Shown here: piece after piece, positions 1 through 64,000 of the stretch
How positions within the stretch are numbered: the first letter of the stretch is position 1
Layout: each line of letters opens with the position of its first letter
Assembly (NCBI GenBank): GCA_041550235.1
Contig: JBFEPE010000001.1
Coordinates: 8,003 to 72,002 of the forward strand
Reading direction: 5' to 3'
From: Minisyncoccia bacterium
GTDB taxonomy: Bacteria > Patescibacteriota > Minisyncoccia > UBA6257 > JAAZHW01
Length of the DNA: 64,000 nucleotides
Notes under the pieces: generated by a model
Database searches by the model: none
Seen by the model: the letters and a program-made list of their open reading frames with translations, nothing else
Told to the model about the DNA's origin: nothing
Translations under genes and position numbers: made by a program

Positions 1-864
1 GTTCTTCATGTAATTCCGAGAGAATATTCTGTTGATGATTTACAAAAAATAAAAGACCCATTGGGGATGCATGGAATAAAGTTAGAGGTTGATAGTTTGA
101 TTATTGCAGGATTTATTCCAAATCTAAAAACAACAACAAAGGCATTTGATGAATTAGGAATGAGAGTGGAGGATAAGATATTTAAGCCATTAGCGGCCGC
201 GAGGTCATCAGTCTCAAGAAAGCAAGAAGAAGTTGGGACGGTTTTGGTTGATTTAGGGGGAGATTCAGTTAGTTTTGTTATATTTGAAGAGGGGAGAATT
301 TTGTCCTTGGGTAGTTTTCCTATTGGCTCTAATCACATTACTCATGATATCGCCATTTGCCTTAAAACGAGCTTGGATGTAGCGGAAAAGATAAAGCTTC
401 ATTACGGCTCTGCTATTTCAAGCGAGGTTCAAAGAAAAGATGTCTTTGATTTAAGCAAAATATCGCCTGAATTAGAAGGTGAGATTTCTAAGAAATATTT
501 AGCTGAAATTATTGAAGCGAGATTGGAAGAAATTTTTGGATTTATTATGGCTGAATTAAAGAAGATTGATAGATTTGGAAAATTGCCGGGAGGAGTTGTT
601 TTGGTTGGCTCAGGGGCAAAGATGCCACGATTAGTGAATTTTGTTAAGAATTATCTTCGGTTGCCTGCGAGAATTGGGAGGCCAATAAATTTGGAGGAGG
701 ATTCTGTTCCAGAAGAGATACTGGAGATAATTGATGATCCTTCTTATGCTTCTGCGGTTGGGACATTTCTTTTGGCGATAGATAATCTAAATGCGGATGT
801 TTCCCATAGCCCCTCGCCGTTCTTATCAAAGATAAGGAAAATAGGCAGGATGTTCTTGCCTTAA
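1..864 (+). CDS. ftsA: Cell division protein FtsA, C-terminal part (5' end lies upstream of window)
   Basis: Frame 1 is open from nt 1 (VLHVIPREYSVDDL...) into the listed ORF 61..864. Actin-like ATPase motifs VLVDLGGDSVSFVIFEEG and LVGSGAKMP are typical of FtsA. Confidence 0.7.
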   Translation, partial: VLHVIPREYSVDDLQKIKDPLGMHGIKLEVDSLIIAGFIPNLKTTTKAFDELGMRVEDKIFKPLAAARSSVSRKQEEVGTVLVDLGGDSVSFVIFEEGRILSLGSFPIGSNHITHDIAICLKTSLDVAEKIKLHYGSAISSEVQRKDVFDLSKISPELEGEISKKYLAEIIEARLEEIFGFIMAELKKIDRFGKLPGGVVLVGSGAKMPRLVNFVKNYLRLPARIGRPINLEEDSVPEEILEIIDDPSYASAVGTFLLAIDNLNADVSHSPSPFLSKIRKIGRMFLP

Positions 865-873
865 TCAAGGGGC

Positions 874-901
874 TTGACAAATTATTTATTTATGCTATAA
901 T
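874..901 (+). promoter_or_regulatory. Sigma70-like promoter TTGACA-N16-TATAAT upstream of small ORF pair
   Basis: cttgacaaattatttatttatgctataatgggg has perfect -35 and -10 hexamers. A GGGAGG SD precedes the ATG at 977. Confidence 0.55.
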
Positions 902-976
902 GGGGTCAGGAAAAGTGGATGTTTCATTTTTTCCGAATAAATCAAATTTAAAAATAAAAAACGGGAGGAAAAGAAA

Positions 977-1258
977 ATGAGTAAAAAAGTGGTAGATTAT
1001 TTAAAAGGTGGATGTTTCTTTTTAAGCGAAGTTGATGTGGAGAGATTGCAAAATCTCGGAATGGGAGTGAGTCCGTTAGAGTTTGTCTGCGGCGGAAATG
1101 CACTTCTTTATATGGTTAATCTCCCTGTTGGCTACTTAAAAGTAGTTGGACCAGTTAATGAGGGAAAACCTGTGAAGGCAACCATTATGTCGCCAAAAGG
1201 CAATCCGGTTGTGAGTTGTTGTTGTGATGAAGAAAACAACATCGCCAATAGTAAATGA
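977..1258 (+). CDS. Hypothetical small Cys-rich protein (93 aa)
   Basis: ORF with SD gggagg 8 nt upstream and a consensus promoter. No recognisable family. C-terminal CCCDEENN. Confidence 0.5.
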   Translation: MSKKVVDYLKGGCFFLSEVDVERLQNLGMGVSPLEFVCGGNALLYMVNLPVGYLKVVGPVNEGKPVKATIMSPKGNPVVSCCCDEENNIANSK

Positions 1259-1279
1259 ATTAAAGTGGGAGGAATTACC

Positions 1280-1621
1280 ATGAGAGAGTTAAATCTTGAT
1301 TTTAGTGGCGACCGGTTGTTAAAACCAGTTATGCAAAATTTTTTTTGGATAACCGGAATTAAGACGGCTTCTAGTTGTTCGTCTAATGATGCGATGGATG
1401 TTCTTTGCTTCATCATTACCCCCAATAAAAGACAACCAAATTGGGAGAGTAGAGATGCCGAAAGAGCGGCATCCTTGCTCCTAGATTTTTGCTCTTTGTC
1501 AAAAATTATCATGGACGACTCACGAAAGAGTTGCCTCAAGATTGGGGAAAAGATGTTTGACTTAGAATCTACGACCCCTAATGAGTTGTTAGATTATTCA
1601 AAAATTTATTTAAAGAAGTAA
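1280..1621 (+). CDS. Hypothetical protein (ORF listed from 1265 GTG; ATG at 1280 preferred)
   Basis: SD gtgggagga precedes the ATG. An antisense ORF 1132..1539 overlaps, so coding strand is uncertain. Confidence 0.4.
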   Translation: MRELNLDFSGDRLLKPVMQNFFWITGIKTASSCSSNDAMDVLCFIITPNKRQPNWESRDAERAASLLLDFCSLSKIIMDDSRKSCLKIGEKMFDLESTTPNELLDYSKIYLKK

Positions 1622-1766
1622 GATTGATAGAAGGTGATAAGAAGTAAGAAAGGTGTGTGCGGTATTTAAATATCATCTACAGAAGCACTTGTTTATCGGT
1701 GTGGAGTAGTTGAGGCAGGTGGTCGCCAAAGAGCCACCAAAAACGAACTAATTAAAACTAATTAAA

Positions 1767-1796
1767 AGGGAACCGAAGGGCTCCCTTTTTCATTTC
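1767..1796. terminator. Bidirectional hairpin terminator between the small ORFs (+) and dnaB (-)
   Basis: aagggaaccgaagggctccctttttc: GC stem with GAAG loop, flanked by A-run on one side and T-run on the other. Confidence 0.55.
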
Positions 1797-1835
1797 TTTA
1801 AAATATATAAATCTAATTCTATATAATAATCAATT

Positions 1836-3212
1836 CTACCCCTGATATTCTTCTACACCGCTGAAATTATCATCTATCTCTCTAAACATTGTTGTCTCTG
1901 GTTTAAATTTCAAATTAATGCTACCGAGAGGCCCATTTCTATGTTTGGCAACAATTAATTCCGCCGTATTTTTTTCTTCTTCGCTCACATCATCAGGATG
2001 TTTCTCTCTGTCTTTTCTATGAATAAACATAACAATATCAGCATCCTGCTCAATAGAGCCGGAGTCTCTCAAGTCCGCCAATCGTGGTCTCTTGTGGTCT
2101 CTTTGCTCAATCGCTCGAGATAGTTGTGAAATAGCAATGATAGGAATATTCAATTCTCTCGCCAATGTCTTTAACCCTCTTGATATTTCAGTTGTTTGCT
2201 GAACGAGACCACTGAACTTTGTGTCTCTTGGAATAATCAATTGGAGATAATCAACAATAAGCATATTCAACCCCTTCTCTGCTTGAAGTCGTCTTGCCAT
2301 TGTTCTTATCCTCATAATATTTGATGAGGGAGCATCGTCTATATATATCGGAGACTGGGATATTTGATCAATTCCTTGATGAAGTAAATCGTAATCATTT
2401 TGGCTCTTGCTTAATTTCCCCGTCCTTATTTTCCAAAGATCAACTCCTGATGCCATACTAATAAATCTATCTACTACTTGGTCTCGGGACATTTCCAAGC
2501 TAAAAACACCGATTGAATTTTTTTCCTTTACGGCGGCTTGAAGGGCGATGTTAAGAGCTAATGATGTTTTTCCTAATGATGGGCGAGCAGCTAATATAAT
2601 AAGGTCAGATTTTTGAAATCCGGATAATAAATTATCTAATTTTGTAAATCCAGTGCTTACCCCCCTTATCTTTTTCTCATCTTGCCTGTCTAATCTTTCC
2701 ATAAATTGAGGGATATCTTCTTTAATGCCCTTCAATTGTTGGCTAATAAGAGAGCTTTGGGTTACTTGAAATATTTTTTGTTCAACCTCATCAAGTAAGT
2801 CATCAACATTTCTGTCCTCTTGTCTTCCAAGCCCGTCTATTTCTTGAGCGGTAAAAATTAAATCTCTAAGAATTCTTTTTTGCTGGACTATCTTTGCATA
2901 AGAAGTTATGTGGCTTGATGTTGGAACTCCGCTTGCTAATGTTGATAAGTAAGTTGCTCCGCCGACGGATTCTAATATTTTTTTTGATTTTAATCTTTCG
3001 GTTAGATTTACTATATCAATTGGCTCTCTTTGGTTATATAATTCTAAAATTGTTTCGTATATTTTTTGATGAGCGGGTTTGTAGAAGTCGCTGGGGCTCA
3101 AGAAGTCTCCTATTTTTATAACTCCATTTTTGTCTATTAAAAGAGCCCCCAAAACTGATTGTTCGGCTTCAATATTTTGAGGAGGTATTATGTTTTTATC
3201 AATATTTGACAT
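1836..3212 (-). CDS. dnaB: Replicative DNA helicase DnaB
   Basis: N-terminal PPQNIEAEQSVLGALLID. Walker A AARPSLGKTSLALN. RecA-like C-terminal domain. 458 aa. Confidence 0.9.
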   Translation of the reverse strand: MSNIDKNIIPPQNIEAEQSVLGALLIDKNGVIKIGDFLSPSDFYKPAHQKIYETILELYNQREPIDIVNLTERLKSKKILESVGGATYLSTLASGVPTSSHITSYAKIVQQKRILRDLIFTAQEIDGLGRQEDRNVDDLLDEVEQKIFQVTQSSLISQQLKGIKEDIPQFMERLDRQDEKKIRGVSTGFTKLDNLLSGFQKSDLIILAARPSLGKTSLALNIALQAAVKEKNSIGVFSLEMSRDQVVDRFISMASGVDLWKIRTGKLSKSQNDYDLLHQGIDQISQSPIYIDDAPSSNIMRIRTMARRLQAEKGLNMLIVDYLQLIIPRDTKFSGLVQQTTEISRGLKTLARELNIPIIAISQLSRAIEQRDHKRPRLADLRDSGSIEQDADIVMFIHRKDREKHPDDVSEEEKNTAELIVAKHRNGPLGSINLKFKPETTMFREIDDNFSGVEEYQG

Positions 3213-3252
3213 TTTTTTGTTTTATGATATTATTTTTTATAGGAGGTACAAC

Positions 3253-3654
3253 ATGGGAAAAACAACTTATGAATTTGGCACTCTCTCTGATAATATTCCA
3301 AGGGATAAAATAAATGGTGTAGTGGATGAAATAGAAAATATTGTTTCTGAAAGAGGGGGGGGCTGGATTTTTAAAAAATCAGTAGAAAAAGATAATGACA
3401 GGGAAAAAATAAAGGTATTAATCTTAAAAGAAGGAAAGGGAGTTGTAGATATTGAAATTGATGAAAAAGCATTGGGTTTTGTTGGCTGGCTGGACAAATT
3501 CCCATCCAGACTAAAAGATACTTTTTATCCCCCCAAAATGGAAGTGCTTATTGGAGAGCAAGGTGATGGGTGCAATGATGAAATTGTTGAATTAGGAGAG
3601 AGTATAAGCGACATAATAAGTGGCCATCTACATCTCTTTACAACGACATCTTAA
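3253..3654 (+). CDS. Hypothetical protein (start MGKTTYEF; listed ORF begins 3190)
   Basis: Strong SD taggaggt 6 nt before the ATG at 3253. No family recognised. Confidence 0.5.
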   Translation: MGKTTYEFGTLSDNIPRDKINGVVDEIENIVSERGGGWIFKKSVEKDNDREKIKVLILKEGKGVVDIEIDEKALGFVGWLDKFPSRLKDTFYPPKMEVLIGEQGDGCNDEIVELGESISDIISGHLHLFTTTS

Positions 3655-3739
3655 GGAGTCGTTGATTCGCTGGTTGTTGCTCGCAGTAAGAGTGATAGCC
3701 GGCATTTTTTTAATCAAGGTGGCATAATTCCTTGCCAAG

Positions 3740-3880
3740 GGCAGATATAATTCCCCTCTAATAGAGGGGTGGCTCGCCACGAAAGAAATTGCTTTGCAAT
3801 TTCAACGTGGCTGAGACGGGGTGTTTTTCTTATTCTTTAGACCCCCGCCTTCGCGGGGGTGACAAGAGGGGGTATTTCGT
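3740..3880. repeat. Cluster of GC-rich hairpin repeats (dispersed family; reverse-complement copy near 21680-21735)
   Basis: ccctctaatagagggg, gtggctcgccacg..cgtggctgagacggggtg and acccccgccttcgcgggggt. The segment 3765-3825 is the near reverse complement of 21683-21737. Confidence 0.7.
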
Positions 3881-3962
3881 AATTCAAGATTATTATTATA
3901 TTATCAACATTTTTCAATTAGGCAATGAGAATTATTTTTGATATAATATTATTCGATTATAT

Positions 3963-4031
3963 GGGTCCGCCAGGTTTGGGTGATCTGTATTACCACACAG
4001 CATCTTGGGGGTTCGATTCCCCTCGGATCCA
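3963..4031 (+). tRNA. tRNA-like gene (7-bp acceptor stem, canonical T-arm; anticodon arm not cleanly resolved by eye)
   Basis: 5' gggtccg pairs with 3' cggatcc (one G-U). T-arm GGGGG-TTCGATT-CCCCT. D-arm aggt/atct is plausible. The anticodon stem has mismatches, so this may be an atypical tRNA or a pseudogene. Confidence 0.4.
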
Positions 4032-4057
4032 CATAATCTTTATCCACAACTAAACTA

Positions 4058-4090
4058 TTGACAAAAAAATTAAAAGATATACTATAGTAT
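4058..4090 (+). promoter_or_regulatory. Possible sigma70 promoter (TTGACA plus imperfect -10) driving a short transcript that ends at the 4131-4165 terminator
   Basis: Perfect TTGACA at 4058-4063. tatact/tactat lie 14-16 nt downstream. Confidence 0.35.
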
Positions 4091-4130
4091 TATTGGTAAT
4101 ACAGATCTTTCCAAACTTGGATAGATGCTT

Positions 4131-4165
4131 CGCCCTCTCGGGGGCGTTTTTTTATTTATTTTTTA
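4131..4165 (+). terminator. Rho-independent terminator
   Basis: ttcgccctctcgggggcg followed by tttttttattt. Confidence 0.6.
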
Positions 4166-4188
4166 AATTACATGGAAGCCACTAAAAA

Positions 4189-5598
4189 CTATAATTTCTC
4201 TATATCTTGCCCCTCACTCGTATCCCTCACATCATATCCTAATTTTTTTAACTCATTTCGCAAGTCATCAGAAGTTTTCCAGTCTTGACTATCTCGAGCA
4301 ATCTTTCTTTTTTCTAACAAATCAGAAACCTCATCAGGAATATCAAAATCTTTTCTCGCCTCAGAGTTTCTCAAAATATCCAAACCCAAAATATTATCCC
4401 AATCAGAAATCAATCTTATTTTTTCTGACGAAGAAATATTTTCTGACTTTAACATATTCCAAGCAGTCGCCAATGCTTGAGGAGTATTCAAATCATCTGA
4501 TAAAGCAGAAATAAATTTATCTTGCCATTTTTTAGAATTTTCTAAATTATTATTCTCATCATCATCACTCTTTTCTAAAATCTCACTCACTAAATCATAT
4601 AAATTATTAAGAGAATTATCTGCTCCTCGCATCGTCTCCCAACTAAAATTCAAACCCTTTCTGTAATGAGAATTCATTGTCAAATATCTAAAAGATAGGG
4701 GATGATATCCCTTTTCCTTTATATCATCAATCAAAATCATTGAAGCAGGGTCGCTCTTTGCTATTTTCTTTCCCTCATAACTCACCCATTCATTATGGAG
4801 CCAAAAATTAGATGTCTGCTCTCCAAATGCAGCAGTTGCTTGAGCAACTTCATTTGTATGATGGACTGGAATATGCTCTTTTCCGCCAGTATGAATATCA
4901 AATTTTTTACCCAAATATTTTACTGACATTGCAGTGCATTCAATGTGCCATCCCGGGAAGCCAACACCCCAAGGACTTTCCCATTTCAAAATATGTTGTG
5001 GCTGATTTGTTATCCAAAGAAGGAAGTCCCATGGTTGTTTTTTTTCTTCATCAACATCAACTCTTTTGCCGGCTTCTTGCTCTTTCAAATTTAAATTAGC
5101 AAACTTTTCATATTCTTTAAACTTTGAGGTATCAAAAACTAACCCTGTCTTTGTTTGATAAGTAAATCCTTTTTCTTCTATTTTTTTAATTAAATCTATC
5201 TGCTCTTTAATATGCTCGGTTGCTTTTGATAATATATCTGGCTTTTTAATATTTAATTCGTCCAATGATTTTAAGAATTGCTTTGTATATTTTTCTGCTA
5301 TTTCCATCACTGATAATCCTTCTCTTTTTGCTCCCTTTTCCATTTTGTCTTCACCTGTATCTTCATCAGAGGTGAGATGCCCCACATCTGTGATATTCAT
5401 TACCCACTTCACTTCATAATTTTGGCTCTTTAAGAATCTAACTAATATATCCCAAACGATATAAGCGAACATATGCCCGATATGTTGGTTCCAATATACT
5501 GTTGGGCCACAAGAATATATTCCCACCTTGTTTTTTTCAATGGGTATAAATTCTTGCTTTTTTCTTGTGAGGGTGTTGTATAATTTAATCTCTTTCAT
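4189..5598 (-). CDS. cysS: Cysteinyl-tRNA synthetase
   Basis: CGPTVYWNQHIGHM contains the HIGH motif. Class I fold. 469 aa. C-terminal DALR-like helical domain. Confidence 0.9.
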   Translation of the reverse strand: MKEIKLYNTLTRKKQEFIPIEKNKVGIYSCGPTVYWNQHIGHMFAYIVWDILVRFLKSQNYEVKWVMNITDVGHLTSDEDTGEDKMEKGAKREGLSVMEIAEKYTKQFLKSLDELNIKKPDILSKATEHIKEQIDLIKKIEEKGFTYQTKTGLVFDTSKFKEYEKFANLNLKEQEAGKRVDVDEEKKQPWDFLLWITNQPQHILKWESPWGVGFPGWHIECTAMSVKYLGKKFDIHTGGKEHIPVHHTNEVAQATAAFGEQTSNFWLHNEWVSYEGKKIAKSDPASMILIDDIKEKGYHPLSFRYLTMNSHYRKGLNFSWETMRGADNSLNNLYDLVSEILEKSDDDENNNLENSKKWQDKFISALSDDLNTPQALATAWNMLKSENISSSEKIRLISDWDNILGLDILRNSEARKDFDIPDEVSDLLEKRKIARDSQDWKTSDDLRNELKKLGYDVRDTSEGQDIEKL

Positions 5599-5676
5599 AT
5601 TGTCATTATTCTAATACAAAAAGAGCCGAAATAAAATCAACAGCCTATCCACTCCCAATCCACCACCTCACAAAAT

Positions 5677-5705
5677 TTGACAAATAAATTAAAATGTGAT
5701 ATACT
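5677..5705 (+). promoter_or_regulatory. Sigma70-like promoter TTGACA-N17-TATACT
   Basis: ttgacaaataaattaaaatgtgatatact lies in the cysS/5759 intergenic region. Confidence 0.5.
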
Positions 5706-5758
5706 GGCGGAAGTGTAAAAAACAAAAATGAAAAATATAAGATTAGTGGAGGTAAAAG

Positions 5759-6067
5759 ATGAAGATGTTATTAGTTTTGTTTTGGACTAAATTAAAAAAT
5801 GGAAAATGCATTTCAAAATTCAATGATGACTTTCCAGTTGAAATACTTCCTTTTTTAAAAGAAGGGATGCCAATCGAATTTCCCGATGGTAGAAGTATTA
5901 GAAATATGAAGATTCTTAATTTTGATAAAATTATTGGATCTAGAACGGGTTATTGGTGCCTTAAGGTTGAAGTGAAAATAGAGGGAATAGAAGATAATGA
6001 AGATTTATCAGGATGGAAAGGATGGGAGGAATTAAAAAAAAATTTAAAAGAATTTAGTAATTGGTAG
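5759..6067 (+). CDS. Hypothetical protein (102 aa)
   Basis: SD ggaggtaaaag precedes ATG ATG. No family recognised. Confidence 0.45.
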   Translation: MKMLLVLFWTKLKNGKCISKFNDDFPVEILPFLKEGMPIEFPDGRSIRNMKILNFDKIIGSRTGYWCLKVEVKIEGIEDNEDLSGWKGWEELKKNLKEFSNW

Positions 6068-6181
6068 ATAGTAGATAGTAAAATTTTTTCTTAAAAAAAG
6101 AATAACGAGGTGTAATCACAAAATTATGGAAGATATAATTTTGTGGTTATGCCTTGTTTTTTTATTAATTTATTAATTGGG

Positions 6182-6210
6182 CATACCCCCCGCCGTAGGC
6201 GGGGGGTATG
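6182..6210. repeat. GC-rich hairpin repeat (CCCCCCGCC-GTAG-GGCGGGGGG)
   Basis: cataccccccgccgtaggcggggggtatg is a perfect palindromic stem. Confidence 0.7.
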
Positions 6211-6274
6211 GGATAGATACAACGAGGTTGGACAAAAATGAATTTATTAAAATAAAAATAGCAAAAAAATAAAA

Positions 6275-6814
6275 TTAAGAGGAGAGCCAGATATATATTC
6301 CGGTGAAGATGTCTGAAAATATATTTTCTAATTTTTCTAAATCTCTTTTTGAAAATTTCTTGAGGACAATATCGCCGGCTCTTAACATTTGCTTGCCTTT
6401 TGACAAACTCTGAATAGGTCTTATCCCTATTCTTAATCTCCAAATTTTTTTCGTCCCCAATAATTTAATAATTGAATCAATTCCCTTATGTCCAGCCGAA
6501 CCCCTCTCATATTGCATCTTATATTTCCCCAAAACCAAATCATAATCATCGTGGATTATCAAAATATCATTTGTCTTTGCTTTAAAATATTTTGCGAGCT
6601 TGGAAACTGATTTTCCAGATTCATTCATATATGTTTGAGGAATACAGACAACAAAGCCATTATTTTTTGAAATAAGAGAATTTAATTTCTTATCAAAATC
6701 AAACTCAGATAATTTTTGAGACTCTTGGAATTTTTTGACTATAAGAGACCCGACATTATGCGGAGTATTTTCAAATTTTTCCTCAGGATTCCCCAACCCA
6801 ATTATCAGTTTCAT
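6275..6814 (-). CDS. pth: Peptidyl-tRNA hydrolase
   Basis: MKLIIGLGNPEEKFENTPHNVG is the canonical Pth N-terminus. 179 aa. Confidence 0.9.
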   Translation of the reverse strand: MKLIIGLGNPEEKFENTPHNVGSLIVKKFQESQKLSEFDFDKKLNSLISKNNGFVVCIPQTYMNESGKSVSKLAKYFKAKTNDILIIHDDYDLVLGKYKMQYERGSAGHKGIDSIIKLLGTKKIWRLRIGIRPIQSLSKGKQMLRAGDIVLKKFSKRDLEKLENIFSDIFTGIYIWLSS

Positions 6815-6904
6815 ATATTTTATTTCTAATAATATTTATTTAAAGTTGTCTGATTATAATGTATGGCGATTACCTTCTTTGTTATTCGTGTTTTTTTCTC
6901 TGTC

Positions 6905-7200
6905 ATGCCTGTCCGCCAAAGGCGGATAATACTTCGGCAGCCTGCCCGCCTTTGGCGGGGCATCTCATGTTTTTCTCATTTTTTAGATTCCTGCTTTCGC
7001 AGGAATGACAAAAAATTTGAAAAACATTCTTGCATCATTTAAAAATAATTCTAATATAATCATTCTAATCTAATAATATAGCAAGAGCAAGCCATAGTCT
7101 TGTCATTCTCCTTCAAAGGCGGATATAATTCCCCGCCATAGGCGGACATTCTGCCCTCTAATAGAGGGGTGGTCCGCCTCAGGCGGAGCGGGGTGTTCCT
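6905..7200. repeat. Intergenic array of GC-rich hairpin repeats (CCGCC-N4-GGCGG cores, ccctctaatagagggg)
   Basis: gtccgccaaaggcggat, cccgcctttggcgggg, ccccgccataggcggac, ccctctaatagagggg and ggtccgcctcaggcggagc. Confidence 0.7.
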
Positions 7201-7244
7201 GCACGATTTTTTGAGATTTTGGCGAAGAGATATATAATAAAAAT

Positions 7245-8207
7245 ATGAAAAATGTTTGGGAAAAATTAAGAAATAAAAAAGGGGGATTTTTTTGTTTGGC
7301 CCCAATGTCGGGAATTACAGATATAACATTCCGTCAAATAATATCAAAAATTGGAAGACCCGATATATTTTGGACAGAATTTTTATCATGCGATGGCATC
7401 TGCTCAGCAGGAAAAAAAGAATTATTATCAAACCTTATCTTTGATGAAAAAAAAGAGAGACCAATTATCGCCCAATTTTTTGGCAAAAATCCCGAAAATT
7501 TTTATCAATGCGGAAAATTAGCAAAAGAAATGAAATTTGATGGAGTAGATATAAATTTAGGATGCCCCGACAGGGCAGTTATAAAGCAGGGAGCAGGGGC
7601 AAGTCTTATCAAGGACAAGTTATTAGTCAAAGAGATAATTTCTGCCACTAAAAAAGGAGCAAAAGATTTGCCTGTTTCAGTAAAGACAAGAATTGGCTGG
7701 GATAAGAATGAGGTGGATGATTGGATTTCTTTTTTATTAGAAAATGATTTGACTGCCATCACAATTCACGGGCGAACAAAGAAGCAGGTTTATTCCGGAG
7801 TGGCTAATTGGGAAGCAATAGGAAAAGCGGTGGAGATAAGAAATAGAATGGATAAGAAAACAATAATTATCGGCAATGGAGATATTAAGAGTGCTCAAGA
7901 GGGGATTGATAAGATGAGAATTTTTGGTGTGGATGGAGTTATGATTGGAAGGGGAGTGTTGGCAAATCCATGGGTTTTTTCAGGAAGAGATGGTGATGAT
8001 ATTTCAAGAGAGGAGAGAATTAATACCTTATCAAATCATTTAAAATTATTTAGTAAGATATATAAAGGCAAGAAGCCGTTCAATGAGATGAAGAAATATT
8101 TTAAGCCATATATCTCCGGCTTTTTAGGAGCAAAGGAATTAAGAATTAAGTTGATGAATAGCAATTCAGTCAATGATGCAATTCACATCCTTTTGTTAAA
8201 AAAATAG
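7245..8207 (+). CDS. dus: tRNA-dihydrouridine synthase
   Basis: FCLAPMSGITDITFRQI. TIM-barrel FMN motifs and conserved Cys (NLGCP). 320 aa. Confidence 0.85.
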   Translation: MKNVWEKLRNKKGGFFCLAPMSGITDITFRQIISKIGRPDIFWTEFLSCDGICSAGKKELLSNLIFDEKKERPIIAQFFGKNPENFYQCGKLAKEMKFDGVDINLGCPDRAVIKQGAGASLIKDKLLVKEIISATKKGAKDLPVSVKTRIGWDKNEVDDWISFLLENDLTAITIHGRTKKQVYSGVANWEAIGKAVEIRNRMDKKTIIIGNGDIKSAQEGIDKMRIFGVDGVMIGRGVLANPWVFSGRDGDDISREERINTLSNHLKLFSKIYKGKKPFNEMKKYFKPYISGFLGAKELRIKLMNSNSVNDAIHILLLKK

Positions 8208-8269
8208 AGGGCGATGATTTTGATATTAGATTAATATCAGCATCGCCACTCCTCTTGATAAGGGCATTA

Positions 8270-8770
8270 TCAAAACCCCAGTGCCTTTTTCAGTTTCATT
8301 TCTCTCGGGTCATCAAAATTCCCGTTTTTATCCGCTCCTGATATTATTTTTTCAATAAACATTTTCAACTGATAATCCGTCTGCATTGCCTTTTTGAAAA
8401 TTAATATCATCAAATCTTTATATGGCGAGTCCCAATCCTTGCCAGTGGCAGGAATACTTCTTATAAACAATCCGAAATTGGCGAGAACATTGTTGAGGAC
8501 ATTGAAACATAAGCCACCCGGCATTGAGCCAAATGCGGCGGAAAAGTTTGAGGGGATGTATCCAAGTGTCAGTTGCTCTGTTTTTCTTTCTTGTGAAGCA
8601 ATCTCACTCATCGCTTTTTTATAATCATGACCCATTGCCTTTTTGATTTTCTCATATTTTGCCAGTATTTTTTTGACATACGGCTCAATATGCCCTGTCA
8701 TATCAGCCCCCTTCTCAAACAATTCATTCAATCCTTCTAATTCAGAATCTGAAATTATTGATTCGCTCAT
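8270..8770 (-). CDS. Hypothetical protein (166 aa)
   Basis: Long ORF with ordinary codon usage. No family recognised. Confidence 0.45.
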   Translation of the reverse strand: MSESIISDSELEGLNELFEKGADMTGHIEPYVKKILAKYEKIKKAMGHDYKKAMSEIASQERKTEQLTLGYIPSNFSAAFGSMPGGLCFNVLNNVLANFGLFIRSIPATGKDWDSPYKDLMILIFKKAMQTDYQLKMFIEKIISGADKNGNFDDPREMKLKKALGF

Positions 8771-8913
8771 TTTTTTACCTCGCTTTATTTTTATATTTTC
8801 AAATCCGGACTACCCGAATCTGAATACATCTTGCCATATATAAACTCCCTTGTCAAATTCATCATCCCGCTTTTAAAATTTCATAATACAAGTATAATAA
8901 AAAGCAATATAAT

Positions 8914-9540
8914 ATGGATATTGCGATAATAATTTTTCAATTTATTGTCTTAATGTTCTCCGCTATGATTCATGAAATATCACATGGGTCAGTCGCATAT
9001 ATATTAGGCGACAGAACAGCAAGGGAATTAGGACGAATGACGATGGACCCCAGAAAGCATTTTGACTTATGGGGGTCTCTTGTTTTGCCACTACTACTTC
9101 TATTAGCAAGTGGTGGAAGAATAATGTTTGGTTGGGCAAAGCCAGTCCCTTATAATCCATTTAATTTGAAAAATCCAAAAAGAGATCCCGGACTTATCGC
9201 ATTAGCCGGTCCAATGAGCAATATTTTGATGGCAGTTATTTTTGGATTAGCAATAAGATTAATTGTCGGATTTAATATAGTATCATTATTTAATTTGATA
9301 ATTTGGTTTGATGTGATAGTCCAAATCAATCTAATTTTGGCAATATTTAATTTAATTCCAATTCCACCACTTGATGGAGCAGGAATATTATTCTCATTTT
9401 TACCAAGGGCAGCTGAAAGATTATTTAATGTCATCGCAAGATATGGATTATTTATATTATTAATATTTTTGCTTTATGGATTTAGATTGATATATCCCAT
9501 AATAAGTTGGCTTAGATGGCTCATCATCGGCTCTTTTTAA
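8914..9540 (+). CDS. Site-2 protease family (M50) intramembrane zinc metalloprotease
   Basis: HEISH zinc motif near the N-terminus. NLIPIPPLDGAGI LDG motif. Multiple TM segments. Confidence 0.7.
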   Translation: MDIAIIIFQFIVLMFSAMIHEISHGSVAYILGDRTARELGRMTMDPRKHFDLWGSLVLPLLLLLASGGRIMFGWAKPVPYNPFNLKNPKRDPGLIALAGPMSNILMAVIFGLAIRLIVGFNIVSLFNLIIWFDVIVQINLILAIFNLIPIPPLDGAGILFSFLPRAAERLFNVIARYGLFILLIFLLYGFRLIYPIISWLRWLIIGSF

Positions 9541-9600
9541 TTATCATCTCACATTAAGACTAAAATTGATTTATGTATTTAAAAATAATATAATCAAAAT

Positions 9601-10863
9601 ATGCTTCAATCAAAATTATTTGGAAAAACAAGGAGGGAATCTCCAAAAGATGAAGTCTCAAAAAATGCTCAATTATTAATTAGAGCCGGTTTTGTTGACA
9701 AAGCATCCGCCGGAGTATATTCATATTTGCCATTAGGATTAAGAGTGCTAAGAAAAATAGAGAAAATAATAAGAGAGGAAATAGAGGCAATAGGCGGACA
9801 AGAAGCATTATTTCCAATTCTTATGACAAAAGAACTTTGGGAAAAAACAGGCAGATATAATATTGATATATTATTTAAATTAAAAGATAGAAGCGACAAA
9901 GATTTTGTATTAGGGCCTAGTCACGAGGAAATAATCACAGAAGTAGCAGCAAAAAATATTCTAACCTATAAAGATTTACCACTTGCCGTATATCAAATTC
10001 AAGAAAAATTTCGTGATGAACCAAGACCAAAGGCAGGTCTTATGAGGACGAAGGAATTTATTATGAAAGATTTATATAGTTTTCATGAAAATGAGCAAGA
10101 TTTAGATTTATTTTATGAAAAAGCAAAAAAGGCATATCTAAAAATATTCAAAAGAGCAGGGCTAACCGCTTTTGCAGTTGAGGGCTCTGGAGGTGATTTT
10201 ACTGATGAAATTTCTCATGAATTTATGGTCAAAACAAAAGCAGGTGAGGACATTACCTTTCTTTGTGAATTATGTGGTTGGGCGAGAAATAAAGAGATAA
10301 TTGAAAATTCAAAAACATGCCCTAATTGTGGTGGAAAGTTAAAGCAAGAGAAAACTGTTGAAGGGGGAAATATTTTCAAATTAGGAGATAAATATAGTAA
10401 AGATTTGGGGGTGTATTTCGTTGGTAGAGATGGTCTGAAAAAATTGGCTATTATGGGATGTTATGGCATTGGAACTGGGCGACTTATGGGAACAATCGTT
10501 GAGGCGGTTGGAGATGAGAAGGGGATTATTTGGCCCGATTCAGTCGCTCCATTTTTTGCCCATCTTATCTATTTGCCAAGCGCTGATTCAAAGATGGATA
10601 AGAAGGTAAAATCAGCGGCTGATAAAATTTATCAATCAATATCAAAAATGGGGATAGAAGTTCTTTATGATGATAGAACGGAAATGAGCACAGGAGAGAA
10701 ATTTGCTGATAGTGATTTGATTGGTATTCCTTTTAGGATAATAATGAGCGAGAGAATGTTGGCGAAAAATCAGGTGGAAGTTAAGAGAAGGGGAGAAGAA
10801 AAATCAAGGTTTATTTCTATTAAAGAAATAGTTAAGTTTTTGCAGGATGAGTTGGGTAAATAA
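9601..10863 (+). CDS. proS: Prolyl-tRNA synthetase (short form with Cys4 zinc-ribbon insertion)
   Basis: Class II motifs (FRDEPRPKAGLMRTKEF, GCYGIGTGR). CELCG...CPNCGG insertion. C-terminal anticodon-binding domain. 420 aa. Confidence 0.85.
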   Translation: MLQSKLFGKTRRESPKDEVSKNAQLLIRAGFVDKASAGVYSYLPLGLRVLRKIEKIIREEIEAIGGQEALFPILMTKELWEKTGRYNIDILFKLKDRSDKDFVLGPSHEEIITEVAAKNILTYKDLPLAVYQIQEKFRDEPRPKAGLMRTKEFIMKDLYSFHENEQDLDLFYEKAKKAYLKIFKRAGLTAFAVEGSGGDFTDEISHEFMVKTKAGEDITFLCELCGWARNKEIIENSKTCPNCGGKLKQEKTVEGGNIFKLGDKYSKDLGVYFVGRDGLKKLAIMGCYGIGTGRLMGTIVEAVGDEKGIIWPDSVAPFFAHLIYLPSADSKMDKKVKSAADKIYQSISKMGIEVLYDDRTEMSTGEKFADSDLIGIPFRIIMSERMLAKNQVEVKRRGEEKSRFISIKEIVKFLQDELGK

Positions 10864-10885
10864 AGATCAATTTTTTGTAAAAAAA

Positions 10886-10945
10886 TATATCCCCCGATGA
10901 AATCTTGGGAGATATTTTTTGAGAAGCATGATGCTTCTTCTATTT
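10886..10945 (+). terminator. Tandem hairpin terminators after proS
   Basis: tatcccccgatgaaatcttgggagata + tttttt, then gaagcatgatgcttc + ttctattttt. Confidence 0.5.
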
Positions 10946-11773
10946 TTATTCTTTTTCGTCGTTTTCATCAGGAAGCAGAAAGGCAAACTTGTAGTCGGAA
11001 GGCCACTCATTGTCCGGGCTAGCCGAATTAGTAAACAAACTAAGGCCGTAACTACCGCGACCCAGGGAGAAGATGTGCGGATTGCCCTTGGAATCGGCAA
11101 TCGGATTAGTTTTAAACCGTAAGAACTTACCCATTATCCATTCATAATGCTTCTTTGATGAACCAAGAAGCAAGGCCAAATCATGAGGGCAATCTTTTAA
11201 CCCCATTTCCTCACTCACTCTCCATATATTTTGAGTCGTATCTTTTTCCATGTTTAACCGTCCTACTTCAATAATCACAAACCTTAGAATTTTACCTTTG
11301 AGAGTAGTTTGAAAATTTTTATGAGTAGCCATTTTCTTTGCCGGCTCTGAATAATTACCCCCATTTTTATTTATGCCCCTCAAGAGTTGCTTGGCATCTT
11401 TTCCATTAGCCTCTACTTCAGCGATTTCTACTTCATTTGGTGAAATTGATGAAATGAATATTCTAATTCCCATAGAAACCAATAATGGCAAAAGTCCGAC
11501 ATATTCCCGCAAAAGACGGCCATCTTTGCTGTTTTTAAAACTATATTTAAATATCTCACCACACCAAATTTCCGTTTCGGGTGTAATTTGATCCGGGGTG
11601 ATGGCTATTTTTTCAGGGAGGACATTGAAGTGGAGAGATAGATCAATCCTTGGATCCCTCTTTCTCATCGCATTATCAAATGCTTCCCTAATTTCCTCGC
11701 TACTTAATCCTTTGTGCTGATTAATTAATTTAGAAAAATATTTTTCTAAATCATTATGTCGTTGCGCCGTCAT
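10946..11773 (-). CDS. Hypothetical protein (275 aa)
   Basis: Long ORF. No family recognised. Confidence 0.5.
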   Translation of the reverse strand: MTAQRHNDLEKYFSKLINQHKGLSSEEIREAFDNAMRKRDPRIDLSLHFNVLPEKIAITPDQITPETEIWCGEIFKYSFKNSKDGRLLREYVGLLPLLVSMGIRIFISSISPNEVEIAEVEANGKDAKQLLRGINKNGGNYSEPAKKMATHKNFQTTLKGKILRFVIIEVGRLNMEKDTTQNIWRVSEEMGLKDCPHDLALLLGSSKKHYEWIMGKFLRFKTNPIADSKGNPHIFSLGRGSYGLSLFTNSASPDNEWPSDYKFAFLLPDENDEKE

Positions 11774-11849
11774 TTTAAAACCTCCTTTTAGTCATATATT
11801 TTTTTAAAATCTCTGCTTTCAGAATAATATATATTTATTGATTTGTCAA

Positions 11850-12140
11850 ATTGAGTAGCGGGGGAATTATTGTCAAATTTTTGATTGTGAATATAATTGA
11901 TGATATAGGAATGATGAGAGGGAGAGGCGACCCGCCTTCGTCCGCCTATGGCAGACTTCGGCGGGCGAGGGAAAACACCCCGCCTTCGCCAAGGCTTCGG
12001 CGGGCAATGCCCGTCTCGCCAAGAGGCGAGCCACCCCTCTATTAGTAGAGGGCAGAATGTTCGCCTAAAGAGGGCAGAATGTCCGCCTATGGCGGGGAAT
12101 AATATAATAATTATTTTAATCCTCTCCCCGCCGTAGGCGG
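11850..12140. repeat. Intergenic array of GC-rich hairpin repeats
   Basis: cgcctatggcagacttcggcggg, ccctctattagtagaggg, ccgcctatggcgggg and ctccccgccgtaggcggggagagg. The internal ORFs 11851..12045 and 11948..12136 are artefacts of the GC-rich repeats. Confidence 0.7.
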
Positions 12141-12184
12141 GGAGAGGATGGCGAGAAGTAGTATATTATTCTTAAATTACAAAG

Positions 12185-14068
12185 ATGAAATATTTGGAAT
12201 TAAGAAAAAAGTTTTTTGATTTTTTTGAAAGTAAGAAGCATAAGATAATTGCTTCGGCGAGTTTAATTCCCGAAAATGATATCTCCACCCTCTTTATTTC
12301 TGCTGGAATGCAACCACTTATTCCTTATATATCCGGCAAAGAACATCCACAAGGAGACAGATTGGTAAATATTCAAAAATGTATTAGAACAATAGATATT
12401 GATGAGGTGGGAGATGAAAGTCATCTAACATTTTTTGAGATGATGGGGAACTGGTCCCTTCAAAATTCATATTGGAAAAAAGAATCAATAGAAATGAGTT
12501 GGGAATTTTTGACGGGGGAGAAATGGCTGAATTTAGACAAGAAAAATTTCTCGGTTTCTGTTTTCAAGGGAAATTCAAATTCACTTTTTGATGAGGAAGC
12601 ATTTGATATTTGGAAAAAATTAGGAATTCCTGAGGAAAAAATTGAGAAATTAGGTGAAGATGATAATTGGTGGAAGGTAGGCGAGACAGGTCTTTGTGGT
12701 CCCGACACAGAAATTTTTTATAATGAAACAGAAGTTTGGAATAATGTATTTATGATGTTTAATAGGCGAGTAAGTGGAGAATTGGAAAAATTAGAAAATA
12801 GAGCAATTGATACTGGAATGGGATTGGAGAGGATATTTGCAGTTTTGAATGGCGAGGATGATATTTATAGAACAGAATTATTTTTGCCCATCATTAAAAA
12901 AATAGAGGAAATCTCAGGGGAAAAATATGAGGATAATAAGAGGGAGTTTAGAATTATTGCCGACCACATAAAGGCAAGTGTTTTTATATTGTCAGAAAAA
13001 ATAGAGCCATCAAATACTGAAAGAGGATATGTTTTGAGGCGATTGATTAGAAGGGCGATAAGATATGGAAATTTATTGGGAATAAGAGATGAGTTTTTGA
13101 AAAAAATATCTGACCCAGTTTTTGATATATATTCAGAAATATATCCTGAGTTGGAAGAAAATAAGGAATTTATTTTTGAACAATTAGAGGCAGAGGAAAA
13201 AAAGTTCGGCAAGACATTGATTAGAGGCTTGGAAAAACTTAGAGAAGATTTAAATAATTTCATATCAGGGAAGGACTTTTTTGACTTATATCAAACATAT
13301 GGTTTTCCAATAGAATTAGCCATAGAGGAATTAAAATTGAAAGAAAGGATAATGGATTCTTTGCCTAAAGTTCCAAAATTTGTTAAAGATTCAATAGAAA
13401 AACCAATTGAATTAAAAAGTAAATTAGATGAGGCAAGTAAAAATATTCAAAACGATTTAAAAATAATAGGCCAACAGGTTAATGATGTTGTTAAATATAT
13501 TCCATTTGAAAAAATTGAAAAAATAAAGAAGCAGTTTGAAGAAGAATTAAAAAAACATCAAGAATTATCAAGGACGGCAATCAAGGGAAAATTTAAAGGT
13601 GGTTTGGCTGATAATTCCGAGCAGGCAAAAAAATATCACACAACTGCCCATCTTCTTTTGGCTGCTCTTAAAAATATATTAGGCGATGATGTGGAGCAGA
13701 GGGGAGGCAATATAAATTCAGAGAGATTGAGATTTGATTTTTCTTATCCTCAAAAATTAACTGATGAGCAGAAAAAAGAAATTGAGGACTGGATAAATGA
13801 TAAGATATCAAAAAAATTAGAAGTAGAAAAAGAGGAAATGAGTTTGGAAGAGGCAAGAAATTCTGGAGCAACAGGAATCTTTGATGAGAAATATGGTGAC
13901 CCTGTTTCTGTTTATAGTATTTTAGAAAAAGAAACAGGTGAGACTTTCAGTCGGGAAATTTGTGGTGGTCCTCATATAGAAAATACAAGTGAATTAGGTA
14001 GATTTAAAATAATAAAGGAGGAGTCCGCCTCCTCCGGAATAAGACGAATCAAGGCAGTGTTGGGATAA
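12185..14068 (+). CDS. alaS: Alanyl-tRNA synthetase, short form (catalytic, tRNA-recognition and editing domains only)
   Basis: N-terminal MKYLELRKKFFDFFESKKHKII...FEMMGNWS. Editing HxxxH (HTTAHLLLAAL) and CGGPH. 627 aa, versus about 870 for typical AlaRS. Confidence 0.85.
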   Translation: MKYLELRKKFFDFFESKKHKIIASASLIPENDISTLFISAGMQPLIPYISGKEHPQGDRLVNIQKCIRTIDIDEVGDESHLTFFEMMGNWSLQNSYWKKESIEMSWEFLTGEKWLNLDKKNFSVSVFKGNSNSLFDEEAFDIWKKLGIPEEKIEKLGEDDNWWKVGETGLCGPDTEIFYNETEVWNNVFMMFNRRVSGELEKLENRAIDTGMGLERIFAVLNGEDDIYRTELFLPIIKKIEEISGEKYEDNKREFRIIADHIKASVFILSEKIEPSNTERGYVLRRLIRRAIRYGNLLGIRDEFLKKISDPVFDIYSEIYPELEENKEFIFEQLEAEEKKFGKTLIRGLEKLREDLNNFISGKDFFDLYQTYGFPIELAIEELKLKERIMDSLPKVPKFVKDSIEKPIELKSKLDEASKNIQNDLKIIGQQVNDVVKYIPFEKIEKIKKQFEEELKKHQELSRTAIKGKFKGGLADNSEQAKKYHTTAHLLLAALKNILGDDVEQRGGNINSERLRFDFSYPQKLTDEQKKEIEDWINDKISKKLEVEKEEMSLEEARNSGATGIFDEKYGDPVSVYSILEKETGETFSREICGGPHIENTSELGRFKIIKEESASSGIRRIKAVLG

Positions 14069-14096
14069 TTTTTATATGGTATAATAATGATGTAAT

Positions 14097-14576
14097 ATGA
14101 GTAAGAAACAAATCTATATATTTATCTTTGCAATAGCAATAGTCGTATTAGCGATGATATTTTTAGTTCCTTCTGGAAATGATGATTGGGTTTGTCAAGA
14201 TGGCGAAGTGCCATCAGGGGGAGCATGTATTATAGATGAAAATAATAATATGAAAGAATTGAAAATAGAGATAATAAGTGAAGGCGATGGCGATGCCATC
14301 TCTTCAGGTCAAACTGCGGTCGTTCATTATGAGGGGCGATTGGAAAATGGACAAAAATTTGATTCCAGTTTAGATAGGGGAGTTCCTTTTGAGTTCCTCC
14401 TCGGTTCAGGATTTGTTATTGCTGGTTGGGATCAAGGAGTTGTTGGAATGAAGATTGGAGAAAAGAGAAAGTTGACTATCCCATCTCATTTAGGATATGG
14501 AGAAAATGAGATTCCCGGAATGATTCCCGCAAACTCAACCCTTATTTTTGAAGTAGAATTGTTGGATATAAAATAG
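14097..14576 (+). CDS. FKBP-type peptidyl-prolyl cis-trans isomerase with N-terminal membrane anchor
   Basis: [17 protein letters not shown]...[30 protein letters not shown] is a canonical FKBP domain. Confidence 0.8.
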
Positions 14577-14692
14577 GGTTTTGCTATTGACATTGTTTTT
14601 TAATTGTTTAGTATAATAAAGAAATGAATAAATATATAAAATATTATTATTTGAAATTGGAAAGCAGTTAAAAAACATTAGTTGTGTTTTTA

Positions 14693-14764
14693 CAACCGCT
14701 TTCTTATAGGCGGTTTTTTCTTTTCTGTCGGGGGGCAAAAATGATTTTTCATTTTTGCCCCCCG
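14693..14764 (+). terminator. Hairpin terminator followed by a perfect 38-bp GC-clamped palindrome
   Basis: caaccgctttcttataggcggtttttt, then ggggggcaaaaatgatttttcatttttgcccccc. Confidence 0.5.
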
Positions 14765-15345
14765 GAAGACAAGATGGATATTGGCAGGCGAGCGAGGAGC
14801 TTAAAAATTTGATATAAGGGTATAAAATTGTATTTTTAATTTTCTAAATTGTTATGCGGAATAATTTAGAAAAAAGATGAGATATCGATTCCAAGCATCA
14901 CTTTTGTTATTTTTTAGAGGGGCGATTTATTAATTCCCTCCCCCGCCGTAGGCGGGGGAGGGAATGGAGTTAGAAAATAATAAGAGTGATGTTTGGATAA
15001 TAATATTTCTCATCGGGGCAGATAATTAAGGGTGTGTGGTGGATGCCTTGACTTGTAAAGGCGAAGAAGGACGTGGCGTGGCTGCGATAAGCTTCGGGGA
15101 GTTGCTTAGCAAACTTTGATCCGGAGATTTCCGAATGGGGAAACCCATCTCGAATTTAAACTCGAGATATCCCATCTTATCTTAAAGATGGGGAGCTAAC
15201 CCGCTGAAGTGAAACATCTCAGTAAGCGGAGGAAAAGAAAAAAAGATGAATTATTTGTTCCACTTGTTTTAAATATTAGAACAAGTAGAACATCTAATTC
15301 ATTCATTCCCTAAGTAGCGGCGAGCGAAAGGGGAAGAGCCCAAAC

Positions 15346-15448
15346 CCAGCCCCAGTTTTTATCTAGTGACGAAATTTGTATTTGATTAATTTATTAAGAA
15401 AAAGATTATTTATTCAAATAAAAGTGGCTGGTTAAAAACTGGGGCTGG
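15346..15448 (+). mobile_element. 23S intervening sequence copy a (hairpin element with CCAGCCCCAGTTTT / AAAACTGGGGCTGG termini)
   Basis: About 103-nt AT-rich insert bounded by a perfect 14-nt terminal inverted repeat. About 95% identical to copy e at 17801-17901. Confidence 0.7.
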
Positions 15449-15765
15449 GGGTTGTAAGATTATAAAATCTCGTTTAATCGTGGTAGAGAAAAAATTAAGT
15501 TTATTAATAGAATTTGCTGGGAAGCAAAACCAAAGAAGGTGATAGTCCTGTATATGAAAATTTACTTATCTCTATGTTTATTTTCTTGAGTACTTCGGAA
15601 AAGGAAAAATCCGAAGGAATCTAGCTGAACTATCAGCTAAGGCTAAATACTTTACAAGATCGATAGCGAACCAGTACCGTGAGGGAAAGGTGAAAAGCAG
15701 GCCGGTGAGGCCAGTGAAATAGTACCTGAAACCACACATTTACAAGCAATCAGAGTCTGTCATAT

Positions 15766-15945
15766 CTGTTTGTTCTTTTTAAATTTAAAATCTTTTTGAT
15801 CTACTTGCAGAAGGTCTTGAGATGCATTTTAGTTAGCAGGGGGGAGGCATTTTTTGCCTGGTTAAGACCATATTTTCCCTAGACCCAAACGGGATACCCC
15901 CATTGCTTTATTTAATAGTGTCCTTTTTAAAAAAAGGACAAACAG
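15766..15945 (+). other. 23S expansion segment / IVS bounded by ctgtttgttc...ggacaaacag
   Basis: About 180-nt insert relative to consensus 23S domain I/II. Closed by a 10-bp inverted repeat. Confidence 0.5.
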
Positions 15946-16011
15946 ATGTGGCGGATAATGGTGTGCCTATTGAAGAATGAGCCAACGAGTGTATGGATAT
16001 TGCTGATTAAC

Positions 16012-16119
16012 CCAGCCCCAGTTTTATGATAGTTTTCTAAAGTGAATAAAATTTTGATTCGCTTTGGAACGAGCGACATGTGTGTTGCTGATAAAACTTA
16101 TTGGTAAAACTGGGGCTGG
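16012..16119 (+). mobile_element. 23S intervening sequence copy b (same terminal inverted repeats, different interior)
   Basis: cccagccccagtttt...aaaactggggctgggg. Confidence 0.7.
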
Positions 16120-16660
16120 GGAAGTCAAAGGGAAACCAAGTCTTAACAGGCGACAACAATTTTTTCTTTTGGTCTTATTGGCTAAAGGAAAAATTTGTAA
16201 GTAGTATTCATACGACCCGAAGCCAGAGCGAGCTTGCCATGGCCAGGGTGAACCTCATCGAAAGATGAGGGGAGGCCCGAACCGTTAGGTCGTGCAAATC
16301 CTTCGGATGAGCTGTGGTAAGAAGTGAAAAGCTAATCGAGCCTGGTAATAGCTGGTTCTCCTCGAAATAGTTTTAGGACTAGCGTCTATTTTATCCTATT
16401 GCAGGTAGAGCTACTGGTTGAGAAGAATAGGGGGCAACCTCGGCTTCTTAGTCAAACTCCGAATGGTGATAGGTTATGAATAGGCAGTTAGACTGTGGGG
16501 GCTAAGCTCCATGGTCAAAAGGGCATGAACCCAGATCGCCATCTAAGGTCCCTAAATCTAGACTAAGTGTTGCAAAAGGTAGTGATCGACCGAAGACAGG
16601 TAGGATGTTAGCTTAGAGGTAGCTATCATTTAAAGAGTGTGTAACAACCCACTGCCATAT

Positions 16661-16762
16661 CCAGCCCCACTTTTTAACTTGAAATCTAAATTTTTCATTG
16701 GTTTATAATTGCAAAAAGTTTTAAATCGTGATTTATAGATTCTAGCTAAAAAGTGGGGCTGG
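16661..16762 (+). mobile_element. 23S intervening sequence copy c (variant termini CCAGCCCCACTTTTT / AAAAAGTGGGGCTGG)
   Basis: Inserted between gagtgtgtaacaacccactg and ggtcg of the conserved helix. Confidence 0.65.
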
Positions 16763-17377
16763 ATTGGTCGGTTGCATCGAAAATGTATCGGGGCTAAGTC
16801 TAGTACCGAAGTTGCGAATTTCCTCGCTTTTTAGTGGGGGAGTGGTAGAGGAGCATTCCATATGTGATGAAGCTGGACCCGAGAGGGCTGGTGGAGTATA
16901 TGGAAGAGAGAATGTTGGCATGAGTAACCGCAAGCAAGGTGAGAAACCTTGTCGCCGAAAACCCAAGGTTTCCGTGGCAATGTCAATCAGCCACGGGTTA
17001 GGCGGCCCTAAGGCGATGGCGAAAGCCGTAGTCGATGGACAGCTGGTTAATATTCCAGCTCTTCTAAGTAAATTCGATGGAGTGACGGGGGAAATAAGGT
17101 TGAGTGTCTTATTGGTTTGGCATTACTACCCCTAAGAAATGTTTTTTTGGTAAATCCGGAAAACTGCTTTTAATAGCGAATTTCGGGGGATGCAAAATTC
17201 CGCTTCGGCGGGAAATTTGACTGAATAGCCCTCCAAGAAAAGCTTCTAAGATATATTTATTTAGAATCCGTACTCTAAACCGACACAGGTGGGTAGGTAG
17301 AGAATACCAAGGCGAACGGGTGAGTCTTCCTTAAGGAACTCGGCAAAAAAGCGACCGTAAGTTCGCGATAAGGTCTT

Positions 17378-17683
17378 CCAGCCTCAGTTTTGTGTTATAA
17401 TTTATGATATGTGGGTTGTATATATCATACAAAATGATTTTTCAGAAGAAATCTATATCGGCATAACCAAGGATTTAAAAAGAAGAATCTCAACTCATAA
17501 TTCTAATGGCAAAAAATTTACCACTAGGAAAAATGGTAAATGGATTTTGATTTATGCTGAGGCATACAAGTCAAAAAAAGATGCTATTGTAAGAGAGATG
17601 AAATTGAAAAATCATGGAAGTGCAAAGCATAATTTAATTAAACGAATTAAAAATAGTTTAATTGAACACAAAACTGAGGCTGG
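17378..17683 (+). mobile_element. 23S intervening sequence copy d, carrying a GIY-YIG endonuclease ORF (termini CCAGCCTCAGTTTT / AAAACTGAGGCTGG)
   Basis: Same terminal inverted-repeat architecture as copies a-c and e, but 306 nt long with an internal ORF. Confidence 0.7.
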
Positions 17684-17756
17684 ACGCAGCGAAAGTATCC
17701 CTGGCGACTGTTTATCAAAAACACAGGTCCCTGCTAACTCGCAAGAGGATGTATAG
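17409..17756 (+). CDS. GIY-YIG family homing endonuclease-like ORF inside 23S IVS (C-terminal ~25 aa read through into rRNA exon)
   Basis: VYIIQN...YIGITKDLKRRISTHN matches GIY-(10)-YIG with conserved R and H/N. The ORF starts 18 nt inside the IVS. Confidence 0.6.
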   Translation: MWVVYIIQNDFSEEIYIGITKDLKRRISTHNSNGKKFTTRKNGKWILIYAEAYKSKKDAIVREMKLKNHGSAKHNLIKRIKNSLIEHKTEAGRSESIPGDCLSKTQVPANSQEDV

Positions 17757-17800
17757 GGGCTGATGCCTGACCGATGCGGGAAGGTTAAATCTGGCGGTCC

Positions 17801-17901
17801 CCAGCCCCAGTTTTTATCTAGTGACGAAAATTTGAATTTAATTAATTTATTAAAAAAGATTATTTATTCAAATAAAAGTGGCTGGTTAAAAACTGGGGCT
17901 G
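17801..17901 (+). mobile_element. 23S intervening sequence copy e (near-identical to copy a)
   Basis: ccagccccagtttttatctagtgacgaaaatttgaattta...aaaactggggctgg. Confidence 0.7.
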
Positions 17902-18379
17902 GGGGCTAACTGGATGAAGCCCCCGTCAATGTCGGCCGTAACTATAACGGTCCAAAGGTAGCGAAATTCCTTGTCGGGTAAATTCCGACGTGCATGAACG
18001 GCTTAACGACTGGGGAACTGTCTCAAGGAAGAGCCCGGTGAAAATGCAATTTCAGCGAAGATGCTGAGTACCCGCAGCAAGACGAAAAGACCCCGGGAGC
18101 TTTACTGTAGCTTGGTATTGGGCTTGAGAATGTAATGCGTAGCATAGGTGGGAGACTTTGAAGTTTCAATTTCGGTTGAGATGGAGTCGCCAGTGAAATA
18201 CCACTCTTTATATTTTTAAGTTCTAACCTTGATGGAAAAAACATTAGGGGACAGTGCCTGGTGGGCAGTTTTTCTGGGGCGGAATCCTCCCAAAGAGTAA
18301 CGGAGGAGTTTATTAAGGTCAGCTAGGTGCGGATGGAAATCGCACTGATAGTGTAAAGGCAAAAGCTGGCTTAACTGCG

Positions 18380-18480
18380 AGGCCTACAAGCCGAGCTCTA
18401 TTTCGTGTTTCGCATAAGAACTTTCAAGAAAATAATAATTCTACCCCCGCCCATACGGGCGGGGGTAGAATAGGCAAATT
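18380..18480 (+). repeat. 23S expansion containing a GC-hairpin repeat (ctacccccgcccatacgggcgggggtag)
   Basis: About 100-nt insert relative to consensus. It carries the same hairpin family seen in intergenic regions. Confidence 0.5.
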
Positions 18481-18596
18481 TAACTCTGGAATTTCTTGTG
18501 CGGAGCATGAGATAGACTTTCTAGATAATTATATTTAGATCGAGATACGAAAGTAGAACTTAGTGACCCGATGGTTCTCTGTAGAAAGGCCATCGA

Positions 18597-18628
<32 letters not shown>

Positions 18629-18766
18629 TTAGTTGCGCCCAAGAGTCCATATCGACGGCGCAGTTCGACACCTCGATGTCGGCTCATCTTATCCTGGAGG
18701 CGGAGAAGCTTCCAAGGGTTTGGCTGTTCGCCAATTAAAAAGATACGCGAGCTGGGTTCAGACCGT

Positions 18767-19122
18767 TGAGTAGTCAAGATAATTTTTGGTTTTTAGGGTG
18801 GATAGTGTGTTTCTTTCTCTTAAATTAATTAAAATTATTATTAAATTGACTTTTCAGCAGTCTGAATCCGAGGAATAAGACATCAATTTACGGCGGCATT
18901 TCGTAGTAATACGGAATGAAAAACCGACTCATATCGGTGGAATCCCAATGGGACAATACCGAGGGAAGTTGTGTATGTTAATATCATGGTGGTCATTTCG
19001 TCAAATAAAAGATAATGTTAAATGACATGCATTAACCCCGTAGAGACTATATGTCGGTCTCCTCTTTTGACAAAGAGGACGAAGATATAGTCCAATGCAC
19101 TTAGTAATAAGTGGGAAACATG
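18767..19122 (+). mobile_element. Group I intron in 23S rRNA (ORF-less, ~356 nt)
   Basis: Exon junction gaccgt|cgtaagacaggttgg reconstitutes conserved GAACGUCGUGAGACAGUUCGG. Intron follows a U and ends in G. R-like gtagagacta (19040-19049) and S-like aagatatagtcc (19082-19093). Confidence 0.6.
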
Positions 19123-19263
19123 CGTAAGACAGGTTGGTCTCTATCTGCTGTGGGCGTTGATACTTGAGGGAATTTGACCCTAGTACGAGAGGACCGGGTT
19201 GAACGAACCTCTGGTCTATCAGCTTTCCTACCAGGGGAATTGCTGAGTAGCTAAGTTCGGTTG

Positions 19264-19296
<33 letters not shown>

Positions 19297-19480
19297 CATC
19301 CCAAGATTAGGTATCCATTTCAATTTATTGGAAGTCATCCCCTCAGAGACGATGAGGTTGATAGGCTTTAGGTGTAAGGTCAGTAATGATTTTAGCCAAG
19401 AAGTACTAATCGGATGAGTTCTGCCTCGATGAGAGATATTATTTATTATTAATATCAATTTTTACCCTTATATTTTTAAG

Positions 19481-19739
19481 CATCCAGATCCGGTTTTGGT
19501 TCTTTTAAAAACCATTCAATAATGGGCAAAGGAGAGCGAGCGGGCAAATAAAACAATTTGGGCCTTTGAGGACGAAAGTGGCCAGAACCTTAAATTTATT
19601 TGAAACTCCCTGAGTAGCGGCGAGCGGAAAGGGAGAATAGCCATGGCAAGAATAAAATAAATAAAAAAGGGGAAAATAAATAGCCTCATGTCGCTCGCTC
19701 TCTGCCCACCCTTTTAAGAATCAAAACCGGATCTGGATT
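19481..19739. repeat. Nested inverted-repeat element in the 23S-5S spacer carrying a 23S-like fragment
   Basis: Outer inverted repeat catccagatccggttttg / caaaaccggatctggatt. Inner inverted repeat ggagagcgagcgggca / tgtcgctcgctctctgcc. Internal ctccctgagtagcggcgagcggaaaggga resembles the 23S segment at about 15304-15330. Confidence 0.6.
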
Positions 19740-19753
19740 ATAATGTTAAAATT

Positions 19754-20080
19754 ATGAAAACAATAAAGTTTGAGAAATCTCTTGTTCCTTTGGTATTATC
19801 AGGGGAGAAATATTCTACATGGAGAATGTTTGATGATAAGGATTTATCAGTTGGTGATGAGTTGTCGCTTGTGAATAAAGAAACAGGAGAAGAATTTGGA
19901 AAAGCGAAAATAAAGAATATAATAATAAAGAAATTTAAAGATATAGATGAGAATGATTTTAAGGGACATGAGAAATTTTCAAGTTTAGAAAATATGGAGA
20001 ATAAGTATAGAGAATATTATGGCGATAAGTTTTCTATCAACGAAGATGTAAAGATGATTGAGTTTGATTTATTAAGATGA
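19754..20080 (+). CDS. ASCH-domain protein (108 aa) located between 23S and 5S rRNA
   Basis: MKTIKFEKSLVPLVLSGEKYSTWRMFDD...GDEL matches the ASCH/PUA-like beta-barrel signature. Followed by GC hairpin caccaccgcccattcgggcggtggt. Confidence 0.55.
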   Translation: MKTIKFEKSLVPLVLSGEKYSTWRMFDDKDLSVGDELSLVNKETGEEFGKAKIKNIIIKKFKDIDENDFKGHEKFSSLENMENKYREYYGDKFSINEDVKMIEFDLLR

Positions 20081-20258
20081 TATATCACCACCGCCCATTC
20101 GGGCGGTGGTCTAAAGAACGAAGCAAAAGAACACCTCGTCCAGCCCCTAACTTGCAGAGGCTGGACGCCCCTCTATAAGAGGGGAATAATACAAAGAAAT
20201 AAATGATTTTTCTACTTATTGATTAAAAAATATATTAAAAAATTTAAAATTTTTTGTA

Positions 20259-20373
20259 TATTGGTATTTTATCTAAGTGTGACCCACCTGTTCCCATTCC
20301 GAACACAGAAGTGAAAGCATTTAGACCCGATGGTACTTGCCCGAACACGGTTGGTAGAGTAGGGTATGCCAAT
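20259..20373 (+). rRNA. rrf: 5S ribosomal RNA
   Basis: ccacctgttcccattccgaacacagaagtgaaag...ccgatggta...agagtagggtatgcc. Helix I pairs ttggtat with atgccaa. Confidence 0.8.
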
Positions 20374-20386
20374 ATTCAAAAGATTT

Positions 20387-21097
20387 TTAATTTTTTTTAT
20401 TTATTTCAATAATCTTGATATTCTTCTTTCTCCACTCATCTATTTTCTTATGATGTCCGGAGAGGAGGACTTTTGGGACTTTCCAAGCGGCCTTCTTATT
20501 TTTTGAATTTGGATAGAAAATCTCAGGTCTTGTATAAGAGGGGACACTAATCAATTTTTCGCCCATTCTCTTTGCCCTCTTGTTCTCTAATGATTCAATA
20601 TTCCCCATAAAATTTGGCAGAAGCCGAGATATGCTTTCTACTATTGCTAATGCTGGAATTTCTCCTCCGCTCAAAACAAAGTTTCCAAGTGAGATTTCTT
20701 CGTCGGCAATATATTTTGATACCCGCTCATCAATCCCTTCATAATGCCCGCAAATAAGTATTATATGGTCGTATTTTGATAATGCCCCTGCTCTTTTCTG
20801 ATTGAAAACCTTGCCTCCCAATGAAAGAAGGATGGTTCTAATCTTTGAATCCTTTTTTCTTATTTTTGATTTTATTTTTTTAACCGCTTTAAATATCGGC
20901 TCTATTTTCAAAACCATTCCCGGTCCTCCGGCAAAAGGTCTATCATCTACTTGCTTATGTTTGCCAATGGAAAAATCCCTTAGATTATAAAGGTTTATTT
21001 TTATTATTTTTTTGTCCCTTGCTTTTTTCAAGAGGGAAGCATCAAAGTATTTTTCAATTGCTTCAGGAAATATTGTGATGATATGAAATGTCGTCAT
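20387..21097 (-). CDS. trmD: tRNA (guanine37-N1)-methyltransferase
   Basis: MTTFHIITIFPE...DDRPFAGGPGMV. SPOUT knot motifs. 236 aa. Confidence 0.9.
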   Translation of the reverse strand: MTTFHIITIFPEAIEKYFDASLLKKARDKKIIKINLYNLRDFSIGKHKQVDDRPFAGGPGMVLKIEPIFKAVKKIKSKIRKKDSKIRTILLSLGGKVFNQKRAGALSKYDHIILICGHYEGIDERVSKYIADEEISLGNFVLSGGEIPALAIVESISRLLPNFMGNIESLENKRAKRMGEKLISVPSYTRPEIFYPNSKNKKAAWKVPKVLLSGHHKKIDEWRKKNIKIIEINKKN

Positions 21098-21139
21098 ATT
21101 TTTTTAAAAATTATGAAATAATAAAAAAATATTGATGGC

Positions 21140-21224
21140 ATCACTACCCCCGCCGTAGGCGGGGGTAGTGATATAAAAGTTGGCGGACATCTCTACCCCC
21201 GCCGTAGGCGGGGGTAGAGATGTA
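21140..21224. repeat. Two tandem GC-hairpin repeats (ctacccccgccgtaggcgggggtag)
   Basis: cactacccccgccgtaggcgggggtagtg and ctctacccccgccgtaggcgggggtagag. Confidence 0.75.
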
Positions 21225-21268
21225 AAATAGTTATCTATAATGTTAATAATTAAAAAATAATAAGCGAT

Positions 21269-21517
21269 TTAAATTCCCATGCCCATCATTTTCTTTGCCA
21301 TTCTCATCTGAAGTTCCTTTACGGCGGAATTGAATAATTCCTTTATTATTTTTTCTTGTTCTGATGTGGCTAATTCTGGGTTTAGGATTATCTCATCCAT
21401 TGTGAAGTCTCCTCTCACGACGATTTTAACTCCTTGTTTCTCAATCTCAACTTTCTTATTTTTTATTTCATTGCTAATACCCTTCATCTGAGAAATTTGT
21501 TTTAATTTATCAAACAT
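21269..21517 (-). CDS. ybaB: YbaB/EbfC-like nucleoid-associated protein (short)
   Basis: MFDKLKQISQMKG...VKIVVRGDFTMDEIILNPEL. 82 aa. Confidence 0.65.
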   Translation of the reverse strand: MFDKLKQISQMKGISNEIKNKKVEIEKQGVKIVVRGDFTMDEIILNPELATSEQEKIIKELFNSAVKELQMRMAKKMMGMGI

Positions 21518-21682
21518 ATTTTTGTTTTTAGATTATTTTTTTCTTGCGACTGAATTGCTTCTATTCTAACAGATTTTTTTGGATTTTGCTAAAATCTCAC
21601 AATCGCTTTGTGTTTTTTATTTATATAGATATAATGATTTTATGTATCTCACTTCTTTAAAGTCTAATAGGATAAATAAGAA

Positions 21683-21840
21683 CACCCCCGTCTCAGCCAC
21701 GTTGAAATTGCGAAGCAATTTTTTACGTGGCGAGGCGAAACCCGCCTTCGTTAAAACTTCGGCGAGGCGAAACCCGCCTTCGTTAAAACTTCGGCGAGGC
21801 GAAACCCGCCTTCGTTAAAACTTCGGCGAGGCGAAGAAAA
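21683..21840 (+). repeat. GC-hairpin repeat followed by 3 tandem copies of a 32-bp unit (gaaacccgccttcgttaaaacttcggcgaggc) ending at the aspS start codon
   Basis: Direct reading. The last unit ends ...cttcggcgaggcgaagaaaaatATG. Confidence 0.8.
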
Positions 21841-21842
21841 AT

Positions 21843-23147
21843 ATGAGGATATATATTAAAGATATAAAAAATAAAATAGGGGAGGAAATTAAAATAAAAG
21901 GCTTTGTTCAAACAATAAGAGACCAAAGTAAAATAAAATTTTTGATAATAAGAGATATTTCTGGAATCATTCAGGCAGTATTATTATCAGAAAACTCGGA
22001 GGCATTTAAGGCGACAGATGGATTAACCAATGAATCAGTGGTAGAGATTATTGGCAAGGCAAAAGAGGAAAAACAGGCACCCGAAGGAGTAGAAATAGAG
22101 ATAAGGGAAATTAAGATATTATCATTAGCCGACCCAAACTTGCCAATTCCGGTTGTAGAAAAAACAGGTGGAGAAGTAGATGTAAATAAAAGATTTGATT
22201 GGCGATGGATTGATTTAAGAAAGAATGATAAATTGATGATGATGAAGATATGGACTGAGATGGAAAGATTTTTTAGAAAATTTTGGGAAGAAAATAAATA
22301 TTTGGAAATACACTCACCAAAATTAATGGGCTCACCAAGTGAAAGCGGGGCAAATGTTTTTGAAGTAAAATATTTTGATAGAAAAGCATATTTGGCTCAG
22401 TCACCACAATTTTATAAGCAAATGGCGATGGCTTCTGGATTGGAAAAAGTTTTTGAGGTTGGTCCAGTATTTAGGGCAGAGCCATCATTTACCACAAGGC
22501 ACTCAACCGAATTTGTCGGTTATGATGCTGAAATTTCATATATTGAATCTCATCAAGATGTTATCGGCGAGATAGAGAGAATGATTAATTTTGTGTTAAG
22601 TGGAATTAAGGATAAATTTGAGGGAGAGATAAGGGATGTATTTGGGCAGGAAGTTGTTGTTCCTCAAATTCCATTTCCTCAATTAACAATGGCCGAGGCG
22701 AAAAAAATATTATCTAATTTAGGTGTTCCAAGCCAAGACAATGATTTGAGTCCCGAAGAAGAAAGGGCAATATGCGATTATATTAAAGAAAAAGAGGGGC
22801 ATGAATTTGTTTTCATCACAGAATATCCCATTGATATTCGTCCATTTTATCATATGAGAAAAGAAGATAACCCCAATATTACAAAAAGTTCAGATTTGCT
22901 TTGGAAAGGTGTTGAGATTATCACCCTTGCCCAAAGAGAGCATAGATATGATGTTTTAGTAAATCAAGCGAAAGAAAAGGGATTAGGCAATTCAGTTGAT
23001 TTTTATACTAATTTTTTTAAGTATGGCTGTCCTCCTCATGGTGGCTTTGGATTGGGTGCTTCAAGATTTTTAATGAAGATGTTGGACTTGCCAAGTATTA
23101 GAGAGGCGACATATCTTTTCCGCGGAGTAAATCGGCTGGAACCATAA
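21843..23147 (+). CDS. aspS: Aspartyl-tRNA synthetase, archaeal/eukaryal-type (class IIb, 434 aa)
   Basis: N-terminal OB fold. Motif 2 FRAEPSFTTRHSTEF. Motif 3 GGFGLGASRFLM. Confidence 0.85.
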   Translation: MRIYIKDIKNKIGEEIKIKGFVQTIRDQSKIKFLIIRDISGIIQAVLLSENSEAFKATDGLTNESVVEIIGKAKEEKQAPEGVEIEIREIKILSLADPNLPIPVVEKTGGEVDVNKRFDWRWIDLRKNDKLMMMKIWTEMERFFRKFWEENKYLEIHSPKLMGSPSESGANVFEVKYFDRKAYLAQSPQFYKQMAMASGLEKVFEVGPVFRAEPSFTTRHSTEFVGYDAEISYIESHQDVIGEIERMINFVLSGIKDKFEGEIRDVFGQEVVVPQIPFPQLTMAEAKKILSNLGVPSQDNDLSPEEERAICDYIKEKEGHEFVFITEYPIDIRPFYHMRKEDNPNITKSSDLLWKGVEIITLAQREHRYDVLVNQAKEKGLGNSVDFYTNFFKYGCPPHGGFGLGASRFLMKMLDLPSIREATYLFRGVNRLEP

Positions 23148-23151
23148 AAAA

Positions 23152-24528
23152 ATGATAAATTTGGAGAAAATTAAAAAAATATATTTTGTCGGCATAAAAG
23201 GAGTTGGAATGTCGGCATTGGCAAGCATATTTAAAAATGCTGGATTTTCAGTTCTTGGCTCAGATGTGAATCAAAAATTTTTCACTGATGAAGTTTTAAA
23301 AAAAGAAGGAATAAAGTTTCACAATGGATTTGATGTCAATAATCTAAAAAAATTTAACCCTGATTTAGTGATTTATTCCTCTGCTCATAAAGAAAATAAA
23401 GAATTAGAAAAAGCAAAAGAATTAGAAATTCCCGCCATTGATTATGGGCAGGGAATGTCTTTGATTTTTAATAAGAAATTTGGAATAGCCGTCTGTGGTT
23501 CTCATGGAAAAACAACTGTCTCTGCTTTGTTGGGGCAAGTATTGGAGGAGGCAAAATTAGACCCGACCGTTTTAGTTGGTTCCCGAGTGGAGAAATGGAA
23601 GGCAAGCAGTAGAATAGGCGAGTCAAATATAATGGTGGCAGAAGTTGATGAATATCAAAATAAATTAAAAAATTATTTTCCAAATGGAGTTGTTTTATTG
23701 AATGTTGATTTTGACCATCCAGATTTTTTTAAAAGCAAAAAAGAATATGACGATGTTTTTATAAAATTTATTAGCAAAATACCAAGAGACGGATTTTTGG
23801 TTGCTAATTTTGACGATAAGAAAGTAAGAAAGATGGCGGGTAGGGTGAAGTGCGAGGTGATATCTTTTGGATTGGAGAGCGGAGAATTTCAAGCAAAAAA
23901 AATAAAATATATTTCATCAAGAAAAATATTTCAATTTGAAGTTTGGCAGGGAGAAAAAAATATGGGAAAAATAGAAACGGGGCTTATTGGAGAGCATAAT
24001 GTTTTAAATATATTATCGGTGATTTCTACCTCTTTGAAGTTGGGAGTTGATTTCAAATCTATCAAAAGGGGAATCTCATTATTTAAAGGCACGAAGAGGA
24101 GGATGGAATTTAAGGGCGAGGTAGATGGGGTAAAAGTGATTGATGATTATGCTCATCATCCAGCAGAGATTAAGGCGACATTATCGGCAATAAGAAATGT
24201 ATTTCCAAAGAAAAGAATTATTTGTATATTTCAGCCACATACATTTTCTCGGACAAAATCATTATTAAATGATTTTGCTAAATCTTTTGTTGAGGTGGAT
24301 TCAACGATAATTTTAGATATTGATGGTTCGGCAAGGGAGAAGTCGGGCGATATTCATTCTCTTGATTTAGTCAAAAAGGCAAAAAAATTTAGCAATATTA
24401 AATATATTTCTAATTTTGATGAGACAATAGATTTTTTGAAGAGTGATTTGGAAAGGGGAGATATTCTCATAACAATGGGGGCGGGTAATGTCTGGCAAAT
24501 AGGCGAAGATTTTTTGAATTTAAAATAA
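23152..24528 (+). CDS. murC: UDP-N-acetylmuramate--L-alanine ligase
   Basis: IYFVGIKGVGMSALASIF, GSHGKTT and Mur ligase C-terminal motifs. 458 aa. Confidence 0.9.
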   Translation: MINLEKIKKIYFVGIKGVGMSALASIFKNAGFSVLGSDVNQKFFTDEVLKKEGIKFHNGFDVNNLKKFNPDLVIYSSAHKENKELEKAKELEIPAIDYGQGMSLIFNKKFGIAVCGSHGKTTVSALLGQVLEEAKLDPTVLVGSRVEKWKASSRIGESNIMVAEVDEYQNKLKNYFPNGVVLLNVDFDHPDFFKSKKEYDDVFIKFISKIPRDGFLVANFDDKKVRKMAGRVKCEVISFGLESGEFQAKKIKYISSRKIFQFEVWQGEKNMGKIETGLIGEHNVLNILSVISTSLKLGVDFKSIKRGISLFKGTKRRMEFKGEVDGVKVIDDYAHHPAEIKATLSAIRNVFPKKRIICIFQPHTFSRTKSLLNDFAKSFVEVDSTIILDIDGSAREKSGDIHSLDLVKKAKKFSNIKYISNFDETIDFLKSDLERGDILITMGAGNVWQIGEDFLNLK

Positions 24529-24614
24529 TGAGAGGATGTTTTTTTTGGAGATAGAAATTATCCCCCCGCCCGCCTACGGCGGGCGGGGGGATTTAATGCT
24601 CTATCTAAATAAAT

Positions 24615-24648
24615 TTGACAAGGGCTTAAAATTGTGATTATATGTAAG
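24615..24648 (+). promoter_or_regulatory. Sigma70-like promoter (TTGACA-N17-TTATAT) preceded by GC hairpin
   Basis: ttgacaagggcttaaaattgtgattatatg. SD ggagg lies before the ATG at 24692. Confidence 0.45.
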
Positions 24649-24691
24649 GCAGAGACAATTTGTCTTAAAAAATATAAAATGGAGGTTTAAA

Positions 24692-25303
24692 ATGGAATTA
24701 AAAAAAGATTTACAGGATTTAAAAATTGAAGATCGTCTAAATCTCAATAGACAAAGTTGGGTTGAGTATTGGGAGAATCAATATCCTACCCTAAAAGGTT
24801 TTGTTAATTTTGAAAAGTTAGAGATTGGCAGAGAAAGATATCTGAAAGTGTTAGCAGAAATATTTAAATTAGAGGATATAATTCCAGAAGATTATCTATT
24901 TGAGGTAATTAAAATTAGGAGAGAGGACCTAATAAGCACATTAGAAGAATTAAAAAGTTTTTTGGATGGAGAAATTAATTATATGAGGGGTGAGGTGGAG
25001 ACTTATGGACTCAAATCGCAGGAACAATCTCATTTATTACTCTACTTAGAAGAAATTAAACATTTTGAAAAAAATCTGATAGAACTTCTATCTTTTGATG
25101 GTTTTGTTTATGGCAATCTATCCCCTTATGGAATTATGTTCAGAATTACGTTTTTTTATTTGAAAGCAATTGTTGAACTTAGATACAAAGATCCTTATAA
25201 AGATCTTGATGATAAATCTTTTATAGGATTTTACAAAAATTTTATTGATTTTAAAATGTGCTTTATAGAGAGTATTGTCAGTCAATATCATTTTTGGTAT
25301 TGA
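24692..25303 (+). CDS. Hypothetical protein (203 aa) between murC and murD
   Basis: SD aatggaggtttaaaATG. No family recognised. Confidence 0.5.
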   Translation: MELKKDLQDLKIEDRLNLNRQSWVEYWENQYPTLKGFVNFEKLEIGRERYLKVLAEIFKLEDIIPEDYLFEVIKIRREDLISTLEELKSFLDGEINYMRGEVETYGLKSQEQSHLLLYLEEIKHFEKNLIELLSFDGFVYGNLSPYGIMFRITFFYLKAIVELRYKDPYKDLDDKSFIGFYKNFIDFKMCFIESIVSQYHFWY

Positions 25304-25645
25304 AATAATGCTATTCGATAAATAATAATGGAGGATTCCGAAAGGGATTCTCTTTTTTTAGGAGTTAAAAGATGAGAGAAGGGCAAAGACGAGCCAAGCA
25401 TATTTTCACATTTTTTGTCATTTCTGCGAAGGCAGAAATCTAAAAAATGAGAAAATATGAGATTCTTCGCCGAAGGCGAACGGGCCGACGGAGTATTATC
25501 CGCCCGCCATAGGCGGATGTACCACCTATGGCGGACGGGAATGACAAGAGAGAGGTGGGAATGACAGGGGAGAGAATGGCAAATAAAGAATGCCTTTACT
25601 TTTTGTAATTATGATAACGATGTGTAAAATAATAATATATAAAAA

Positions 25646-27070
25646 ATGAATAAAAATAAATTTAAAAACAAAAAGGTTCTATTGATGGGATTGGGGATAT
25701 TGGGTGGTGGAGTAAATATCGCAAATTGGCTCATTTCACAAGGAGCTATTTTGACTATCACGGATTTAAAAAAGAGAAGCCAATTAAAAGAATCAATTCT
25801 CAAATTAAAAAATAAAGACAAGCAAAAATTTGTATTAGGAAAGCATAGAAAAGAAGATTTCATCAACAATGAAATTATTGTCTTAAATCAAGACATCCAA
25901 TTAAACAACCCCTTTTTAAAAATCGCCGAAGAAAATAATAAGCAAATAGAAGACGAACTCACTCTATTCTATAAAAATAGCCCATCAAAAAATATAATTG
26001 CCATTACCGGCACAAGAGGAAAAACAACCACATCAAATTGGATAGCCCATCTATTAAGAAAAAAATTTAAGGGAATAAAGGCAATAGGAAATTCTCCTGA
26101 AAATTCTTTGATAGGGAATATAAATAAAATAAAGAAGGGGGAGCCAATAATCATTGAATGCCCATCCTGTATTTTGGAGCAAGCAAACAGAGTCAAATTT
26201 TCTCCAAAAATAGCAGTCATCACAAATATTTATAGGGACCATTTAAATAGACATAATGGGAAAATTAGGGAATATGCCATTACAAAAGCAAATATATTTT
26301 TAAATCAGAGCAAGAGTGATCTTTTGATTTTGAACTATAAAAATAAATGGACGAACTTTTTTATCAAGATGAAACCAAGGGCGAAAATTTTATTTTTCTC
26401 TACTTCTAATTTGTCAACCCAATTGAATGGAATATTTATTAAAAAAGGGGAGATATTTTTCAGGGAAAATGGCAGGGAAAAATTTATTTTTCATACAAAG
26501 AAATTTGTTGAAAAATGGGGAAGTCATAATTTGGAAAATATTCTGCCAGCCATTTTAGTTTCTTTGAAAAATGAAATCTCTGTGAGTGATGTCGTGAGTG
26601 GGATTGATGAAATTCCTCAAATCAAGTTTAGGCAAGAATTAGTTTTTAATAATGGCAGATTAAAAATATATAACGATACGGCATCTACCTCTCCAGAAGC
26701 AGGCATTTCTGCTATAAAAAGATTTTATAATAATGGGAGTGGCGATAAGGTTGTTTTAATAACTGGTGGAACAGATAAGGATTTGGATTATTCAGAGTGG
26801 GCAAAGTATTTGAAAAAATATTTCAAAAAAGAAAATGTTGTTTTTCTTTCTGGGAGTGCGACTGATAAGATGAAGAAGGAGGTTGAATGGGAAAAAGTGA
26901 TTGAGTTTAATTCTCTGAAAGAATGTTTTGATAAGGCGATAAGAATGACTGGAGAAAATAATTCAGCAACTATTGTCTTTTCGCCCGCCTCAAAGTCATT
27001 TGAGAAATTTAATAATGAGTTTGATAGGGGAGAGCAATTTAATAATCTCATCAATAAATTAAGTATTTAA
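25646..27070 (+). CDS. murD: UDP-N-acetylmuramoylalanine--D-glutamate ligase
   Basis: KKVLLMGLGILGGGV Rossmann N-terminus. IAITGTRGKTTT P-loop. 474 aa. Confidence 0.85.
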   Translation: MNKNKFKNKKVLLMGLGILGGGVNIANWLISQGAILTITDLKKRSQLKESILKLKNKDKQKFVLGKHRKEDFINNEIIVLNQDIQLNNPFLKIAEENNKQIEDELTLFYKNSPSKNIIAITGTRGKTTTSNWIAHLLRKKFKGIKAIGNSPENSLIGNINKIKKGEPIIIECPSCILEQANRVKFSPKIAVITNIYRDHLNRHNGKIREYAITKANIFLNQSKSDLLILNYKNKWTNFFIKMKPRAKILFFSTSNLSTQLNGIFIKKGEIFFRENGREKFIFHTKKFVEKWGSHNLENILPAILVSLKNEISVSDVVSGIDEIPQIKFRQELVFNNGRLKIYNDTASTSPEAGISAIKRFYNNGSGDKVVLITGGTDKDLDYSEWAKYLKKYFKKENVVFLSGSATDKMKKEVEWEKVIEFNSLKECFDKAIRMTGENNSATIVFSPASKSFEKFNNEFDRGEQFNNLINKLSI

Positions 27071-27112
27071 ATAATTGCTAAATTATAAATATTTTATAGA
27101 ATTAAAATAATC

Positions 27113-27425
27113 GCCAATGTAGCTCCCGCCGAAGGCGGGCGAAGCAGTTGGTGGAGGTTGGAACATTACGAAGTTGTGTTTCAACCCGTGGTAAGGAGTA
27201 CATTTATTTATATTTTGCCAATGTAGCTCCCGCCGAAGGTGGGCGAAGCAGTTGGTGGAGGTTGGAACATTACGAAGTTGTGTTTCAGCCCATGGTAAGG
27301 AGTATATTTATTTTTATTTTGCCAATGTAGCTCCCTCCGTCGCCAAGGCTATGGAGGGGCATGCAGTTGGTGGAGGTTGGAACATTACGAAGTTGTGTTT
27401 CAACCCATGGTAAGGATTAGATATA
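27113..27425 (+). repeat. Three tandem ~104-bp repeats, each a scrambled tRNA-Thr-like fragment with an embedded GC hairpin
   Basis: Each unit starts gccaatgtagctc (the tRNA-Thr 5' end), carries cccgccgaaggcgggcga and ends c(c/a)tggtaagga(g/t)ta (anticodon loop + 3' stem). Units start at about 27113, 27217 and 27321. Confidence 0.75.
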
Positions 27426-27456
27426 TCTTCTCAAATATTAAAATCTGAAAAAATAT

Positions 27457-27494
27457 GCCAATGTAGCTCAGCTGGTAGAGCAACTCCATGGTAA
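27457..27494 (+). pseudogene. 5' half of a split tRNA-Thr(GGT) gene (acceptor through anticodon loop)
   Basis: gccaatg-ta-gctcagctggtagagc-a-actcc-atggtaa. The 3' partner lies at 45551-45592. Confidence 0.75.
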
Positions 27495-27650
27495 TTTCTC
27501 TCCCGTGATAAGTAGAGTGAAATTAGTTAGAATACAAGAGAAAGTTAATGGATAAGGGGGTTTTAGCGGGGAGGCATCTGGCAAAAATGGGTCGTGGTCG
27601 GTAGATGTAAAAATTATCATTAAACAGCAAAAGGTTATTATATCTCTTTT

Positions 27651-27723
27651 GCCGTTGTAGCTCAGTTGGTAGAGCAACGCCGTGGTAAGGCGTAGGTCAG
27701 CGGTTCAAGTCCGCTCAACGGCT
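27651..27723 (+). tRNA. tRNA-Thr (anticodon GGT), island-borne copy
   Basis: gccgttg/caacggc acceptor. D-arm gctc-agttggta-gagc. Anticodon arm acgcc-gtGGTaa-ggcgt. T-arm agcgg-ttcaagt-ccgct. Discriminator T. Confidence 0.85.
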
Positions 27724-27748
27724 CCTTAAAAAGCATTACAGATTAGTA

Positions 27749-28660
27749 ATGTTTTTTATTATTATGGATATACAAATTTTAGTTCGTAAGTTTTGTGATT
27801 ATTCAACTTTTATTAAAGGATATACTCCGCAAACAATTAAGAGATATAGGCAGACAATTCGTTCCTATATCAAATTCGCTAATATCACTGAAATAGAGGA
27901 AGTGAATTTAGAGAATGTTCGTAATCTTTTTTATTCTGGCCGAACCCAAAGGAATTGGTCAACCAATACCTATATCTGCTACCATAAATCTTTAATTGTT
28001 TTCTTTCGTTGGTGTGTAAGTGAAGGCCACCTTCAATCCAATCCAGCCGAAGAGATTGAAGTGCCGAAACTGGAAAAGAAAATTCCGCCTAAATTAACCA
28101 AGCAAGAAACGATGAGGATATTGGAAGTAGTAGAAAATTATCCTTATATCAATGATTTTTTAAGGCAAAGAAATTATGCTATCTTTGCCACAATCATAAT
28201 GGCAGGATTGAGAAAAAATGAGATTATCAATTTAAGGTGTGTTGATATAGATATTGAAAATCTCTCTATTTTTATTCGGCAGGGGAAAGGAAGTAAGGAT
28301 CGGATTGTGCCAATCAATTACAAATTAGCTGAAATTTTAAGCAAATACGAAAAAGAAAGAAAAAGATTGAAAAAAACTTGCCCCGAATACTTTGTTTCTC
28401 TCTATAAAAATATGGGGATTAGGCATAATGGCTTAAAGTTATTGGTAGAACAAATATCAAAAGCATCGGCGATTAAATTCACTCTTCACAAATTAAGGCA
28501 TACCTTTGCCACAATGATGTTGGAGGGAGGATGTGATATTTATTCTCTCTCTAAAATGATGGGCCATAATGATATAAAAACAACCACAATTTATTTGGCC
28601 GCCAGCATAGAGCATTTAAGAGAACAGATGATTAAACACCCAATGGGAGATGTTTTGTAG
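27749..28660 (+). CDS. Tyrosine site-specific recombinase/integrase (XerC/D-like)
   Basis: C-terminal catalytic box HKLRHTFATMMLEGGCDIYSLSKMMGHNDIKTTTIYL (R..H-R..Y). 303 aa. Adjacent to the tRNA. Confidence 0.9.
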   Translation: MFFIIMDIQILVRKFCDYSTFIKGYTPQTIKRYRQTIRSYIKFANITEIEEVNLENVRNLFYSGRTQRNWSTNTYICYHKSLIVFFRWCVSEGHLQSNPAEEIEVPKLEKKIPPKLTKQETMRILEVVENYPYINDFLRQRNYAIFATIIMAGLRKNEIINLRCVDIDIENLSIFIRQGKGSKDRIVPINYKLAEILSKYEKERKRLKKTCPEYFVSLYKNMGIRHNGLKLLVEQISKASAIKFTLHKLRHTFATMMLEGGCDIYSLSKMMGHNDIKTTTIYLAASIEHLREQMIKHPMGDVL

Positions 28661-28730
28661 GCACTCTTGGATTTACACTTGACTTTTTGTGTGTTTATGG
28701 TTAATATAGTAAGGGAGGTAAAAATAAAAA

Positions 28731-29326
28731 TGTTTACAGAAAAAATAAAAAAGAAAAAAAGAAACATTTCTCAATGCGAATTAACAAGTAGAAGTTCTGA
28801 GAAGCAAAAATCAGAATTAAAAAAGAAAAGAAAGGGATTGGCCAATAAAGACATAAGAAATCTTTTGAAGTTAAGCTCATTTGTTAAGGAGATAATGGAT
28901 TATAATGGTTATAGGGTATTTTTAACTCCAAATGGAGCTGGTGAGATCAGTGGAAGGTTTAAGCAGGTAAAAAGACATATATTAGAGCATAAAATCAAAG
29001 TGAAAACTTCAATACAAAGGTTATTGGAGTATAAAAAAACACTCATAGAAAATGGATCTGGAATAATAGAAAAAGATATTGCCACTATAAACAGAGAAAT
29101 ATATTTTAACTATCATTTATACAAACAAACGAAAAACAGAGAAAAGAGAATTAGAAAAAAGAACAACCCAATAATTGAAGGAATTTCTGAAAGTGGAAAA
29201 GAAAATAGACGACAAAGAAAATTATCAGGAGATGAAGATCAGCAGGTAAGAATAGCTTGGAAAAAATCCCACGATATTATAACCAAAAGTAAAACAAGGA
29301 ATGCTAATCTCAAAAAAGCTAAATAA
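28731..29326 (+). CDS. Hypothetical basic protein (listed ORF from 28667; ATG at 28731 preferred)
   Basis: SD gggaggt precedes 28731. Lys/Arg-rich. No family recognised. Confidence 0.4.
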
Positions 29327-29334
29327 TTAGCACA

Positions 29335-29365
29335 AATCCGTTCTAACTCAGAGCGGATTTTAATT
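29335..29365 (+). terminator. Hairpin terminator
   Basis: aatccgttctaactcagagcggatttt. Confidence 0.5.
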
Positions 29366-29400
29366 TATCTCTTGCCAATAAGAAATTTCGCCGTATAATA

Positions 29401-29592
29401 AAATCAATAATTTAATATGCCTAACCCCTATGATTATTCATAGGGTATGGCGATAAATCCATCCCTGTATTGAGCTCCTCGTTCAGCTTATCAGGGATGG
29501 TCATATTCGGAAACGGATATGGATGATCGCAAGATCGTCAGGTTGGCGGGGAGCTTTGTGTTCCAAGTCAACCACTAAAACCATCCCTAAAT
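29401..29592 (+). ncRNA. Candidate structured cis-regulatory RNA in the 5' leader of the 29593 membrane-protein gene
   Basis: Locally GC-richer. Hairpins ccctatga-ttat-tcataggg; ccatccctg...cagggatgg; tattcg-GAAA-cggata; gatc-GCAA-gatc; ggttg...caacc. A second ccatccc copy abuts the start codon. Confidence 0.4.
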
Positions 29593-30564
29593 ATGAAAAA
29601 CAAAAGCGAAAAATCAGATATATTTGCTCGCATATTCTATATATTTGGTTTTATCCTCAATAGATTATTTTATGTTTTCATTTCTCTATTGGTTATATAT
29701 CTAATTGAAGAATTTGTTTTCAAATCATTAGATATAGCCATTCCTTTTAATAATTTCTTTTGGTGGCTGATTATTTTAGTTAATTTCACAGGATATTTTC
29801 TAAAAATGTTTGGCTGGAAACAAGAAATTAAAATTACCGGCCAAGCATTCATTATCATCTCTTTTGTTTGGATGTGGCTTCAATTTTCCTTTGGTCAATT
29901 CTTAATCTTATTTCCCATTTATTTCTTAACCAAAACAATTGCCGATGTGATTATGATTTTAATAATAAGTTCAGATAAGTTTAATTCCAGTATTAAAGAA
30001 AAAGCCCAGAGAAGAGAAAAAAGCAGATGGATTATCAAAAAAGCTGAAAAGAGAATTTGGTCTGCGAGAGAAGGAGAATGGATTTTCAAGAGAATAAAAG
30101 AATTAACCCAAGAAGAATACCCTAATTTAGAAAAATGGCTTAAAGACGAACCCGAAGATTTTATAGAAAGTATAAAACAAAATGTTTTTATCAATATAGA
30201 GAAAGATATTAAAACAGAGACCGAAGATTTTTTTGAAGAAATTAAAAATCTTTATCTGACAGAAGAGATGAAAATAGCTCTTGATAGGTTAGAAAACGAC
30301 AAAAAAGAAGGCATAACTCGTTTTGAAGGCCTATCCGAAGAAATATCTTTTGACGGCCAAAATACAATTCTTTTTGGAGTAAAACTGACCAAATATCCAA
30401 TCATTGAAGAAAAACTATTATCCAATCCCGAAGTAGTTTATATGAAAGTCCAAGAAGTATCTGAAAAATATCATAACAACAATTACGAAACAGCCATCTC
30501 AATGATTGAAATGGATTTAACCCCTCTTTCAGAAGAAAAAAGAGAGCAATGGTGGAACAGATAG
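29593..30564 (+). CDS. Hypothetical membrane protein (4-5 N-terminal TM helices, acidic cytoplasmic C-terminal domain)
   Basis: Hydrophobic segments LFYVFISLLVIYLI, FWWLIILVNFTGYF and FIIISFVWMWLQF. No family recognised. Confidence 0.5.
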   Translation: MKNKSEKSDIFARIFYIFGFILNRLFYVFISLLVIYLIEEFVFKSLDIAIPFNNFFWWLIILVNFTGYFLKMFGWKQEIKITGQAFIIISFVWMWLQFSFGQFLILFPIYFLTKTIADVIMILIISSDKFNSSIKEKAQRREKSRWIIKKAEKRIWSAREGEWIFKRIKELTQEEYPNLEKWLKDEPEDFIESIKQNVFINIEKDIKTETEDFFEEIKNLYLTEEMKIALDRLENDKKEGITRFEGLSEEISFDGQNTILFGVKLTKYPIIEEKLLSNPEVVYMKVQEVSEKYHNNNYETAISMIEMDLTPLSEEKREQWWNR

Positions 30565-30705
30565 ACCCCATTTGGCACCAAATTGGCACACGGAAAGGGA
30601 TGAGCCAAAAAACATAGGAATATACTCAAATCAAAGAAACAAGCCCAAAAATTGAAAATTTGCCCTCAAATTCGGCACTCCACAGATATATTTCATTGAT
30701 TTCTA

Positions 30706-30774
30706 CCTCAAGAAGAGTAGTATTAGGAATATATAATATCAGAGGATAATAAATCCCAATACTCTTCTTGAGAT
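30706..30774. promoter_or_regulatory. 18-bp inverted repeat upstream of the R-M operon (possible operator)
   Basis: ctcaagaagagtagtattagg ...30 nt... cccaatactcttcttgag. Confidence 0.35.
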
Positions 30775-30837
30775 AGGGATTAAATTTTTAACAAAATCAT
30801 TGATAAATAGTTAAAAATAAGCGATAATATAGATATT

Positions 30838-33216
30838 ATGGATATAAAAATAGTAAATAAATATCTAAGTTCTCAAAAATTGAAAGCAGTGGAAATGCTT
30901 GATTTTGAAAATGGGAAAATAAAGTATTCTGATTTAATTAAACAATACAGGGAAATAAAGAATTTTAAAGGAAATGAAGAAATTGTTAGAGCTTATTTAT
31001 TATCCAAACTTTCTAATGAATTAGGATATAAGTTGGAAAATATTGAAATAGAAAAAGAATATGATATTGGTCGGCCAAAGGTTAATAAGCCAAGAATTGA
31101 TTTAATCGTCAGGGACGATGAAGGAAATGCTTTTCTATATGTTGAATTAAAAAGCCCTGAGGAATATGAAAAAAACAAGGATGAAGTAATTGAAAAACAA
31201 TTATTTGGCTTAACTTCTCAGGAAAAGGGACAAGGAAAAAATGTGAAATATCTTGTTCTCTATTCTTTTGAAATTATAAACGAAGAAATAAAAGATAGAG
31301 CAATTATTATTGATTATGAAAAATATTCATCTTTTGATAAGTGGGAAGAAGAAAGAAATTTTACTGATGAATTGCCAAAAAGATACGGTAAAGCCCAAAA
31401 AGAGCCATACAAAAAAGGTGGCAAAAAAGACTTGAGAGCCGATTTTGCTCCCGAAGAATTAGAAGCAAAAAGAAAAAATCTTCATAATGTTTTATGGGGT
31501 GGGGGCGGAACAGACGATAACGAAATCTTTGCCTCTTTGGTAAGAATTATTTTAGCTAAAATTCAAGATGAAACTGAAAGAAAAAATGGTGAAAAATATG
31601 AATTTCAGATTTTTTCTTTTCAAGACGGGGATAGCTTTGAAAGTAATGAAGAAATTTTTGAAAGAATAAATAAACTTTACAGAAGGGCTTTGAAGGAAAA
31701 AATGTATATTACCGATGAAAACAAGATAGAAAAATCTTTTGTTATTGATGAAAACAAGTTTTCTATTAGTAAATTAAAATATACTATTTCCGAGTTAGAA
31801 GAATATTCTTTTGTTGATGGAAAAGATAGCTTTAATGGAAAGGATATTTTAGGCCAATTTTTTGAGGGTATTGTCCGAGACGGCTTTAAGCAAAATAAAG
31901 GGCAATTCTTTACTCATTCTAATATTGTCCAATTTATCCTTTATGCCCTTCAATTAGATAAATTGGCGATAGAAAGAATAAATAAAGATAAAGAAATTCC
32001 TTATTTGATTGATCCTTCGGCTGGAAGCGGAACATTTTTGATTGAGTATATGAATTTTATTACTCAAAACATTAAATACAAACAAAAAGATAAATTAGAT
32101 AATAACCGAGATATTGAAGATAAATTCAATGACTGGTTTATGCCTTATAATAGAGAGAATAAATGGGCTAAAGATTTTATCTATGGCGTAGAACATAACT
32201 TTGATTTAGGAACTGCCTCAAAAGTTAATATGATTTTACACGGAGACGGCTCAACAAATATTTTTGTTAAAGACGGACTTCTTCCTTTTAATTACTATAC
32301 CAAAGACAAAGGAGTTAATATTCTTGATGATGAGAAAGAAGATAAAGAATATTTTGATAAGAATATCAACGGAAAATTTGATGCTATTATTACTAATCCG
32401 CCTTTCTCGGTGGATTTAGATAAAGATACTAAAAAAACACTAAAAGATAGTTTTGTTTTTGGGGATAAGAAAAATTCTGAAAATCTTTTTGTTGAAAGGT
32501 GGTATCAATTATTAAAAGAGAATGGAAGATTGGGAGCAGTCTTGCCTGAAAGTGTTTTTGATACTACGGAAAATAAATATATTAGATTATTTTTATATAA
32601 ATATTTTAAAATAAAGGCGGTTGTTTCTTTGCCTCAATTAGCTTTTCAGCCCTATACTTCCACTAAAACCAGCTTGCTTTTTGCCCAAAAGAAAACCCAA
32701 GAAGAAATTAAAAAATGGGATGAATTATGGGCGACTTATTCTAAGGATTATAGTCAATTAAAAACAAGGGTAGAAAAAGAGGTAGAACATTTTATCAAAG
32801 GAAAAGAAATTCAAAAGAGTTGGGCTATTGCTAAAGAAACAGAGAAAAGAAGAAAGGATAATGTTCTTTATCTTCTTAATCAAGTTATAGATAGAAAGAT
32901 TGATTTAGATTTATCTCTTCAAGAATTGGTTGAAAAATATCAAGACGAAATAATAGATCTGTTGAAAATAGAGAAAGAAACAGATGTTTTTGGCTTTGTT
33001 AATGCTTGGTGGGTATTTGGTGCTGTTTCTAAAGAATTGGATTATCCAATCTTTATGGCCGAAGTTGAAAATGTTGGTTATAAAAGGACAATAAGAGGAT
33101 TAAAACCAATGCCAAATGATTTATTCAGAAGGAATGAAAATGGCGAAATTATGATTGATGATAATAAAAAAGAAACCGCTTTAGATTTTATGAGGTCGGA
33201 TGTGGAGTGGGATTAA
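30838..33216 (+). CDS. Fused restriction-modification enzyme: N-terminal PD-(D/E)XK nuclease + gamma-class N6-adenine DNA methyltransferase (Type IIG/IIB A-subunit-like)
   Basis: PRIDLIV...FLYVELK (D...ExK). MTase motif I LIDPSAGSGTFL. Motif IV AIITNPPFS. HsdM-like VVSLPQLAFQPYTSTKTSLLF. 792 aa. Confidence 0.8.
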   Translation: MDIKIVNKYLSSQKLKAVEMLDFENGKIKYSDLIKQYREIKNFKGNEEIVRAYLLSKLSNELGYKLENIEIEKEYDIGRPKVNKPRIDLIVRDDEGNAFLYVELKSPEEYEKNKDEVIEKQLFGLTSQEKGQGKNVKYLVLYSFEIINEEIKDRAIIIDYEKYSSFDKWEEERNFTDELPKRYGKAQKEPYKKGGKKDLRADFAPEELEAKRKNLHNVLWGGGGTDDNEIFASLVRIILAKIQDETERKNGEKYEFQIFSFQDGDSFESNEEIFERINKLYRRALKEKMYITDENKIEKSFVIDENKFSISKLKYTISELEEYSFVDGKDSFNGKDILGQFFEGIVRDGFKQNKGQFFTHSNIVQFILYALQLDKLAIERINKDKEIPYLIDPSAGSGTFLIEYMNFITQNIKYKQKDKLDNNRDIEDKFNDWFMPYNRENKWAKDFIYGVEHNFDLGTASKVNMILHGDGSTNIFVKDGLLPFNYYTKDKGVNILDDEKEDKEYFDKNINGKFDAIITNPPFSVDLDKDTKKTLKDSFVFGDKKNSENLFVERWYQLLKENGRLGAVLPESVFDTTENKYIRLFLYKYFKIKAVVSLPQLAFQPYTSTKTSLLFAQKKTQEEIKKWDELWATYSKDYSQLKTRVEKEVEHFIKGKEIQKSWAIAKETEKRRKDNVLYLLNQVIDRKIDLDLSLQELVEKYQDEIIDLLKIEKETDVFGFVNAWWVFGAVSKELDYPIFMAEVENVGYKRTIRGLKPMPNDLFRRNENGEIMIDDNKKETALDFMRSDVEWD

Positions 33217-34672
33217 AAAAACTATGGGAAACAACCAAACTTCAGAAAAAATAAAAATAGAGATAAAAGATGTTATGCCTGACTTTAAAGAGCATTTATC
33301 ATTAAAAGGAAATGATAGAGTGTTTTTTTCTGGTAAATTTGGAATTGGAAAGAGTTATTTCTTAAAAGAATTTTTTAGATTAGGAGAGGAAAACTATGAG
33401 GTTTTTTATCTATTACCAACGAGGTATCAAATAAGTCCCAATGAAGATATTTTAGATTTTATAAAATACGATGTTTTAGTTGATTTAATAAATAAAAATA
33501 AAGAAATTTTTAAAGGCAACAATTTTAATAGCTTTATAGATCTAAAAAGATTGTTTTATATTTGGGGCAAGGATAATTTTTACGAGATTTTTAAAAAGGG
33601 GTTAGATTTTATTCCAAAATTAGGCAAACCTTTAAAAGAAGTCGTTAATTTAATTGATAATTTTAGAAATTTCAAATACGAAGTTGAATTAGGCGACAAG
33701 GGTTTTGTAGATAATTACATCAAGGAAATAAAGTCCAAAGATATAGTTGAAAGCGATCATTTAAGTTATTTATTAACTGAAAAAATAAACAATTTAAAAG
33801 GAGAAAAAGAAAGTGTTTTGATAATAGACGATTTAGATAGAATTGACCCAGACAATATTTTTAGAATTTTAAATATTTTTTCTGTTTATTTCAACGAAGA
33901 TAATTCTGAAATGCCTAATAAATTTGGTTTTGATAGGATTATTTTTGTTGGCGACCATAAAAATATAAGAAGTATTTTTAACCATAAATATGGAGAAAAT
34001 ACCGATTTCAGAGGTTATTTCAATAAATTTTTTAGATATAAAATTTATGAATTTGATAACGACAAGGCTATAGAAAATGCTGTAAGTATATTGATAGATA
34101 GTATGAAAGAAGTTGGAATAAATGTATCAAAAATTTTTGAAAAATTAGGATACGGCAGGCTTTTATTGGAAGATGTTTTAAAGAGATCAATAAATTTAAA
34201 ATCAAATAAAGAAAAGGTTAATTTAAGGCAACTTTTAAATGTTTATCTTTTTCCAAGTCTTCATTTAAAAGATAACAAATACTATAACGATCAATTTCTC
34301 TCTATTGCTAAGAAAATGATCCAATTTATAGATTTATCAATTAAGTTTTTAATTGATATTTTTGGTGGAGATGAAAAATTTTTGATAGAAGTTTTGAATA
34401 AGATAATTCTTGAATCTGGATTTTATAAAAATCAAAATTATAGAGATGACCTCTATAATCATTATTCAAGAGCTATATTAAGTGAGATTTTAAATAAAAA
34501 TTTTGTAAAAGATAGTAATAATCCTGCGGAAGAAAAGTGGGAAGAAAATTTAGGTAATGTTATAGGGAATGTGGCCGGAGGCCCTGAATTAAAAGTATTT
34601 TATACCTTGTTAATTAAATACTTAGAAAGTGGTAAATATAAAAAGGATAGTATTAGAAATTATGATTTATAG
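33200..34672 (+). CDS. KAP-family P-loop NTPase
   Basis: Walker A FSGKFGIGKSYFLKEF. KAP-type Walker B VLIIDDLDRIDPDNIF. 490 aa. Overlaps the preceding gene by 17 nt. Confidence 0.65.
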   Translation: MWSGIKKTMGNNQTSEKIKIEIKDVMPDFKEHLSLKGNDRVFFSGKFGIGKSYFLKEFFRLGEENYEVFYLLPTRYQISPNEDILDFIKYDVLVDLINKNKEIFKGNNFNSFIDLKRLFYIWGKDNFYEIFKKGLDFIPKLGKPLKEVVNLIDNFRNFKYEVELGDKGFVDNYIKEIKSKDIVESDHLSYLLTEKINNLKGEKESVLIIDDLDRIDPDNIFRILNIFSVYFNEDNSEMPNKFGFDRIIFVGDHKNIRSIFNHKYGENTDFRGYFNKFFRYKIYEFDNDKAIENAVSILIDSMKEVGINVSKIFEKLGYGRLLLEDVLKRSINLKSNKEKVNLRQLLNVYLFPSLHLKDNKYYNDQFLSIAKKMIQFIDLSIKFLIDIFGGDEKFLIEVLNKIILESGFYKNQNYRDDLYNHYSRAILSEILNKNFVKDSNNPAEEKWEENLGNVIGNVAGGPELKVFYTLLIKYLESGKYKKDSIRNYDL

Positions 34673-34681
34673 AGAATTAAA

Positions 34682-36124
34682 ATGCTAAAAAATTTTACAA
34701 CACAATTTAGAGATTTAGGCAAAGAAACATCAATTAGATTTGATTTCAGTTTTATTGATTTTCAAAATACTTTTTTAGTTAAAGATTATTATTCTTTTAG
34801 TGATTTATTTGAAATTAAGGAGAACAACAGAAAGGATATTTCTGAAATAAAGGATGATTTTTACTATTCAGAAATAGGAAATGTTAATAAATTGGGAGAG
34901 GTTGATCCAGTAAAATTAAATTTTGATGAAAAGTCTGAAGAATATTTAGATTATTTTAAGAAAATAGAGAGGGGAGATATTATTGAGGTCGGGGAAGGGG
35001 AAATTCTAATATCAAAAGTTCGTCCTAATCTAAAGAAATATGTTTTTATTGATGATAAAAATAAAGAATATTTTTATACTTCTGCTTTTATTCACTTAAA
35101 ACCAAAAAAATTAAATAAAGTTTTATATTATTCATTAAGAAGTTTATTTTTTGATAATTTAATAGCTATTTCAAGACAGGGCAAAGGTTATCCTACTTTG
35201 AAAAATGAAGATTTATATTACTTAAAATTCAATAAAGAAATGATTGATAAATTAGAAAGTAAAGAAAAAGATATAAATAGCAAAATAATCCCCAATGAAA
35301 ATAAAATTAAGGAATTGAAAGACAAAATAGAAAAACCGCAGGATATAATCAATGAAGTTTTTGCTAATGAATTTAGTTTTGATTTAAAAAAATTTGAGGA
35401 ATTAAAGAAAGAAAATATTTTTTCTGTTAATTTTAGTGATTTTTCTAATTACCACAGCCTAAGATTTGATTTTAAAAACAAGAAATTTTTTCCAATTTTT
35501 GAAGATATTATTTCAAAACTTGATACAATTAGACTAAAAAATATTGTTTTAGAAGATCCGCTTTATGGAGCAAATGAGCCTGCTATTGATGGTGTTGTTG
35601 GTAATGATATAAGATATGTAAGAATAACTGATATAGATGATTTGGGGGAATTAACAAATAACGAATGGAAAACCGCCGAAAATATAGACGAAGTTTATTT
35701 ATTAAAAGATTTAGATTTTCTTTTTGCGAGAAGTGGTAATACGGTCGGTAAAAGTTTTTTATATAATTCAAATAAACACGAAAAATCTATTTTTGCTGGA
35801 TATTTTATAAAATTTAAAATTGATTTTAAAAATTTAAATCAATTATTTTTCCTTTATTATTCAAAATCTTTTATTTTTGAATTATGGAAAAATGGAATTG
35901 TAAGAGTAAAGGGGCAACCAAATATAAATGCTAACGAATATTTAGAACTTCAAATTCCTAATATCCCATTATCTAAACAAAAAGAAATAGTTAAAAAAAT
36001 AAAATCTCGATTAGATAGACAAGAAGAAATCAAAAAAGAAATAGAAAAAGAGAGGGATAAGATAGATAAAATAATTGAAAATGCTATAATACAAACACTT
36101 GAGGGCTATAAGCCCCTGCTCTAA
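34682..36124 (+). CDS. Type I/IIB restriction-modification specificity (HsdS-like) subunit with two target-recognition domains
   Basis: Two TRD signatures (ISRQGKGYPTLKNEDLYYLKF; ARSGNTVGKSFLYN). C-terminal coiled-coil spacer KQKEIVKKIKSRLDRQEEIKKEIEKERDKIDKII. 480 aa. Confidence 0.7.
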   Translation: MLKNFTTQFRDLGKETSIRFDFSFIDFQNTFLVKDYYSFSDLFEIKENNRKDISEIKDDFYYSEIGNVNKLGEVDPVKLNFDEKSEEYLDYFKKIERGDIIEVGEGEILISKVRPNLKKYVFIDDKNKEYFYTSAFIHLKPKKLNKVLYYSLRSLFFDNLIAISRQGKGYPTLKNEDLYYLKFNKEMIDKLESKEKDINSKIIPNENKIKELKDKIEKPQDIINEVFANEFSFDLKKFEELKKENIFSVNFSDFSNYHSLRFDFKNKKFFPIFEDIISKLDTIRLKNIVLEDPLYGANEPAIDGVVGNDIRYVRITDIDDLGELTNNEWKTAENIDEVYLLKDLDFLFARSGNTVGKSFLYNSNKHEKSIFAGYFIKFKIDFKNLNQLFFLYYSKSFIFELWKNGIVRVKGQPNINANEYLELQIPNIPLSKQKEIVKKIKSRLDRQEEIKKEIEKERDKIDKIIENAIIQTLEGYKPLL

Positions 36125-36152
36125 AATTCGGGGTGAGGGTTTTTGTAAAAAT

Positions 36153-37706
36153 ATGAAATTATTATTAGCTGGGCCAGGGACAGGAAAAACAACAAAAATA
36201 AAAGAGATAATTAACTCCAAATCTGAGAAAGATAGGGTTCTTGTTATATCTTTTACTAATGCTACGGTTCAAGATCTTTTAGCCGATTTTCGCAAAGATG
36301 AAATTAACATAGAAGAAAAAGATTGTAGCACTTTACATAAATATGCTCTACGAATTAACCACCAAAAAAAATTACATATTTTGAATGAGTTTGAAAAAAA
36401 GATATTAGAATTTTATGCTAAAAAATTTAATTCTAATTTTGATGATTTATGTAGAACGCTTGGCTGTATAACCTTTGATCAAATGATCATACAAACATCC
36501 GAATATATAAAGTCAAATCCTTTATATCTAAACGAAATTATTGATGATATTGATTTGTTTATTGTTGATGAATACCAAGATTTCAACCTTATTGAAAGAA
36601 ATCTTATTGATCTAATAGCACAAAAAGCAAAAGATGTTTTTGTACTCGGCGATGATGACCAATGTATCTATGATTTCAAGGACGCAAATTCCGATGGCAT
36701 TATTGAGTTGTATAATTCAAAAAATGTTGAAAATGTTTCGCACGATCATATTTGTTATAGATGCCCCGATAAAATAGTCAGTGCTTGTTTTAATCTAATA
36801 AATAAAAACCAAAAGAGAATTAAAAAAGAGTGGAGGCCAAGTGAAAAAGAGGGAGATCTGATATTTAATCAGATATTAACACAACAGGAAACATCAGAAT
36901 ATATTTTGAATGAGATAAATAAAATTAAACAAGATGACCCCACTTCTTCTATTATGATATTATCTTCAGTAAGGTTTGCCGTTGAGGATTTATTAAATTT
37001 TTTTGATGATAACAAAATGGATTATGTTGATTTTTGGAAACCCAAAATGGATTTAGAAAAATTAAAAAGAATTTGGGAAATAAAAATCGTTTTTGGCGAA
37101 AAAAAATTATTAAATCTTTTATTCCTAATACAATTAAGCATTAAAGGAAAAAATAGCCACATAAAAAAGTGTCAAAAAATAATAAATGAAAATTTGGATT
37201 TTGATGATTTATTAGATTTTTCAAAAGAAAACAATTTATTGGGAGATGAAGTTATTAAATTATTTGATACTAAAATATCCTTAGAAGACATTCTAAAGAT
37301 TAAAAAATATGAATTCTTAAGCGATCACATAAGAGAAGAGTTTCTAAAAGAAGATTTAGAAAAATTGACAAAAATTGTATCGGAGCCAGTAGAATTTAAT
37401 CCAAGTGGAATAAATGTATCTTCTATACACAAATCAAAGGGACTACAGGCAGACTATGTTTTTATATTGGGGGTTGTTGAGGGAATAATACCTAATTCTC
37501 TAAAGGGATTAGATACGATTGAGGCTCAAAGAAGATTATTATTTGTTGGAATGAGTAGGGCAAAAAAGAGGCTTTATCTCGTCTCTACCGCTGAATGGGA
37601 TGGCAAATATGTTCATAGGGTTGATAAAAACAAATTTAAGTTTGATCCAAAATCAAGAAAACACTTAGCAAGCTCATCAATTTTTATTTCAGATCTTGAT
37701 TTATAA
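36153..37706 (+). CDS. UvrD/Rep-like superfamily 1 helicase (short, ~517 aa; listed ORF begins 36099)
   Basis: Walker A LLAGPGTGKTT. Motif II FIVDEYQDFN. Motif III VFVLGDDDQCIY. Motif V SSIHKSKGLQADYVFI. Motif VI LLFVGMSRAKKRLYL. Confidence 0.8.
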   Translation: MKLLLAGPGTGKTTKIKEIINSKSEKDRVLVISFTNATVQDLLADFRKDEINIEEKDCSTLHKYALRINHQKKLHILNEFEKKILEFYAKKFNSNFDDLCRTLGCITFDQMIIQTSEYIKSNPLYLNEIIDDIDLFIVDEYQDFNLIERNLIDLIAQKAKDVFVLGDDDQCIYDFKDANSDGIIELYNSKNVENVSHDHICYRCPDKIVSACFNLINKNQKRIKKEWRPSEKEGDLIFNQILTQQETSEYILNEINKIKQDDPTSSIMILSSVRFAVEDLLNFFDDNKMDYVDFWKPKMDLEKLKRIWEIKIVFGEKKLLNLLFLIQLSIKGKNSHIKKCQKIINENLDFDDLLDFSKENNLLGDEVIKLFDTKISLEDILKIKKYEFLSDHIREEFLKEDLEKLTKIVSEPVEFNPSGINVSSIHKSKGLQADYVFILGVVEGIIPNSLKGLDTIEAQRRLLFVGMSRAKKRLYLVSTAEWDGKYVHRVDKNKFKFDPKSRKHLASSSIFISDLDL

Positions 37707-37715
37707 ATAAAAACT

Positions 37716-38603
37716 ATGACAAAAAAAGAGAATGATTTGTTTATAAACGATTTTCCAATGGTAAATTCAGATGAAGAATTAGAAGAATTATCATTACAAT
37801 ACCCAAAATATGATCCATATTATATAGCCAGTGGCTCAATAAAGGACAGAAAAGAGTATTTTGAAAAACTTTGGAAGATTTATAGAAACTATGCTGATAA
37901 GCATTTTTTGAAAGAAGTTAAAACCAATTTTCATCAGAGGAGTTGGGAGATGTATTTATCTAATTTATTTATTGAAAATGGATTTGAAATTTCCTCTAAA
38001 GATAAGGGGCCTGATATAAAAATTGATTTGGGAGATAGGAATTTATGGATAGAATGCGTGGCTTCAAAAAAAGGCGAGAAATCTGATAAGGTTCCAGATA
38101 TGATGTATGAGGTTGTTCAAGATGTGCCAGCAGATAAAATGTTATTAAGAATAACCAACTCAATAGATAAAAAATTTAAGAAATATCAAAAATATGTGAA
38201 AGACAGCATAATAAAAAAAGGGGATTATTATATTATTGCTGTGAATGCCGGAGGGTTTGGATATATTGTTGATACAGATATGCCTTTAATTCTTAAATGT
38301 TTAATTTCTATTGGTTTTTGGAGTTATAAAAAATTAGAAGATGGATCATTTAGTAAGCCATTTCTTAGCAGGAGAGAATATATAGAAAAACAAAACAAGA
38401 AAAAAGTAAAAATGAATTATTTTGAAGATAAGAAATATAATGGAATTAGCGGAGTTATCTATACTCCAAACAATGTTCTAAATTTAAGAGATAAAGATGA
38501 TTGTATATTTATTAGCAATCCCTTGGCTAAAAATGAGTTGCCAAAAAGTTATTTACCATTTATTCGTGAAGTCAAAATAACAAAAGATAAAATAATTTTT
38601 TAA
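37716..38603 (+). CDS. Hypothetical protein with possible PD-(D/E)XK nuclease core
   Basis: GPDIKIDLGDRNLWIECVASKKG resembles a D...E.K active-site arrangement. Otherwise unrecognised. Confidence 0.4.
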   Translation: MTKKENDLFINDFPMVNSDEELEELSLQYPKYDPYYIASGSIKDRKEYFEKLWKIYRNYADKHFLKEVKTNFHQRSWEMYLSNLFIENGFEISSKDKGPDIKIDLGDRNLWIECVASKKGEKSDKVPDMMYEVVQDVPADKMLLRITNSIDKKFKKYQKYVKDSIIKKGDYYIIAVNAGGFGYIVDTDMPLILKCLISIGFWSYKKLEDGSFSKPFLSRREYIEKQNKKKVKMNYFEDKKYNGISGVIYTPNNVLNLRDKDDCIFISNPLAKNELPKSYLPFIREVKITKDKIIF

Positions 38604-38612
38604 TACGAAAAT

Positions 38613-39065
38613 ATGATAAAAATAAGAAACAAAAAAATTGAAGTTTTGGTTGCCTATACTACTCCCGAAATGTGGGATGCTGTTGAAGATACAAAAATAG
38701 CAGTTCAGGGCCAAAGTGCCAAAGACGCTGATTATTTTGCTTTTGCGAGAATGGGATTAAAAGAAAATAAAGGAAGAGCGATAATTACTCATATTGCCGA
38801 AATTGGCAAAACAAAATCAAATGTTCCAGTTGAAGAATATATTAAAAAATTTCCTAAATTATCAGAATACTTTAGAAAAAGAAATTGGAATGGTTTTAGT
38901 AAGGAATACTATTTAGAGAATATCCGAGAATTAAAAAATCCCATTTATCATAAAATAGGCGACAAAGCCAAGGGAAGAGTAAGATTTTATACAAATTTGA
39001 ATGAGTTAAAAAATGCTAATTTTATGAGGGATATTAAAACATTAAGTCAGTTAAATAAAAGATAA
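38613..39065 (+). CDS. Hypothetical protein (150 aa)
   Basis: Tightly linked within the operon (10-nt gap). No family recognised. Confidence 0.4.
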   Translation: MIKIRNKKIEVLVAYTTPEMWDAVEDTKIAVQGQSAKDADYFAFARMGLKENKGRAIITHIAEIGKTKSNVPVEEYIKKFPKLSEYFRKRNWNGFSKEYYLENIRELKNPIYHKIGDKAKGRVRFYTNLNELKNANFMRDIKTLSQLNKR

Positions 39066-39321
39066 AAATATGGTAGTTTATTATGGTCCGCCAGATATGA
39101 GCGGGATTGAAAAAGAAATAGAGAAATCAAATTCTTCATCTACTCGTTATAACAAGAAAATGCTTTGGGTGGCTGTGGCAACTTTGATTTTTACCATTAT
39201 CGCAGTGGCTATAAGTGCTTATTTAATACTTTGATTTTTTCAATAATTGGTTTAGAAATTTTATTGTTAGAATTTTTATTAAAGTTGAAAATCATAAAGA
39301 AATTAAAAAACATTAAAAACT

Positions 39322-41454
39322 ATGGAAATATCACAATTATTATCAGCAATAAACAAAAAAGAAATAGTCGTTCCTGAGTTCCAAAGAGAATATGTTTGGA
39401 GATTAGAACAAGCAAAAGAATTGATGACTTCTCTGTTTAAGGATTATCCAACAGGAAGTATTTTAGTTTGGCCAACAAATAAACCGCCAAAGATAAAAAA
39501 CAATGCTGTTGATATTAAAGATATTGGGACGGTTAGGGTTTTATTAGATGGCCAACAGAGATTAACCACTTTATATCTCTTAATTAAAGGACAAATTCCG
39601 CCATATTACAGAGAAGACGACATAACGAATGATCCAAGACATTTATATTTCAATTTAGAAACAGGAGATTTCAACTACTATCAAAAACAAAAAATGGAAG
39701 GGAACTCTTTTTGGAAAAGAGTTGTTGATTGTTTCAATGATGATTTTGATATTTTTTCTTTGGAAAATGATATAAAAGAAAAAGGTGGAGATTTTTCTGA
39801 ATTAGGGAGAAAAATAAACAATAACATTGGAAAATTAAAAAGTATTTTAAGAGAAGATTATCATATTCAACAAGTTCCCGATGGGGTAGAAATTGATGAA
39901 GCTATTGATATTTTTGATAGAGTTAATTCAAAAGGAACAAAACTTACTGATGCCGAGCTTGTTTTAACTCATATCGCTGGAAAATGGCCGGAAGTTAGAG
40001 AGAAGATGAAAGAAAGCATAAGAGAATATAGAAAAACTGGTTTTGATTTTAGTTTAGATTTTCTAACAAGATGTATGACAATAATTATTACCAAATCAGC
40101 CCTCTTTGAAAAAATGAATGATGAGATTTATAAGAATACAAGAGAAGAAGATTATAAAGAAAAATGGAAAAATCTAACCAAGATATTTAATTATTTGCTT
40201 CCAATCTTAAAAGAAAATGGTTATATAAACGGAAGTGGAGATTTAAGCACTAATAATGTTTTAGTTCCAATAGTTGCCTATATTTCTCAAAATTCTTTTT
40301 CTTTTCCAAATACTCCAATTAGAAACTATTTCTTATACTGGATGTTTTTGGCTTCTGTTTGGGGCCGATATAGTAGCCGAACCGACCAAAGTTTAGACAG
40401 AGATGTTTATCTTGCTATAAACAGCCAAAATCCGATAGATGACTTACTTAAAGAAATAGAAGACCAAAGGGGAAGATTAGAGGTAAAACAAGCAGATTTA
40501 GAAGGGAGAGGATCGGCACACCCGCTCTATAAAATGCTTGGAATTTTGGCTCGGTATAATAAGGCGATTGACTGGAAGAATGGCGGATCTCTCAATGAAA
40601 CATTAGGAGAAGAATATGCTATTCATAGTCATCATATTTTTCCACAAGGTCTTTTATATAAAAATGGATATACTTCCGATAATCATTTAGATAAAAAAAT
40701 TGTTAATGAGATAGCAAATAGGGCTTTTATAACAAGAGATGCCAACCTTGATATTTCAGACAAGAAACCGCTTGATTATCTAAGAGAAATAAAGAAAAAA
40801 TATCCCGAAGCTCTAAAACAGCAATTTATACCTGAATTTGAAAATTTATGGGATATAGGCAAATTTAGAGATTTTTTGGCCGAAAGAAGAATTTTAATAG
40901 CTCAATCTATAAATGATTTTCTTGATAATCTAAAAGCTGAAGGTGAAAAGATAGAGATTGATAGAGTTGATTATGAAAAGATTATAGAAAGAGGAGAAGA
41001 CAATTACATAGAGTTCAAATCTTCTTTAAGGTGGGATATGAATAGAAATACAACTAACTCAGATTTAAAAAAAGAAATAGCCAAAGCAATGTCAGCCTTT
41101 ATGAATACGGAAGGAGGCAGATTATTTATTGGAGTTAATGATGAGGGTGAAATTTTAGGATTAGATAATGATTATAAGACATTAGGAACACGACAAAATA
41201 AAGACGGATTTCTTCAAAAAATGGATCAGGTAGTTGAAAATTACTTAGGAAGGGAATTTTTTGAGTATATTAGCATTAAGATAATAAAAATAGATGATAA
41301 GGATGTCTGTTTAGTTGAATTAACTAATAGCGGAAAACCTGTCTATCTGAAATTAAAAGACAAAGAGGAGTTTTATATTAGGGGATCAGCCTCTTCTCGT
41401 CCATTAAGTTTGAGTGAAGCCAATGAATATATTAAAAATCATTCTTGGGAATAA
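39322..41454 (+). CDS. GmrSD-like Type IV restriction-type protein: DUF262 (ParB-like NTPase/nuclease) + DUF1524 (His-Me/HNH) + C-terminal Schlafen/AlbA_2 domain
   Basis: N-terminal VVPEFQREYVW (DUF262). Central EYAIHSHHIFPQGLL...NRAFITRDANLDISDK (DUF1524). C-terminal IEFKSSLRWD...AFMNTEGGRLFIGVNDEGEILGL (AlbA_2). Confidence 0.75.
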   Translation: MEISQLLSAINKKEIVVPEFQREYVWRLEQAKELMTSLFKDYPTGSILVWPTNKPPKIKNNAVDIKDIGTVRVLLDGQQRLTTLYLLIKGQIPPYYREDDITNDPRHLYFNLETGDFNYYQKQKMEGNSFWKRVVDCFNDDFDIFSLENDIKEKGGDFSELGRKINNNIGKLKSILREDYHIQQVPDGVEIDEAIDIFDRVNSKGTKLTDAELVLTHIAGKWPEVREKMKESIREYRKTGFDFSLDFLTRCMTIIITKSALFEKMNDEIYKNTREEDYKEKWKNLTKIFNYLLPILKENGYINGSGDLSTNNVLVPIVAYISQNSFSFPNTPIRNYFLYWMFLASVWGRYSSRTDQSLDRDVYLAINSQNPIDDLLKEIEDQRGRLEVKQADLEGRGSAHPLYKMLGILARYNKAIDWKNGGSLNETLGEEYAIHSHHIFPQGLLYKNGYTSDNHLDKKIVNEIANRAFITRDANLDISDKKPLDYLREIKKKYPEALKQQFIPEFENLWDIGKFRDFLAERRILIAQSINDFLDNLKAEGEKIEIDRVDYEKIIERGEDNYIEFKSSLRWDMNRNTTNSDLKKEIAKAMSAFMNTEGGRLFIGVNDEGEILGLDNDYKTLGTRQNKDGFLQKMDQVVENYLGREFFEYISIKIIKIDDKDVCLVELTNSGKPVYLKLKDKEEFYIRGSASSRPLSLSEANEYIKNHSWE

Positions 41455-41690
41455 TTATGCTATCAAAATAAGAAACAAAAAATTTTATCAAAAAGCATAT
41501 AGGGATAATTTTGATGAAGAAATTATTAGAAAAGAAATAGGCAAAACAGGTGTTAGAATAACCAATTTATTTGAGAGAGTTTTTGGCCTATTTAAATTAA
41601 AATAAATAGAATAGAATGGATTATTATTGAGAGAAAAGAATTAAAAAACTGATAATTGAAACCAGTTTTTAATACTCCGAAATTAAACCA

Positions 41691-42575
41691 TCAGTCATCA
41701 TCCACCAAATCAGTCTCAAAAATCGCATAAATCGGATAATGGTCTGAAATGTCTTCAATCAAATCTTGGTCCGTAATCCCGTATTCTTGGTCAAAGTAAA
41801 AGACACTGGCTGTATTGGTTGAGTATTCAGAGAAATAAGTGTCTGCCTTCATAACAATCCGGTCATAAGTCCAGTCGGTTTTAGTCATTGTATCCATATC
41901 ATTACTGATTACCCAGTAATGATTTATTGTTTTGAAGGGATTTGTTGTTGTATTTTCATCAAAATAACTTCCATCGGCATTAAAGTCTCCCATTACAATA
42001 ATATCTTTTTCATTGGGATTTTGAGAAAGAATATAATTATATACATCTTCTAAATGGGCTATTTCTCTGTTTGTATCATCGGGTTTAGTGTGAATCCCTG
42101 CTAATGTAAAATCAAAATCTCCACTTCTGAAAGAAGCAATATATGGTTCTCTCTCAAAAACATTTCTTATGTCATTATAGATATAATCAGAGCCAGTAAT
42201 AAAATTTACCTTGTCTGTATTATAGAAGTAAGCATAAGATTCTTTACTATTTGTTCTTCCTACCCCCTCGCTTTTTACAAAGGCATATTTATCAGAGCCA
42301 ATATCTTCATTTATCTTTTCTAAATAATAATCTGCTGTTTCTTCTTGGGCATCTCTTATTTCCTGAACCAACATAATATCAAATTCTTGAGCTATTTTAA
42401 CTAATTGCTCCATTACTTCGGGCTTATTTCTTTTTGTTTCCCCAAATATCTGAATGTTAAAAGCCCCCACCTTGATTGGACCGGGAAGAGTAGATTGACT
42501 TGTTCCAAAGAATACAAGAACTCCAGCCAAAATTGCTGGAATTATGATTTTTAATAATTTTTTGATATTAAACAT
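41691..42575 (-). CDS. Secreted/membrane-anchored endonuclease-exonuclease-phosphatase (DNase I-like) family nuclease
   Basis: N-terminal signal/TM. EEP motifs GAFNIQIFG, MLVQE, GIHTKP, GDFNA and SDHYP. Confidence 0.75.
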   Translation of the reverse strand: MFNIKKLLKIIIPAILAGVLVFFGTSQSTLPGPIKVGAFNIQIFGETKRNKPEVMEQLVKIAQEFDIMLVQEIRDAQEETADYYLEKINEDIGSDKYAFVKSEGVGRTNSKESYAYFYNTDKVNFITGSDYIYNDIRNVFEREPYIASFRSGDFDFTLAGIHTKPDDTNREIAHLEDVYNYILSQNPNEKDIIVMGDFNADGSYFDENTTTNPFKTINHYWVISNDMDTMTKTDWTYDRIVMKADTYFSEYSTNTASVFYFDQEYGITDQDLIEDISDHYPIYAIFETDLVDDD

Positions 42576-42581
42576 AACTTT

Positions 42582-42815
42582 TTAATGAATTCTATCTCTT
42601 GGTGGCATTGGATCTTTCCCATAACTATCTTTATCCTGTATTTTTCCATCTTTCCCGTGAATTATATGTTCTACTTCATCTTTTTTGGCTTGTTTAATGG
42701 ATGCTTTTATTGCCCGATCTTTTGTTGAATGAGAAGAAAGAGGGGTTTTTCTTCCTTCTTGGATTGTTCGCCACCCTCCATCCTTATATGTTGTGTGAAT
42801 GTTTTTCTTAGGCAT
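42582..42815 (-). CDS. Small hypothetical protein (DUF2188-like?)
   Basis: YKDGGWRTIQEG...AIKASIKQAKKD resembles small KGGW proteins. Weak. Confidence 0.35.
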   Translation of the reverse strand: MPKKNIHTTYKDGGWRTIQEGRKTPLSSHSTKDRAIKASIKQAKKDEVEHIIHGKDGKIQDKDSYGKDPMPPRDRIH

Positions 42816-42936
42816 AATTTTTATTTAATTAACGACCTTTGTAAAAATCCGAAAACTGAATTACTTCCGATTTTTATAAATCCTTGAATTAGATTTGCTT
42901 TTATTATATCAGAATTAGTGTTAAAGTTAAACCAAT

Positions 42937-43131
42937 ATGCTAACAGATAAAGAAATAGATGATTTTATTGAGTTATACAAGAAAAAATTTGGAAAAGAAA
43001 TTGGCAGAGAAGAGGCGATTAGAAAAGGGGCAAAATTAGTTCGGCTTGTAGAAGCTATTTTGAAACCTAAAGATAGTAATCCTAAAAAAGCGGAACATAT
43101 TATTGATGAAAGCCACAAAAAACCTATTTAA
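42937..43131 (+). CDS. Small hypothetical protein (64 aa), possible DNA-binding
   Basis: Helical, basic. Located upstream of the iteron-like repeats. Confidence 0.3.
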   Translation: MLTDKEIDDFIELYKKKFGKEIGREEAIRKGAKLVRLVEAILKPKDSNPKKAEHIIDESHKKPI

Positions 43132-43169
43132 TAAATGGGTTTTTGTTTATTTTTTATGATAAAAGTAAT

Positions 43170-43465
43170 AAAAAAATGCTGGCTACTACTGGCTACGCGA
43201 GGGGGTAATGACAAAAAATACTTAAATTTTTAAGTGATTGGGAAAACTTAATATCAAAACCTAAAAAAGCAAGTAAATAAAAGGTTTTTTCTATTTTTTA
43301 GGTCAAAATAATTATCAAAAAAATGATGGCTACTAATGGCTACAAGAAGGGATTATAAAATAAAAAATCTTGGAAAATCTTGGAAATTTGAGGGGGTATG
43401 ACAACATAGGTAGTGCTGTTTTTTTGTTTGCCCTATTGATTTTTTAGGGTAAAATAAGGTTATAA
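43170..43465. repeat. Two ~140-bp tandem units each with paired TGGCTAC iteron-like direct repeats spaced 10 bp
   Basis: tggctactactggctac (43180-43196) and tggctactaatggctac (43326-43342). Further shared blocks gggggta(a)tgacaa and tttt(t)agg(g)t(c/a)aaataa. Confidence 0.65.
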
Positions 43466-43480
43466 TTTTGTTAACAAAAA

Positions 43481-44308
43481 ATGAAAGATAATAAAGAAAA
43501 CAAAAAATCCTATTTAACTCAAGGAGATAAGAAATTATTGATATCTTTTAGAAGATTTTTGAAAAGAGAGCCAGTTTTATTAAAAATTCAAGATTTAAGA
43601 AAGAAATATGATATACCAAAAAATGGATTAAAAAAGAATGAAGTTTTTAAGCCAAATGAAGATGGATATCAAATCTATGTGGGAGATTTTGATTTTCCAA
43701 TCAGGATTGATTTTAATTCCGCCCTTAGAAAAGATATTAAAGAATATCTTCTTGAAGAATTTCCTGTAAAATCTAATTTTATTATACATCTAACGAAGAT
43801 GTTTATTTTGTATAACAACATTGATGATTATATAGATTTTGATAAATCCAAAGAAGAAGTTGATTTAGAATTATTTAACATATTTGATTTAGTTGATGAT
43901 ATGGAGATAGGTTATGATGTTATGAATGATCGTGATGCTGGGACTGGTCAAATTCACGGCTTTATTGAAGAAATAATGAATAGAGGAATGGAATATCCAA
44001 TTTCAATAGGAATACCAAACGGAGCCACTAAAAGGGATTTATTAGAATATATAAAGAAAAATTGGAATAAAATTGAAAAATTAAGAAATTCCAAAAAAGA
44101 AAATAAAAAATGGTTAGCCGTAAGAAAAAGTAATCCCGAGATTGAGAGAAGAGATGATTTTATTTATAAGCATAGAAAAAAATCATTAAAAGAAATAAAG
44201 GATTTAGTTATAGAAAAATTTGAAGGAAGTTTAGATGGCGATAGAAGGATTTTATATACTTGGCAAATTAAAAATATAATTGATAGAGAAAAGAAAAAAA
44301 GGAGCTAA
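43481..44308 (+). CDS. Hypothetical protein (275 aa) upstream of second integrase
   Basis: No family recognised. Lys-rich termini. Confidence 0.45.
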   Translation: MKDNKENKKSYLTQGDKKLLISFRRFLKREPVLLKIQDLRKKYDIPKNGLKKNEVFKPNEDGYQIYVGDFDFPIRIDFNSALRKDIKEYLLEEFPVKSNFIIHLTKMFILYNNIDDYIDFDKSKEEVDLELFNIFDLVDDMEIGYDVMNDRDAGTGQIHGFIEEIMNRGMEYPISIGIPNGATKRDLLEYIKKNWNKIEKLRNSKKENKKWLAVRKSNPEIERRDDFIYKHRKKSLKEIKDLVIEKFEGSLDGDRRILYTWQIKNIIDREKKKRS

Positions 44309-44417
44309 GTGTATCACACTTAGTTTTTAGTGCCATTTCGTTTTATTTCTTAAAATCTGGTTAATAATCAGATTTTTTTATTTTTCAAGAAATATCTGAT
44401 TTAAGATTTTAGGAAAT

Positions 44418-45344
44418 ATGAAAGATCTATTTGAACAATTTATAAAACAGCAAGAATATGTTGAAAGGAAAAGAAAAAAGACGATAGAAAATTATCGGCA
44501 GAATTTTAATTTATTGTTTGGCTTTAAGCCTGATTTGAAATTGGAAGATTTAACCGAAGAAACAATGATTGATTTCTTTGAGTATCTTGATACAAGGGAA
44601 AGAAGGGTCGGAAAGAAAATGATTGTTAGAAAAATTAAAAATTCCAGTATCGCCACAATAAGAGGAAAATTAGAGGTATTTTTTAGGTGGTTAGTTGATA
44701 GGGAGCATATCAAATCTAATCCATTTGAAAAAATACCATACCCGGAAGTTTCCTACACAAGCAAAGAGGCTTTCACGAAAGAGGAATTTGATAAAATTTT
44801 TATAAACATCGTTAGAGATATTAAATGGGTCAATGATTTTTTGCGAAAAAGAAACACAGCAATGATAATGACTTTAGTATTAACTGGGATAAGAAGAGAA
44901 GAGTTATTAGAATTAAAGCTGTCTGATATTGATTGGAAGAATAAAAAAATAACAATTAGAGATGAAACTTCTAAATCTAAAAGAACAAGAACTATTCCTA
45001 TGTCGCCAGATTTGAGGCCATTTTTAGAGGATTATTTAATAACCAGAACTAATAAGAAAAATAGTTTTCTTTGGGTCAATGGCAGAGATGAAAAATTTAC
45101 TGAACACGGCTGGAAGCATCTTGTTAAAAAACTAAAAGAAGAAACAGAAACTAATTTCCGCACCCATAGATTTAGACATACATTTGCTTGTAATTATTAT
45201 CGGCAGAGAAAAGATCCGGTTGGATTACAAAAAATGATGGGACATCAAGATATTAAAACTACTTTTAAGGTATATTTGCGATCCATAGATGATGATGATT
45301 TAACAAAAGAAATGAATAAATTTAAGATTTCTAAGTTTTATTAA
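44418..45344 (+). CDS. Tyrosine site-specific recombinase/integrase (second copy, divergent from 27749)
   Basis: HRFRHTFACNYYRQRKDPVGLQKMMGHQDIKTTFKVYL. N-terminal SAM-like core-binding domain. 308 aa. Confidence 0.9.
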   Translation: MKDLFEQFIKQQEYVERKRKKTIENYRQNFNLLFGFKPDLKLEDLTEETMIDFFEYLDTRERRVGKKMIVRKIKNSSIATIRGKLEVFFRWLVDREHIKSNPFEKIPYPEVSYTSKEAFTKEEFDKIFINIVRDIKWVNDFLRKRNTAMIMTLVLTGIRREELLELKLSDIDWKNKKITIRDETSKSKRTRTIPMSPDLRPFLEDYLITRTNKKNSFLWVNGRDEKFTEHGWKHLVKKLKEETETNFRTHRFRHTFACNYYRQRKDPVGLQKMMGHQDIKTTFKVYLRSIDDDDLTKEMNKFKISKFY

Positions 45345-45550
45345 AAATGGTCTTGCTAAAGTAAAATGTATCCGCTATTATTGAAGCATCTTAACAATTA
45401 AACAGCTTTTCTTTTTTGCTTTTTAGGGTCTTTTTTCCAAATGAGCGAAATTGGTAAATGGGTCGTGCTAAAAACCAAGTGTTTTGAGTGAAAATCCCCA
45501 TTTTATCAGGTTTTATCGGCATTTTTAGAGAAAAAGGGTGGAGCTGTTTA

Positions 45551-45592
45551 ATGGTAAGGAGTAGGTCAGCGGTTCAAGTCCGCTCATTGGCT
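45551..45592 (+). pseudogene. 3' half of the split tRNA-Thr(GGT) gene
   Basis: atggtaa-ggagt-aggtc-agcgg-ttcaagt-ccgct-cattggc-t. Complements the 5' half at 27457-27494 (gccaatg/cattggc, actcc/ggagt). Confidence 0.75.
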
Positions 45593-45599
45593 CTTTTAG

Positions 45600-45625
45600 A
45601 GAGATTGATTAAATCTCTTTTTTTG
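45600..45625 (+). terminator. Hairpin terminator after the tRNA 3' half
   Basis: agagattgattaaatctct + ttttttg. Confidence 0.45.
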
Positions 45626-45636
45626 TTTTTCTTTTA

Positions 45637-45716
45637 AAAATATGTTAAAATATATACATATTTAGAGGGCAAAAGCCCCTGCTCTGAATCTTTGGGGTAG
45701 GGGTTTTAATATAAAT
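45637..45716 (+). repeat. Copy 1 of a ~50-bp direct repeat plus hairpin cassette (second copy at 48282-48371; partial third at 36101-36152)
   Basis: aaaaatatgttaaaatatatacatatttagagggcaaaagcccctgctct...ggggtaggggtttt...atATG. Confidence 0.75.
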
Positions 45717-46928
45717 ATGAACAAAGATATATCTAAAATTTTTATACCAAAACTTACATATAATGAGTTATCTTTTGTTAAAGGGAAGGGGGTTCCAGCA
45801 ATAATAATGGATGCTTATTTAGTTGCTTATAGAAAAAAAGTTGCTGATAAAATCAGACAGGAAACAAGTTTGTTTATCATTGATCCTAATACCAATTATT
45901 TTGTTGATGATTATTGTAAGAAAAAACCTAGTTTTAAAAGTTTATCAACTACCCCAAAGAAACCATATAAAATAGATGAATTATTGACCGATGAAGGAGT
46001 TAGAAAATACGAAATGGTTTTAAATAATATTAGAAATCAGATAAATAACAATGCTGGATTAATAATATTGCCTTATTTATATATGGACAGCATAGATGAT
46101 GTTAAATTTAATTTAAATTTAACGATGATTAGTGATGGTTTGAGAGTTATAAAAGATAATAAAATAAAATACCCGACATATGCAATGATTAATATAGGTA
46201 ATAATATTTTTAATGATTATTCTAAAATAGATTTCTTAATAGGAAGATATTTTGTTGATTTCAAAAATGAATTAGACGGATATTTTGTAATGATAAACAA
46301 TTTTGATTGTCGCAGAGCTAGTAAAGAGGAGTTATTGGGATTAGCATATTTAACTTTTCGTTTATCAGGAAAAAAGGATCTTTATTTTTTGAAGATGGGA
46401 GATTATGGAGAAATTCTTTGTAGTATAGGTGCTACTGGTTATAGTAGTAGTTTGGCTGGAGGCGAAACTTTTAATGCAGACAATTTATCTAAGAAAAAAA
46501 TAGGAAAGATTTTTGGTAGGAATCATAAGGAAATAACTTATGTAGCTGAATTATTTATTTATCTAAATGATGAGATTTTAAAGAAGATAAAGTATTCTTG
46601 CGATTGTGAAGTTTGTAAAGGCAATATCCCAAGCAGCTGGAATGATACGAGGATGCATTTTCTCAATAGAAAATTAATGGCGATAGAGGAATTAAATAAG
46701 ATAGAAGATGGTGAAAAAATTAAATTTATGATTTCTAAAATAAATAATTCTATTGAACAAGTCGCTGAATATAATTCAAAATTTGCCCCCTTGTCAATTA
46801 AAGCAGATTTTCTTTTGAAATGGAAGCAAGTTTTAAAAGAAGTAATAAATTGGAAAGACGATGACTCAAAGAAAGTTGATACGATTGATTTAGATAAAAT
46901 TATAGAGGAGGCACGAAAATCTCAATGA
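45717..46928 (+). CDS. Hypothetical protein (403 aa) with tRNA-guanine-transglycosylase-like motifs
   Basis: VMINNFDCRR (cf. TGT catalytic xMFDCV) and SCDCEVCKG (CxCxxC zinc subdomain) followed by H 15 aa later. Otherwise unrecognised. Confidence 0.45.
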   Translation: MNKDISKIFIPKLTYNELSFVKGKGVPAIIMDAYLVAYRKKVADKIRQETSLFIIDPNTNYFVDDYCKKKPSFKSLSTTPKKPYKIDELLTDEGVRKYEMVLNNIRNQINNNAGLIILPYLYMDSIDDVKFNLNLTMISDGLRVIKDNKIKYPTYAMINIGNNIFNDYSKIDFLIGRYFVDFKNELDGYFVMINNFDCRRASKEELLGLAYLTFRLSGKKDLYFLKMGDYGEILCSIGATGYSSSLAGGETFNADNLSKKKIGKIFGRNHKEITYVAELFIYLNDEILKKIKYSCDCEVCKGNIPSSWNDTRMHFLNRKLMAIEELNKIEDGEKIKFMISKINNSIEQVAEYNSKFAPLSIKADFLLKWKQVLKEVINWKDDDSKKVDTIDLDKIIEEARKSQ

Positions 46929-47371
46929 ATATAGTCCCCGATACTAATTTGTTATTAAAGGGATTATTGTTTAGGGGTGATGCTAGACAAATAATCAATT
47001 TAGCTTATTCAAAAAAAATAAACCTTTATGGGAGTAAGGGCTCTTTTGAGGAGATAAAGAGAGTCGTTTATTATAAAAATTTTAAAAAATATCTTGAAAA
47101 AGAAATTTATACGCCAGAGAAATTAATTGTTTCTTATAGATCATTAATTAATATAGCTACAATAAACAAAAATTATAAAGATTTGAAAGTTGTAAAAGAT
47201 GATCCAGACGATGATGAATTCTTAAAAATAGCAAAGACAATAGAATCGCAGATCATAATATCTAGCGATAAGCATTTAAGAAGAATCGAAAAATATGATG
47301 ATATCAGAATAATAGAGCCAGAGATTTTTATTAAAATTTACCCTAAAATATTAGGCAGAAAATTCATTTAA
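46925..47371 (+). CDS. PIN-domain nuclease
   Basis: MNIVPDTNLLL (first acidic residue), DDPDDDEFL, ISSDKHL. Start overlaps the upstream gene (ATGA). Confidence 0.7.
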   Translation: MNIVPDTNLLLKGLLFRGDARQIINLAYSKKINLYGSKGSFEEIKRVVYYKNFKKYLEKEIYTPEKLIVSYRSLINIATINKNYKDLKVVKDDPDDDEFLKIAKTIESQIIISSDKHLRRIEKYDDIRIIEPEIFIKIYPKILGRKFI

Positions 47372-48022
47372 TATTTTTTTGTTTAATATTGATTCAGCCG
47401 CTAAATTAAATTTATATTTGTTTAGTGCTTTTTTTGGTTTAAGATTTGTGATCTCAAGTCCTTTATTTTCAAGATTTAATATTATTAATCCAATTTCATG
47501 TTTTTCTAACAATTTCTTATCTATAAGGTGTTCCTGAGATGATGGCATAGCTAAATATACTTTATTAGCAAATGATTTATATCTATTGGCTTGAAGTATG
47601 CCTCTTTTCCAGTTTTTTAGTTTAGCTTCTATAGCAATTATCTCCTTAGCAATGGGCATCCACCCATTTATTTTATAATAATATTGATCGTCAATTATTT
47701 TAATGAAATTATCATCTTGTAGTTTTTTTAAATATTTATACTTCAGTGTATTTCTTGATATTTTTAATCTATTGATAATAAATTCTATATCCACCTTTTT
47801 TCTTTTTCCCATTTCTGGCAAAAGATCAAATATTCTAAAATAATCTTCATTTTCGATTGATTTATATTGTTTATGATTCTTTCTTATTAAACAATTATTA
47901 GAGTCGAGCTTAAATAACACTAAATCAGCTATACCATAACCAACCCCAACTTCCCTTTTGGTTAGATAGCCATTTTTAGACAACTCTTTTTCTAGCAAGG
48001 AGACAAAATATTTTTCTGTCAT
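47351..48022 (-). CDS. PD-(D/E)XK nuclease-family protein (Mrr/Hjc-like core)
   Basis: GYGIADLVLF...IAIEAKLKNWKRGILQANRY shows a D / E-x-K / Q-x-x-R-Y arrangement. 223 aa. Confidence 0.5.
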   Translation of the reverse strand: MTEKYFVSLLEKELSKNGYLTKREVGVGYGIADLVLFKLDSNNCLIRKNHKQYKSIENEDYFRIFDLLPEMGKRKKVDIEFIINRLKISRNTLKYKYLKKLQDDNFIKIIDDQYYYKINGWMPIAKEIIAIEAKLKNWKRGILQANRYKSFANKVYLAMPSSQEHLIDKKLLEKHEIGLIILNLENKGLEITNLKPKKALNKYKFNLAAESILNKKILNEFSA

Positions 48023-48281
48023 ATTAATATTATACTATAATAATAGATTTAATGACATACTTACTCTTAAATAGTGAAAGACGGCGAGCAATCTTGTCGC
48101 TTTGTTGATTTAATAATACCATAATTAAAGATAATATAAAGTCTAAAATTCCAGAAGTAATTATTTAGAGAATTAAGCATTCAAAAATTTAGTATTTTTA
48201 ATATTATATAGATTGCTTTTTATTGTCAGATTTTTTATTTATCAAATTTGCCATAATAATACAGGCAAATTTATTTTATTT

Positions 48282-48371
48282 AAAAATATGTTAAAATATA
48301 TAAATATTTAGAGGGCAAAAGCCCCTGCTCTATTTGTGTCGAGATGGGGCTTTTATTATTAAATTAAAAAT
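48282..48371 (+). repeat. Copy 2 of the direct repeat plus hairpin cassette
   Basis: aaaaatatgttaaaatatataaatatttagagggcaaaagcccctgctct; perfect stem aaaagcccc/ggggctttt, then attattaaattaaaaatATG. Confidence 0.75.
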
Positions 48372-48677
48372 ATGAATTATTATAATTTAGAAAACAGAAA
48401 AATATTGGGTGGCATTCTTGTTGTTATCTCATTAGTAATCTTTTTCTCAATTATTGGTGGAAATAATAATATAGCATCCAATCAAATTAAAAATGACAAT
48501 CAATTTAGAAGTGAATTAAAAAATTGTTTAGAAAAGGTAGATGAAATATACAATACAGCAAAATTAATGAGATCGTCAATTTATGAGCAATACAATTTTT
48601 CTAAGAAAGAGAAGGATGAATATGTAAGGATAATGGAAGAATCAAGGCAAAAAGATGTGGGGCAATGTTATGAATAA
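48372..48677 (+). CDS. Small membrane-anchored hypothetical protein (101 aa)
   Basis: N-terminal TM ILGGILVVISLVIFFSIIGG. Confidence 0.4.
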   Translation: MNYYNLENRKILGGILVVISLVIFFSIIGGNNNIASNQIKNDNQFRSELKNCLEKVDEIYNTAKLMRSSIYEQYNFSKKEKDEYVRIMEESRQKDVGQCYE

Positions 48678-48701
48678 TATGAATTATTATATCAAAACAA
48701 T

Positions 48702-48932
48702 TTGGGGGCAGTAATAATCTTGACTTTAATCATACCCTTATATATACTTTGGTATATGAATACAAATACTAAAAATAAAACCATTCTAAATATAAAAACG
48801 GATAAGGGGTTAAAAGGGCCATCAAAAATGCTAAAAGAGATTATTAAAAAAGCCAATGAAGATTATAAAAAGGGGGATGTTTTTGGTCCTTTTGATAATG
48901 TCAAAGATCTTGTTAAAAGTTTAGAATCGTAA
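48702..48932 (+). CDS. Small membrane hypothetical protein (76 aa)
   Basis: N-terminal TM. No family recognised. Confidence 0.3.
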   Translation: MGAVIILTLIIPLYILWYMNTNTKNKTILNIKTDKGLKGPSKMLKEIIKKANEDYKKGDVFGPFDNVKDLVKSLES

Positions 48933-49040
48933 TTTTATGAGTTTTTTGAATAAAATTTTGTTTTAAGTGGCTTGATTTATGGGATATATAATATAATATA
49001 AGAACACTCATAGTGTTATGAGGTTTGTTATAATTAGAAA

Positions 49041-50615
49041 ATGGATGCAGATATAAATTACCTAAAAATTGGTAAGGCAAGCGAAATAAAAAACAGGAAA
49101 GATAGGCGAATCTTTCGTTTTTTTGAGATATTGCCGGGGGCACTATCATGGCTCACTCTAATCCTTATATTCATTATTTCTTGGCTCTACCCAATATGGG
49201 CAGTTGTTTTTGTTGTCTTATTTGATACATATTGGTTTTTTAAAACATTATTTTTTACAATCCATGCCGTTCATACATTCAAAATTTTAAGAAAAAGTTT
49301 AAAAACAGATTGGTTGATAGAGTTAAAAAATCTGCCAAAAGAAAAGTATAATTCACAAGGGATATCTTCTTGGGAGGATATATATCACCTTATTATATTC
49401 CCAATGGTTATTGAGGAATATGAAGTTGTGCGAGAAACATTTTTGGCGATAGAAAAATCAAATTATCCATTGGAAAAATTAATAGTTGTTCTCGCTTATG
49501 AGGAGAGAAAAGAAAATCATGGAAAAGAAGTGGTAGAAAAGATAAAAGATGAGTTTGGTAATAAATTCTTCAAATTATTAATAACAAAACATCCTGATGG
49601 AATAGAGGGGGAATTAGCAGGCAAGGGGGCCAATGAGACATGGGCGGCAAGAAGAGCCAAGGAAGAGATAATTGATGAGTTGAAAATACCATATGAAAGG
49701 GTTGTTGTATCCTCATTTGATGTTGATACTGCAATTTCTCCAAACTATTTCGCCTGTCTTTCATATAGATATCTCACTGCAAAAAATCCTCTTCGCTCAA
49801 GCTTTCAGCCAATCCCATTTTTTACAAATAATATTTGGCAAGCCCCAGCATTAGCAAGGGTTATTTCTTTTTCTGCAACATTTTTTCAATTCATTCAGCA
49901 ATCTAGACCAGAAAAAATGACTACTTTTTCTTCACATTCTATGCCCTTTGCATCTTTGGTAGAAATAGATTTTTGGCAGACAAATGTAGTGAGCGAAGAT
50001 TCCCGAATTTTTTGGCAATTTTATCTTTTTTATAATGGAGATTGGGAGGTAGTCCCTCTTTTCTACCCGGTTAATATGGATGCGAATGTTGATAGAACAT
50101 TTTGGGGAACAATGGTGAATCAATATAAGCAACAAAGGAGGTGGGGATATGGTGCTCATGATTTGGCATATATATTTTTTGGATTTACAAAGAACAAGAA
50201 AATTTCTTTAAAAGATAAGTTGTCTTGGGGTTTTGTGGCATTAGAAGGATTCTACTCATGGGCGACGAGTGCCTTGATTATTTTTCTTTTAGGTTGGTTG
50301 CCTAATATTTTAGGTGGAGCAAGATTCAGCACCACGATTATTTCATTCAATCTACCAAAAATAACTAGTTATATAATGACTGCTGCTACGGTTGGTTTAA
50401 TTATTATGGCAATATTAAGTTTTTGGTTTTTGCCACCTCGTCCTCCAAGATTTGGAAAATTTAGATATGTTTGGATGGTTCTTCAGTGGATATTTGTTCC
50501 TGTGGCGATGATTGTTTTTGGTTGTATTCCGGCACTGGAAGCTCAAACAAGATTAATATTTGGAAAATATATGGGATTTTGGCCCACCCCAAAGCATAGG
50601 CAAGCGGACGAATAG
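49041..50615 (+). CDS. Processive family-2 glycosyltransferase (cellulose/chitin-synthase-like) integral membrane protein
   Basis: DxD (SSFDVDT), SEDSRIF and QQRRWGYG (QxxRW). Multiple TM helices at both ends. Confidence 0.75.
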   Translation: MDADINYLKIGKASEIKNRKDRRIFRFFEILPGALSWLTLILIFIISWLYPIWAVVFVVLFDTYWFFKTLFFTIHAVHTFKILRKSLKTDWLIELKNLPKEKYNSQGISSWEDIYHLIIFPMVIEEYEVVRETFLAIEKSNYPLEKLIVVLAYEERKENHGKEVVEKIKDEFGNKFFKLLITKHPDGIEGELAGKGANETWAARRAKEEIIDELKIPYERVVVSSFDVDTAISPNYFACLSYRYLTAKNPLRSSFQPIPFFTNNIWQAPALARVISFSATFFQFIQQSRPEKMTTFSSHSMPFASLVEIDFWQTNVVSEDSRIFWQFYLFYNGDWEVVPLFYPVNMDANVDRTFWGTMVNQYKQQRRWGYGAHDLAYIFFGFTKNKKISLKDKLSWGFVALEGFYSWATSALIIFLLGWLPNILGGARFSTTIISFNLPKITSYIMTAATVGLIIMAILSFWFLPPRPPRFGKFRYVWMVLQWIFVPVAMIVFGCIPALEAQTRLIFGKYMGFWPTPKHRQADE

Positions 50616-50779
50616 TCTTGGAATAGATACTCAAAATCTTTTGTTGAAGAGAATCGCCCAAAATTTAATATTTGGTATCGGAAGTCTAATAAAAAAATCA
50701 AAAATCCCCTAAATTATCAGAGGATCTTTGATTGGTTTAAGTGGGGCATTTGCTGTCAATAGCAAGTCTTGTTTAACGA

Positions 50780-51226
50780 TTATGGGTAGGGCTTGATAAT
50801 GAGGCAACGATTTTCTTTTTCGCCCTCGCTTTCGGTAATGATATTAGGATTTATTGATAAGCCATTATGAATAATCATTCTCTCATAGGAATTAAGACCG
50901 GGAAGTCGGACTGGCTTCTTTGTTACTAAAACTCTGTGAGCCGCTTCTTTGGCTGCTTGAATGAGTTTCTCTTCTTGTATTTTTTTATAATTATTAACAT
51001 CTAATGAAGCCCTCTTTGAGGGGTCGTCCATTATTTTTCTCACTAAAAGATTGAAAATATATTCAAGGTCTTTCAAATTTGCTCCTTCTTTTCCAATGAG
51101 CCAGCCAGCATAATCAACTTTTATATTTGCCTTTATTGAGTCATCAGATTCCCATATTTTTATCTCTGCATTTTCAACTGAAAGATATTTAAGAATTTTT
51201 TCAATTATATTTTTTATTTCTTCCAT
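50780..51226 (-). CDS. jag: Jag/KhpB-like RNA-binding protein (KH + R3H)
   Basis: KH: VDYAGWLIGKEGANLKDLEYIF. R3H: VRLPGLNSYERMIIHNGL. Synteny with yidC. Confidence 0.75.
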   Translation of the reverse strand: MEEIKNIIEKILKYLSVENAEIKIWESDDSIKANIKVDYAGWLIGKEGANLKDLEYIFNLLVRKIMDDPSKRASLDVNNYKKIQEEKLIQAAKEAAHRVLVTKKPVRLPGLNSYERMIIHNGLSINPNIITESEGEKENRCLIIKPYP

Positions 51227-51378
51227 TATAAATAGGTTAATCTATTTATAGTTTTTTGTAAAGAGCGAAGGGGCATTATTCTTGAATTAATTTCAGGAGT
51301 GAAAAAATGTTTTATTGCTTAATAACTAAAAAAATTAGCACTAACACAAATGCTTCTTGCATTCTTGTTAATGCCATA

Positions 51379-52023
51379 TTATTGGTATTTCTTAATTTCC
51401 TCAATACATCTAAATACTCCATTTGGAATATCTTGTTTAGATATATCACCTTTTTCAGCATAGTTAATTAATCTTTCTATTTTAGCAATAGATCGATAGG
51501 CAAACTCTCTTTTAGGACGATCGATTAAATCCAATAGGGATCCTTCGGGCGGACAACAAATTAGTTCAATTTTAGGATATTGTTTTTGAAAAGTAGCCAC
51601 ACATCTTCTCATATGACTTGGCTTTGCCACTAAAATCAGACACTTATGATTGATTTCATACTCATCTAATTTTTTAATACCAAATTTAACATTTTCTAAA
51701 GTATTAGTTGCCTCCGCTTCTTTAATAATAGCACTTTCAGGAACTTTGTTTTTAATTAAAAAATTAGATATAATTTCAGCCTCGGAAATCAAATTACCTT
51801 CTGAAAAATTATTAGACCCAATACCGCCGCTAATTAAAATATGTGGGGCATATCCTCTTTGATATAATTCCAATACCCTGCTATGAACCAGTGGCAATTT
51901 TACACTCCCAAATACAAAAATAACATCCGCTTTTTTTGGTTTATTTCTTATAACCAAAAAATTCTGGATCGGCTCTAATAATTTTTCAAATTCTTTTTCA
52001 GATAAATCTTTTATCGCCTTCAC
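51379..52023 (-). CDS. DUF218/YdcF(SanA)-like protein
   Basis: ADVIFVFGSVKL...ISGGIGS...ESAIIKEAEATNTLENV. Confidence 0.6.
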   Translation of the reverse strand: MKAIKDLSEKEFEKLLEPIQNFLVIRNKPKKADVIFVFGSVKLPLVHSRVLELYQRGYAPHILISGGIGSNNFSEGNLISEAEIISNFLIKNKVPESAIIKEAEATNTLENVKFGIKKLDEYEINHKCLILVAKPSHMRRCVATFQKQYPKIELICCPPEGSLLDLIDRPKREFAYRSIAKIERLINYAEKGDISKQDIPNGVFRCIEEIKKYQ

Positions 52024-52299
52024 TTCATCCTCCTATCAATTAAAAATTTTAAATAAATTCTTTATTCTATATGACTTTACCATTTTATCTATATTTTATA
52101 TTGAATAAAAATTTATAATTGTCAAATCATAATTATTATCTAATACAAAATCATCTTGGAATAACCCTCTTCCCTTATATTTTAAGTTAATTAACCCGCA
52201 AATTAATTCTTTGGTTTTTAAATAAAAAATTGATTATCACCCCTTAAAAAATTCTTATTTTAAGGGGCGATAATCTTAAGAGATAAGCCTAATTCCATT

Positions 52300-52497
52300 T
52301 CAGATATATTTCTTAATCAGACGACCTTTTTTCTCCCTACTTTTTACAAAGTAAAGATGTATTCCCATGATTGTCAGTAAGATGACAAGATAGCCCAGTG
52401 AATAAATTGGGACATTAGCTTGAGCTGTTATCGGTGCTGTTATTACAAAAACAATCAAAAGTATAAGATAAGTCATTATTTGTTCCTCCAATATCAT
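52300..52497 (-). CDS. Small membrane hypothetical protein (65 aa)
   Basis: Single long hydrophobic segment. Weak. Confidence 0.25.
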   Translation of the reverse strand: MILEEQIMTYLILLIVFVITAPITAQANVPIYSLGYLVILLTIMGIHLYFVKSREKKGRLIKKYI

Positions 52498-52610
52498 TTT
52501 TTTAACTCCGTTACTTCTAAATACAGACTATCACAAATATATTCATTTGTCAAATATAAGATTTGTTGAAAATAGAAAAAATTATTTTTTGTTCTTAATT
52601 AAATATTAAG

Positions 52611-53345
52611 TTAAACTTCTTTCTTATCCTCATCTATATTTATATTCTTTTGGACGAGCCATTGTTGGAATATGGAGAATAGAGTTGATACTGACCAATA
52701 GACTGCCAATATAGAAGGGAGTCGGACAAGAATAACAAATGTTATGAGCGGGGCAATCAGGCCTATATTTTTTTGTAGCGAGGCAGTTATTCTTTGCATC
52801 GGAACTTGTGGTTCGTCTTTTGATGATTTATTTGGAGATGGTGGGATTAGCATCTTTGATGAGATAAATTGAATAATGGCAGTTATTATTGCCAACCAAA
52901 TATTTGGTTGAGACAAATCTATAATCCCCAAAAAATAGATATTAACAACATCTGGCTGAGTGATGAAATTATATAGTGTAGCCATTCTTTCATCAGAAAA
53001 TCCATTTAAGAAAACACGATAGACGGCTAATAATATTGGCAATTGAAGTAGTGTTATGAGGCAACTTCCAAATGGACTGGCTCCATATTTTTTATATAAT
53101 TCCATTTGTGCCTTAACTAATTTTTCTTTATTGTCTTTATATTCTTTTTGTAATTTTGCTAATTCTGGCTGGATTTTGCTCATCAGAATTTGTTGCTTTG
53201 TGCTTTTCTGAAATAGGGGATACAAAATAGCCCGAATAATAACGGTAAGAATAATTGTCGCCACTCCAATATCAGGGATAATATTATAGATAAATATTAG
53301 GGCATTAAACAATGGTTGAACTAAAAATGCATCAAATGGATTCAT
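52611..53345 (-). CDS. yidC: Membrane protein insertase YidC (short, 244 aa)
   Basis: Five TM core. ILYPLFQKSTKQQILMSKIQPELAKLQKEYK. Synteny with yidD and rnpA. Confidence 0.85.
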   Translation of the reverse strand: MNPFDAFLVQPLFNALIFIYNIIPDIGVATIILTVIIRAILYPLFQKSTKQQILMSKIQPELAKLQKEYKDNKEKLVKAQMELYKKYGASPFGSCLITLLQLPILLAVYRVFLNGFSDERMATLYNFITQPDVVNIYFLGIIDLSQPNIWLAIITAIIQFISSKMLIPPSPNKSSKDEPQVPMQRITASLQKNIGLIAPLITFVILVRLPSILAVYWSVSTLFSIFQQWLVQKNINIDEDKKEV

Positions 53346-53349
53346 ATTT

Positions 53350-53580
53350 TTAATTATTTATATTATTAGAAAATGGGTGGCATTTTGCAATTCTCTTCAT
53401 TGCTAATTTTCCTCCCCTTAAAAAACCTTTTTCTTGGATATTTCTTGCCGCAAATTCTGAACAGGTTTCATTAAATCTACAAGGAATATTAACTAACCAA
53501 ATATTACGAAATACTCCTTTTTGAGGAGATAAGAATAATTGATATATTTTTATTAGAAATAAAAAAAAGTTTTTAATCAT
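53350..53580 (-). CDS. yidD: Membrane protein insertion efficiency factor YidD
   Basis: KIYQLFLSP...CRFNETCSEFAARNIQEKGFLRGGKLAMKRIAKCHPF. Confidence 0.8.
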   Translation of the reverse strand: MIKNFFLFLIKIYQLFLSPQKGVFRNIWLVNIPCRFNETCSEFAARNIQEKGFLRGGKLAMKRIAKCHPFSNNINN

Positions 53581-53915
53581 ATAAGGTTAGATTTCTTTAA
53601 TAGCAATTCAACTGCTTTCTTAACTTCTGAAAAATCTTTTTCCAAGATTTCTTTTTTAGGGAAGAAAATTATATCGTAGCCAGATAGATTTTTTAATAAT
53701 GGTCGGATTATCTCAAGAATTCTTCTTCTTGCTTTATTTCTCGTTACTGCCTTTTTAGATGTTTTCTTACTTATTATAACTGATATTCTTGTATGATCTA
53801 ATTGATTTGGAATATATTTAATATCTAATCCAGCGACTCTGTTAAATTCGCCTTTTTCTGATATTTTTTCAAAATCTCTTTGTAGTTTCAAGCGAAATTT
53901 TTTTGCCAAAGCCAT
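53577..53915 (-). CDS. rnpA: RNase P protein component
   Basis: LKLQRDFEKISEKG...ISVIISKKTSKKAVTRNKARRRILEI contains the RNR motif. Overlaps yidD by 4 nt. Confidence 0.85.
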   Translation of the reverse strand: MALAKKFRLKLQRDFEKISEKGEFNRVAGLDIKYIPNQLDHTRISVIISKKTSKKAVTRNKARRRILEIIRPLLKNLSGYDIIFFPKKEILEKDFSEVKKAVELLLKKSNLI

Positions 53916-54019
53916 ATTTTTATTTTTTTGTTTTTCTATACTTGGGGCGGAGTGATTTATAGCAGGGATACAATCTCAAAAAAATCAAAATTTTGAATAT
54001 CTAAAAAGTATTTGTGCTA

Positions 54020-54052
54020 CCCCCCCCGCCTCTGGCGGGGGGGGTAGCATGA
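54020..54052. repeat. GC-hairpin repeat (tgctaccccccccgcctctggcggggggggtagca)
   Basis: Near-perfect palindrome. Confidence 0.75.
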
Positions 54053-54402
54053 CGGTATTCATACTATTTATACAGTGAGTTGTTTTCTGCCCTTCCTTCG
54101 CCTTCTCTTTAAGACATTTTGCCCATAATTATTTTGGCTTCTTTTCCTAAATCCATGGGTTCTTTTCCTTTTTTTATTTTTTGGCTGGTATGGTCTTTTC
54201 ATATTATTTGATAATTTATTATTTTTATTATTGCCATTCTATCATTTTATTTTATTTTTAGCAATGCGAGTCTTGTCCAAGGCAATTATTAAATTTGACA
54301 AGTTTTGATATACATTATATTATCAAAGTGGTTTTACAATGTCGGCAAATGATTTAAAAATTTAAAAAAATATGAGTGATGAAAAAATAAAGGAGGTGTA
54401 AT

Positions 54403-54693
54403 ATGGCTGATGTAACAGGTGGTATAGTTTTTAGGAAAGAAGGAATATCTGCTTGGCAACCCGATGGTAATATTCTTTCTGGAGGATCTTATCCTCGCCT
54501 TTCGCTGTCAGAAATTCTTATAGAGATTATAGATGGAACGGGTGAATATGCTCTTAGAAAGATTATTGAATCTGACGAGGGCAGGGTATTTTTAAGGAAA
54601 TTAGGATATGATCTTGTTTTTGAGGATGATGATAGTCCCCAAGATGATTATGATATTGATAGAGAAGCAGAAATTGATGCTTGTTATAGATAA
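54403..54693 (+). CDS. Hypothetical small acidic protein (96 aa)
   Basis: Strong SD aaggaggtgtaatATG. Terminator-like hairpin at about 54700-54750. Confidence 0.5.
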   Translation: MADVTGGIVFRKEGISAWQPDGNILSGGSYPRLSLSEILIEIIDGTGEYALRKIIESDEGRVFLRKLGYDLVFEDDDSPQDDYDIDREAEIDACYR

Positions 54694-54769
54694 AAGTGTT
54701 GATTAAGCAAAAGGGGCGGTTGGATCAATCCAGCCGTCTTTTTTTAGGAAACTATGGGTGACGGGAGGC

Positions 54770-54845
54770 AGAGATTCCCCGCCATAGGCGGGCAGGCCGC
54801 CGGAGTATTATCCGCCTCAGGCGGACGGGAATGACAGGGGAGATA
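54770..54845. repeat. GC-hairpin repeats
   Basis: ccccgccataggcgggcaggccgccggagtattatccgcctcaggcggacggg. Confidence 0.7.
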
Positions 54846-55079
54846 ATTTTTCTATTTCGTAATTCAAGGTTTATCGTGAAATAAATCCCCAATAATATTA
54901 TTTGACAATTATTTTTTTAGTAGTAATATAGAAAAGTGTTTAGTAGAAAGGCGAAACAATCTATGAGTTGATATAGAGTGGTATTAATATCATCTCTCTT
55001 GCTGATTTTGTCGGCGAAAAGGGATGTAAATCAGTCGTTTTATTAATCTTTTATTTTTAAATAAAATAATAAAAATCTT

Positions 55080-55955
55080 ATGATTTTACCAAAAAAACCA
55101 AAAGTTGTTGAAGAAAAAGACAACTTCGCAATATTTGAAATAGAGGGATTATATCCCGGATATGGTCTCACATTAGGCAATGCATTAAGAAGAGTGCTCT
55201 TATCCTCATTGGAAGGTGCAGCCATCACAAGTGTTCAAATCAAGGGAGTGAGCCATGAATTTTCCACTATTGATGGAGTGATGGAGGATGTTGTTCAAAT
55301 CATTCTCAATCTAAAAAAGATTAGAGTCTCTCTTTTTTCTAACGAACCACAAAAAATAACATTATCCGCTAAGGGCGAAAAAGTTATTACAGCAAAAGAT
55401 ATAAAAGAAAACTCCAATGTAGAAATTTTAAATAAGGATGCTCATATTGCCACATTATCAAGTAAAAAATCATCATTGGAAATGACAATGGTTGTAGAAA
55501 GAGGATTAGGATATTCTCCTTCTGGGACAAGAAGCGAGGAGAAATTATCAGTTGGGAACATTAGTTTGGATGCCCTTTTCTCTCCGGTTATGAAGGTAAA
55601 TTATGAAGTGAAAGATATGAGGGTAGGCGATAGAACTGATTATAATAAATTAAGATTATATATTGAAACTGATGGATCTCTCACTCCAAAATTAGCTCTA
55701 AAAAAGTCAGTTAATATTTTATTGGGTCATTTGAAGGTGGTAGGCGATTTAGGAATTGATGATGATGGAGAATTATCTTCTCCTGATGATGAAGACAAAA
55801 ACAAGGATGAGGAAAATGAGACAAAGAGGCATGACTTTTTGATTTATGATGGCGAGGAACCAGCAGGTGAAGGCAGGGGTTCTGACGATGATTATTTTCC
55901 AGCCAAGGAAAAAGAATCATCAAAAAAGAGTAAGGGCAAGAGTAAGAAAAAATAA
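55080..55955 (+). CDS. rpoA: DNA-directed RNA polymerase alpha subunit, lacking a recognisable C-terminal domain
   Basis: N-terminal domain motifs (FEIEGLYPGYGLTLGNALRRVLLSS...). 291 aa. The last ~65 aa are an acidic/Lys-rich low-complexity tail with no helix-hairpin-helix alpha-CTD. Confidence 0.8.
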   Translation: MILPKKPKVVEEKDNFAIFEIEGLYPGYGLTLGNALRRVLLSSLEGAAITSVQIKGVSHEFSTIDGVMEDVVQIILNLKKIRVSLFSNEPQKITLSAKGEKVITAKDIKENSNVEILNKDAHIATLSSKKSSLEMTMVVERGLGYSPSGTRSEEKLSVGNISLDALFSPVMKVNYEVKDMRVGDRTDYNKLRLYIETDGSLTPKLALKKSVNILLGHLKVVGDLGIDDDGELSSPDDEDKNKDEENETKRHDFLIYDGEEPAGEGRGSDDDYFPAKEKESSKKSKGKSKKK

Positions 55956-55964
55956 TCAAATATT

Positions 55965-56318
55965 ATGAAAAATTTAAAGACTGGACGAAAATTTAATAGA
56001 AAAAAAGGACAAAGAAGATCATTCTTAAGGCAGATGATGGCTAACTTGATATTGAATAAGAGAATAGAGACAACGGAGGCAAGGGCAAAAGAAATAAGAC
56101 AGAAATTAGAGAAAGAAATCACTCTTGCAAAAAAACAAAATTTAGCAAGTTTGAGATTATTAATAAGTCGATTAGGGGAGAAGCCGGCATTTGAACTTCA
56201 AAAGAATGTTGCTCCTAAGTTTGAGAATAGAAATGGCGGTTATTTGAGAATTATAAAAAGTCCTGTTTTGACAAAAAGAGATGGAAGCAAAAAGGCCGTT
56301 ATTGAGTTCGTTGAGTAG
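55965..56318 (+). CDS. rplQ: 50S ribosomal protein L17
   Basis: KTGRKFNRKKGQRRSFLRQMMANLI...GGYLRIIK. Confidence 0.9.
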   Translation: MKNLKTGRKFNRKKGQRRSFLRQMMANLILNKRIETTEARAKEIRQKLEKEITLAKKQNLASLRLLISRLGEKPAFELQKNVAPKFENRNGGYLRIIKSPVLTKRDGSKKAVIEFVE

Positions 56319-56358
56319 TACCCGCCTTCGTCAAGACTTCGGCGGGCGAAGAAAAAAT

Positions 56359-56709
56359 ATGAGGGAGATAAAGATTGATGCAGAAAATAAAATAATTGGG
56401 AGATTGGCAACAAGGATTGCTGTTCTTTTGTGTGGCAAGGATTTGCCATCATACAACCCAAGATTAGAAGGAGATACGAAGGTTATTATTGAAAATATAA
56501 AGAAGGCAAAATTTTCTGGAAATAAATTTGAAAAAAAATTATATAGAAGACATACTGGATACATTGGTCATTTAAAAGAATTCACGGCTAAACAAGTTTT
56601 TGAAAAAGATCCAAGAGTATTATTGCAAAAAGCAGTAATGGGGATGTTGCCTAAAAATAAGTTGAGGGCGAGGAGAATAAAAAATTTAGTTTTTTTGAAG
56701 TCAAATTAA
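56359..56709 (+). CDS. rplM: 50S ribosomal protein L13 (listed ORF begins 56281; ATG at 56359)
   Basis: MREIKIDAENKIIGRLATRIAVLL. Preceded by hairpin ...cttcggcgggcgaagaaaaaatATG. Confidence 0.9.
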   Translation: MREIKIDAENKIIGRLATRIAVLLCGKDLPSYNPRLEGDTKVIIENIKKAKFSGNKFEKKLYRRHTGYIGHLKEFTAKQVFEKDPRVLLQKAVMGMLPKNKLRARRIKNLVFLKSN

Positions 56710-56783
56710 GAAACCCGCCTTCGTCAACCCACCTTCGCTAAAGCTACGGCAGGGCAGGGGACTTCGGCGGGCGAAGAAAAAAT

Positions 56784-57251
56784 ATGGAAAAAAAATCTAC
56801 ATCTACAAAAAAAACTGATACTACAAAAAAAGTTGTTAAAAAAAGTGGGTCAGTGGCAAAAAAAGAAAAATACTATGAGGCGGTAGGAAGAAGGAAAACT
56901 TCTACGGCGAGGGTTCGTTTATTTACAAAAAAGAAGGGATTTACAATAAATGATAAGGAGTATAAGGAATATTTTCCAATTCTTAGGCTTCAGAAAAAAG
57001 TCAATATTCCTTTTGATAAGATGAATATTGAGGATAAGTTTGGTGTCTCTGTTAAGGTTGTCGGGGGAGGAATTAATTCCCAATCCGATGCTATTAAGTT
57101 GGGAATTAGTAGGGCATTAGTAAAATTTAACCAGGATTTTAAGAAAAGACTTCGACGGGTTGGGCTTCTCACTCGTGATGCAAGGGAGGTGGAGAGAAAG
57201 AAGCCAGGGCTTCGCAAGGCCCGAACTGCCCATCAATGGAGTAAGAGGTAG
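56784..57251 (+). CDS. rpsI: 30S ribosomal protein S9 with Lys-rich N-terminal extension
   Basis: C-terminal GLLTRDAREVERKKPGLRKARTAHQWSKR. Confidence 0.9.
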   Translation: MEKKSTSTKKTDTTKKVVKKSGSVAKKEKYYEAVGRRKTSTARVRLFTKKKGFTINDKEYKEYFPILRLQKKVNIPFDKMNIEDKFGVSVKVVGGGINSQSDAIKLGISRALVKFNQDFKKRLRRVGLLTRDAREVERKKPGLRKARTAHQWSKR

Positions 57252-57305
57252 TTTAATAAAAAAGGTCTTATTTATATAATTTTTCTATAATAATATAATA
57301 AAAAT

Positions 57306-58598
57306 ATGAAAAAAATATTATTGTTCCTCGTTGTCGTTTCTTTAATTATTCCCTTTGTCCCCGCCAATGCGGAGGATAATGTCATTAATGATGAGAATAT
57401 TATTAATCTGATTGTTGGTGAGGAGAAAAAGATATCTGATGATATTTCTTTAAAATTGATCAAACTAATGGAAGTAGAAGGCAATGCTTTGTGTACAAAA
57501 ACTAATCTGGAACCTTGTCTCAGCTATATAGAGATAAAAATGGGTAATATGTCAAAATCTACCGTAATAACTATGGAAAATTTTTATCCGATATCAAGTT
57601 TTTATCCGACAATCTCTTCTGATTTTAAAATAGGTCTGATTGGAAAAAAAGATTATCAAACCGGAATTTTTGAAATACAAAAAGAAGGATTAATATCTAG
57701 TGTATCCGAGTTAGAACAAGAAATAACACCTTCTTCGCCCAAACCTATTTTAGAAAGTGATATTTCTGAGCCAATTTCTTATCAAACTATTAAGCCTCAA
57801 ATTGGAATAAAGGAATCAATAACAATATCATCTGATCAAATATCAATTTATAACGAAGAAAAAGAAACAGAAACAATATATAATGCTCCAACTTCGGTTG
57901 AAGAGACAAAAACAGCAATAAAAATAGAGGTTGGTGATATAGAATCGGGAAAAAGAGAAATTAATATCAAGCCAGTTAGAGATAAATTAATTTTAGAAAT
58001 GGTAAAAGGAGCGACTAATGAGGATTGCGAGATGTATTCATCTGAGTGCAAAAAGGGGGATGAGATTCTTTGCCAAAAATATGATTTTAATTGCTCTAAT
58101 TTAGAAAAACAAACTTGTGAAAATTATCTCTTGTCTTGTAAAAAAGGCAATGAAGATGCTTGTGTTAAATGGGATTTAAATTGCAAGCAGAAAGAAGTAA
58201 CCCCAGAATTTTGTGGTAAAATTTTATCTCTTTGCCAAGATGGGCTCATAGAGAGATGCAAGGAATATAATGTTTCTTGCCAACAGAAAGAAATTGTTTC
58301 TGTTTCCACCAAAGAAGTTCTTAATATTAAGGAAAATAAAATATTTATGAATGAAAAAGAGATTAAGGTGATGCCGGACACAGCTAGTGAAAGTGCTATT
58401 GATAAATTATCTCTCAATAAAGATGTTGAAATAGAATTGAAAGATACTGGCAAGCCAGTTTATGAGGTGATTGGCTCCCAAGAAAAAAGAATTTTAGGTC
58501 TTTTCAAGACAGCAGTAAAAGTAACAACAACTCTTAGTGCAGAAACAGGAGAAATTGAGAAAACAAAGAAGCCATGGTGGAGTTTCTTGGCATGGTAA
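57306..58598 (+). CDS. Secreted Cys-rich hypothetical protein (430 aa)
   Basis: Signal peptide MKKILLFLVVVSLIIPFVPANA. About 14 Cys in a repetitive CxxC/CxxxC block. Confidence 0.5.
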   Translation: MKKILLFLVVVSLIIPFVPANAEDNVINDENIINLIVGEEKKISDDISLKLIKLMEVEGNALCTKTNLEPCLSYIEIKMGNMSKSTVITMENFYPISSFYPTISSDFKIGLIGKKDYQTGIFEIQKEGLISSVSELEQEITPSSPKPILESDISEPISYQTIKPQIGIKESITISSDQISIYNEEKETETIYNAPTSVEETKTAIKIEVGDIESGKREINIKPVRDKLILEMVKGATNEDCEMYSSECKKGDEILCQKYDFNCSNLEKQTCENYLLSCKKGNEDACVKWDLNCKQKEVTPEFCGKILSLCQDGLIERCKEYNVSCQQKEIVSVSTKEVLNIKENKIFMNEKEIKVMPDTASESAIDKLSLNKDVEIELKDTGKPVYEVIGSQEKRILGLFKTAVKVTTTLSAETGEIEKTKKPWWSFLAW

Positions 58599-58859
58599 GA
58601 TATCTATTGACAAAAAATAAAATATGATTATAATGAGGGGACTTTTTGATTTTTTGACAAAATAATTAATTTGTCCCCTTATTAGGGCTGATAATCGCCC
58701 CAATTATCTTGTGATTTTAAATAAAAATAAGATAAATTAATAAAAGATTAATTTTAGAACCCATTGCTTTTTGCGGGTTGTTTTTGTTCTCATTTTTTAT
58801 TTTATTGCTTGAGGCTGTGGATAAGTGAAATAGAAGGTAAGAACAAGTATAACTGCGAT

Positions 58860-59060
58860 TAGGAATAGGCGAGCATGATGCTTCCTGTCACCCCTGCGAA
58901 GGCAAGGGTCTAAATAAATGGCAAGTGAGTGGTAATAGTGAGGTTGAGATTCCCGCCTTCGCGGGAATGACAAAGAAGAAATAGGAATGACAAAGGAGAG
59001 AGGATGACGCCCCCTCCTGTCGCCTCCGCGAAGGCGGAGGTCTAAAGAAAAGAAAGTAAG
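58860..59060. repeat. GC-hairpin repeat array
   Basis: cacccctgcgaaggcaagggtc, cccgccttcgcgggaatgacaa and cgcctccgcgaaggcggaggtc. Confidence 0.7.
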
Positions 59061-59193
59061 GACTGAATTAAAAATTGAATATAATCTATTTTAGGATTTG
59101 ATTGAGGTAAGGTGGAATAATAAAAAACGGAGGTGGCAATTATCAATTTATTAATTGCCATTTATCCTCCAAGGTTGCCTGTTGTTGATATCA

Positions 59194-59490
59194 CTAATTT
59201 TTAATTTTAAATTCGATTAATAATCCTTTTAGACTATCCTCATCAATTTTAGCAAATCTTAACTCGTCAGATTCAAGGTATTTCAAATGCAAACGAAGAT
59301 TCAAAACATTAGTTGAGCAAGAATCAGTTTTAAAGCTCACAAGAGATAATCCCTCACAAGATTTTCCATAAACAAGAAATGGCACCCATCCATTTATGAA
59401 TTTGCGACTATGATTAATTGCAATAACTATATCACCATCTTCTAAATTCTCTAGTTTCTTAAAATATTTGTCTTCTACTTCTATTGTCAT
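59194..59490 (-). CDS. Hypothetical protein (98 aa) inserted between rpsI and rpoB
   Basis: Preceded on the minus strand by TTGACA-N15-TATAAT and SD aggagg. No family recognised. Confidence 0.45.
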   Translation of the reverse strand: MTIEVEDKYFKKLENLEDGDIVIAINHSRKFINGWVPFLVYGKSCEGLSLVSFKTDSCSTNVLNLRLHLKYLESDELRFAKIDEDSLKGLLIEFKIKN

Positions 59491-59536
59491 GCCTACCTCC
59501 TGAAATCAGATTATAATAGAGAAATTGTTTTGTCAA
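59491..59536 (-). promoter_or_regulatory. Promoter/RBS cassette (TTGACA-N15-TATAAT-ctgatttcaggaggt-ATG), copy 1
   Basis: Reverse complement of 59491-59536. Near-identical copy at 63677-63722. Confidence 0.55.
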
Positions 59537-59539
59537 TGG

Positions 59540-59823
59540 GGAGATTCCCGCCTTCGCGGGAATGACAAAGAAGAATGGAATAAAAATAAATCAAATAATC
59601 CCTCCCCCCGCCTTCGGCGGGGGGAGGGGATAAGGAAGAAACAGGAACGACACCTCTCCCGTGTCACCCCCGCGAAGGCGGGGGTCTAAAAACCAAGGGA
59701 AACACGATGAGAATTGTTGAGATGCCTGCCTCCGCAGGCATGACAATAAAATATTTAAATAATACCCGCCTTCGTTAAAATAGAATATCCGCCTCTGGCG
59801 GACTATGGCGGGCGAAGAAAAAT
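59540..59823. repeat. GC-hairpin repeat array ending at the rpoB start
   Basis: cccgccttcgcgggaatgacaa, ccccccgccttcggcggggggagggg, cacccccgcgaaggcgggggtc, gcctgcctccgcaggcatgac and ...ctatggcgggcgaagaaaaatATG. Confidence 0.75.
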
Positions 59824-62800
59824 ATGGCTAAAAAAATAAAAGTTTTCTCAAGTGAGCCGGATGTGTTGGAGGGATTAAAGAATTTGCCTAATCTTTGCGA
59901 AATCCAATTAAACTCATATAACTGGCTCATAAAAAAAGGGTTTAAGGATTTATTTAAGGAAGTTTTTCCAATAAGTGATTATACCGGCAATGAATTAGAA
60001 ATAGATTTTGATGGTTATTTCTTAGACCAGCCAAAATTTGACGAGATCTCATCAAAAGAAAAACGACTCACTTATGAAGCACCCTTGAGAGTCAATTTCA
60101 AATTAACAGACAAGAAAAGCAAAAGAGAAACAAAGCAAGAAGTATATTTTGGAGACTTTCCTGTCATGACAGACAGGGGAACTTTTATTATAAACGGAGT
60201 AGAACGAGTTGTAATTTCTCAAATTGTTCGCTCCAGTGGATTATATTTCACAGCCGAGATGTTAAAAGGAAGGAAGCATTTTGGTGCAAAAATAATTCCT
60301 GATAGAGGAGCATGGTTGGAATTTTCAACTGGCTTGGATAGAGCAATTTATGTTAAGATTGACAAAAAAAGAAAAATCGCCGTTTCGGCATTATTGAGAA
60401 TATTTGGATTAGATTCAGATGAGAAAATATTAGAGGCATTTAAGGGGACGGATATTGGGGAAGTAAGTTTTATAGAAAAGACGATTAAAAAAGATGCATC
60501 AAAAAATGAAGAAGAGGCATTTATGGAAATTTATAGAAGAATTAGGCCAGGTGATTTAGCCACACCAGAGAGTGCAAAAAGTTTAGTTGAGGCAATGTTT
60601 AAGAGAGATGACAGATATGATTTGAGTGATGTTGGAAGATATAAATTAAATCAAAGATTGGGGATGGGCGATAAAAATAATAGTAGGCAATTGACAATAG
60701 AAGACTTAATTGAAGTTGTTAAAATAATAATAGAATCAAATAATGATAGAACAAAAGAGCCAGACGATATTGATCATTTAGGAAATCGTCGTGTGAGGGC
60801 AGTTGGAGAAGTTTTGCTTTCGCGGATAAGGGTTGGGCTTATGAGATTAAGAAGGGTAGTTCAGGATAGAATGTCTACTTATGATAGGGAAACATTGATG
60901 CCAACTCAATTAATAAATATCAGAACTGTTATGGCGGTCGTTGATGAGTTTTTCAATACCTCTCAATTATCGCAATTTATGAATCAAGAAAATCCATTGT
61001 CCGAGTTAGAGCATAAAAGGAGAATGTCTGCAACAGGTCCGGGTGGATTAAATAGAAAGAGGGCTGGGTTTGAAGTGAGAGATGTTCATCGCACTCACTA
61101 TGGAAGGATTTGTCCAATTCAAACACCAGAAGGAGCAAATGTGGGATTAGTGAGTCATTTGTCTTGTTTTAGCCGTCTCAATGATTTTGGATTTATAGAA
61201 ACACCTTATTTTAAAGTTGAAAATGGAGTAATAACAAAAAAATTAGAATATTTAAATGCTTGGGAGGAGGAAAATTATTATATCGCATCAGCGGGATTTA
61301 AAAAAGATAAAAATAATAAAATAACGGGAAAAGAAGTTGGGGGAAGATATAAGGGAATTCCAGGCTTCTACCCAACTTCAAAAATTCAATTCTCAGATGT
61401 TTCACCATTTCAAATATTTAGTATTGCTACTGGACTTGTTCCATTTGTTGATCACAATGATGCCAACCGTGCTTTGATGGGATCAAATATGCAAAGGCAA
61501 GCTGTCTCTTATGTTTTGTCTCAAGCCCCATTAGTTGGAACGGGTATGGAGGAAAAGGCAGCTGTTGATTCAGGGCAGACATTGGTAAGTAAAGATGCGG
61601 GCGAAGTAACAGAAGTAGATGCTAACCATGTAAAAATAAAAAATAAAAATGGCAAATTAAAATTATATAATCTCCATAATTTTAAGAGAACAAACCAAGA
61701 TACTTGTTTATCTCAAAGGCCAATTGTTAAGGTTGGGCAGAAAGTTAAAGAGGGGCAGGTTTTGGCTGATAGTTTGATGACTGATAATGGAGCATTGGCA
61801 TTAGGACAAAATCTTTTGGTGGCCTTCTTGTCATGGGGTGGTTCTAACTATGAGGATGCTATTGTTTTGTCTGAGAGAGTAGTTCAAGAGGATAGATTTA
61901 CATCAATGCATATTGAGGATTTTTATTGTGATGTGAGGGATACAAAACTTGGTCCGGAATTAACAACATTAGATATTCCAAATGTATCCCTTGAAAGATT
62001 AAAGAATTTGGATGAGGAGGGGATTGTGAGAGTAGGAGCAGAAGTTGGCTCTGGTGACATTTTAGTTGGAAAAATTTCTCCAAAAGGAGAGACTGATTTA
62101 ACGGCTGAGGAGAGATTATTGAGGGCAATATTCGGAGAAAAGGCAAGAGATGTTAAGGATACATCTCTCACTATGAAGCACGGAAAGAGGGGAAGAATAG
62201 TTGGGATAAGAATATTTTCTCGAGAAAATGGAGATAAATTAGAGCCGGGCATAATCAAAAGAATTCAAATTCAAGTTGCTCAAATGAGAAGAGTTTTGGC
62301 TGGGGATAAGTTGGCTGGAAGGCATGGAAACAAAGGAATTATTTCAAAAATTGTCCCAGTAGAGGATATGCCATATATGGAAGACGGGACTCCGGTGGAT
62401 ATTATTCTTAATCCACTGGGTGTTATTTCAAGAATGAATTTAGGGCAGATATTAGAAACTCATTTGGGATTAGCTGCTTCAAAGTTGGGTTATCGTGCAG
62501 TTACCCCTGTTTTTGCTGGTGCGACTGAGGATGAGATACGAAAAGAATTGAAAACGGCTGGTTTTCCAGAAGATGGAAAGGTGGTCCTTTATGATGGGCA
62601 AACAGGAAGGGCATTTGATCAAAGAGTTGTTGTTGGTTATCAATATATGTTGAAGTTGAATCATATGGTTGAGACAAAAATTCATATGAGGTCTATTGGT
62701 CCATATTCTCTAATTACACAGCAACCATTAGGCGGAAAGGCTCAATTAGGAGGACAGAGATTTGGAGAGATGGAAGTATGGGCATTGCAAGGATATGGAG

Positions 62801-63081
62801 CGGCTTATGCTTTGCAAGAAATGCTCACTGTAAAATCAGATGATGTGATGGGAAGGGTTTCTGCTTATGAGGCGATTGTCCGAGGGCAAAAGTTTAGCCC
62901 ACCAAATATTCCAACTTCATTTGATGTATTGATAAATGAGTTGAAGAGTATGGGGTTGAATGTTGAACTTATTGGTGGAACGAAAAAGTTTTTTGATGAT
63001 GATAAGGGAGCGAGAGGTGAGGTAAATGAGATAAGGGGAGAGGCATCAGAAGCATTTTCAGAAGACTCCGAAAGAGAGTAG
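59824..63081 (+). CDS. rpoB: DNA-directed RNA polymerase beta subunit
   Basis: Conserved blocks throughout (GTFIINGVERVVISQ, HRTHYGRICPIQTPEG, NMQRQAV, GGQRFGEMEVWAL). 1085 aa. Confidence 0.95.
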   Translation: MAKKIKVFSSEPDVLEGLKNLPNLCEIQLNSYNWLIKKGFKDLFKEVFPISDYTGNELEIDFDGYFLDQPKFDEISSKEKRLTYEAPLRVNFKLTDKKSKRETKQEVYFGDFPVMTDRGTFIINGVERVVISQIVRSSGLYFTAEMLKGRKHFGAKIIPDRGAWLEFSTGLDRAIYVKIDKKRKIAVSALLRIFGLDSDEKILEAFKGTDIGEVSFIEKTIKKDASKNEEEAFMEIYRRIRPGDLATPESAKSLVEAMFKRDDRYDLSDVGRYKLNQRLGMGDKNNSRQLTIEDLIEVVKIIIESNNDRTKEPDDIDHLGNRRVRAVGEVLLSRIRVGLMRLRRVVQDRMSTYDRETLMPTQLINIRTVMAVVDEFFNTSQLSQFMNQENPLSELEHKRRMSATGPGGLNRKRAGFEVRDVHRTHYGRICPIQTPEGANVGLVSHLSCFSRLNDFGFIETPYFKVENGVITKKLEYLNAWEEENYYIASAGFKKDKNNKITGKEVGGRYKGIPGFYPTSKIQFSDVSPFQIFSIATGLVPFVDHNDANRALMGSNMQRQAVSYVLSQAPLVGTGMEEKAAVDSGQTLVSKDAGEVTEVDANHVKIKNKNGKLKLYNLHNFKRTNQDTCLSQRPIVKVGQKVKEGQVLADSLMTDNGALALGQNLLVAFLSWGGSNYEDAIVLSERVVQEDRFTSMHIEDFYCDVRDTKLGPELTTLDIPNVSLERLKNLDEEGIVRVGAEVGSGDILVGKISPKGETDLTAEERLLRAIFGEKARDVKDTSLTMKHGKRGRIVGIRIFSRENGDKLEPGIIKRIQIQVAQMRRVLAGDKLAGRHGNKGIISKIVPVEDMPYMEDGTPVDIILNPLGVISRMNLGQILETHLGLAASKLGYRAVTPVFAGATEDEIRKELKTAGFPEDGKVVLYDGQTGRAFDQRVVVGYQYMLKLNHMVETKIHMRSIGPYSLITQQPLGGKAQLGGQRFGEMEVWALQGYGAAYALQEMLTVKSDDVMGRVSAYEAIVRGQKFSPPNIPTSFDVLINELKSMGLNVELIGGTKKFFDDDKGARGEVNEIRGEASEAFSEDSERE

Positions 63082-63202
63082 TTATTCTTTAAAAATTAAA
63101 AATCAGATTTCAGGATTTTTTCAGGAGTGGGTTGGTGGGGAAATAAAAAAGGGCAGAGGTTGCTTTTTCTCAAAGCAACATGCCCGGTGAATACGAGATT
63201 AT

Positions 63203-63676
63203 TTAATTTAAAAAATTAAAAGATATTTCGATCTCGGATACCTCTGATAATTCCAATTTGGTGAGACCACTAAAGAAATTGATTAAGGCCAAAGATGGTC
63301 TTTCACATTCATGTCCCAATTTGATTTGTCTTTTCCAAAACCTTCTCTTCTCTAATACCTCTTCAATATGATAGATGTTGTGATAGACCTTATGCTCAGT
63401 TCTTTCAATGACCTTGAGAACTCTTTTCAGATGACCGCCTTCGGGAAATGTGATAATTAACCCCTTATGCATTTTTTCTTTATTAACCATTTGCCTGTAC
63501 TTAATCATTTTTTCGTAGTCGCATAAATATTGAACGATGCAATAAATTGGAATTTCATTATAAGATGAAACAAGGTCGGCTGTTTTTGCCTCAACTAGTT
63601 CATAAAACACGGCACCATTTTCATCAGGCTCCATCTTCCTTAGTTCAAGATTAAGAAATTCTTCTTTTTTACCCAT
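63203..63676 (-). CDS. Hypothetical protein (157 aa) inserted between rpoB and rpoC
   Basis: Same promoter/RBS cassette as 59194..59490. No family recognised. Confidence 0.45.
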   Translation of the reverse strand: MGKKEEFLNLELRKMEPDENGAVFYELVEAKTADLVSSYNEIPIYCIVQYLCDYEKMIKYRQMVNKEKMHKGLIITFPEGGHLKRVLKVIERTEHKVYHNIYHIEEVLEKRRFWKRQIKLGHECERPSLALINFFSGLTKLELSEVSEIEISFNFLN

Positions 63677-63722
63677 TGAAACCTCCTGAAATTAGATTAT
63701 AATAAATAAATTATTTTGTCAA
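63677..63722 (-). promoter_or_regulatory. Promoter/RBS cassette, copy 2 (TTGACA-N15-TATAAT-ctaatttcaggaggt-ATG)
   Basis: Reverse complement of 63677-63722. Confidence 0.55.
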
Positions 63723-63729
63723 TAATATA

Positions 63730-64000
<271 letters not shown>

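Follow-up and report, generated by a model that had tools for sequence, protein, structure and literature searches.

Rickettsia palindromic elements (RPE) are palindromic repeats of a reduced, AT-rich genome whose in-frame insertion in essential genes is tolerated, and RPE-1 is longer than 100 bp. The ompA 5′ stem-loop, the leader stabilisers of B. subtilis and ribosome standby sites are, by comparison, gene-specific and conserved. REP/BIME elements are GC-rich imperfect palindromes of 20–40 bp that occur in many copies, lie in transcribed intergenic spacers, form mosaic clusters, have some copies in frame inside genes and are suspected of a role as RNA hairpins; one end of a REP bears an unpaired tag (GTAG or CGTC), and REPs lie close to the 3′ end of the ORF before them and at a variable distance from the ORF that follows (Di Nocera et al. 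2013, PMC3733652). The GC clusters of yeast mitochondria are GC-rich palindromes scattered through a very AT-rich genome, are rapidly gained and lost between close strains, merge and nest into composite elements, and show an AG target-site duplication (Wu & Hao 2015, PMC4478555).

Here we describe a ~32-nt hairpin unit from a 64-kb stretch of DNA (the window, meaning the whole stretch that was analysed), which has a GC content of 32.8% and whose best-named protein relatives are from Patescibacteria/Parcubacteria. The units make up a new sequence family within a known type of element, with one unexplained positional bias. It resembles RPE in being a palindromic repeat of a reduced, AT-rich genome that tolerates in-frame insertion into essential protein genes, but the units are shorter and their in-frame copies come from other metagenomic genomes rather than from this window. 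As in 5′ stabilisers and standby sites, a stable stem-loop is predicted to stand just 5′ of an unstructured ribosome-loading region; unlike them, the unit is repeated in many copies whose presence changes from strain to strain. With REP/BIME the units share all the traits listed above up to and including the suspected RNA-hairpin role: they are hairpin-forming palindromes in dispersed and clustered copies, with further copies in the related contigs L121 and L221. In contrast to REPs, they begin (A)CCCGCC and end GCRAAG with no terminal tag, CGTC occurring only in the loop of the rplM subtype, and these unit sequences do not support placing them in the tagged REP super-families; no RAYT (Y1) transposase appears among the Pfam matches of the window ORFs (64 kb of genome). 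Moreover, the units stand a fixed 9–10 nt from the downstream ATG in sense orientation only, a spacing that is unusual because REPs were reported at variable distance from downstream ORFs (PMC3733652). The yeast mitochondrial clusters offer the same setting of GC-rich palindromes in AT-rich DNA, the same rapid gain and loss, and the same merging and nesting, but they are organellar while the units are bacterial, and we found no clear target-site duplication at the units, only a TTCG direct repeat that flanks the unit loop.

The sequence-only reading of the window had proposed that a shared hairpin and A-rich element is fused to the start codons of five housekeeping genes (aspS, rplM, rpsI, rpoB, and rpoC), and all five sites match its description. 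Each of these starts reads ...GGCGRG(G)CRAAG-A5-6-T-ATG and has a hairpin unit, CCCGCCTTCG...GGCGGG, upstream. A rigid first pattern recovered one site and was replaced by the gapped pattern GGCGRG-N0-1-CRAAGAAAAA-N1-2-ATG, which gave five exact matches in the window, all on the + strand and each ending on a start codon (Table 1), and no match in 100 dinucleotide-preserving shuffles. Pfam identified the products as AspRS, L13, S9, and RpoB, while RpoC is represented by a 43-aa N-terminal fragment that falls under the Pfam cut-off. Ortholog N-termini in four related contigs back the start codons of three genes (MREI for rplM, MIS/MII for rpoC, and M[AF]KK for rpoB); an N-terminal extension of rplM through the hairpin unit was ruled out, since the orthologs begin MREI. 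The tandem 32-bp units before aspS were recovered by TRF (Table 1), and the reported absence of a canonical Shine-Dalgarno (SD) sequence was likewise borne out, with GGAGG or AGGAG before 0 of the 5 genes. As to the accompanying statement that many island and hypothetical genes do have an SD, a strong SD (GGAGG or AGGAG) lies upstream of only 9 of the 53 predicted genes, mostly small hypothetical ones, and the mention of the island was overstated because only one of the nine lies within it.

Table 1. Positions of the start-site motif, the hairpin units and other features of the window (contig L121 where indicated).
Feature	Positions	Strand	Details
aspS motif match	21825-21845	+	start codon 21843
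rplM motif match	56341-56361	+	start codon 56359
rpsI motif match	56766-56786	+	start codon 56784
rpoB motif match	59807-59826	+	start codon 59824
rpoC motif match	63853-63873	+	start codon 63871
alaS cluster	11930-12009	+	two units of the same family; ATG 12185, ~180 nt downstream, not flush
aspS array	21729-21836	+	3.3 identical 32-bp units (ACCCGCCTTCGTTAAAACTTCGGCGAGGCGAA); TRF period 32, 100% identity
aspS native start context	21837-21845	+	AAAAAT + ATG; homology to L221 from window 21834, about -9 of ATG
rplM unit	56320-56351	+	single unit ACCCGCCTTCGTCAAGACTTCGGCGGGCGAAG between rplQ stop codon and rplM; then A6-T-ATG
rpsI composite unit	56713-56776	+	rplM-rpsI spacer; second unit 56728-56759 nested in loop
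rpoB unit	59764-59817	+	22-nt hairpin insert TAGAATATCCGCCTCTGGCGGA in loop, 59781-59802; then A5-T-ATG
rpoC 5′ region, three units	63731-63772, 63792-63832, 63833-63864	+	first two with nested TCCGCCTATGGCGRA hairpin
TTGAAA-16-TATAAT	63676-63703		promoter-like; upstream of rpoC units
TTGACA-16-TATAAT	58607-58634	+	perfect; then ~200-nt leader (58600-58797 matches L121 7945-8143)
Segment 5′ of rpoB	58798-59801		~1 kb, missing from L121
gagaTTCCCGCCTTCGCGGGAAtgacaaagaag repeats	58946-58978, 59541-59573		flank 98-aa ORF cassette
42-nt promoter-plus-SD leader	59495-59536; 63681-63722; L121 11839-11859	-	before ORFs of 98, 157 and 64 aa
Second, longer repeat family	3763-3835; 21683-21740	-; +	opposite orientations
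23S rRNA gene	15016-19428		4413 nt; ORFs 16764-17135 and 17409-17756 inside
104-bp tandem repeat	27113-27416		2.8 copies, 90% identity
tRNA-Thr	27651-27725		
Genomic island	27749-50615		tyrosine integrases at 27749 and 44418
LOOT RNA match	29418-29539	+	86.6 bits; gathering score 46.4

The unit has the consensus (A)CCCGCC-TTC-GNN-AA-NNC-TTC-GGCG(R)G-(G)CRAAG and forms an imperfect palindrome in which CCCGCC pairs with GGCGGG as a 6-bp GC outer stem and GNN with NNC as a 3-bp inner stem, while two opposing TTC triplets form a pyrimidine mismatch. The loop can house a second hairpin, namely TCCGCCTATGGCGGA in rpoC units 1 and 2, the 22-nt insert in the rpoB unit, and a complete further unit in the case of rpsI. 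The window contains 12 units, grouped in 6 clusters; every unit lies on the + strand, 5′ of a + strand gene, and each of the six clusters precedes a translation or transcription gene; the rplM and rpsI units fill the intercistronic spacer. Over the first 15 nt and the final 27 nt (through the ATG, six A's included) the outer rpsI unit is the same as the rplM copy, the last rpoC unit differs from the aspS unit at 1 nt in 41, and the last unit of the aspS array terminates GCGAAG. Loop subtype tracks A-tract length, with TCAAGA accompanying A6 and TTAAAA accompanying A5. Several GC-rich hairpin families fill the intergenic DNA of this genome, and the unit is one of them. Separately, a second, longer repeat family (CACCCCGTCTCAGCCACGTTGAAATTGC.AAGCAATTT...CGTGGCGAG) occurs at two places and adjoins the aspS array. 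Other identities were considered for the units and rejected: a CRISPR array, as there are no spacers; intrinsic terminators, as an A-run rather than a U-run follows the hairpins and a terminator scan calls no + strand unit; and an assembly artefact, as units recur in independent MAG contigs.

Single units gave weak fold z-scores (-0.7 to -2.0) because the shuffles retain the GC-rich composition, and covariation told more. In a metagenome scan, CTTCGGCGRGSRAAGAAAAA was found on 95 contigs, which reduce to 73 distinct contexts, 32 of which have a recognisable 5′ arm although the pattern did not demand one. Covariation is seen at the two free inner-stem pairs in a set of 33 distinct units (CG 20/UA 12/UG 1 and UA 18/CG 13/UG 1), and 95% of cells in the pair count are paired. 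No shuffle equalled the structure in percent paired, in changes on both sides or in covariation score, and the structure also exceeded every slid control. A genome-collection scan for the bare unit listed mostly chance matches in GC-rich genomes, so that only low-GC matches were kept and no enrichment estimate was drawn; among those listed, the low-GC matches are mostly from named Patescibacteria. Many metagenomic copies lie in frame and sense, with the usual reading P-A-F/S-A/V-K/E-A/T-S-A-G-K/E-E-K, and their hosts include Mur_ligase_C (at the same position in three species), an Obg domain, Sua5/YrdC, SMC, the L7/L12 hinge, the RpoB C-terminal tail, and the C-terminal region of IF-2 (over a sub-threshold EF-Tu D2 match). 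In-frame copies, always sense, were seen on the low-GC metagenomic contigs L138, L206, L210, L217, L220, L163, L187, L186, L128, L205, and L195, and in the three Mur ligase orthologs the unit DNA is far better conserved than the flanking codons. A start codon directly follows 1 of 32 metagenomic units versus 4 of 4 window matches of the same 20-mer; the sole metagenomic case is the rpsC start of L195, and the unit there codes for the C-terminal tail of L22. This small GC-rich palindrome family appears to be widespread in Patescibacteria and able to sit in frame in essential genes.

Three public contigs (L121, L122, and L221) are 95–96% identical to the window in nucleotide sequence across the flanking genes, and the comparison with them covers rplM, rpsI, rpoB, aspS, ybaB, and aspS-murC. 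L121 stops before rpoC, and a search for the rpoC 5′ region of a sister genome with the 43-aa RpoC fragment gave only short unrelated fragments. In L121, whose S9 is 98% identical, the rplM-rpsI spacer measures 6 nt and contains no unit (gacaaatATG), and L122 is likewise without one. The rplM unit recurs in L121 with ~36 nt of additional repeat (GAAGTAAAAAATATG), and the rpoB gene of L121 has a plain unit that lacks the nested insert (ACCCGCCTTCGTTAAAACTATGGCGGGCGAAGAAAAATATG). In L221, with 97% AspRS identity, ...cttaaacaaaaatATG stands before aspS, a unit is lacking, and the genes farther upstream differ from those of the window; the aspS-murC interval holds a 340-nt hairpin cluster versus 4 nt in the window; and the ybaB 5′ region holds a sense-oriented composite unit, on the opposite DNA strand, where the window has none. 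The rpsI, aspS, ybaB, and aspS-murC sites are thus presence/absence polymorphisms between genomes with 95–96% identical flanks. The flanks at the rpsI and aspS sites themselves are rearranged, and the rpoB loop insert shows no target-site duplication. No transposase was found in the 64-kb window, and no target-site duplication or clean pair of empty and filled sites in the comparison with relatives, so it is from the polymorphism only that we infer mobility. As a separate observation, the ~1 kb missing from L121 upstream of rpoB holds several perfect UUCG/GAAG-loop hairpins and the cassette of a 98-aa ORF, the latter flanked by gagaTTCCCGCCTTCGCGGGAAtgacaaagaag repeats (Table 1).

More distant relatives have no units. 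Three contigs with the order rpoA-rplQ-rplM-rpsI-rpoB-rpoC (L123, L124, and L125; S9 70–74% identical) contain none anywhere, nor is there one on an aspS contig with 72% AspRS identity. The leaders of the same genes in these relatives are A/T-rich and mostly SD-less (aataaaaaatATG, acaaaaatATG), with the exception of L124 rpoB, which has AGGAG at about -17. The rplM-rpsI spacer is 2–6 nt long without a unit in 5 of 5 relatives (L121, L122, L123, L124, and L125). Since the distant relatives lack units yet have A/T-rich, SD-less starts, the hairpin is, as far as these relatives reach, a recent, lineage-specific addition, and the SD-less start is ancestral and independent of the hairpin.

The A-rich half of the element is found widely in the window, where AAAAAT stands directly before the start codon in 12 of 53 predicted genes, five with a unit and seven without (dus, trmD, ybaB, yidC, rnpA, and the genes at 48372 and 57306). 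Inside arrays the 3′ boundary of the unit is GCGAA or GCAAAG with the next unit immediately after, and we therefore assign GAAG to the repeat and AAAAA(A)TATG to the gene. The AAAAATATG context is native to the genes and not brought by the units, and aspS of L221 has ...aacaaaaatATG without a unit, although the rpsI copy seems to have brought part of its A-tract along. The unit-less A/T-rich starts of relatives and the seven unit-less window genes together indicate that the ‘motif’ consists of the 3′ arm and tail of the repeat joined to a native start context. A TATAAT-like box also lies within 25 nt of the start in 17 of 53 genes (e.g., those at 14097, 47351, 9601, and 57306), a hint that many mRNAs of this genome are leaderless or have very short leaders.

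Five of the six clusters in the window, and both of the two in L121, end 9–10 nt before an ATG. Of the 127 intergenic AAAAAT sites, only 11 adjoin a start, giving a binomial probability of ~3e-5 for chance placement beside an A-tract, so random persistence does not explain the five clusters. The preference for a fixed sense-strand position 5′ of SD-less starts is statistically real and unexplained.

The sequence-only reading had seen in the shared element either a common regulatory mechanism that takes the place of the SD, such as a standby site or an autoregulatory operator, or a portable promoter/5′-UTR cassette. A shared regulatory or SD-replacing role does not agree with the distribution of the unit, which is missing before rpsI (L121 and L122) and aspS (L221) with 95–96% identical flanks, from the 70–74% S9 and 72% AspRS relatives whose same genes are mostly SD-less, and from the seven SD-less AAAAAT-ATG genes of the window and all distant orthologs. 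The conservation in sister genomes that the reading had proposed as a check failed accordingly, the unit being absent before rpsI and aspS and rearranged before rplM and rpoB. That the hairpin is an operator for a ribosomal protein or RNA polymerase subunit, bringing about autoregulation by mimicry of an rRNA site, is extremely improbable: four of the five genes do encode ribosomal or RNAP subunits, but the unit also precedes aspS and alaS, is absent from L123–L125 and, before rpsI, from L121, and lies in frame within unrelated genes of other genomes. Nor is there a match to an Rfam r-protein leader; no Rfam family matches the units even at E<=5, and the permissive mode returned sub-threshold noise with nothing near a gathering score. 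We also judge it very improbable that the units carry a promoter, with each insertion supplying a transcription start to the downstream gene. A promoter scan found none inside the GC-rich units, which lack a -35/-10 pair, and the rplM and rpsI copies have no promoter-like match; against this, a weak TTTAAA-16-TAAAAT match takes the rpoB unit loop as its -10 element and a TATAAT lies between rpoC units 1 and 2, but better promoters are situated 5′ of the arrays (Table 1). What survives of the cassette proposal is the portability of the hairpins, which are a polymorphic repeat; the promoter does not, and the start context is native. The promoter-like sequence upstream of rpoC would put the rpoC units in the 5′ UTR, and the aspS and rpoB units are probably in 5′ UTRs as well. 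The perfect promoter match farther 5′ of rpoB is followed by a ~200-nt leader conserved in L121, and the two may be the rpoB promoter and leader.

A different proposal is that hairpin and A-tract form a selected portable module that aids highly expressed SD-less genes, either as a 5′ stabiliser against exonucleases after processing or as a standby or insulating hairpin that holds the A-rich loading site single-stranded. Several observations fit: the distance from the unit 3′ end to the ATG is fixed, the units are always sense and, in the window, precede core genes only, the rplM and rpoB copies are kept in both strains, and the polymorphic ybaB copy of L221 is again sense-oriented on the opposite DNA strand. 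Nor is the predicted accessibility of the start sites lowered (0.65 for the five genes versus 0.51 ± 0.14 for 42 other genes), so the start regions are at least as accessible as those of other genes. Nevertheless, presence at aspS and rpsI varies between genomes that are 95–96% identical, all more distant relatives lack the unit, expressing these genes from simple A-rich leaders, and elsewhere the unit lies within ORFs or beside terminator-like hairpins. On balance we think a selected module unlikely, and from these sequence patterns a functional role in mRNA stability or initiation has a similarly small chance of being real.

The explanation that we favor, and hold to be likely, is that the shared sequence is the edge of a GC-rich palindromic repeat abutting an ordinary SD-less, A-rich context, and that it is not needed for translation. 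One part would come from the unit CCCGCC-TTC-GNN-AA-NNC-TTC-GGCGGG-CRAAG, namely its 3′ arm together with the tail (CTTCGGCGRG-(G)CRAAG); the other would be the SD-less AAAAA(A)T-ATG context common to many genes of the lineage with or without the repeat. The unit family would have expanded recently in this species-level lineage, and would change through presence and absence, tandem amplification, and nesting of hairpin within hairpin loop. The unit RNA is predicted to form a self-contained hairpin that leaves ~15 nt before the AUG unpaired, in which case initiation would not be blocked and the unit would be tolerated there. Spread from site to site would most likely proceed through AAA(AA)TATG microhomology, or else through an insertion preference beside the A-tract. 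The identity of the rpsI and rplM copies and the match between loop subtype and A-tract length point to block copying via the shared start context; a preference for insertion beside the tract may instead account for them, as may selection that favors a hairpin immediately beyond the ribosome footprint. A bolder reading, which we consider quite improbable, is that, in this Patescibacteria lineage poor in SDs, the mobile GC hairpin has become a start-site-seeking module that arrives sense, by insertion or by microhomology copying, exactly 9–10 nt 5′ of A-tract starts, and is kept before highly expressed genes as an mRNA stabiliser or insulator; if true, such a hairpin would be a portable, SD-independent expression enhancer.

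The window contains several further features (Table 1). A near-identical 42-nt promoter-plus-SD leader (TTGACAAAA.AATTT.T.TATTATAATCT.ATTTCAGGAGGT) precedes three unrelated small ORFs on the opposite strand, beside rpoB and rpoC, in the window and in L121. None of the three ORFs has a Pfam match, and from its sequence the leader looks like a real portable expression cassette. The 23S rRNA gene exceeds the 2925-nt Rfam model to an extent that implies ~1.5 kb of insertions. The genomic island carries, besides its two tyrosine integrases, an N6 DNA methylase with an HsdR-N domain, a KAP NTPase, a UvrD-like helicase, GmrSD with Schlafen/AlbA_2, and a PIN protein; the LOOT RNA match lies in this integrase-bounded island beside tRNA-Thr. 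Just 5′ of tRNA-Thr is the 104-bp tandem repeat, each copy of which has a GC hairpin, AGCTCCCGCCGAAGGCGGGCGAAGC.

Our searches found no relevant literature on CPR/Patescibacteria hairpin repeats or on the sequence itself, which is not proof of novelty; a palindrome family of Patescibacteria with no description in the searched literature is worth keeping in view. The case is also a caution that, in repeat-rich, AT-rich genomes, a start-codon motif can be a repeat edge plus a generic start context. Finally, the fixed sense-strand placement of these units near SD-less starts could reveal how such repeats spread or are co-opted.
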